Counted from the first letter of the stretch, positions 1 to 64,000 are shown. The stretch: 64,000 nt of DNA from Macrostomum lignano (GCA_002269645.1 NIVC01001472.1:124001-188000); one strand, 5' to 3'. Numbers and translations are program-made. Notes: a model not told the origin generated them from the letters alone.

Positions 1-32
1 ACGCATTCTTCTTTGCTACTGAACTGACAGTA
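1..32. mobile_element. Right terminal inverted repeat of a TA-flanked MITE (same family as 830..1126), element runs off the window start
   Basis: Reverse complement of 1..33 (CTACTGTCAGTTCAGTAGCAAAGAAGAATGCGT) closely matches the left end of the MITE at 827..860 (CTACTTTCAGTTCAGTAGCAAGAAGGAATACGT); TA at 31-32. Confidence 0.6.
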
Positions 33-829
33 GAGAAACAGTTTTACGAAGCAGATATGCCTAAATAGTCCATCGAGTGTTTATATATGTGGAGTTTGAA
101 AAAAAGAGGACACAAGAATATGTGTTAAACCGAGATCTTAAACACTGAAACATCGAATCCTTGCCAATGGAACTCGCTATTTGAACAACAGAAAAAGAAT
201 AAAAACTAAAAAGACTTTTCTTCATTGCTTATAGCATAGTGGTGAATACATTTATTCAAAACAGTTAATTAATTATAATTTTTAGCTCAGGATAACATTA
301 CGCCTAAGACGAATTTGTGAAAGTGTGGATAGCGGCTTTTCGGAACAAAATAGCAAATGGTGAGTTTCAAGACACAGAACACTTTACGTAACCTTTATAG
401 GCGATTTACGAGTAATTAACCATTACAGCGCGATTGTTACCGTGGCGCGTGACGTGGCGTTAAAGAATTTTACAACAACAAAACAGACACAGACAGAGAC
501 TAGCAAGCGTTATTGATTCTATATAAAACTTAACCAATATATATAATAGCCAAAATAGCTTACATGAAAGAACAGGCGACAGGCAACAGAAGACACAGTG
601 CGACAACACAATATAATAATATTGACAGATGTGTATTAAATTCAGCTAGCTATCATTATGATGATCTAACAAATCTAATTAACCAACAAATTAACTCTTG
701 TGGGCATAAATTAGCGCAATATAATTAGAATTAATTATATCGAATAGACTGCAAAGCTCTGGTACTATAATATAACTTACATGTAAATGGGCCACTTCGA
801 CATATTTGATTGGTAAAACCGTTCCTCTA

Positions 830-1126
830 CTTTCAGTTCAGTAGCAAGAAGGAATACGTAAGCTATTTTATAAAAAGTAAGGCAGTTTGCAGACATGAAC
901 AGCTTATTGCGATTGGTGCAGCCGCAATGTACATTAGCCCAGCGCTAATAAGAATGTACATGGCAGGCGGTTTAGGCTGAAACACCGAGGAAAGGAAGGC
1001 AATAAAAGTTGGGGTTGGGGAGGGGGTAGAAGTTTGGGGTGGAAAGACGCGGTCGGAGGGGTTTAGCTGGGGGTGCCTAAAATACATTAAAATGCTTCTA
1101 TTTAAAACTTGCTACTGAACTGAAAG
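830..1126. mobile_element. Non-autonomous Tc1/mariner-type MITE (~297 bp)
   Basis: Perfect 22-bp inverted repeat: 827..848 CTACTTTCAGTTCAGTAGCAAG vs 1108..1129 CTTGCTACTGAACTGAAAGTAG; TA dinucleotides at 828-829 and 1127-1128 fit a TA target duplication; no convincing coding capacity. Confidence 0.7.
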
Positions 1127-1439
1127 TAGCTTACACACAAATGTGATGCGTGGCCCATCAAACTCATTAATTGAAGAAAATGTTTCCTAGGTAAGAAAGA
1201 GGCCATAGGGTCTTCTGAGGGTAATTTCGGTAAAAATGCCTAAAAATAATACAGTACTCGTAAATACTCGTTATAAAAGTGATAACCAAATATTACTACA
1301 TTTCTTAAGAGTAACCATTTCTTATCTAAGTAGTTTTTACTTTACAACATTAATAATTACTTCACCTTTGTTATAATGTCTGGTAATTTCCGGGTTCACT
1401 CTTGCCAGTAGCTAATTTACTAATCAATAAATCTAAATA

Positions 1440-2098
<659 letters not shown>

Positions 2099-2404
2099 CC
2101 TATCAATATTTAAGATCAGCAATAATCACCCCCCATATTTGCGTGCAAAATATGAATATAAAATAAAGAATCATTTGTAATTTTATATATGCACTGATGA
2201 TTAAACTTGAAACAATCGCGACACAACAAAACTCAGCAAGCTCAAAGTTGTGAGCAGATGGTAGCGGCTGAGTAGTAACTATATAAACAAAGGCATTGAA
2301 TGGCAAGCTGTTCAACAACACAGAGCCAATTAATGACGCAGCGATGATCAGAACAGGTATGGAAACACACAAATTAGAAAAACAGGTGCAACTTCGAACT
2401 ACTG

Positions 2405-5400
2405 TCACTTCTCTGTCTGCGACAGCTCCAACACTCGCCGCAGCTGCTCTTCTTCGTCTTCGACAAGACGCCGACGTTCGGCTTCCGCCTGCTCGCTGAG
2501 TCGGACAGCCTCGGCTAACTCTGGATCGACTTCGGCTGGCTGCGGCGGCTGCTGCTGCGACTGCTCGCGAAGCAACTCATACGCAGTCAGTTGCTGTTGC
2601 TGCTGTTGCTGCCGGCCGCTGCTGTCTTCCGCGCTGCTGCCTTCCTCGGCAGCCTCCCCGCCGCCGCCTTCAATAGCCGCGGATAGCAGAGAATCTTCGA
2701 TAGCCTTCTGCAGATCCGACTGGGCCAGCGCCATCTGCAGCAGGTCCTGCTCCTCCGTGAACTGCTGCTCAAACTCGCTGCCGCCGCCAGATGAGGCGGC
2801 CATTGTGCTTGCGTAATAATCCTCCTCTCGGCCCATTGGAGAGAATCTGGGGCGACGATTTGACAGCAGGCGGTAGCCGCCAGGGATGGCAAATGCGCGC
2901 TCGTCTACGGCGCAGTATACATGGTCTGGGCCGCGGGATTCCTCCTGAGAGGCGAGGGTTGAACAGCAATAAACTATTGTGTTGCTGATGGATTGATAAC
3001 CTAGTTCATGGACTGCTAATCTAGTTCATGGACTGCTAATCTAGTTCGTGGATTGCTAATCTAGTTCATTTACTGCTAATCTAGTTCATGGACTGCTAAT
3101 CTAGTTCATGGACTGCTAATCTAGTTCATGGACTGCTAATCTAGTTCGTGGATTGCTAATCTAGTTCGTGGATTGCTAACCTAGTTCATGGACTGCTAAT
3201 CTAGTTCATGGTCTGCTAATCTAGTTCGTGGATTGCTAATCTAGTTCGTGGATTGCTAACCTAGTTCATGGACTGCTAATCTAGTTCATGGTCTGCTAAT
3301 CTAGTTCGTGGATTGCTAATCTAGTTCGTGGATTGCTAACCTAGTTCATGGACTGCTAATCTAGTTCATGGTCTGCTAATCTAGTTCGTGGATTGCTAAT
3401 CTAGTTCGTGGATTGCTAATCTAGTTCGTGGATTGCTAATCTAGTTCGTGGATTGCTAATCTAGCCAACATGGATGCAGGTAGAGAATGGATTGCTAATC
3501 TAGCCAATGTGGATGCAGGTAAAAAATGGATAGCTAATCTAGCCAATGTGGATGCAGGTAAAGAAGGATTGCTAATCTAGTCAACATGGATGCAGGTAGG
3601 GAATGGATTGCTAATCTAGCCAACATGGATGCAGGTAGAGAATGGATTGCTAATCTAGCCAATGTGGATGCAGGTAAAAAATGGATAGCTAATCTAGCCA
3701 ATGTGGATGCAGGTAAAGAGTGGATTGCTAATCTAGCCAATATGGATGCAGGTAGAGAATGGATTGCTAATCTAGCCAACATGGATGCAGGTAGAGAATG
3801 GATTGCTAATCTAGCCAACATGGATGCAAGTAGAGAATGGATAGCTAATCTAGCCAATGTGGATGCAGGTAGAGAATGGATTGCTAATCTAGCCAATGTG
3901 GATGCAGGTAGAGAATGGATAGCTAATCTAGCCAATGTGGATGCAGGTAGAGAATGGATTGCTAATCTAGCCAATGTGGATGCAGGTAGAGAATGGATTG
4001 CTAATCTAGCCAATGTGGATGCAGGTAGAGAATGGATTGCTAATCTAGCCAATGTGGATGCAGGTAAAGAATGGATTGCTAATCTAGCCAACATGGATGC
4101 AGGTAGAGAATGGATAGCTAATCTAGCCAATGTGAATGCAGGTAGAGAATGGGTAGCTAATCTAGCCAATGTGGATGCAGGTAGAGAATGGATTGCTAAT
4201 CTAGCCAACATGGATGCAGGTAGAGAATGGATTGCTAATCTAGCCAACATGGATGCAGGTAGAGAATGGATAGCTAATCTAGCCAATGTGGATGCAGGTA
4301 GAGAATGGATTGCTAATCTAGCCAATGTGGATGCTAGTACAGACGGGCCATCACCTGGACAACATCGCGCAGGCAGCTGACGTGCTCGGCGGGGCTATCA
4401 GCGGCGAACAGGTTACAGAAGGACACGTTGGCCTGCAACAGAGTGTGCAGCGGGATTTCAACGCGCAGGGGGAAGCCGGCCGGCAGTTGGAGGGTGACGA
4501 ATTCGCGCAACTGCGAAAAATGAGCCGATTTATTGGCCATCAGGTCCAGCACTGGCAGCACCTGAGGGGGGAGGGGAGACAGGTGACAAGTTTATAAAAA
4601 AGTATTAATATCACCAATAACTGGGGACTGTGAAAATTGACTTGACATTTGTGCTCAACCGCACACTCGATGGCCCCCGCCATAACTGCGGACAGTTAAA
4701 ACAATTGGTCAATCAAATTCGGCAACACAAGCACCTAACCTGGTCTTGCAGATTGAGCGGGAAGCTGTCGCACATCCACAGCTTGGCTGTGAAGCTGTGC
4801 TCGCGCAGCGAGATGTCGCGCGGCACCCCGACGTCGCGGCCGGCTAGGCTCAGCTGCCGGTTGAAGTACTCCTGGGCGGAGACGGCACCGGGCACGTACT
4901 CGAGCCGGCGCTCGCTCTGCACCAGGCTGGCTAACGGGTTAGCCGAGCTCTGCAGCTCCGCCTTCTGCTCGGCGGTCAGGTGATCCGTGCGCCGGAAATT
5001 GAGAACTCGAACGCCGGAAGCGCTGAATACTTTGCATTCGCGACCGGCCACAGTCTCCGTGCGCTCGCCTTTCCAGCCGAGGATGCCGGACTTGCTGCGC
5101 TCGAAAACAACGTTTTCTAATAGCACTCGGGTGCCGCGGACTGGCCGGCTCAGCAGGTATTCGACCTGTCCGAATAGTGGCACAGGTGAGAGTGGCATCT
5201 AATTATCACCTGACTTATCAGTGGCATCTAATTATCACCTGGCTTATCAGTAACGTCTAATTATCACCTGGCTTATCAGTAGCATCTAATTATCACCTGG
5301 CTTATCAGTAGAATCTAATTATCACCTGACTTATCAGTACGATCTAATTATAACCTGGCTAGTCAGCGGGATCCAAATATTACCTGATCAATTATCACCT

Positions 5401-6261
5401 GGCTCATCGATGATTAGGAATGACAACATGGCTAATAATCGAAGCGAAATCTAGTATTTTCTTGCCAAGCCTGAGCAACACACTAGCATCATAATATTGA
5501 TATTAATAGCCAGAATTACATGTATTACTCACCTGACCCAGCAGCGCCACCTCCGGCTGTCTCGATTCCGCCAATCCCTCGCCGCCAGCCGCCGACCCAG
5601 TCAGATCGGACAGAGTCTCCTGTATGACGGTGCGCTTATCGTGATTAACAATGTCCAGCCGGAGTCCGCTCTCGGACAAGCGGAATATATACGACAGATT
5701 GCCCCGCACAGCCGTGGTGCCGTCCATGCCAATCAGGGTGGAGTCCACTCGGACAAGCGAGCCGGATTTGTACACTCGGCAACTGTCGTTGGGGCAATAG
5801 CGACTAATCAAAGGTATCCAAGACGAGAAATCCCATTTGAGTTCAACGTAGAAATCAGGCGATTCGTTCAGTTGCTGCAACAGGCGTCTGGTGTCGGCGT
5901 TGAAGTGGCGCTGCATCTGCAGAATCCTGTAGCTAAGGACAGAGGATGTCAGCTCCACATCGGATCGGCTGATTGCCTCGTCCAGCACGTCCCAGATGCC
6001 GTCGTTGGCCTGGGTGCTGGCGCCGGCGTCCAGCAGAAGTTTGGCGCAGTCTACCCGGCAAAGGACTACAGCCAGCTGCAGCGCTGTCCGGTGTCGAGGG
6101 TCTTTGAGCTCGAGTTTGGCCGTGACCGCCTCAGACGATGACGCATCAGTGTTGAGCTCCGCCAGCTGGCGTTTCAACCAGTCGGTGTCGTCGTTCCAGA
6201 CGGCGGCGTGCAGCGGGAAAGATTCTTTGATTGGACTGCCCGCGGTGCTAGTAGAGGCCAT
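2405..6261 (-). CDS. ANKRD13: Ankyrin repeat domain-containing protein 13 (ankyrin repeats + GPCR-chaperone-like middle domain + C-terminal UIMs), ~633 aa
   Basis: join of exons 6261..5533, 5165..4740, 4561..4355, 2944..2405, all phase 0 with GT-AG. Motifs: FPLHAAVWNDD, DPRHRTALQLAV, DFYVELKWDFSSWIPLISRYCPNDSCRVYKSGSLVRVDSTLIG, LREFVTLQLPAGFPLRVEIP, VDERAFAIPGGY; UIMs EEQDLLQMALAQS and EEEQLRRVLELSQTEK. Confidence 0.93.
2995..3462. repeat. 20-bp tandem array (CTAGTTCATGGACTGCTAAT)n in ANKRD13 intron 3
   Basis: Seen directly; variants CGTGGATTG/CATGGTCTG. Confidence 0.95.
3463..4334. repeat. 39-bp tandem array (CTAGCCAATGTGGATGCAGGTAGAGAATGGATTGCTAAT)n in ANKRD13 intron 3
   Basis: Seen directly; the stop-free unit produces ORFs 3534..4325 and 3586..4380. 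Confidence 0.95.
5195..5405. repeat. ~29-bp tandem array (TCTAATTATCACCTGGCTTATCAGTAGCA)n in ANKRD13 intron 1
   Basis: About 6-7 diverging copies seen directly. Confidence 0.85.
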
Positions 6262-9200
6262 GGCTGCAAGCTGAGTGCGTGGCCTTCATTTTGACTCCCA
6301 GTTCAACTGATCCAGTAGTAATTTCCTAAGTCTAACTAGATTTTAACAATAACTGTGCACACGTCCACACCTGTGTTCTTCTATTAAGAGTCTGCTACCT
6401 AAATGTAATTGAAAATAAACAAAATTATGTGAATATCAATTTTTTTCCCAACATCATTGGTAGTATAATGAGCTGCTTTACATTGAATTTCATATGCTAA
6501 TTTATTTAGAAGTATTTGCTTTGATAGTATGTTTTTTCAATACTTTGCTTAGCCATAATACCTAAATTTTATTAAGAAGGTAAGGAGCAAGACCCAAAGG
6601 CAGAGAAAGGCTAGCTTATATTTTCTGTCTAAATTTCTCCTGTCTCTGGACATAGTAAAGTAAATTTTTAGAGGGGTACCACATGGAAATAGAACAACAA
6701 AGCATATGAAACTAAATAAACTTTATAAAATAAGACCTTAGTATATAGTTTTAGTTGCACAACTAAGTATTAATACTATAGCCTTAGGATAAACTATATT
6801 TATTAATTAAAAGGGTGATGAGAACTTAAAAAGCTAAATTATTGTTGTTAGTTAATAAGAAGCATATTTAATAAGTTGATAAGATTAGGCTATACTCTTA
6901 GGTCTTAGGCAGTCATGCCATGTGCACAGCATGCAGCAGGGAGCCCACCAAGGTTTTTGGCCTATTGTTATAATCTACACATACTACTATTAGTGCTATA
7001 ATGCCTGCATAGTGTATTCTGGATCTATGATAAAAATGAATATAGTAGTACACCTATGCAACTAGAAATTTAGTGGAAAAAAGCAGAGTTAGACCAAAGA
7101 AAGGCATAGTGCTTTGGCTTTCTAGTCACTATGCCATCAATGAACCATTTATTTAAAAATGTCAATAAAAGTCATAAATTTCACTTAAGTTTTGATCACT
7201 ATCTATTGCATTTATATCTTTATAAAATTTTAAATAAATACAATCAATTTTAATGCCAAAAAATGAATTATTAAAATAAAAATTGATTTAAATCTTTTAC
7301 TGAACATAAAAACATAAAAATAAATCAAATTCAAAACAATGCTTATTCCTTAGGGTGGGCCTATTTTTTACTTCATTATTAGCTGATGACAAACTGTCTA
7401 GCTTTTCAATTGAATATTTGGTAAATTTGTAAGTTTTAAATTAATCTTAATTAATAATAATTCATTTACTTAGTAAATAAACTAGTCTTAAGTATTCAAG
7501 AAGTTGTGAAACAAACTTTTGCAACTATGTCAAACCAAACTTATATCAACTGACCAAGTCAAGCTTGCTCCTAATGTCTTTTTCAAAAAGAGATTGTAGT
7601 ATTAGTACCCATCTACTAACAAAAAAAAGTTCACGCAGCTAGTCTAGTCTTAGGCCCTATATTTAAATTTTTTAAACTAGGCATAGAATTGACAGATACA
7701 GAGTTCAATATAAAATTGAGAAATTCAAATAAGATTGCTGCCAATTATAAAATGATAAAAGCTTAATGAATACAAATCTCTGTAATAAATAAAAAGATAG
7801 TATAAGTGCTAATAGCAAGACTTGACAAATGCTAGATAACACAAGAGTAATAAAGCTCTCAAGTATGTCAGTGCTAATACTTTATATTAATTTTTAACTA
7901 TATAGGCCTATTAAAGTAATAGAAAGGAGTGTAACATACACCACACATTATTACACATGTTATTCGACATGTAATTACTCCGCATATTATTCCACGTGTT
8001 ATTTTCCATCCATAGCGATGTGTTGACCATTCAGGGATTAGTGGAATGGGTGCCTGCACTTTCTCGCTGTGTCCCCTTTGGTACAGCCCTGCAGCTAAGT
8101 CAGTAAGTCAAGTCTGCATGTTATTCTATACTTTATTTGGCACATCTAATTTTTAAAAATATTTCCCTTTCCTTTCTACAACCTCGCCTCTATGCATGCA
8201 ACTCCATAACTCAACTTACAACTCTGCAACTACAGTACTTTGTTGCAGTCAATTATAATTTTACAAATGGTATATACTTGCAATCCAGGAAAATATAACA
8301 ACAAGCTCATGTACATGTGGTCTTTTGCTTTACATTTAAAATGTACCAAAAATTGAAAAATTACTTGTAAATTTTATAGAGAACATGTACATTGTAGAAA
8401 AATGCTTTGTAACATGCAAAATAATGTGTGGAATAACTTATGGAATAGCATGCTTAACAATGTGCAGAATGATATGTGGAATAACATACAAAATAACATG
8501 TGGCATAAGTTATTCATATTCACATGTAATAGAATTGCAAGTTGATAACAATAACTTAAAGTACTTACTAATGAGAGGGATAAAGGGGTAATGCATAGGG
8601 ACAAAAAGAAAGGGGGAAAGATATTGACATGCAAGCAACAAAGCATATATTTTTTGAATATTAAAATGCCTTTCTATTAATTGTTCTTGTGGTTTTGATT
8701 TGAAATAGATTGAATTTAATTTAATGACTAATCATGGCTAAGTCTAGCTTTTTTCCAACCCTATTAGGGCCTAGTTGGCAAAAAAACTGATTTGCTTTTT
8801 GTTAGCTACCTCATAAATCTTTTAAAAGGCAGAAAAACATTTTATTGGGGCCTAATACAATAAAAATTGTTGAAGGGTGACTTTTACAAAGTAAAGACCC
8901 AAAAGGGAGATAGAAAGTATGGCTTTGTACTTTGGCAAAAATGTGCTTGATCCCCCTCTCATTTTTAGGTCTCTGATAAGGTAAAAGGGGGACAATTACC
9001 CCCATTAAAACCCAATTATTATTGGGTATTAGGATTAGGTATACTATACAATATATTATAATATAGGGTATTTAGGCCTACTCACCCTACGGCCTACTGT
9101 ATCAAACTTTTGTAAAGGTCACTACATTAACTAACAAAAAACAGTCAATACACATTATAAATATCATTAAAGCTAGGCCCTATCAGTGGTGCAACCAAGG

Positions 9201-10898
9201 GGGGGGGAGGCGGGGAGGGGGGCAGTTACCCCCTCTTAGGCAGAGACCCAAAAAATGAAAGAGGGGGACCAAGCAAATTTTTGCCAAAAACAGAGACACC
9301 CCTCTGCCCCTCTCCTGGGACTTTACCCTTCAGAATCTGCCCCCTTCCAAAGTCAAGAAGATGGCCTTTTTTATGGAAAATTCCATTGCAAAAGGAGGTT
9401 GGACATGCACCACATTAGCGCATTCCAGTGCAACAGCAAACAGGGGGGAGGAAAATTGACGCAGTGCAATGCAGGAAAAAAATTTGGCACAATTTGGCAC
9501 AAAAATTTTGGCATGATATTTTGCTAACATAGTTAAAGATACTATGTTAAGCCTACTAAACAACACTGCTTGCCTCTATTACAAGGGTGACTGAGAGCAT
9601 GGGGTTTTGCAATATTAGGACCCCTTCTTTTTTGCTACTTGAGGCCAAGCTACAAATTATGACATCAGCAAAGTTGTTGATTACCACTTTGTAGTCTTTG
9701 ATCTTACATGTTTTATAAGCATAGTTCTTTAAATGCCTTACCTTGAAATTTATTTATTTATTTGTAAATTAATTAGCTTATAATGTAAATACTTAATGCT
9801 TATAATAATATAGTCAGTTGCATAGCCAAGAATTTTGTCTGGGGGTCACGCCAGTTGGGGGGGGTCAGGTGGGTCAACCAGTCAAAAGTCAAAATGTTGG
9901 CAGAACTTGAGAGACTAGTCAAAAGCTAAGCAAACAAAATTATTGTAAAAATGGAGATATGTATGTTATTGTGTTTTTTTGACAAAATAAGTTAGATACA
10001 TAGTGCAAGCACATTTATCTGATAGAAATAGTTCTAGTGCATTGTGCAAGCACACTTTTTGATAGGATTTTTGTTCTGGCGCAGGCGTGCCATGATCCTA
10101 TGGCCCCTCAAAAAATTTTTGGTTGGGCCCTATACCTTAATTTAATATAAAAGTTAAAAACTTGGTAAGTGAAAAATTTCTATAACTTTCTACATAGTAC
10201 ATCAGTGATCAGTCTAGGCTAGGGTCCCTAAAATTTTCACAAAATCATTAGACATTATACCATTTAATTTATTCAGTTATATAGGTCTAGAATATAAAAA
10301 ATTAATGATCTAGACTATCACATAGGACCAAGCCTAGCTACCTAGCTTAGCTTAGCATAGAACTCAACTAAAGAACTCAGCTAATCAGGTTCAAGAATCG
10401 TGACGTGAATTCAGAAGTTTAACTGAGTGAGAGCATCAGCATGATAAGGTTTTTAGCTCTGATTTTAGTATATACGATTTGAAAATATCTGATTCTTCGA
10501 TTAAAATGCTGAGCGAGGTACTTAAACCTTATTTATTACCCATTAGGGGGCTTAAGAAACAGTTTTTTTACTTTTGATAAGTCAGTAACAAATAAATATT
10601 TTACTTTCTGAAGAAGTCGAAAATGTTTGATTAGGCTTCTAAAACTAATAAAACAAAGTGACAAAGTCATATTTTTTCGTCGTTATATGCAAAAAACGAT
10701 ATATACTATTATTTTTCGCTAATTTTAACTTTAACCAAAAAGTTACTGTTAAGTTTATCATAAATTGTAATTTTTTCATCGAAATCCGAAGAAGACGCAA
10801 TTCAAGCGATAGGCTTTTCACGAAGATTGGTCTAAAACCAGAATAATTTTCCGATTCCAGAACTAGAATCGGTAGGAAATGAAAGAGCTTCGAACCCA

Positions 10899-12400
10899 TT
10901 TTTTTTTTTTTTTTTTTTTTTAGTAAGAGAATTTGGCTCAGGCAATTAGCCTGTTTGGCCAATATATTATAGAGCTATGTATTTGGAAAAGTTTTCGAAA
11001 TAGAAGTTTATAAAGACGATTTGCCGCGAGTTAGTAGTAGTAAGAGTTATAGAGTTATTGTAAAAGATAAAGTATTTGAAAGCGCGCCAGAATTTTTACG
11101 GTATTTTTGGACGAAAAGTGACGACTAACAACTAACAACGAGTATAAATATTAATACAAAAATGAGTACAAATTACGAGGTATAGCTTTAATTGCGAGAT
11201 TACTTTGGTAAGCGAGTTTGTAAAAAAAGATGTAGTATTTTTGAAAGCGCGTGATATTTCAAAGCGTGAAAAAACGAACATAAACAATACTTCGGAAGAA
11301 CTTTACGTTTAACGAATAACGACGATTTAAATAGGGAATTAAAAAAGACAGTAAATGAATAAACAACTGAAAAGCGGATTTGTTACACTGCTAATGTATC
11401 TGATTCAGTTTGTTTAACTGTTTTAGCTATTCATGACTTCATATATTTTAGCTACACCAGTGAGTTCTTTTCTGACTCTTTTTTCATTTGTAGCATATCC
11501 TATCTTGTGTATTTGATTGCTATTTAAGAGGTATTGACAGAAGTATTTTTTCCTGATCTCTTCAGTTTGTGGACATTCGGTCAAGTAGTGTAGAATGTCA
11601 GAACCATTTCGCGCTCCACACAATTTACATGGTTCTTGAGAAAAAAAGTTGGGTGTAATCTCGCATTTCAGTTTTAGGAGGGTTGTTAAGAATTTTTTGT
11701 TTCTAAATGTACATGGGAAGTAATCTGAAAGGTCGGGCCTGCAGATTTTTTTGTAGAGATAGGCGTTTTTGTAGAGTTTAATATGTTGCTGATTCTCTAG
11801 CTTTTGGCTAAGTTCTCTTTCTCTGTGTATCTTGAGGTGCTTTTTCACTAGGTATTTCTCGCTATTAAAGCTTTGGGAAAGTTTATCTTCAGTTAGTGCT
11901 TTTAGGTCTATACTTTCTAGTTTCTTTAGTACATTCATTTTCCATGGATTTTTTTGGCCGGTGCTTGAGTAGAAAATTTCTAGAGTCGTTTGGCAGAGTT
12001 TTTTGTGTCTAATCTTCAGCCAGTAGATGAGGTAGGTTTTAGCGATTCGTTGAGAGATTGGAGTAAGCTCAAGTTCTGATGATATCACACTTCAATAAAC
12101 TATCACACTTCTGTTGCTAGCAAATTTTGGTAGATTGAGGAGATATTTGTAGAATTTCAGCTGAATATTATCAATAGCTTTTGTATCAGACATGGTAGCC
12201 AGAGGGCCCCAGAGCTCACAACCGTAAGTGATAACGGGGGTAACAAGCGCGTCAAATAGTCTGCGAATGAGTGTGATGTCTAGGGACGTATTCTTTACCC
12301 TATGGAGTAGGGAAATGAATTTATGTTTGCCTGTCTTTAAAATTTAATTTTGTCTTTCCTTGACTTTTTTTCGTGGATATAACAAAAAAAGGAATAATTA
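10899..12400 (-). mobile_element. 5'-truncated non-LTR retrotransposon (LINE): 3' part of ORF2 plus 3'UTR and probable poly(A) tail
   Basis: Minus-strand RRLFDALVTPVITYGCELWG (post-RT thumb motif, ~12190-12280); one stop, then ORF 11423..12088 with CCHC knuckle CKLCGARNGSDILHYLTECP; T23 run at 10899..10921 as candidate poly(A). 5' boundary approximate; no TSD found. Confidence 0.8.
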
Positions 12401-13716
12401 TTAACGAAATACCGATAATAAGAACTTGACGATTTCAAATCTATTTTACTGTTTAAATGTAAGTAAACATGAAAATTTCTCGATCCGAATTTCCAGAATT
12501 AGAACACGGTTCTGGAACCGATTCTGAAAATTAAACAGACAATATGAAAAGCTTCTCGAACCGATTCTGGTTCTGGAATCGGTAATATGAAAAGCCTAGG
12601 GGCCTACAAGTTGGCTGGTCAGTCTGAAAATGAAATTGAACTGATTAGAACATAAAGAAAAAATATCAGAATGCACAGTAAACATAATAGGCATACTTCT
12701 GAAAAAAGTTTATGCTCTGCAATTTTATGTAAAATTAAATTATACTTAAATTTTGCTTACTTAATTTACATTAACATTAAATCATTAATTAAAACATTAT
12801 ACTTAATAAATGAATAGGGGCCTAGGTCTATCAGTTGTTTACTCAATTAAAGCTAGGGGCCTAGTCTATTTGGTTACTGGTATAACGTCACTATGACAGT
12901 ACCACTACCAGGCCCTAGCTATTGCCTACTAGGCCTCTAGGCCCTATTAAAGAGCCACTTATCCTTAGCACTAGATGGTTAAATGCATCTGTGTAATAGG
13001 CCTTTCAGTTCTCTCTAGTAGAAATTATCCTACAGTTGGCACCAAAGTTGTCGTAGGGCTTATTTCTATCCTCTGACTATCCCACTGATTGCTACCAGTT
13101 GTGACAGGTTTTCAATTTCCCTCTATTAAATTTTTACTGCTGATACTAAATTTTTGCCTTAATTTTTCTAACTGTTTCTTTGAATCTCATATATTTCTAG
13201 GTTGTGTTCTTAGTATATGGTCTGGTAGCATTCTTAGTATATGGTCTAGTAGCATTCTTAGGCTAGTATATCACCTGAGCAGTCTAGTACTGTTATATGT
13301 ATTTTCTCTCTCTCTTTCTCCAGTCTGGGTGTTACTGAGATTAGAAGGTCACAGCGATTACTCTTAATACTACTCTTTGCATGAATTCTAATTGCAACTT
13401 TCAACCTTTTCTGTAATACTCTTAGAAATAAGCAATGATTTGATAGAAGTTATCGAACATGTTTTGAGCTTATGGCTAGCAAACAAGTTATCCTTCCATC
13501 CCTTTGGCTCTCTCCTATTTCTCCTAGTCAATTGTGTATATTTAAAACAAACTCTTACAACTTGAGAATATTTTGCATATTATAGCAAAAGAATATTAAT
13601 TTTTGCGCTAGTTTTAAAACAATAATTCCTAGAAATACAGTACCGCTACTACATAGGTAATGGCCAACCATTAAGCAACCTTGGCAATAGTTAAGAATTT
13701 GGTTTGGTTGATTATA

Positions 13717-15059
13717 CTTCAGCTGTCCGGAAAGTCGCGAGAATGTATTTAAAAAATCAGTTAGAACTATCAAAAAACACGATAACAGCACTAGTTGGTA
13801 ATGTAATTTTCCCTTGCATTGATTACAGCTTGGCAATGGTCAACGAGTCACTGAACCTCTCTTTTTAAGCAATCTTTGTCAAGGCCTCTTGCCCACTGCA
13901 ACACAGCTTCTTGAACTTCATTGTGGTTGCTGAATACTTGCCTGGAGAAATCAGTCTTCATCCAACTGAACAAAAAATGGTCGTACAGATTGAAGTCTGG
14001 GCTGTAAGGACTCTGAAATACCAGCTGAACTCCACAGGACTCCATGTACTGCTGCACAGAACGGGCTACATAAGGTCGCGCATTGTCCCACTGCCAAAGA
14101 ACATCCAACAGGTGAATTGGCTTTGACCTCAGAGTACACCATAGGTCTCCCGTGTGTCGAATGAATTCAACTAGCCATCTGCATCAACAGTTTGCTTCGG
14201 GGCTGTGGATTTAATGGAGAAGCGCTTGCTTGGAATGAAAGCAACCAGAAGCATTGTCTTTGCATTCCCGACCGAGTGCCTGACAACCTGGGGCCGATGA
14301 TCTCCTTGGCCAAGCCAGCACCTGTTGTTTTGCTTTGTGCCAGTGTTGTTCAGGTACACCCACGTCTCATCTTCCACCACGTACTTGTCGCAAAAGTTTT
14401 CCACCCCCTCGTTGTAAAAAAGCCTGTGGATTTGCTTGGCACAATTGATGCGAGCAGTCCTTGGATAGAGCATGAGGAACCCAGACGGCAGAAAAGTTTC
14501 GAAGGTGCAAATCCTCGGTCAAAATTTTGTGCACTGTTGTTTTACCAACTTCCAAAAAGTTGGCGAGGTCTCGGACACTAACTGATGAATCCTCTTCATC
14601 TAGAGCTCGGCAGGTTTCGATCCGTTCCATTGTCCTTGTTGACCGTGGCCGGCCAGTCCGAGGAGCTGAGGCCAGGGGAAATGCTTCATCACGGAACTTT
14701 GAGTACCATCTGTAAACTGTTGACTGACCTGGTGCGGCATCTCCATAAACTTTAAGTAGTTCATCATAACAACTAATAGCAGAGATTCCAAGACGGTATC
14801 TAGCGTAGGCATAAGCCTGGAAATCTTCCATTTTGACAAACTCTATATTAAATTTTTCAAGCTTGATCACCGCGTTGCATTGGTTTTTGAGCACTTTATG
14901 CTGAGCTCGCCCCTGCCCCTAATTTTGCTGCTAGAATAACAAGAATTTTCACCATAGACATCTATGAGGCTATCATTGAAATTTTATGTGTGCCATGTCA
15001 TCAGCTTGCTGCTTTCTTGCTTGACTGACACATTCTCACAACTTTCCAGACAGGCGAAG
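13717..15059 (-). mobile_element. Full-length (1343 bp) defective mariner (DD34D) DNA transposon
   Basis: 30-bp TIRs 13717..13746 CTTCAGCTGTCCGGAAAGTCGCGAGAATGT vs revcomp of 15030..15059 CTTCGCCTGTCTGGAAAGTTGTGAGAATGT; TA at 13715-16 and 15060-61. Confidence 0.93.
13791..14831 (-). pseudogene. Mariner transposase pseudogene (~346 codons; at least two frameshifts and a premature TGA)
   Basis: HTH region STVYRWYSKF..RTGRP, WVPHAL, VEDETWV, QWDNARP, YSPDFNLYD with 34 residues between the 2nd and 3rd Asp; spread over ORFs 14367..14894, 14171..14473 and 13848..14108; tail continues past TGA as LVDHCQAVINARENYITN*. Confidence 0.9.
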
Positions 15060-17531
15060 TATTATTATTAGTTATTAGTTACCCATAATTGCATAGGCCA
15101 AATTGCAATATTGTTTTAATTTATATTTAGGCATAATCAATGTTATTATTAGGCACATGACAAAGATAGCCATGGCCATATACCAATAATCCAAGATGGC
15201 CATAGCTCTAAATTAAGAGTAAGGTAAGCCTAGGCCCTAGGTCTATATATTTCCTTATTTCTTATTATATAAGCATAGATCTAAAAAAGTTTTGAAGGGG
15301 ACATAGATAGATTAGGCCTAAGCCTACCAAATTGTATCTTTGCTTTTGATTGATTGATTTAAATAAAATGTAAAATAGGGCCTAGCAATATACAAAAATT
15401 ATAAAGTCAAACTAAAACTTATATTTTATAAGGATGCTTTTAGCCTTTATTCCTAAATATGCTATTGATTTTTTATTAGTAATAATTGTTATTGAAATGA
15501 TATATAAAACTTTAACTCATTTTAGAAACATAATTTTCAAGCTAATATTAATGTTTCCTATATTTATATTTGTAGCTTAGCTGGTAAATTCCATTATAAC
15601 TATTATTATATAACATTAAGACATAGAACCCTGATAGATACCTTGGAAAGGCAGCTAGATATTGTATATGTAGCCATGCTGTATGCAGAGTTTGGAATGC
15701 ATAATAGTCTAGATAGCAATATAATACTAGGCCTATACTATAGCTATAGCAAAGCTTTAGCTAGGCCTAATATAGTAATTTGTAGCTAGTGACAAAACTT
15801 GCTATGTATTGCACGCAGAGCAAGTATATTTTGCAGAGTGGAAAAATGGTAAAGCATGGAATGGGGATACAAAGAGCCTTATAGTAGGCCAGTGCAATAT
15901 GAGTCTTTGTCCCCCCCTCCCCAGCTTCCAGACATGCAGATCTTACAGAGGTTGAACCAATCAATTGGGGCTCGGCCCACGCTGCATAGAGGTAGATAGT
16001 GCATTTCTACTAAGACAGTGCACTAGACGCTGGGGACAGACTGTCTAGGGGTGGAGTACACTCTTTGCCACAAATAGTTATTTTTTGCTAAAATCAATCA
16101 TATAGTCATACCTACCTACTTATCTACCTATCTATAATAGATCAATAATTTTTAGTATAAATAAAACAACAATAATAAGAAACAAGCTATAGCTTAATAT
16201 TAGCCATTATTAGGTTATTAATATTAGGTTATAATAAATTAGGCCTAGGTCTATTAAATATATAGAAACATTGCTATTATCCTTGCTTATTAGCAATATT
16301 GGCTATTTTAATCACAATGACAATTAGATATATATCTAGCGTTGGCTAGGCTTTGACTATTTTCTATTTCCTTGTTTATTATTATTAGCAATAGCTAGCT
16401 AGGTTGTCTTTCTTATAATAGTATAGCTTTCAATTGGAGCTCTAGTCTTTCTTATCTTCTTAGAATAATAAATATCTACAATTTTATATTATAACCACTG
16501 GCTACCACATAATATTAAATATATAATTATAAGCAAATATAAGATATATAAATCAACTTTATTTAAAGATTTAAATAGACCAATTTTAAATTTCAAATTT
16601 TATACATATTTTGTCTATAAAACATGTAAGATGAAATGGTTAGGGAGGAAAATAGAAAAGAAGAAAGAAATAGATAAATGAAGTGCTTGATATATCAATA
16701 AGCAATAACCTTCCACCTTATCCCTGTTTTTATACCTATACCTATTAATTTGTTTGATAGGCCTAGTCTATCTATATATCTGTATATCTAAGGTCTGCAC
16801 ATCCTATTTCTCCATTTTTATTTGGAATCTTACTAGTTTAGACTTTGTGCCTAATCCCATTGCCTTAAGAGTCAAGATTTCATATCCCAAATTGGTACAT
16901 ATTTAACAATTTACTATATAAGTTGTATTGATTCATCTGACTTAATCTGTTCTTTATTTTTATATTGAAGATGTCAATTAAGCCATGAGCTGCAGTTTAT
17001 AACTATTTTGATCTAAGTATAAGTTTTGTGCTTCAAATAATTAAGTTTTGTCTTTGCCTCATCATTAAAATGCACTATTACTAGAAGATTTTAAAAAATA
17101 ATTTCAATTTTAGAAAACTTTGTCTTAAAATTTCAATTGAAAAATCAGTTTCAATCTATCTCTAGTTTCTATAATAAATATAATAGACTATTTGCAATAT
17201 GATATTAGATTAAATAAATGTTTAATTAACCAAAAATGGAAACCTGAACCCCCCTAATTGGGACCCAGGACTTTTGGGATTTCAAGGTTTCTATCACTTG
17301 TCAAATTGGAGTAATCTGTAAAAGATAAAGTCTGTAGACTTTTGACACTTCTGTCAGCCAGAGAGACTCAGCAGTGTAAAGGGTAGGGTAGAGATGTTGG
17401 TGGTTTGTTTGATTTTGAACTTTTCTGATGCACTGCATGCACTGCACTGCTGATACTTGAAACCCAGCTAACATTACTATTGAATTGGCCCTTTTCCAGC
17501 CAAGTATATTCATATTATCAACAAAGCAGAC

Positions 17532-18832
17532 ATGGCGGCAAGCAAAGGCCTGAAAATTCTTGTTGGCTGCAAGCGAGTCATTGACTACGCTGTTAAAGTT
17601 CGCGTCAAACCAGACAGGTCTGGGGTTGTGACCGAGGGCGTCAAGCACTCCATGAACCCATTCGACGAGATCGCTGTAGAAGAGGCTGTCCGCATGAAAG
17701 AGAAGAAACTGGCTGGCGAAGCCGTGGCCATCTCGGTTGGCCCACCGCAGTCCCAGGAGACTCTGCGCACCGCACTGGCGATGGGCATCGATCGGGCCAT
17801 TCACGTTGAGATTCCGCTGGCCCAATTAGAGAAACTGCAGCCAATTCACGTGTCAAAGCTATTGGCCAAGGTGTGCGAATCAGAGAAACCGGATTTAGTC
17901 ATCCTTGGCAAGCAGGCTATTGATGACGATTGCAACCAGACTGGCCAGATGCTGGCTGCCCTGCTTGACTGGCCTCAGGCCACCTTCGCCTCCAAGATTG
18001 AGCCTAGCCAGGTTAGCGATTGTTATAGATCTCATCGATTCTCTGATAGATCTCATCGATTCTCTGATAGATCTCTTCGATTGTCTGATAGATCTCATCG
18101 ATTCTCTGATAGATCTCTTCGATTGTCTGATAGATCTCATCGATTCTCTGATAGATCTCTTTGATTCTCTGATAGATCTCATCGATTCTCTGATAAATCT
18201 TATCGATTCTCTGATAGATCTCTTCGATTCTCTGATAGATCTCATCGATTCTCTGATAAATCTTATCGATTCTCTGATAGATCTCTTCGATTCTCTGATA
18301 GATCTCTTCGATACTCTGATAGATCTCTTCGATTCTCTAATAGATCTCTTAGATTCTCCTATAGATCTCATCGATGATAGATCTCATCGATTCTCTTATA
18401 GATCTCATCGACTCTGTTATAGATCGTATCTTATCTCTCCATTGCCCATCACTGACTCTCCATTGCCCATCACTGACTCTCCATTGCCATCACTGACTCT
18501 CCATTGCCCATCAATACCCTCCGCAGGACTCTAAGCAGCTCCGGGTGACCCGCGAGGTGGACGGCGGCCTGGAGACCATCGATGTGTCGGTCCCGGCCGT
18601 CGTGACCAGCGACCTGCGGCTGAACGAGCCCCGCTACGCAACCCTGCCGAACATCATGAAGGCGAAGAAGAAGCCGCTAGCCAAGATGTCCCCCGACCAG
18701 CTCGGCGTGGATCTGCAGCCCCGCCAGGAGGTGATCAGCGTCGAGGACCCGCCGGTGCGCAAAGCTGGCGCCAAAGTTGAATCAGTGGAAGACCTCGTTG
18801 GCAAGCTTCGCGAGAAGGGCCTGGTGAAGTAG
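17532..18832 (+). CDS. ETFB: Electron transfer flavoprotein subunit beta, ~261 aa
   Basis: Exons 17532..18011 and 18527..18832 (phase 0; GTTAGC donor, CCGCAG acceptor). Motifs: [77 protein letters not shown]. Confidence 0.97.
18020..18510. repeat. Two adjacent 21-bp arrays filling the ETFB intron: (TCTGATAGATCTCATCGATTC)n then (CCATTGCCCATCACTGACTCT)n
   Basis: Seen directly; generates ORFs 17895..18371 and 17905..18534. Confidence 0.93.
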
Positions 18833-19539
18833 ACTGATTGATTGCGCAGCCAAGTTGGTGTTTGAACTGGAGAGCCTTTTAGGAGCGGGGGCTGTGTTAA
18901 TCCAATGATGATTCTATATTATGGCAATCTTTTTTGGGGCTCAATTGCGTCTTACGTATTTAACGACAGCTGGAGTTTATCTCGGCGCGAGTTTAAATTG
19001 TGACGAAGAATGAATTTATAAGAAAACCAGTTAAAGCAAACTACGAAAGATTGCCATTATTTTGTGTGCGTGTTTTCACTTTGCTCCATTAGATTCCCCT
19101 GGCTTTGATTGACAGCTTAGCTCATGCTGTGTTTTTAATTGAAACCATTTGGCGATTAGTAAATTATATAGTGTATCGATAATAGTTAGCCTATCAAATT
19201 GCTGCTCGCTCTCATTATAGCGCTGATTTGAGTTTAATAAATTATGCCGCTCCCAGCCCAGTGTTCCAGTCCATATGCTACTATAGGTATCCACTGGTCT
19301 TAAAGCTGCTTATTCATTTTCGACAAGAAATGTGTTTTTTTACTGTGTTCGCGTTCTGGACAAGGTAAATCGTACCGCAACCTTTTCTTGTTAAATTTTT
19401 TGTTTAGCTATGAATTGATATGAAATAAAAGCCGAATATGATTGTTTCATTGTTGAATTGAATTTTCCTAGTTTAAAAATGTTTTAAGATTTGTGCTTTT
19501 TTAAAGGTAAAATTGCTGCTTCTATTTTCCCACTGTTCC

Positions 19540-20405
19540 AGTCCAGTATGCTCTTAGAAAGGAGTCCTTGGTTTTACCTGACAGGCTTCCAGTCCAGTTG
19601 ACTTCTAGAAAGGAGCCCTTGGCTGACCCGATTGGACTTCCAGTCCAGTAGATTTTTAGATCGAAAGAGTCCTTGGATTTCTCTGATAGGCTCCCAGTCC
19701 AGTTGACTTCTAGAAAGGAGCCCTTGGCTGACCCGATTGGACTTCCAGTCCAGTAGATTTTTAGATCGAAAGAGTCCTTGGATTTCTCTGATAGGCTCCC
19801 AGTCCAGTTGACTTCTAGAAAGGAGCCCTTGGCTGACCCGATTGGACTTCCAGTCCAGTAGATTTTTAGATCGAAAGAGTCCTTGGATTTCTCTGATAGG
19901 CTCCCAGTCCAGTTGACTTCTAGAAAGGACTCCTTGGCTGACCCAATTGGACTTCTAGTCCAGTAGATTTTTAGATCGAAAGAGTCCTTGGATTTCTCTG
20001 ATAGGCTCCCAGTCCAGTTGACTTCTAGAAAGGACTCCTTGGCTGACCCAATTGGACTTCTAGTCCAGTAGATTTTTAGATCGAAAGAGTCCTTGGATTT
20101 CTCTGATAGGCTCCCAGTCCAGTTGACTTCTAGAAAGGACTCCTTGGCTGACCCAATTGGACTTCTAGTCCAGTAGATTTTTAGATCGAAAGAGTCCTTG
20201 GATTTCTCTGATAGGCTCCCAGTCCAGTTGACTTCTAGAAAGGACTCCTTGGCTGACCCAATTGGACTTCTAGTCCAGTAGATTTTTAGATCGAAAGAGT
20301 CCTTGGATTTCTCTGATAGGCTCCCAGTCCAGTTGACTTCTAGAAAGGAGCCCTTGGCTGACCCAATTGGACTTCTAGTCCAGTAGATTTTTAGAAAGGA
20401 GTCCT
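19540..20405. repeat. 105-bp tandem array (dimer of ~52-bp subunits) between ETFB and NSA2
   Basis: CCAGTCCAGTTGAC recurs at 19694 and 19799 (period 105); both halves start CCAGTCCAGT and carry AAAG(G)AG.CCTTGG. Confidence 0.92.
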
Positions 20406-20544
20406 TGGAGTAATTTTAATAGTTTAAGGCCTACAGGGACTCATTATTTATCTTCAGTCTCGGGAATCTAGCACACAATTTAGAAATTTAGTTTTCAAAT
20501 CGGTTTTCTACTATAAGTAGTTTGTAATTTTTAATATTTTTTAG

Positions 20545-21663
20545 CCTCAGAACGAGCACATCGAGCTGCACCGGAAGCGGCACGGCCGCCGGTTCGATCA
20601 CGATGAGAAGCAGCGCAAGAAGGAGGCCAGACAGGGCCGGCTGCGGTCTAAGAAGGCGCGAACTCTGCGTGGACTCAAGGCCAAGCTGTACAACAAGGAG
20701 CGGCACAAGGAGAAGGTGCAGATGAAGAAGACGCTGCGTGCGCACGATCAGCGGGACACGCGGCAGCGAGCCGACGATCAGGAGGTTCCGGAGGGCGCCA
20801 AGCCTGTCTACCTGCTGGATAGGGAGGACCAGACCAGGGCCAAGGTGCTGTCTAACATGCTCAAGCAGAAGCGAAAGGAGAAAGCAGGTGAGTAATGCTT
20901 TTTTGTGATCCCTCACATCAGCCACTCCCTGAATCCCATGTCAGCCACTCCCTGACTCCCATGTCAGCCACACTCTCTGATCCCCACATCAGCCGCTCTC
21001 TGATCCCCACATCAGCCACTCCCTGACTCCCATGTCAGCCACACTCTCTGATTCCCACATCAGCCACTCCTTGATCCCCTCATCAGTCACTCCTTGGGTT
21101 AGTGGAGTGGATAGTTACTCCTTGATCCCACACCAGATATTCCCCATATCAATTGCAACCCCTAATCCCCACCCCCATACGGGGGAAGCGCACCTACACA
21201 ATTGGAACCCCTCTAATCCGCAGGCAAGTGCGACGTGCCGATCCCGAAGGTCCGCGCCACGTCCGAGGCGGAGGCGTTCCGCGCTCTGCGCAGCGGCAAA
21301 TCCAAGCGCAAAGCCTGGAAGCGGATGGTTACCAAGGTGACATTTGTGCCTGACGGTTTCACTAGGAAGCCGCCGAAATATGAGCGATTTATTCGGCCAA
21401 CAGGACTGCGCTTCAAGGTCGCTCACGTGACTCATCCGGAGCTCAAAGCCACGTTCCAGCTGCCGTTGCTGGGCGTGAAAAAGAATCCAACATCGTCTCT
21501 GTACACCAGCCTGGGCATCATCACTAAGGGCACGGTGATCGAGGTGAACGTCAGCGATCTGGGCCTGGTGACGCAGTCCGGCAAAGTTGTTTGGGGGAAA
21601 TACGCCCAGGTGACTAACTGTCCGGAGAATGACGGCTGCATCAATGCCGTGCTACTGGTTTGA
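20545..21663 (+). CDS. NSA2: Ribosome biogenesis protein NSA2; initiator Met not found in local genomic sequence
   Basis: Exons 20545..20887 and 21224..21663 (phase 1). Starts [14 protein letters not shown] right after TTTTTTAG; includes [71 protein letters not shown]. Confidence 0.95.
20915..21090. repeat. Degenerate ~22-24-bp array (TCAGCCACTCCCTGACTCCCATG-like) in the NSA2 intron
   Basis: About 7 diverged copies seen directly. Confidence 0.75.
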
Positions 21664-22254
21664 CAAGCTTCAAAAAGGCCATTTTTTTCTATTCGACTAC
21701 TTAAAGTAGTTTGTGTTTGTCGAAAACCTGGCAAAATATGTTTCGGCTTGAGCATTTTAAACGTTGCCCTTAATTGATGCGCTTCTCCTAGCCGGCCTAA
21801 TCCTTGTCTTAAGTATGTCTATTCGTGCTTCGATATAACTAAACTGTGTGGCTGAATAAATTGATAGGCTTTGCATTGGCTGCTGCAAGTAGCAAGGCAG
21901 ACCGTTGTTGCTTTTGTCGCTTTGGCGGACTTGTGAGCACAATTTTTTGAGCTCAAACGAAATCGTTGCAGTTAGAAACTAGTTCTTCACTATTTTTTTC
22001 AAAATTAAAATCAATCGTCTAAAACAGAGATTCTGGAGTCATCGTCTCATTGGTTATTCTCGTCGATTTGCACCTTAGCGATGATTGAGTCATCCATCTC
22101 TCTGGTTTGGTATCCTTCATCCGATATCTGAGCCATTATAGTGCATCTCTTTTGTCTCTTCGGAGAGCACATTGATGGTAGAGTTATCTCTTGATTGATC
22201 TCGTTAGTGAGCGCAAGATGCAACACTTGATTGATCTCGTTAATGAGCAAAATA

Positions 22255-22800
22255 TGCATCTCTTGATTGGTCTCTGTGAGCACAAGATTCATCCCTTGAT
22301 TGGTCTCTGTGAGCACAAGATGCGTCTCTTGATTGGTCTCTGTGAGCACAAGATGCATCTCTTGATTGGTCTCTGTGAGCACAAGATTCATCCCTTGATT
22401 GGTCTCTGTGAGCACAAGATGCATCTCTTGATTGGTCTCTGTGAGCACAAGGTTCATCCCTTGATTGGTCTCTGTGAGCACAAGATGCATCTCTTGATTG
22501 GTCTCTGTGAGCACAAGATGCATCTCTTGATTGGTCTCTGTGAGCACAAGATTCATCCCTTGATTGGTCTCTGTGAGCACAAGATGCATCTCTTGATTGG
22601 TCTCTGTGAGCACAAGATGCATCTCTTGATTGGTCTCTGTGAGCACAAGATTCATCCCTTGATTGGTCTCTGTGAGCACAAGATGCATCTCTTGATTGGT
22701 CTCTGTGAGCACAAGATGCATCTCTTGATTGGTCTCTGTGAGCACAAGATTCATCCCTTGATTGGTCTCTGTGAGCACAAAATTCATCCATCTCTTGATT
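22255..22800. repeat. 33-bp tandem array (CTTGATTGGTCTCTGTGAGCACAAGATGCATCT)n, stop-free in several frames
   Basis: About 16 copies with two alternating variants (GATGCATCT / GATTCATCC). Confidence 0.95.
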
Positions 22801-25800
22801 GGTCTCGTTGACGAGCAACATATCAATGGTTGAATAATCCTAAGTCTCATTAACGAATGTGAGACTCTTTGAGTCATCTTCCAGACGAATCTCGTCTATC
22901 CGTGTGCCGTCGTTTCTGATTTGCACCCAGTTGAACTTTGGCGTGTTTGTTTTGCTTTGTCATTTGTACTCTGTGACTTGTATTCGCTAAGCGGTACATT
23001 TATTTTGCCATTCAAGAGCTTTGCGGAAGTTCGTGTACGAACTACTTCGCTAAGCCTGTTGGGGAGACAAATCAAACAGGAGCTTAATGACCCTGGCTTG
23101 TTCTATGCAAACAATAGACCGGCCCGAAAACGGTCATCAAATTCGACATAAAACGCTATCAGCATTAAAATAGCAGATAAAATAGCAGACTATTTAAATA
23201 GCAGAATGGGGGCCGTCGTTTGCACAAGAGTTTTTGCAATAGAGCTGCTTGTTACTTTAAACAACGGACGGTCATTATCTTTTTTAAATATAAGAGCATC
23301 TTTCATGGGCCGAGTAGGGCGAGGTCTCTGTTAGAAACGCTATTTTTTGTCTACTCCAGCAGATGCATCATGTGACCGCAGGGTTAGACTAATCCTTTCA
23401 TTCCAGTGCTGATGGACAGTTATATCTCGTCAGCGGGTCAGGGTTGGCGGGATTAGATCGTGCCGACGCTGATTGCTGATTCGCATTTATTTGAAGTGGA
23501 TCGAGCGGGGCCAACCGCATGATGGCGCTTTACTGATGACTTGCGTCTTCCTGGCGAAGATTTGGAGATTTCATCAGCAGAAAGTTTGTCTTACGAGGCC
23601 TTTAACCGCCTATTTAAAGTTTGGAGTCCAAATTTGGCGGTGCGGGGGTCGGTGGACATGGGCCAATGGGTATTGGCAGGAGGAAAGATTTTCGTTTCGA
23701 TGCAGCAGTCGCGTTAGAAAAACGGCGTTTGTGGCGGGTATAGTAGCGGGAGGTGCCGCGGGTGGGAGCTTGTGCGGCGGTGACAACTGCGGAGCGGATT
23801 GCAGGGGAGGCGAGCTGATGTAAGGCTGGTGATGGAGGCGATCAACCGGGTCAAGGCCCCCTCCTCCCCTACAATCGGCTGGAAAAAAGTAATATGGCGC
23901 CCCCTTGCAGTAGCTTTGGCGTCCCTACACGTATCTGAGATGTGGCCTCCCCATGCAGTGAAAAATTATGGCTACACCCCTGCAATCAACGAGTTCAATT
24001 ATAGGTATCTGGCAGATCTTATAAATACAACCTTCCTCAGTCCGTAATATCTTGAAAATCTCGGCTCGGGCACCTTGGGGATTATAGCGTGAAGCTGACC
24101 CTGGCATGGGGGCTTTTCCAGTCAGCTATTTTTCTACCCATCATCTCCCTAATCCCTCCAGGTATCCCAGCCAAGTCTGTGTATCTCCTTGCTCGTTATT
24201 TTTCTCTCTCCTCTCAGATCCCCTTCATCAGTCTTGACCTTCCAATTCCCTTCTGATCTTCCTATGCCGCGCCCACTGCCTACATCAGGCCGGTTTACAT
24301 TGGTGTTCGGACTGGCGGGTCCCGCTACTTCCCCGCGCTGCCTTCAGCTGAGGCCGAGGGTCTATAAATTTTGGCCTTCCAACCTAACTTTAGAAGTGGT
24401 CAAAAATCGTAGCAAAACAAATGATAACTAATTTTTTTGAGCCTGTCCCTGGGGCGGGATTTCGGCTGCAGGGAAAGTTTGCATTTAACCAAATACAACC
24501 TGTGGTTGCTACACGTACGAGCGTATCTTAAGAACCCGACGGTCTGCTGCTGTTCTTTCTGAACTTTCTGGGGGCTTAAAGGGTTGGACTTTCTGTGACC
24601 CTGTTTAACCAAATCGTTTATAGCTGGTAGCGCTGTTTAACTAGCAAGTACATGTGTACCAACTTACCCCGCTTTTTACAGGGAAAGGTTAAAAAGCAGA
24701 ACAGTTTTTTTCTGTTGAATGATTCTTTAAAAGGGTTTTTAGGTGTCACAGGCTGAGTCATGCAGGCGCACACGAATTTGACCCAGCAGCGCAGTTTCGC
24801 ACTTATCCTACCTTTCCCTCCCTCTCTAGCGATCTTTCTCCTCGCCCTGCCGATCCGGGGATAAACACGGCCACGACCTTGGAGGGGTGGTCGGGGGGGG
24901 GGGGGGTTAAGTAATACGAGGCGGCGTTTTCTGACAACAGAAAAAGGCGGAGCCGGCCGCAAGGACAAATCAACCAGTTGCGGCTCTGCCCCCCCCCCCT
25001 GCCCCATCTCTTTTCTTTTATGCACCCCCGCCAGTTAGACAGCGGCCGCAGCAGATGGGCAATTATGACTAAAACTCTCTGCGACGATGCTGCGCAGAAA
25101 CGACGTCTCGCCCGCTGCCAAGATGCGGATGGGGCCGATGGGTGGCTGCATGCAGGAGGTCCCGCTTTTTTTAAAGATCTCCGCCCGGTTGCCGGGTCGG
25201 TCGGGGCTCTTATCTGGTTGGAAATCTGGCAGTTTTTGCTATATCGCATAAAATACTGGATGGGAAAGAATGTGGAAAGGAATAATTATTTGCTCTTCGA
25301 ATGCGATAGTGTTATATGAAGCTTATGCATTATAATAGTCAATAAATTACATGACTAATTCCAGTGTAGAAGGGGGCCGTAGCCCGGTGGTCTGGCGCGG
25401 CGCTTTGATGTGCCAGCGGCCCAGGCTCGATTCCCAGTGCAGGCACATTAATTTGGGGCTGAATTGGAAACTCGGCTTGGCTCTGCTCGTGCAATTAACG
25501 GCCAACCTCGGCCAAAGGAGGGCCAGCCCCCAAGGCACAGTGAAGTGTACATGTCTAACGATAAATAAAGTTAGGGCCGCTGTACACTCATGTGTGAGTG
25601 TGTACCTGTCGTATGACTGCGTACGTATCCGCGCGCTTGTGTACCTGTTCAGGGGAGTCGGCGGAACAGGCAGTAATGCCTCTCGCCGGTTGTGAGACAA
25701 TGTCGTTTAAAGTGCGCCAGGGTAAAGTACACAGCCCTCTGCCTCTAATAAAAATACGTGTTAGCATTAGCCGAGTTAACACAAGTTTCACGTTAATGCC

Positions 25801-26296
25801 GGGACATTAAAACTACCGGCTGTTTAAGAAATGCATACTGGTACTCCAGTTGTCTGCTGGCCTATGACTCCTCGGTACTTCTATGAGCCTCTACGCCGTG
25901 TACGCCATGGAATAGTAATGCTCTCCAGCTCTGCATGTATGCCCCCCAATTCGCATTTCGCCCTCGCCCTCAACACGCCAGCAAAGCCGCAGACTTCTTG
26001 CGCCGATCAGACGGTGCAATTATCTTGCAGCGCAATCTTGTTGCCGCTCGCACGGACGCGCTGGGAAGGCAAGTTCCCATTTCCCATGGTTCCCAATCCT
26101 AACCGGTCCAGTCAGCCGCGTCTTTGTCTCATTGGCTGAGGCCCGACAGGCCGGCGGGATAATTACCGGGGCGGAACCCCTTAATACCGCGTTACTCCCC
26201 GCATCCGCGATTCCCGCTTTCTGTTCGCAGATAGCAGCTACCTCCGCGCCTCTCAAAGCTGGTGGCCAGACTACACTGCACAGACAGACTGCAGAC

Positions 26297-29200
26297 ATGA
26301 AAGCCACTCTACCGCCAATGTTTCAATTGCTGTTGCCGTTGCTACTGCTGCTGGACTCGCCAGCACGGCTGTCTGCTGGTCGCTCGCAGCTGCCGCTGGG
26401 ACTGACTCAGACGGTGCTGCAACACCGGAAGGTGATCGACATTCAAGACGCGATGGACAGGCAGCTGCTGTACACTCTAGCCACGACTCGGTGAGATAAA
26501 CTGAGACTGGCTTTGCCGTGCATGCGACAATTGGGAAAAGTAGCACTTCGCGAATTTTTTCAAATTGATTGTAAACAGGGATGATTTGAAGATGCACGCA
26601 AGTACAGGAGTTTTGCTACAAAAACAAGTCAATTAGAAAATATGTCTGGGAACTAATTAGATAAAATTCGCATCAAGCTTATTTTGACGTAGACTATGAG
26701 ATATAAGCATCGCAGATTTTAAATTCGCGCCAAGCTATGAACTATCATGGATTTCAAATTCGTGCCAAATCCTGAACAGTGGCTTACCATGCAATCAGCC
26801 CGTTTTTAATCTTCGCATTATAAACTTCCACGAGATTTTTTGTGTTCTTTAGAAGGCGACTTCTAAAATCATAAAATTTCTATGAAAATTAGACTTCTTT
26901 ACAATATCTGACGGTGTTGTTGAGATTAAAACAAATGCGTCACACGTTTGTTTTCATCCAGTCCACCCATCCCAGCTTCTACCACTTTTTTCCCATGAAA
27001 AATTGGCTTTGCAAAGAAGCAGCTTCCAGGCCTGTCCCCCTATTTAAAGTGCATATCCTTGGGCTAAAATCGCCTTTTTTTAAGAGTCGAGCCGCGTTAC
27101 AAAGCGAGAAATTTTCTGGTCCGCGCGACAGAAAACAAGGCCCGCCGCCTGTAGTCTGAGCGGAGGACAGAATAAGGTTATAATAGAGAGGATGAGCCTG
27201 TGGGATATTGGGACGAAGAAATAGGATAAAGCGATATTCGTCATTTTTTCTACTTGAAGCTGGGCCGGCGGTAGTCGCGACCCCGTCGGTTGACTGACGC
27301 TGCGGCGTCACATGACGCAGGTAAATCTCCCCTGCCCCATCGGGATAACTGACATTCGCTAACCATAGCCCCCCTAATGTTGCCTATCCAGGCACGAATA
27401 CGGAACAGCGGTTCGGCCGCCGTCTTGTCAGTGCAAATTTACCAGCCCAACGGTCGTTTCTTGACCTATCTATCTCTCTTTTCTCTTTAATCTTTTCGAA
27501 TTTTACCGCCGCAGCCGCCGCCACTTGAATGGGCGCCTAAATTTGGTGGCAAAACTGTGTAATATGTATATAGCTGCGGTAGACTTTCTGCAGCAGAACA
27601 AATCGGCTAGAGTGTCCGTTCAGATGTTCAAAGTCTGAACCCTTTGTTTCCCTCCTACCCCCTCATGTAGCTCCCGCAGCTGGGAGGCGTCTGTCTGCAG
27701 TCGTGGAATCAGTGGGACATGGAGGCATTTTTCCGTCTGTTGGTCAAGGGGCCAAGCTGGGACCCGATTGCTGGAGCAAAAATGAATACAGATTAGTAGA
27801 TTTCAGACTCTGTAGGGACAGACAGAGAGACAGACGACCTGCGTCGAATCTTGTCTATTTCGTGTATACAATGTTCAGGGTGCCCCTCCAAGCCAGGATG
27901 GAAAAGTGCAGTCGGCCCAATGCAACTGTCCCCGAAACTGGTCCTCGACCCTCGACTTGCACCCTCGACTTGCTGGTTAGCAGGTGCAGTCGTTTTGATG
28001 CCGTATGAAAGTTAGGGCGTCCCCTAATAATCTTTTCTCGAACTGCGAAACTTTTCTCCATGGTTTTTTTTTCAATGCGACGTTTACCCTTGAACGTGCA
28101 ACGAATGTTGTCCATCCGCGCCCGCTCTGGGACCGGTTCAGCAGCTCCTGTTGCACTAATCTGTCTCTGATTTTGCTCGAATCAGCAGGACAATTATATT
28201 CTACGTTTTGCATAATGCTGCCTCGCTTGGTTGGTTTCTGATATGTTTTGTCTGATTCATGTGTGTTTATCGGTTGGTTTCCGATCCGTTTTGTCTGATT
28301 CATGTGTGTTTATCGGTTGGTTTCTGATATGTTTTGTCTGATTTATGTTTGTTTATCGGTTGGTTTCTGATATGTTTTGTCTGATTTATGTTTGTTTATC
28401 GGTTGGTTTCTGATATGTTTTGTCTGATTTATGTTTGTTTATCGGTTGGTTTCCGATCCGTTTTGTCTGATTCATGTGTGTTTATCGGTTGGTTTCCGAT
28501 CCGTTTTGTCTGATTCATGTGTGTTTATCGGTTGGTTTCCGATCCGTTTTGTCTGATTCATGTGTGTTTATCGGTTGGTTTCCGATCCGTTTTGTCTGAT
28601 TCATGTGTGTTTATCGGTTGGTTTCCGATCCGTTTTGTCTGATTCATGTGTGTTTATCGGTTGGTTTAAAGTTAGTAAGATACAAGTTTGTTAGAACCAG
28701 ACGTAATTTCTTATCAATTTATGCTGTCCATCTTTTTCAACAGTTTCCTTGCTTCGGTGCCACCTGTACTTTCTCTTAATTTCATCTTGTTTGTCCGCCC
28801 GTCTACCTTTTCTTTTTCCAATTTACCTGTTCTTTTGCATGTTTCTTTTCCATGACATTCTGTCCTTTTCCGGTCTGTACCCGAGCTCCGAATAAAAAAG
28901 CAGAGAAAAAACACGGTGGCATACAATGCTTCCAGTGCAAGCGGGCAACGGCGATCCGAACCATCTTTTAACGATACTGGGCTTCAAATTGCTGCAGTCT
29001 TGCCTCTATCGATTCTACCGGTGCCTCCAACCACTGGCTGATTTGCTTAATTTAGGGTTGCTGCAGCCCCTGCACCTGCAGATATATAGCGGCGCGGATC
29101 TAGGGCAGCGGCCTGAAAAGGGAAAAATAAGACGGCGAAGGAACTTGAAGTTAGTGCACTGATAACCAGGGGAGAAATATCCCACACCGTTGGCGGTATC

Positions 29201-32200
29201 CTCTGCCTCTCTCTCTCCAGGAAGGTGTCGATAGCCCGCTGATTAGAGAGGCTGGGGGGCGGACACGCCAAGGTCCATATAATAGAGTGCGCGCACCCCA
29301 CACAAATATCAAGGATCCCATAGCGAGCAGCAGTTCGTATTCGGAACGCTGCACCGATTGAAGGTCGAACTTCTACGGGCGGAGGGTCCGGTGAGGGGCG
29401 CCCGCATAGTACCGATATAGCCGGAGACGGCCTGCATTGCATTGGTATTCGAATCCGAATCGCGTTTTTGCATTTCTGGCGCGATGATAAACAGCGGCGG
29501 TGGCAGGTGCTATAAATAGAAAAGAACGGGTGCAATTGGAGTAAGTCGGAAGTTATTATCTGTCTAGGATGTCGAGAAGGGGAAGCAAGACAATTGTGTA
29601 CCGACTGGGCGAGATTACCTGCCCGCTTCGCATCACGAGGACAGGTATATATAGATTAAGATCTGGCGGTATGTGAAACAAACGGAAAAGAAGCAAAATA
29701 TAATTGCATAATTTGCCTGTGGCTCGAAATTGCTTGGCACAGCAAATAAACGAAATTGTACCGAGGCGTGGGCCCTCCGCCAATATAATTACCGTTTGCT
29801 TACGTCAGCTCGACTGGGTTCAGCCAGGGGTGGGCGGTAATAAGCTAGTGTCTGTGGTAACTAACAGCTAAGGCTAAAGTACCGGCGGAAAACTTGTGTT
29901 TCTAGCTCCTGTTAATTAGTAAACCGAGCCGCATACACCAATGACATTCGAGGCGGAATACCTGGGATTTGTTGGGCAGGATCAGAGGAATATTAGTGTT
30001 GACGTTTCGCTTCACCAATAGCCGTCTTTGGTGCAGTTAGTTCATTGTAGTTCACTGGGTGCTCGGTGTGTGCGGTTCTGAAGGAGATGGATGAAGCTAT
30101 AGGCAGAGATGCAGCTTAAACTACACCTGATAATTCAAGGTCATGAGCGAGCTTGATATTTTTTGCCACTCTAAAAATGCATTAGGGTTTTATTTTTTGA
30201 AATTATTATCCTGAGTTTTAAGAAGCCACGGCAAAGTACGCACCAGCAAAAGTAACTAATACCAACCCGCGGATCACGTATCTACAGTCACGAGCAGTTT
30301 GTCTTCCAAAGCTCGAGCAATCTGCCAACCAACCTATTCGCCACTGTTGTGCCCTGTCTGTCGCCTGTGGAGTTCGAGTTCCGCAAACTAGCTGGACCGC
30401 GCTCTCGGCCGATGAAGTTGCGCTCGTTGGAAGCTGATTACTACCGGCCTCCCGGCGAAAGTGAGCACCTTGATTGATCAGCCTGTACTGTACTTGAAAC
30501 CCTCTTCTTGAAACCATTTCTTAAATCAATCGAACAAAACCGTCACTGCAGACTTGGCCGTCCGGGACAATCACCAGCTAGTCAGTCGGTACAGCGCCAC
30601 TCATCGTCTGGAGACCAGTGGCACCCAGTCGCTCAGCATGCGCCTCGGCGCGTTCGGCAATGCTACAAAAAGACTGCAACGCCTGGGCAGCACCAAAGTG
30701 CTCATCAAGCTGTCCACGCGGTACCCCAGCATCGAGCTTGGCACAAGCCGCTATAACCTGCAGGTCTGCGATCCGGGAGGTCGCGGAGGTAATAGCGCCT
30801 CGCCGCAGCAGATCCGGATTCGCGTCAGCCACATGATGGCTGCGGCGCGTCAGCTGCATAACCAAATGTACGTGTGCGTTGTTGTGAACTCTATCCGGCC
30901 ACTGCACCAGTACTGTTCAGCCCAGATCGCTCTTGCTGGTGCTCTGCCCCATCCGCACGAGGGTCTGCTTGACGGCACCAAGCGATACGCTTTGCCAATC
31001 GGCTCCTACGCCTACAACTGCACTAGCTATGCCAGCCTGTATCGCCAAGACCCTCTTGTAAACGTGTCTCGCCTGCTAGAGAGCCGCGATCCAAGTGTTC
31101 TCTATGTAAACGCCTACCTGGTCTGGCCAGGTTCCGGTGAGTGTAACTTGGGTTACTTTGGCGTTGCAGCATTGGCTGCAGTTTACTACATGCCTGCATA
31201 GAATTACTATCGACGCTTACAACATAATTATCAAAAAATCGACTGTAAGAATTTAGCTTCTTAGCCAAGAGATTAACCAGGACAATTAAGACTCAGCAAA
31301 TTCGAACTCCTACCTCCAGATGGCCAAGCCGAGTCAGTAGCATGGCATACGTCAATGCTACACCGGAAAGACCCCCAAACTGGAATCCGCCAGCCGTTTG
31401 TCTCCTGCTCACAGCAATACTACGTGGAATCCTCAACGGACCTCCTGCCCGTGCCAGGAACCGACAACGGTGTGTACGAAGCTACAGTTTCAGTTCAGAT
31501 GCCACCAAACACGTCGCTGTTGGTCCGGCCGTCTCGCCTGGACATGGTGGGCTCGGCCTACAGAGTTGAAATCACGCCTTACAGCGGCCAGTCAGACTCT
31601 TTCGCCATCAATGCCGCCAACTATAGCTGCAACGATTCCGTGTGGCCGTATGGCGGCGTGGCCTGCGGCCGGGACCTGTTGCACATGTGCCTAACAGGCG
31701 ACAGCGAGGCCTGTCGCTATGACAGCATCCGTCTGCTTATTAGACTCGAGCACAAGATCAAGGACCAAGGCCAGCCGGGCCAGGGGCCCATCAGACATCG
31801 GAGAGCCAGTAGGTTGCCTTCAATTCTCGGATTTTTTTAGTTTGTAAAGTTTATAAGGCCATGGTACGCAACTGGGATATCAACTTAAGCTACGGAACTA
31901 GAGACACTGGGAGCACAAGGAAGGGACCTGGGTGGGATGTCTCGGAGTTTCTAGTCAGCTGTTCCGACCTGAAAAGTTATCGATTGCAGTCGGTTTGGTC
32001 CTTAGCTTTGCTTCGGGCTGAAGCTTAAGTTGACATCCCCTTTCGCGAGCAGGCATAAGCGGAATTTTGTATCAACATGTCTCATTTACAGATGCGGAAA
32101 GTTGGACTACGAAGCCCCGACAGTTCCAGTGGCAGTTTGTCCATTTGGCCAACACGGAACGCCCGGACATTGTGCAGCCACGAATCGGACGGGTTGACGA

Positions 32201-33237
32201 AGCTATCAACTTGCTATGGGAACTGTACAATAGCGTTGAAAATATGAAAGTCCTAAGGAGTCCTGACGCTTATGGACCTCAGGTGAGCGTTTCTACCTCG
32301 CTTCATCTTGGTAACGTAAGAATAAATAAAAAATCCTTAAGTCAGTCAATAAGCAAAATGGCTAATAAATAATCACTTCACACTTCAGAGTCAACGCCGC
32401 GAGAGAGCTGCGAGGGCGTGCGAACTGACGCTGAAGCAACGCGAGTTTCGCCGTTCCAGCAAACGGCTAGTGAAGGAGACAGCCAAGTGCTACAAGAAGC
32501 TGCTGCAGCTGCACATGCACGTGCAGCACCACAGCAGAACCAATGTGCCATTTCTAGTGCAGATTGCTTCACCCAGAACGGCAAATTTGGTGGCACACTA
32601 CACTGCATCTTCCAATGGCTACATCTGTTTGGTGTTTGAGCTGGGCCTTGTCCAGAGCTTGCAGAATCGCATCAGTAAAATGAGACTTAGAAGTAGACTA
32701 TATCAGTTCAAAAAAGCATACAAGAGAATAGTACGGGACGTAGAGACTCGACTGCTGTCTACTGTTTCAACTATTGACCTTCCAAGCAACAAGAACCAAG
32801 GCTTCGGAACCAACGCCTCTGAAAAGTCAATCAGAAAGATTAGACACCTTGAAAAGGACGAACCAGTTGAATTTATGAAATTAATCTATGAAAATCGGAG
32901 TGCGCCTGGAAACTACGACCAGAAATTTCTTCCGACAATAAGCAACGACAGTCTGAACAAAGTTGACCCGAACGGTAGCCGGATGTTTGCCATTTACATC
33001 TACGCTGTGCCCAGCGAGAGGCTCCGCCAGGCTGCCCTGTCTTTATTCGCGTTTCGGGTGTACACTCTGGACGAAGAGCAGCGAGTCAATAACAACTACA
33101 ACGAACTTCGCAAAGAGTATAGACAGCAGAAGAGGCGAAGGGCAAAAAGGCGGCGCCAAGAGAAGCGGAACCGACGGCGTCAGAAGCAGCGGAAGCAGCG
33201 GCAGAGGAAGAGGCGGAGACAACAAAGGCATTGGTAA
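26297..33237 (+). CDS. NDNF: Secreted NDNF/Nord-like protein (signal peptide, NDNF/FN3-type modules, polybasic C-tail), ~826 aa
   Basis: join 26297..26490, 30288..30460, 30552..31136, 31320..31808, 32092..32282, 32389..33237 = 2481 nt, one open frame, all GT-AG. Signal peptide MKATLPPMFQLLLPLLLLLD. LFATVVPCLSPVEFEF and YVCVVVNSIRPLHQYCSA resemble human NDNF LSVTVTPCDAPLEWKL and YCVVINKEHNFKSLCAV (recalled from memory, not searched). The exon model is firmer than the family call. Confidence 0.7.
28235..28667. repeat. 43-bp tandem array (CCGATCCGTTTTGTCTGATTCATGTGTGTTTATCGGTTGGTTT)n in NDNF-like intron 1
   Basis: About 10 copies; CCGTTTTG at 28501 and 28544. Confidence 0.93.
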
Positions 33238-34129
33238 AAAAGAAGAGTTTGACCGCAAGCGGGGACTGCAACTATTTGCTCGTATTATGATATTTTGCTC
33301 GTATTATGCGAATGGTAGGCCCTCTGCTTGCATAGACAATCGAACTGTTATGCCTATGGTTTTAAATGCCTATGAATCATAATTCATCCTGACTACGCTC
33401 GTAGAAACGTAGTTAGACGTAAGATTTAATGGTCACGGTCTAGAACAGGGTCTACAACGCATGTTGAAGCCTTTTAGTTTTGGGTTTTAAGCAAATTTTC
33501 CGATTCCGAAAAATTAAAAGACATGAAACTAAAGGAACTTAATAAGCTCCTAGATTGCTGCTAAATATTAGCAGCTTAATGAGATCTTAAATCGGCAAGC
33601 AGCGGTCAAAAACATCATGCTCATTTTTAGTTTTTTTCTCATTTTAAGTTCTATAGTTTCCTTTTGCGCTTTGTTTCTATGCACACATCTCTAAGCGTCA
33701 GTCCATAACTCGGTGCTTCCTTTTATCACGACCTCATCACATTTGACCTACCCTGTCTACGCGCTCACGAAACCTCAGATTGTGTCCTCAAAAGACGCGC
33801 TGCTTTATGCTTGTTGCGCTGCACTGCTCCCCATTCATGCCTGATGTGTTCCAAACTGTTTTATTTTCGATCTCGTGCAAGTTTTATTGGAATTTTTGTA
33901 AGTTTATTTTGTAATCACCATGCGAGAATAAATGACTGCTGCAATACGTGTAAGAAATCTAGGATGTCAAATAGCCATCATTAATTAAACTTACCTTCGC
34001 CTAAGTCAATACCTCTACCGAAGTCCACCAGCTACCAGTAGCCGTAAAAATTCCATCTATAGTACTCGTCAATAGTAAACTCCGCTTTTCTTTAGTCATA
34101 CAACAAATACCATTCTGTCAGTTTATATG

Positions 34130-34345
34130 TACCCCTCGGCGAATCTAATGTCTCTCAGTTTATCTGATACCCCTCGATTCATCTAATGCCTCTCGTTTCA
34201 GCTAATACCCTCAGTTGATGTAACACCCCCTCTGTTGATCTGATACCCCCTGTTTCATATAATACCCCTCGGCTTATTTAATACCCTCGTATCTAACCTA
34301 ACACCCTCGGTTCATTTAATACCCCCGAGTTTATCTAATACCCCT
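34130..34345. repeat. Degenerate ~26-bp array (TACCCCTCGG...TCTAA)
   Basis: Repeated TACCCC/CACCCC cores at roughly 26-bp spacing. Confidence 0.6.
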
Positions 34346-37199
34346 TTGAAAACCCGACAACTTAACTTCAGATTCTTGACTCAGTCAAATTTGTCATATT
34401 TAAATTCGTAATTATAAATAGGCTTATCAAGTATTGGCTCACGGTTTTACGGTATATTTACGGTAGATACAGTTCAATGCTAACCATAAACATGGCGTTT
34501 AGTGAATTCAGTTTTGCAATAATACGTACTTTTGTTATCGTACTGTACCATACGGTATTACAGTATTTTTTGCTATCTAATCTGCGAAAAAGACGTCTTA
34601 TATAAGCACATTAAATTTCGATGTTAATTTCCATGCTGAAATCTGCCTCAAAAACGTTTTCAAATCTTGCGAACCTCATTTTACCATTTATTATTTCACA
34701 GCTGTTTCGCGTTCTGTTGGTTCGTTTGTTACGCTCGACTCGCATCTGCGCAACTTTTTAATCGCGTCTCCAAATTTTCAATTTGAAGAATCGATCGATC
34801 GCCTTTTTATTTTAATTTTTCTTGGCGCCGCGCGCGCGTATTCAAACGGCCTACCGTGGAGAACAACTCGGCATTTAAATTCGTTCGCCCCGATTAACAA
34901 ATATCGATTTGATCGCATGAACAGACTGAGATGCGGTTTTTATTATAATCTGCTCCTGCTGCAAACTGATTTTTAATGCTCCCCTCGTACCAGCAACCTT
35001 TTAATGCTATAAATGAGTGCAGCGATTTTTTTAAGCAAAAATATATGCCTTTTTATGCAAATCACCTATGTCAGTAACTATATTATCTTGCATTAAATAA
35101 ATTATTGAATGAATTATTAATTTATTATTTAATTAAATGGGTGTACATGTATTATTCACTCACACAGTAGGCTCATACATGTTTCTTAAATTTTCGCAAA
35201 CCGGCACAAATAGCCAAGTCCACGATGATAAACTTTAATGCTAGGAAGCTGTCATGGTACTAGATAAAAATGTTTTTAAACTTGTTTCACTCAAAGCATT
35301 CCATGGCAGTGCAAATTAGAAAAAAACAGAATTCACGAGTAAAGCAATTAAGATTCCATTTGTTTTTTGGGCCTACTGTCAGTAGAAACGATAGACAATG
35401 CGATAGCGATATTTACGAAATGTATAATTTCCAAATTTGTGATTTTCCACTGAAGATTATTCTAATCTTAGACCGACACCGACAGTACAGTGTAGGTGTT
35501 GGCGTAGCCCATAACAGTTTATTCCGTGATATCTTATTACCTTTACTACTTTCTATTTCTATGTGAACTTGAACCTTGATTCTGTGGAAAAAAAACTGTA
35601 TGATTTCTGTTCGACCTAGGTCCTAGAGAATACAAAATCCTAAGTTGAAAGTTTCTAAACTTTGTTGGTGCAATTTTGGTTTACGAAGCTATCTAACCTG
35701 GTTTTAAAGGGCTTTTAATGATAAAAGTACAACAGAATAAATATTTTGCAAACAAGAAACCGAGGGTGAGCTCCGCATTGGAGTGTGATGTACCGGCTGG
35801 CGTAATAGTCGTGCTTTTTTACATGCCAGTTTCAGCTCGGGAAAATCACATTTGATTGTGATGTAACCTGGGCAATGATAGCTAGCTTAACAGAGCTATG
35901 GCCCGAGGTACCAGGGTAGAAAGGGGATCAGACCTCACCCTCCCAGGTGCACCCGCCCTAGATGGAAAATTGGTAGCTTCGGCTTGGGTTGTGGTCCGAT
36001 AGCAAGGTCCCACTATTCTAATCCCAACTACGGCCAAGGAGTTCTGAAGGTATGTAGGGACTAGTTATACATTATTGCACCTTAAAAATCTCCTTACGAC
36101 CTGCTACTGCAACAGCTTCTGTTTTGCATCCCTGCAGCCCTAGCCTTCTACTCACTAGCCTGCATGCTTAAAAGATTAAGAAATCGAAGTAGGACAACTG
36201 GGTTATATTTTCACCTAAAGTACGGGTGAGTCACCATGGATTTTATTGTGGGGGGGGGGCAAAGCCAAGAATTCAACATGTACATGACTAAATTCCTACA
36301 TTTCCATTATTTTGAGAATCGTGTTTGTCAGCGCTCCTTTTGGCGCCGCAGGCACTCCTTTTAGCGCCGCAGGCATTCTTTTAGCGCCGCAGGCACTCAT
36401 TTTGGCGCTTGCGGCAAATTATTGATTACCACAACGGGTCACAAGATGGGGTGGGGGACAAAGCATGGCGTGCCCCCCCATAGCTTTTACTGGAGGGGAC
36501 ATGTACCCCCTGCCCCCCTATGGCGACGCGCCTGTGGAACTCGAGAATGAATGATTGAATTATTGCAAAGCGGGTTTGGGATTCCGATGGTCAATCCCGG
36601 GATTTTCGAACTCCGGGATTTGAGCCTTTCCAGGATTCCGGGATTGTATTATTCCCTAGAACCCTCCCAGAGGGTCATGATCCGCATTCCGAATGGAACA
36701 TTGAGAAAAATACAATTACCTGTGTCAAATTTCGAGGAAGAGCAGAACTTTTCTCAATTGCGGATCCAGGGGAGTAAAGGGGTCAGCTGACCCTTCCGGG
36801 ACGAAAATCCTAGATTCGCCCCTGGCCGTATGAATCTGTTATAATAGCGTTACTATTATTACATCGTATAGGATGGTTCGAAAGACTATTAGAGCTGAGA
36901 AAGGCATGTACAAAAACATTAGTAAATCTTGTAATGGAAAACGTCGAACTTTGTTTGCCTTGTGTTGTAAGATTTCATAATTGAATGTCTTCTTTATAAA
37001 GCTAAAAAATGGCTATACTTACTGTAAATGTATAATTTTTACATCAAGGAAATAATACGAAACTAAACTGAGACAAGGCCTTTATGCTTCAACTGCCAAT
37101 CTGCCATAATCATGGGATGATTGTGAGTCACTGCCGCCCGGCGCCCAGGAAACGGGCGGAGGGGGTGCAGGAGGTAAGGAAAAGGCAGGCGGGGCGGGT

Positions 37200-37263
37200 C
37201 TAAAAATAGACACTTCACCGAGCACAGCCCGGCGTATTGTAGAGAAAGCCAGTCTAAAAATAG
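37200..37263 (+). promoter_or_regulatory. Two MEF2-consensus sites (CTAAAAATAG) in the Hsp90 promoter
   Basis: Identical CTAAAAATAG at 37200..37209 and 37254..37263 matching CTA(A/T)4TAG; GC box GGGGCGGG just upstream. Function is inferred. Confidence 0.45.
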
Positions 37264-37280
37264 AAAAGCAGCGGGTTTCC

Positions 37281-37314
37281 CTTCTAGAATTCTGATTCTA
37301 GAATATTCTAGAAT
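37281..37314 (+). promoter_or_regulatory. Heat-shock element array
   Basis: Four perfect alternating pentamers aTTCt aGAAt aTTCt aGAAt (37295..37314) plus cTTCt aGAAt (37281..37290), ~40 bp upstream of the TATA box of Hsp90. Confidence 0.9.
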
Positions 37315-37353
37315 AAAAAGAGAATCCATGGATTTCCAAGCCCGCACCAAAGC

Positions 37354-37360
37354 TATATAA
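37354..37360 (+). promoter_or_regulatory. TATA box of Hsp90
   Basis: TATATAA between the HSEs and the ATG at 37489. Confidence 0.8.
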
Positions 37361-37488
37361 GCAGCCAATTCGCGGCCCGCTCGGAGCCTTACTGAAATTC
37401 TTACTCTGAAGCTGTTCACAGTGCGCACTCAAGCGTTAGCATTTGTATTTAATATTAAAACCGTATCAGAAGCTGCAGAGACAACAGA

Positions 37489-40214
37489 ATGGCTGATACC
37501 GAGGTTGAGACTTTCGCCTTCCAGGCCGAGATTGCTCAGTTAATGAGCTTGATCATCAACACTTTCTATTCTAACAAGGAAATCTTCCTTCGTGAGCTCA
37601 TTTCCAACGCTAGCGATGCTATTGACAAGATTCGCTACCAGAGCCTCACGGATTCGTCGGTTCTGGATAGCGGACGCGATCTGGAAATCAAGATCATCCC
37701 TAACAAGAGCGACAATTCTCTGACCATCATCGACAGTGGCATCGGTATGACCAAGGCCGATCTGGTCAACAACCTTGGTACCATCGCTCGCTCTGGCACC
37801 AAGGCCTTCATGGAGGCGCTGCAGGCTGGCGCTGATATCAGCATGATTGGTCAGTTCGGTGTTGGCTTCTATTCTGCCTACCTTGTAGCTGACCGTGTTG
37901 TTGTTACGTCCAAGCATAATGACGACGAGCAATACGTCTGGGAGTCGTCTGCTGGCGGCAGCTTCACCGTCCGGCCGGACCATGGCGAGCCCATTGGACG
38001 CGGCACCAAGATCGTTCTGTACCTGAAAGAGGATCAAACCGAGTACATCGAAGAGAGGAAGGTCAAGGAGGTCATCAAGAAGCACTCTCAGTTCATTGGT
38101 TATCCTATCAAGCTTGTTCTGGAGAAGGAGCGGGAAAAGGAGGTAAGATTATTCTATGATGTGGTTAATTTATTATTTTTAATTATAGTTCTACAGCTAG
38201 TGTGCATTTTTTATTATTATTATATCAATGGAATATATAATATTATAAATATATAATTTCTATAGAATATTATTATTAGAAAAATTTACGCCTTTAGGCT
38301 TTAGTTTTATTGTTATATGTTAATTTGTTTTAGTTTGTGCTTTTCATTTTTATAAGTTTTTACTACTATTTAAAAATTTATATTCCTATATTACTATTAT
38401 TAGTAACAATATTGTATATTACATTCTAGTAATCTAGACAACTTGTATATAGAATGGCAGCAAGATCGATAACAAACTTCTTATATTTTTATAGCCAGTT
38501 GCGGTTTGTTTTAACTCAAAAATCAAAATCAGTCTTTCTTTAATAAATTTATTCTTAAACAACTAATTAAATTAATACACCAACTTTGTCTTTATTCACA
38601 GGTCAGCGATGACGAAGCTGAGGAAGAAAAGGAAGAGAAGAAAGAAGACGGTGAAGATGCCGAGAAGGAGAAGCCAAAGGTCGAGGATGATTTGGATGAC
38701 AATGATGAAGATGAGAAAGGCGACAAGAAGAAGAAAAAGAAGATCAAGGAGAAGTACATTGACGAGGAGGAGCTGAACAAGACCAAGCCTATCTGGACCA
38801 GGAACCAGGATGACATCACTCAGGAGGAGTATGGCGAGTTCTACAAGTCCCTGACTAATGACTGGGAGGAGCACCTGGCTGTGAAGCACTTCAGCGTTGA
38901 AGGTCAGCTCGAGTTCCGTGCTCTTCTGTTTGTGCCGAAGCGCGCGCCGTTCGACCTCTTCGAGAACCGAAAGAAGCGCAACAACATCAAGCTGTACGTG
39001 CGTCGCGTCTTTATCATGGACAACTGCGAGGAGCTGATCCCAGAGTACCTGAACTTCATCAAGGGCGTCGTGGACAGCGAAGATCTGCCGCTGAACATCA
39101 GCCGTGAGATGCTGCAGCAGAACAAGATTCTCAAGGTCATCCGCAAGAACCTCGTGAAGAAGTGCATGGAGCTGTTCGACGACATCGCCGAGGACAAGGA
39201 GAACTTCAAGAAGTTCTACGAGCAGTTCGGCAAGAACCTGAAGCTGGGCATCCACGAGGACAGCACCAACCGCAAGAAGCTGGCCGACTACCTGCGCTAC
39301 TACTCCACCAGCTCCGGCGACGACTGGACCAGCCTGAAGGACTACGTCAGCCGCATGAAGGAGAACCAGAAGGACATCTACTACATCACCGGCGAGTCGA
39401 AGGAAGCGGTCGCCCATTCCGCCTTTGTTGAGCGTCTGCGCAAGCGCGGCCTGGAGGTGCTGTACATGACCGATCCCATCGACGAGTACGCCACCCAGCA
39501 GCTGCGCGAGTACGACGGCAAGAAGCTCGTCTGCGTCACCAAGGAGGGCCTCGAGCTGCCTGAGGACGAGGACGAAAAGAAGGCCTTCGAGGAGAAGAAG
39601 GCCTCCTTTGAGCCGCTGTGCAAGGTCATGAAGGACATCCTGGACAAGAAGGTCGAGAAGGTGGTCGTGTCCAACCGGCTGGTTGACTCGCCCTGCTGCA
39701 TCGTCACGTCGCAGTACGGCTGGTCCGCCAACATGGAGCGCATCATGAAGGCGCAGGTGAGCCGGCAATTTGCTGCTGTGACTCGGATTTTACCAGTTTT
39801 TGTAGCCGGAAACTGACAGATTATAAACCGCCTCCCCAATGCCCCGCCTCCCATCGCCAGGCTCTGCGCGACTCCTCAACCATGGGCTACATGGCGGCCA
39901 AGAAGCACCTGGAGATCAACCCCGACCACTCCATCTGCGGGATGCTGAGGCAGCGCACCGAGGCCGACAAGAACGACAAGTCGGTGAAGGACCTGGTGCA
40001 GCTGCTGTACGAGACCGCCCTGCTGTCGTCTGGCTTCGCCCTGGAGGACCCGCAGGTGCACGCCACCCGCATCCACCGCATGATCAAGCTGGGCCTCGGC
40101 ATCGAGGAGGACGACGTCCCTGACGCCGCCGCCGGCGAGTCCTCGTCTTCCATGCCAACTGAGGTCGGCGGCGATGCCAACGCCGACGACGCCAAGATGG
40201 AGGAGGTCGACTAA
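37489..40214 (+). CDS. HSP90: Cytosolic heat shock protein 90 (Hsp83), ~720 aa
   Basis: Exons 37489..38142, 38602..39756, 39861..40214 (all phase 0). Motifs: [51 protein letters not shown]-terminal MEEVD. Confidence 0.98.
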
Positions 40215-40891
40215 GGCTGCAGCTTCGATCGGAGGGCGCGCTGGTGCGGGGGCAAATCCGTCTCCGTGACTGCATTTAGCCTGTGCGCGCCACTGACCTG
40301 ACAGACTGTAACTGGTTCCCCGTTTTGACGCCAGCATGCTAGTAATCACAATTTTATATATTCGAGTTTTCCTAGTAATACTGCGTATTTTTTACTCCGG
40401 TCAGTGGCTTGCTCAGCAATCTTTGTTTGCAGAATTGAAAATTTGCCCGGTATTTGAGAGTTCTGCGCAGTTCAGATGATATCAGCAGTGTACGGAGTAA
40501 TTAATATTATTTATTACTATTTATTAACTCGACGGCGTTTAATACCAGCTAATAATATAAAATATTAATTATTCAGAATTTCTCATCAGTTTGACGTAAC
40601 AACAATAGGCTCTTTTTACTTTGGTTCCAACATCATTTGCAGCTTTTCTAATGCTTCTGTGCAGAGTGACGGCTTTGTTAAAGTCTCGGTGAAAAATATT
40701 AATAAAATATTCAATTGTGCCGCTGTTTTGCGCCGACGGCGCAATTAAAGTTCTATCTGCAAACAAATTCTTCGTTACTTTTTATATAAATCGTCTGCTC
40801 GCCTTTCAATTTGCCTCAATTGAATCTGACTCAATGGCCCATATGCAGACAGCTCAAGTTAAGTCTTTGGTCTTAAAATCGGAGGGGGGGG

Positions 40892-41703
40892 CATCACAAC
40901 TCCGAAAAGCGCTTTCCATCATAAACCCGAAATATAAACCCGAAAAATCACAATTCACAAACCCGAAATATCATATCTCCGAAAGTTCTAGCAATGTCCA
41001 ACACTAGTTTGGTTTTCGGAGTTGTGATTTTTCGGGTTTATGATGTGCGTTGTTAGCAATTTCGAAGTTATGATATTTCGGGTTTGTGATGGACGTTGCC
41101 ATTTTGTTTTTCGGAGTTATGATATTTCGGGTTTGTGATATTTTGGGTTTATGGTTTTTCGGGTTTATGATGGGAAGTGCTTTCGAAGTTATGATATTTC
41201 GGGTTTGTGATGGACGTTGCCATTTTGTTTTTCGGAGTTATGATATTTCGGGTTTGTGATATTTTGGGTTTATGGTTTTTCGGGTTTATGATGGGAAGTG
41301 CTTTCGAAGTTATGATATTTCGGGTTTGTGATGGACGTTGCCATTTTGTTTTTCGGAGTTATGATATTTCGGGTTTGTGATATTTTGGGTTTATGGTTTT
41401 TCGGGTTTATGATGGGAAGTGCTTTCGAAGTTATGATATTTCGGGTTTGTGATGGACGTTGCCATTTTGTTTTTCGGAGTTATGATATTTCGGGTTTGTG
41501 ATATTTTGGGTTTATGGTTTTTCGGGTTTATGATGGGAAGTGCTTTCGAAGTTATGATATTTCGGGTTTGTGATGGACGTTGCCATTTTGTTTTTCGGAG
41601 TTATGATATTTCGGGTTTGTGATATTTTGGGTTTATGGTTTTTCGGGTTTATGATGGGAAGTGCTTTCGGAGTTGTGATTTTTCGGGTTTATGATGGCGA
41701 CCC
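40892..41703. mobile_element. Foldback-like element: ~95-bp inverted arm facing a 121-bp tandem array
   Basis: 40892..40985 (ATCACAACTCCGAAA...AAACCCGAAATATCATATCTCCGAAA) is the reverse complement of the array unit. Array 41010..41700 has period 121 (GATATTTC at 41072, 41193, 41314). No TSD identified. Confidence 0.6.
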
Positions 41704-42159
41704 CTTTACCTCTAGGCCACGCAGTTTGTAAACCCTACGAGTAATTTAGTCTTATGCGAGTGGCATGGACAGAGTCAGACATGCAGTGGCTCCATGCGGT
41801 GAAAATTATCTTAACAATTTGCGTGGCCTCGTGAGGTAAAAGTGAAAAACTCGTTTCCACTCCAGATGCTAATTATAGAGCTCCTTGGCTAGCCTGAGCG
41901 CCCAACTTAGGCGCCATTTTTAGGGGATTCGGATTCGCTATTGTCTATCGTCCAAGTTGATACATTTCTTAAAGAGGAAAGATTCAGTCAGAGAATATCG
42001 AGCGCTATTTTCGAAAAATTCATTCGGTTTGAAGCGAACTCTACGAATGGAGAGCACCCGAGCAAGACGCAGGAATAATAAAGTGTGCTTCTGACTAGCA
42101 CATGTGCTTCACAACTTATGCTTGCCATCAAAGTAAGACTCGATTAGGCTGGCCTGGAC

Positions 42160-42430
42160 CAGAGGTTGGGCAAACTTAGATGAGAATGGAGAGGGAGGGA
42201 ATAGAAAGAAAAGAGAGAAGAGGTGAGAGATGGGATGGAAGAAAAGATAAAAGAGGAGACGAGACGTGAGAGGGGAAGGAGAGGGAAGGAGAGAAAAGAA
42301 AGAGCTGAGCAAGAGACACAAAATTAAACCTTGTGCTAATCGGAAACAGGATTGCTAATGGGGAAGCTTCAAAGGACCCGAGGGCCGGATAGAGAGGCTT
42401 CAAGGGCGGGCCGGAGTTTGCCGACCCCTG
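42160..42430. mobile_element. hAT-type MITE (~271 bp)
   Basis: Ends CAGAGGTTGGGCAAAC ... GTTTGCCGACCCCTG (revcomp CAGGGGTCGGCAAAC); flanking 8-mers GCCTGGAC / GCCAAGAC (6/8) fit a decayed 8-bp TSD. Confidence 0.65.
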
Positions 42431-42449
42431 GCCAAGACTAAGCCTACTA

Positions 42450-43490
42450 CACCATTTTACCTCCTCTTGTTCAAAGTCTTGTTCAAAAGAAACAAGCAGA
42501 ACTTCAATTCAAACACTTTAAGAAATAACAGCCCTTGCGGAAATTCAAATCAAACAAAGTCCTTTTCTATTGAAACAGAAGAACTTCAATTCAGACTGTC
42601 TGTGGCCAAAATTGTCCCTGAGTGACGCGCATGCGCAGATTTGAAATTCAAAAGAAACAAAGTTACATTCTATTTCGACAAAGAGATAAAACACAACATA
42701 TCGACGAACATAAGAGTAAAATGAAAAACAGGAACAAATACAGTGTCAGTTGGATAACTTAAGACACCTGACCATTAATTGCCAGTTCTCTCTTCAGAGC
42801 GGCCTTCCAACAGGAGAGCGGCCTTCCACAGGACTAAAAAATGAACTGTATGGTGGAAGCTGCTTGACTGAATGGAGTCCGGAATCTCGTAGGCTGCTTT
42901 TCCGCTCTCCCTGACCTCACAATCGTGTTCGCCGTTGACCTCTTGACTCCAAGTTGGCGCGCCAGTTCCACAAGTCATCCCCACGATCAGCAGCCCTGAT
43001 GATACGGTCTCTGTCACTGTTGCTTAAACAATACCGGTAGTGCACTGCCGAGGCTGTTGTTCCATGATATCTTCATCGAATTCTGCTTCAAATTCATCGA
43101 TTCCATCTTCTTCCAGCAATTCATCGTCTTCTTCAATCTTATCTTCAGCATTCATATCGTTTCTTGTTGTGCAACGATTGTACAGTTATGCAGTACAGGG
43201 AAAACAAGAAGTTAGATTAATGTACTAAAATGTACTTGTATCTATGTGCGAAAATCTCTGTCGAAATAGAATGTGACTTTGTTTCTTTTGAATTTCAAGT
43301 TTGCGCATGCGCGTCACTCGGGGACAATTTTGGCCACAGACAGTCTGAATTTAAGTTCTTCTGTTTCAATAGAAGGGACTTTGTTTGATTTGAATTTCCG
43401 CAAGGGCTGTTATTTCTTAAAGTGTTTTAATTGGAGTTCTGCTTGTTTCTTTTGAACAAGACTTTGTTCAAAATAGGAGGTAAAATGGTG
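42450..43490 (-). mobile_element. Internally deleted Tc1/IS630-like DNA transposon with ~240-bp TIRs
   Basis: 42450..~42688 is a near-perfect inverted copy of ~43254..43490 (CACCATTTTACCTCCT...); TA at 42448-49 and 43491-92. The interior minus strand has a frameshifted HTH remnant SDRDRIIRAADRGDD / ELARQLGVKRSTANTIVRSGR. Confidence 0.85.
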
Positions 43491-44322
43491 TAGCTACATA
43501 TGTAGTTTCGTCTATGGAAGATCTATGACTTCGCGTGTCTGCATACCAAATCCAAGTCTGGGCTCGTTTTTCAAGAGGATTAAAAGAGACAGAGCTTTCG
43601 GTATACGGCCCAATAAGGTTTGGGGCTCAAGAACAGATACAATCTTAGCTAATTATAAAATTAGTTTCAAGATCGTTTAATAGAAATGGTTTAAAACACA
43701 TAGGTCAATTTTTGGCAGTCGAATTGTCGGCAGTCGCATGGGTAATCGAAGTCAAATGAGGACAGAACACTACACTGTCGTGTCGCTCGTGCCTTTAGCA
43801 TGCTATATTGAGAAGTCGGATTTTTCTCGAACAGAGTTTGTCTATGGTGAAACGTAGACGTAGAGGTACGAGAGAACAGTTGACATTTAAAATCGAAAGG
43901 AATAAGCAAACCACATGTATTGAGCTTTGTTTATGCATTGATTGCACTAATGGTAATAGTAAGATTTTCGTTTTGAATTGTATTTATTTACGTTGTTTAA
44001 ATAAACTTGTACGTTAGGAGATGAGAAAAATTTGTTTATAGCATAAAAAGTCGATGAAGTTGCTATTATAGACAACTTAATGCTGCTGCAAAGCACAAAA
44101 AACAAAACAACAAGCAACGCAACTGTAGCAAGTTAAATCGACAATACATTGGCAATTAAATACGAGCTAAGTCTACATGTGGATGGGGTGAAATCAAGCA
44201 TAACAGCTCTAACCAATCAATTCAACTAAGACAGGTAGCAAAATTAGTATATTTGGATTACTCCGAGGAGACTTCAGCAGGAGTTTTGATACTACTCAGA
44301 GTATCTCAGATAAGACTTATAA

Positions 44323-44797
44323 GGGGGTGGCTGTCCTGGAGGCAGGAGAATCAGGGGTGAAGGGGTGGCTGTCCTGGGGGCAGGAGAATCAGAGGTGAAG
44401 GGGTGGCTGTCCTGGGGGCAGGAGAATCAGGGGTGAAGGGGTGGCTGTCCTGGGGGCAGGAGAATCAGGGGTGAAGGGGTGGCTGTCTTGGAGGCAGGAG
44501 AATCAGGGGTGAAGGGGTGGCTGTCCTGGGGGCAGGAGAATCAGGGGTGAAGGGGTGGCTGTCCTGGGGGCAGGAGAATCAGGGGTGAAGGGGTGGCTGT
44601 CCTGGGGGCAGGAGAATCAGGGGTGAAGGGGTGGCTGTCCTGGGGGCAGGAGAATCAGGGGTGAAGGGGTGGCTGTCTTGGAGGCAGGAGAATCAGGGGT
44701 GAAGGGGTGGCTGTCCTGGGGCAGGAGAATCAGGGGTAAAGGGGTGGCTGTCCTGGGGCAGGAGAATCAGGGGTGAAGGGGTGGCTGTCCTGGGGTG
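44323..44797. repeat. 38-bp G-rich tandem array (AGGGGTGGCTGTCCTGGGGGCAGGAGAATCAGGGGTGA)n
   Basis: About 12 copies seen directly. Confidence 0.95.
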
Positions 44798-46149
44798 TAG
44801 GAAAGCTATATGAAGATGACTACTACGAAAGGGGTGGCAATCAGAAGGCCACAATAAAACTCGCAAGGGAGCCGCAAGGAAATATATCTATAACTATAGC
44901 GATGCGAGGCAGTTCCCAGCTCCACCGCTGCTGGATGCCTCGTACCGAGAGAAGAATCAAGCGCTTGTGAAAATGATCATCGATAATTATTAATGACGGA
45001 CCCGGGGGGGGGGGGCAGATTCGGCATTGATATTATGGAAAGCTAATCTTAGCGCATGCGCAAATCCTGTGGAGCCGGGTTGTTGTATAAATAATTAAAT
45101 AAATTTGTGAACGATGAACGAAGAACCATCCTAGACAGTAGTATACTCGTACTCACATTTCTGTGAGCACGGACGGCAGCCGAAAAAAACTGCGGCCAAT
45201 CAGAAAAAAAACGGCGAATAAAGTAGACAGCAGATAGCGATTATGTTTACACATAACAACGAATACACAAAGCATATTATAGGTAAAATAATATATTAAC
45301 AGGTGCGTCTTTATGAACAAGGAGCTGCTTCAGGAAGGCTTTGCTTTGATAATAGAAAAACTGGTTGAAACCGATTTAACAAATTGTACCGATTAATTAG
45401 TAGATTAAAAACCTAAGAAAAATGCAGCTGGGAGTGAGGATAGAGTTCGTGACAGATGCTGATAATCCATGCATAATCAATGAATTAACACGTTGAACAG
45501 AGCCAAGCAGAACGCGCAGCAATAAACTGTGTTTATTTTGTTGAATAACATGTAGCAAAACTAGCATTTAAAAAGCTATATCGAGAAAATTTCCGTCAAC
45601 AAAAAAGCGCGCCTAAACACGCAAGCATTGCTACTTACAGTAGGCGAAAAGTAAACTTAGCTTATTTTACACAGAAAATTGAATAAATTTGTTTTATTTT
45701 ATAAGAATTAGTTGTCTATTTATCAAAACAAGCAGAACAACCAGCAATGGCTAATAAATTGGCGTGCCTGGGCTCGCGAGATTTAAAAGACGGCAAACAA
45801 TACACAGATAAAATATATAATAAAAAGGGTAAAAATCATACTAGTAGCATAGGGTGCATAGCAGCGCGATAGCAGAGTGCAGCAAATAGAGCACAGCAAA
45901 GCTAAGGAGGAGGCATGGTGGTAGTTAACAATAGTAGCAAGGGCAAAAGCAACAAATCGAGTTCAGAAGAGAATACAGGCAAACGCGAGAGATCAAAGAA
46001 AGCGCTTGAGCTCTGGCATTTTCCTTATCTTCTTTTTCATTGTAAAAAGTTTTTGTTAAAAGAATCAATGCCCCATTATTTAATAGAGATACTGATCCAC
46101 GGTATTGTGATTCACTGGCAAGCTGCTGCGTTTCTACCGTCTGTCTGTC

Positions 46150-46575
46150 TTAGTGTCTCATGTCTAGTGTCTCATGTCCGAGCGTCTATGACTTATGTCC
46201 TAGTGTCTCATGTCCGAGCGTCTCATGACTTATGTCCTAGTGTCTTATGTCCGAGCGTCTCAGGACTTATGTCCTAGTGTCTCATGTTTTAGTGTCTCAT
46301 GTTTTAGTCTCACATGTCCTATAGTGTCTCATGTCCTAGTGTCTCATGTCCTAGCGTCTCATGTCCTAGTATCTCATGTTCTAGTGCCTCATGTCCTAGT
46401 CTCATGTCCTAGTGTCTCATGTCCTAGTGTCTCAAGTCCTAGTGTCTCATGTCCTAGTCTCACAAGTTCTAGTGTCTCATGTCCGAGTGTCTCATGTCCG
46501 AGTGTCTCATGTCCGAGTGTCTCATGTCCGAGTGTCTCATGTCCTAGTCTCTCATGTCCTAGTGTCTCATGTCAG
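46150..46575. repeat. 15-bp tandem array (AGTGTCTCATGTCCT)n
   Basis: Seen directly; explains ORF 46210..46587. Confidence 0.92.
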
Positions 46576-46909
46576 TGCCTAACCTAGCTGCAAATTCACA
46601 GTGGAGAGACAGCGCACACCAAGACAGACAAAGAATCAAAGCCAAGGTAAAGCAGCCCGCAACCAGCCAAAAATGTAATCTACCAGTAACAGGGAACGCC
46701 ACAGAAAAATGTAATAGAGACAATAAGTTGAAAACGCGCAAATAGAAACAAAGAAATACACAGATACACACACATATATAGGCAAAAAGCAAACGCCAGC
46801 TAACAGTGAAAAGACAAGTGCTATCGGTTTATAAAAAAAATCAAAACGAATTTTATTAATCAATAGGGTGAAATTGTCAATCTGCAGCCAAGGGTGCCCG
46901 TGGCTGGCA

Positions 46910-64000
<17,091 letters not shown>

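What the first reader, a model, noticed from the sequence alone, without database searches (positions are those of the whole stretch)
18832..20560. NSA2 has no local start codon: Met probably donated by a spliced leader in an ETFB-NSA2 operon
Seen: the NSA2 frame starts at codon 2 (CCT CAG AAC GAG = PQNE; the family starts MPQNE) immediately after a T-rich acceptor (TTTTTTAG, 20544). Scanning 18833..20544 by eye I found no ATG|GT. The three best donor-like sites (19287, 19365, 19507) give no in-frame ATG. ETFB ends 1.7 kb upstream on the same strand. Established: flatworm spliced leaders end in AUG, and this AUG can serve as the initiator Met (shown in Schistosoma). Inference: SL-AUG + CCT... 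rebuilds the exact MPQNE N-terminus, so an essential ribosome-biogenesis gene would depend on trans-splicing for its start codon, likely as the downstream cistron of an operon.
Basis: partly seen in the sequence, partly recalled or inferred. Interest (0 to 1): 0.82.

Follow-up and report, generated by a model that had tools for sequence, protein, structure and literature searches.

The report
Spliced leader supplies NSA2's start codon
In this flatworm (Macrostomum lignano) the ribosome-assembly gene NSA2 has no start codon of its own and almost certainly gets its AUG from the trans-spliced leader RNA, a mechanism already known in flatworms and already implicit in the published annotation of this genome.

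Summary
The window is Macrostomum lignano Mlig_3_7 (NIVC01001472.1). NSA2 reads from codon 2 (CCT, 20545) straight after TTTTTTAG. That TAG is an in-frame stop, and no ATG|GT lies between the ETFB stop (18832) and 20544.

- The published M. lignano spliced leader ends in ...TTGCATG.
- GenBank models all four assembly copies of NSA2 as 5'-partial, starting at or 3 nt after this position.
- The three other copies carry ...TTGCATG|CCTCAG where the window has ...TTTTTAG|CCTCAG. The same replacement occurs at the ETFB 5' boundary. I read these as spliced-leader bases written into the assembly when it was polished with RNA-seq, which would make them traces of SL-junction reads.
- ETFB (Mlig000536g2) and NSA2 (Mlig000536g3) share a transcriptional-unit name. 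The repeat-adjusted gap is 859 nt. An operon is plausible but not proven.

New context: sea urchin, priapulid, nemertean and rotifer NSA2 genes have a first exon ending exactly in ATG|GT. The flatworm acceptor is therefore the ancestral intron-1 acceptor, and the leader replaces an ATG-only exon.

SL-donated AUGs are established for Schistosoma (Cheng 2006). This is a new member of a known kind, of modest interest.

The parts
17490..17499 (+). Trans-splice acceptor of ETFB (ccttttccAG)
   Evidence: a pyrimidine tract plus CAG, matching the published YTNCAG trans-splice motif. The GenBank ETFB model starts 2 nt inside the following exon. In the three other copies this spot reads ttatGCATG, the spliced-leader 3' end.
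17500..18011 (+). ETFB exon 1. The real start ATG is at 17532. An SL-AUG joined at 17500 would be out of frame and open an 18-codon upstream ORF that overlaps the ETFB ATG.
   Evidence: One search gives the splice model 17502-18011 + 18527-18832, which reproduces PAA67589.1 exactly. Pfam ETF PF01012.
18012..18526 (+). ETFB intron (GTTAGC...CCGCAG), mostly 21-nt tandem repeats
18527..18832 (+). ETFB exon 2 coding part, stop TAG at 18830-18832
18833..20544 (+). ETFB 3' UTR plus intercistronic region / NSA2 outron (1712 nt). AATAAA at 19236 and 19424. No ATG|GT.
   Evidence: The equivalent stretch is 1083, 1082 and 1653 nt in the other copies.
19557..20409 (.). Tandem array, 105 nt x 8.1 copies, which inflates the intergenic distance
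   Evidence: Copy number differs between the four assembly copies. Without it the spacing is 859 nt.
20524..20544 (+). NSA2 trans-splice acceptor (gtaatttttaatattttttAG). The TAG is an in-frame stop.
   Evidence: It is positionally homologous to the intron-1 acceptor of sea urchin, priapulid, nemertean and rotifer NSA2. It is replaced by ...tttGCATG in L002-L004.
20545..20887 (+). NSA2 first genomic exon, codons 2-115 (PQNEHIEL...)
   Evidence: PAA67590.1 'partial'.
20888..21223 (+). NSA2 intron (GTGAGT...CCGCAG) with 23/71-nt repeats
21224..21663 (+). NSA2 last exon, coding part, stop TGA at 21661-21663. Codon TGC at 21229-21231 gives Cys where the other three copies and the seven other animal NSA2 proteins aligned have Trp.

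Best explanation
NSA2 in Macrostomum lignano is an SL trans-spliced gene whose initiator AUG is the last three bases of the 35-nt spliced leader (CGGTCTCTTACTGCGAAGACTCAATTTATTGCATG).

Mechanism:
- The spliceosome joins the leader's donor (AUG|GUAAG) to the acceptor UUUUUUAG|CCU at 20544|20545.
- This discards the upstream outron and creates AUG-CCU-CAG-AAC..., which encodes MPQNEHIEL, the exact N-terminus of the family.

Origin: the acceptor is the ancestral bilaterian intron-1 acceptor. In other animals NSA2 exon 1 is a 5' UTR ending exactly in ATG|GT. In this flatworm the leader does the job of that exon.

Operon: the pre-mRNA most likely starts upstream of ETFB. ETFB is itself trans-spliced at 17499|17500, where the SL-AUG is out of frame. 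NSA2 would then be the downstream cistron of a two-gene transcriptional unit.

What is shown and what is inferred:
- Shown from sequence: the acceptor, the lack of a local ATG, the in-frame stop, and the conserved intron position.
- Taken from publications: the leader sequence and how the gene boundaries were built.
- Inferred: the junction in RNA, use of the SL-AUG by ribosomes, and the dicistronic precursor.
For: 1. The leader ends in ATG (PMC8629364).

2. There is no genomic alternative that keeps the conserved N-terminus.
- An in-frame TAG lies directly upstream, and there is no ATG|GT in the 1712-nt gap.
- The first internal Met is residue 61 of the full protein, inside conserved sequence.
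- The older UniProt model A0A1I8HI60 starts there and loses 60 residues.

3. All four GenBank NSA2 models are 5'-partial and start at or 3 nt after this acceptor. Gene 5' ends in that annotation were cut at peaks of SL-containing reads (PMC5730564).

4. Leader bases appear in the other three assembly copies.
- L002, L003 and L004 read aatatttGCATG|CCTCAG where the window reads aatatttTTTAG|CCTCAG. That is four substitutions in five bases within otherwise identical flanks, and it gives a 7-nt match to the leader's 3' end.
- The same replacement occurs at the ETFB boundary: ttatGCATG|CCAAG against ttttcCAG|CCAAG.
- These are the only two multi-base GCATG replacements in 13 kb.
- The assembly was polished with Pilon using RNA-seq mapped by STAR. 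STAR was run end-to-end for the transcriptome work. This explains leader bases overwriting the outron end.

5. The intron directly after ATG is conserved in Strongylocentrotus, Priapulus, Lineus and Rotaria. A further 41 metagenome loci have AG directly before codon 2, most with an ATG|GT 16-150 nt upstream.

6. Operon evidence.
- ETFB is Mlig000536g2 and NSA2 is Mlig000536g3. They share a transcriptional-unit prefix and have adjacent accessions PAA67589/PAA67590.
- They lie on the same strand.
- The gap is 859 nt after removing the tandem array, below the published 1-kb criterion.
- No other protein-coding gene is annotated for 7 kb upstream of ETFB.
Against: - No RNA read, cDNA or peptide was seen. 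Searches of the protein collection for an M. lignano product carrying the SL-encoded prefix or the Met found none.
- The window copy is the only one of four without leader bases in the assembly. It also carries Cys at a near-invariant Trp, so this copy may be weakly expressed.
- The reading of GCATG as a polishing artefact is an inference. The paper does not give the STAR settings used for polishing.
- The ancestral gene structure (ATG-only exon 1) raises the prior that a distant cis exon exists. One ATG|GTGAGT lies 20 kb upstream at 357.
- Operon: 859 nt is far from the ~100-nt mode of M. lignano intercistronic distances. A shared name prefix shows that some transcriptional unit in the cluster spans both genes, not that this copy's does. 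In L004 the two genes carry different prefixes.
Confidence: 0.85

Rival explanations
1. NSA2 is SL trans-spliced and takes the leader's AUG, but it is monocistronic. A promoter of its own lies in the 1.7-kb gap, and the sequence up to 20544 is simply its outron. ETFB is an independent neighbour.
For: In M. lignano about 60% of trans-spliced genes are not in operons. Operon intercistronic distances peak near 100 nt, against 859 nt (repeat-adjusted) or 1712 nt (raw) here. Two AATAAA signals at 19236 and 19424 would end ETFB more than 1.1 kb before the acceptor. In copy L004 the two genes carry different transcriptional-unit prefixes.
Against: In the window copy and in L002/L003, ETFB and NSA2 share the prefix Mlig000536. 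Under the published naming scheme this requires a transcriptional unit containing both sequences. The authors state that such units tend to break in repeat-rich intergenic regions, which would explain L004. The spacing passes their 1-kb criterion.
Confidence: 0.35
2. The ancestral structure is retained. A cis-spliced first exon ending in ATG|GT lies far upstream (candidates at 357, 15846, 16636), and ETFB is nested in NSA2 intron 1.
For: Sea urchin, priapulid, nemertean and rotifer NSA2 all have exactly this ATG-only exon 1, with introns up to 11.2 kb. There are 16 ATG|GT sites on the + strand upstream in the window, one with a consensus GTGAGT donor at 357. Flatworm acceptors are reported to be shared between cis- and trans-splicing (PMC12582326).
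Against: The RNA-derived bases written in front of CCTCAG in the other copies are TTGCATG. That matches the leader and none of the candidates, which end AAAATG, GAAATG and CAAATG. No GCATG|GT occurs upstream on this strand. All four published models are 5'-partial, with no upstream exon despite a deep RNA-seq-guided assembly. The nearer candidates have weak donors (GTAAAG, GTTAGG).
Confidence: 0.05
3. The GCATG in the three other copies is real genomic sequence. Those copies then encode their own ATG and are the working genes. The window copy, with TTTAG and Cys117, is a diverged or decaying homeolog.
For: Three of four copies agree. The window copy has a Cys at a near-invariant Trp.
Against: - The same leader-like replacement occurs at the ETFB boundary, where an ATG is out of frame and useless.
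- GCATG removes the AG. Transcripts would then have to start upstream and give a complete ORF, yet GenBank calls all copies partial from CCT or CAG.
- Gene models from the older ML2 assembly, for Trp-type copies, start at the internal Met. That is not expected if ATG-CCT were in the genome.
- The window's versions are canonical pyrimidine-AG acceptors at both sites.
- Documented RNA-seq polishing gives a simple cause.
- NSA2 coding sequences differ by only 4-5 nt, mostly synonymous.
Confidence: 0.06
4. Translation starts at the first genomic in-frame ATG (Met61 of the full protein), giving a 201-residue NSA2 as in UniProt A0A1I8HI60.
For: That model exists in UniProt for four M. lignano entries.
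Against: The 60 residues upstream are conserved at the protein level with all animals; P1-L8 and many later columns are invariant. Differences between copies in this stretch are synonymous only. So it is translated sequence.
Confidence: 0.02

Closest known systems
Schistosoma mansoni mRNAs that need the spliced leader's 3'-terminal AUG as initiator Met (Cheng, Cohen, Ndegwa & Davis 2006, J Biol Chem 281:733; cited in PMC9851317 and PMC12582326)
   Same: A flatworm leader ending in AUG, an acceptor placed directly before codon 2, and an ORF with no AUG of its own. As cited in PMC9851317, the SL-AUG is in frame in 28% of trans-spliced schistosome transcripts, and more than 40 cDNAs need it.
   Different: A different species (a free-living macrostomorph) and a different leader sequence. 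Here no translation experiment exists. I could not check whether NSA2 is among the schistosome cases: the paper is not held, and NSA2 was absent from the supplements searched.
SL-resolved operons of M. lignano (Wudarski 2017, PMC5730564; Ustyantsev & Berezikov 2021, PMC8629364) and of C. elegans
   Same: Same-strand neighbours, with the downstream gene trans-spliced. The published annotation names both genes from one transcriptional-unit cluster. The spacing falls under the authors' 1-kb repeat-adjusted cut-off.
   Different: The spacing (859 nt adjusted, 1712 nt raw) is well above the ~100-nt mode. The first gene, ETFB, is also trans-spliced. There is no specialised downstream leader, because M. 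lignano has a single SL.
Ancestral bilaterian NSA2 gene structure (exon 1 = 5' UTR + ATG, phase-0 intron, exon 2 from codon 2)
   Same: The acceptor sits at the identical codon boundary (ATG | CCN CAR AAY) in Strongylocentrotus purpuratus, Priapulus caudatus, Lineus longissimus and Rotaria socialis.
   Different: In those animals a cis exon supplies the ATG. In M. lignano no such exon is found within 1.7 kb, and the leader supplies it.

Membership tests
Flatworm mRNA with SL-donated initiator AUG | The species has an SL RNA whose leader exon ends in AUG followed by a GU donor | tested here: met
   The species is identified as M. lignano. The published leader is ...TTGCATG followed by GTAAG (PMC8629364). 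No SL RNA gene lies in the window itself.
Flatworm mRNA with SL-donated initiator AUG | A 3' splice acceptor directly before the first genomic codon, with no cis donor upstream to pair with it | tested here: met
   TTTTTTAG|CCT at 20544|20545. No ATG|GT in 18833-20544. No GCATG|GT on the + strand upstream.
Flatworm mRNA with SL-donated initiator AUG | The SL-AUG is in frame and restores the family N-terminus, and no genomic AUG can do so | tested here: met
   AUG+CCU CAG AAC encodes MPQNE, as in the eight other animal NSA2 proteins aligned. There is an in-frame TAG upstream. The next Met is residue 61.
Flatworm mRNA with SL-donated initiator AUG | The published gene boundary, set from SL-containing reads, coincides with the acceptor | tested here: met
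   PAA67590.1 starts at 20545 and is marked partial. The method is in PMC5730564. Leader 3' bases are present at the equivalent site in L002-L004. This is indirect: I did not see the read tracks.
Flatworm mRNA with SL-donated initiator AUG | SL-exon junction seen directly in RNA reads, ESTs or 5' RACE | not testable with these tools
   No M. lignano transcript-derived product was found in the protein collection.
Flatworm mRNA with SL-donated initiator AUG | Ribosomes initiate at the SL-AUG (N-terminal peptide, ribosome profiling or reporter) | not testable with these tools
   Experimental. Shown only for Schistosoma (Cheng 2006, as cited).
SL-resolved operon (polycistronic transcriptional unit) | Adjacent genes on the same strand, with the downstream one SL trans-spliced | tested here: met
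   ETFB is at 17500-18832 and NSA2 at 20545-21663, both on the + strand. For trans-splicing evidence see the rows above.
SL-resolved operon (polycistronic transcriptional unit) | Short intercistronic distance (published M. lignano criterion: under 1 kb after removing repeats; mode ~100 nt) | tested here: inconclusive
   1712 nt raw. 859 nt after removing the 853-nt tandem array. This passes the cut-off but lies far from the mode.
SL-resolved operon (polycistronic transcriptional unit) | One precursor transcript spans both genes | tested here: inconclusive
   The shared prefix Mlig000536 (g2, g3) implies that a transcriptional unit in the cluster contains both genes. The transcript itself was not seen. 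The L004 copy has split prefixes.
SL-resolved operon (polycistronic transcriptional unit) | No promoter between the cistrons | not testable with these tools
   Needs CAGE/TSS or chromatin data.
NSA2 / TINP1 ribosome biogenesis factor (Pfam PF01201, Ribosomal_S8e) | Full-length similarity and the family domain | tested here: met
   75-79% identity over 100% of the length to named NSA2 homologs, with PF01201 on all hits. 86% mean column identity in the alignment.

The most novel reading that the evidence does not exclude
The TTGCATG in front of NSA2, and the TGCATG in front of ETFB, in the three other genomic copies are real DNA rather than a polishing artefact. In that case the 3' end of the spliced leader was copied back from mRNA into the genome at two neighbouring trans-splice sites. 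For NSA2 this would re-create a genome-encoded start codon, which would be a route by which SL-dependent genes regain autonomy.
Probability: 0.06. Interest if true: 0.8.

Novelty: new member of a known kind. Interest (0 to 1): 0.3.

Why it matters
- Annotation: it gives a clean, checkable example of an essential, universally conserved gene whose start codon is not in its own locus. Pipelines that insist on a genomic ATG mis-model it. The UniProt entry for this gene loses 60 conserved residues, and GenBank calls it partial.
- Evolution: the comparison with other animals gives a simple route. NSA2 already had an exon consisting of a 5' UTR plus ATG, so a leader ending in AUG|GU could replace that exon with no change to the protein. 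This predicts that genes with a phase-0 intron right after the start codon should be over-represented among SL-AUG-dependent genes in flatworms.
- Practical caution for users of Mlig_3_7: at two boundaries in three of four copies of this locus, the trans-splice acceptor appears to be overwritten by leader bases. If this happens elsewhere in the assembly, it would distort acceptor-motif statistics and create false genomic ATGs.

Tried and rejected
- Direct transcript evidence. The exact 261-aa Met-version is not in the 15-billion-protein collection. A search with the SL-encoded prefix (VSYCEDSIYC) fused to the NSA2 N-terminus returned only unrelated organisms.
- Best non-M. lignano hits. P0002 and P0004 (79% identity, Logan RNA/DNA contigs) have ordinary 5' UTRs with their own ATG and no leader, so they say nothing about flatworms.
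- SL RNA gene in the window: none within 3 mismatches. Rfam found nothing in the window.
- Leader-like string at 26786-26830 on the minus strand: it does not fold better than shuffled sequence (z = +0.6), so I do not call it an SL RNA gene.
- Literature. Cheng 2006 is not held. NSA2 and ETFB are absent from the supplements of the two flatworm trans-splicing surveys. I found no statement on SL-AUG use for specific M. lignano genes.
- ENA metagenome scaffold from a related worm (L010). It shows a canonical TTTGCAG about 30 nt before the ETFB ATG, consistent with a real AG acceptor there. It is too diverged to prove what the M. lignano copies read.
- Bacterial-type promoter scanning was not used, because it does not apply to this eukaryote.
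Full report
**Identity of the window**

A protein search with the reconstructed NSA2 gave a 100% match to PAA67590.1, 'hypothetical protein BOX15_Mlig000536g3, partial [Macrostomum lignano]'. The encoding contig is NIVC01001472.1 of assembly GCA_002269645.1 (Mlig_3_7). Window position equals locus L001 position plus 14544. The organism is therefore a free-living flatworm in which SL trans-splicing and operons have been described genome-wide (PMC5730564, PMC8629364).

**Check of the observation**

- NSA2 start. The + strand reads ...gtaatttttaatattttttAG|CCT CAG AAC GAG CAC ATC GAG..., with the AG at 20543-20544. The frame upstream closes at once, because the TAG of the acceptor is an in-frame stop.
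- Gene model. It is 20545-20887, a GTGAGT...CCGCAG intron, then 21224-21663 with stop TGA. This gives 260 residues that lack only the Met.
- Homology. The protein is 75-79% identical over its whole length to animal NSA2 proteins. In a 10-sequence alignment the eight non-M. lignano sequences all start MPQNE, and P1, Q2, N3, E4, I6, E7 and L8 are invariant.
- No local start. The 1712 nt between the ETFB stop (TAG, 18830-18832) and the acceptor hold 13 ATGs, none followed by GT.
- Donor-like sites.

**The spliced leader**

The published M. lignano leader is a single 35-nt sequence, CGGTCTCTTACTGCGAAGACTCAATTTATTGCATG, followed in its 109-nt gene by GTAAG (PMC8629364). Leader-AUG plus CCU CAG AAC rebuilds MPQNE exactly. 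No SL RNA gene lies in the window.

**Evidence from the published annotation**

All four assembly copies of NSA2 are '5' partial' in GenBank: PAA67590.1, PAA47195.1/PAA78844.1 and PAA69730.1. They start at P2, or at Q3 in two of them. In that annotation, reads containing the leader were trimmed and mapped, and transcriptional units were cut at the resulting peaks (PMC5730564). In the window copy both gene models begin at canonical acceptors. NSA2 begins exactly at 20545. ETFB begins 2 nt inside the exon that starts at 17500, after ccttttcCAG.

An older, independent gene model (UniProt A0A1I8HI60, 201 aa, four M. lignano entries) starts at the first internal Met and drops 60 conserved residues. 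That is what a predictor does when no genomic ATG precedes CCT.

**Leader bases in the other copies**

I fetched the three other genomic copies (L002, L003, L004). They are 95-99% identical to the window and keep the order ETFB, NSA2, then a gene for an 856-aa protein (L003 ends before the third gene).

- NSA2 boundary. They read aatatttGCATG|CCTCAG where the window reads aatatttTTTAG|CCTCAG. That is four substitutions in five bases within otherwise identical flanks. It produces TTGCATG, the last seven bases of the leader, and removes the AG.
- ETFB boundary. They read ggccttatGCATG|CCAAG where the window reads ggcccttttcCAG|CCAAG. The string TTATGCATG is the leader's TTATTGCATG minus one T.
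- Specificity. Across 13 kb these are the only two multi-base replacements that create GCATG. Apart from them, the differences that create GCATG are two single-base changes, and the clustered differences lie in tandem repeats or are indels.
- Why it cannot be functional at ETFB. A leader-type ATG there is out of frame with the ETFB start at 17532 and serves no coding purpose. Selection for a start codon therefore cannot explain it.
- Likely cause. [quoted passage not shown] Untrimmed reads that begin with the last few leader bases, forced to align end to end, would put those bases on top of the outron end, and Pilon would then 'correct' the genome.

I therefore read the GCATG blocks as traces of SL-junction reads, left in the copies that attracted most RNA-seq reads. 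This is an inference.

**The cis-exon rival**

This rival deserves more weight than it first seems to.

- Sea urchin: ATG|GTAAGT, 761-nt intron, AG|CCT.
- Priapulid: ATG|GTAGGC, 11.2-kb intron.
- Nemertean: ATG|GTAGGT, 593-nt intron.
- Bdelloid rotifer: ATG|GTGAGA, 54-nt intron.

In all four, NSA2 has a first exon that ends exactly with the start codon. A degenerate pattern search of metagenome contigs found 41 more loci with AG directly before CCN CAR AAY GAR CAY, most with an ATG|GT 16-150 nt upstream. The intron between codons 1 and 2 is therefore ancestral for bilaterians, and the M. lignano acceptor is its homolog.

In M. lignano, however, the evidence points away from a cis exon:
- The RNA-derived bases in front of CCT are TTGCATG, not AAAATG, GAAATG or CAAATG.
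- No GCATG|GT exists on the + strand anywhere in the 20.5 kb upstream.
- No published model has an upstream exon.

I put this rival at about 5%.

The positive conclusion is evolutionary. The leader, which ends AUG|GU, has taken over the role of an exon that consisted of a 5' UTR plus AUG|GU, with no change to the protein.

**Operon**

In favour:
- ETFB is PAA67589.1 (Mlig000536g2) and NSA2 is PAA67590.1 (Mlig000536g3).
- Name prefixes were given to transcriptional units clustered at 95% nucleotide identity, and genes were then cut out of those units. Two unrelated sequences can share a prefix only if some unit in the cluster contains both.
- The pair L002/L003 behaves the same way (g8 and g7).
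- The gap is 1712 nt, of which 853 nt is a 105-nt tandem array. The remaining 859 nt is under the 1-kb repeat-adjusted cut-off used to call M. lignano operons.

Against:
- In L004, NSA2 has a separate prefix (Mlig011899g1). The authors note that units often break in repeat-rich intergenic regions, which would account for this.
- 859 nt is far from the ~100-nt mode.
- AATAAA signals at 19236 and 19424 would end ETFB more than 1.1 kb before the acceptor.

No other protein-coding gene is annotated in the 7 kb upstream of ETFB, so ETFB would be the first cistron, itself trans-spliced. I rate the operon at roughly 0.6. An internal promoter cannot be excluded without TSS data.

**Comparison with what is known**

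- All reported flatworm leaders end in AUG. Cheng et al. (2006) showed in Schistosoma mansoni that this AUG can serve as initiator Met, is in frame in 28% of trans-spliced transcripts, and is required by more than 40 cDNAs (as cited in PMC9851317 and PMC12582326).
- I found no paper that names NSA2, or that discusses which M. lignano genes depend on the SL-AUG.

The finding is therefore a correct, well-argued instance of a known mechanism at a locus whose trans-splicing and transcriptional-unit structure are already in the public annotation. It is a new member of a known kind.

**What remains open**

- No RNA or protein evidence was seen directly.
- The window copy is the only one without leader bases in the assembly.
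- It is also the only one with Cys (TGC, 21229-21231) at a Trp that is kept in the other three copies and in the seven other animal NSA2 proteins aligned. It may be the least expressed homeolog.
- The coding sequences otherwise differ by only three or four synonymous changes.

Noticed in passing
L002 5993-5997, L003 5993-5997, L004 5996-6000; and just upstream of the ETFB model starts at L002 3047, L003 3048, L004 2329 (equivalent to window 20540-20544 and 17491-17499): In three of the four Mlig_3_7 copies of this locus, both trans-splice acceptors are replaced by the 3' end of the spliced leader (TTGCATG, TTATGCATG) and the AG is lost. This is probably an artefact of Pilon polishing with RNA-seq. 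If it is general, it would corrupt acceptor motifs and create false genomic ATGs across the assembly. Only 44% of trans-splice sites showed the YTNCAG motif in PMC8629364; whether that is connected is my speculation.
   Followed up: partly
window 21229-21231: The window's NSA2 copy has TGC (Cys117) where the three other M. lignano copies have TGG (Trp), as do the seven other animal NSA2 proteins aligned. It is the only non-synonymous difference among the four copies.
   Followed up: partly
window 17500-17556: On ETFB mRNA the leader's AUG is out of frame. It opens an 18-codon upstream ORF ([18 protein letters not shown]) that overlaps the real ETFB start at 17532. ETFB translation would therefore need leaky scanning past the SL-AUG.
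   Followed up: partly
window 26780-26830, minus strand: The string TGCGAAGA-(15 nt)-TTGCATG|GTAAG resembles the leader (TGCGAAGA-(10 nt)-TTGCATG|GTAAG). It lies inside the range of the 856-aa gene, on the opposite strand. The 12-mer TTGCATGGTAAG alone is expected about 0.008 times in the window. The region does not fold better than shuffles (z = +0.6), so it could be a decayed SL RNA relic or chance.
   Followed up: partly
L052-L055 and L011-L051: A phase-0 intron directly after the initiator ATG of NSA2 is shared by sea urchin, priapulid, nemertean and rotifer. The same AG-before-codon-2 arrangement occurs in 41 unlabelled metagenome loci, most with an ATG|GT 16-150 nt upstream. An ATG-only first exon therefore seems ancestral for this gene.
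   Followed up: yes
window 37300-37491: The HSP90 gene (ORFs 37489-38256 and 38692-39816) has a classical promoter: a heat-shock element (agaatattctagaa), a TATA box (tatataagc) and its own ATG at 37489. It makes a useful contrast with the promoter-less, ATG-less NSA2 start.
   Followed up: partly
window 18025-18513, 19557-20409, 20906-21093, 22186-22806: Long tandem arrays (periods 21, 105, 23/71 and 33 nt) fill the ETFB intron, the ETFB-NSA2 gap, the NSA2 intron and the region after NSA2. Copy numbers differ between the four assembly copies.
   Followed up: partly
L010 (ENA metagenome scaffold WANG18-1_SAMN08389201 scaffold_163836): A 787-bp environmental contig encodes an ETFB exon 1 placed in the same 90% identity cluster as the M. 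lignano protein, presumably from a related Macrostomum-like worm. It has a TTTGCAG acceptor about 30 nt before the ATG, at a similar position to the window's ETFB acceptor.
   Followed up: partly
window 5503-6261, minus strand: An ORF with ankyrin repeats and the start of an ANKRD13 C-terminal domain, which is a neighbouring gene on the opposite strand.
   Followed up: no
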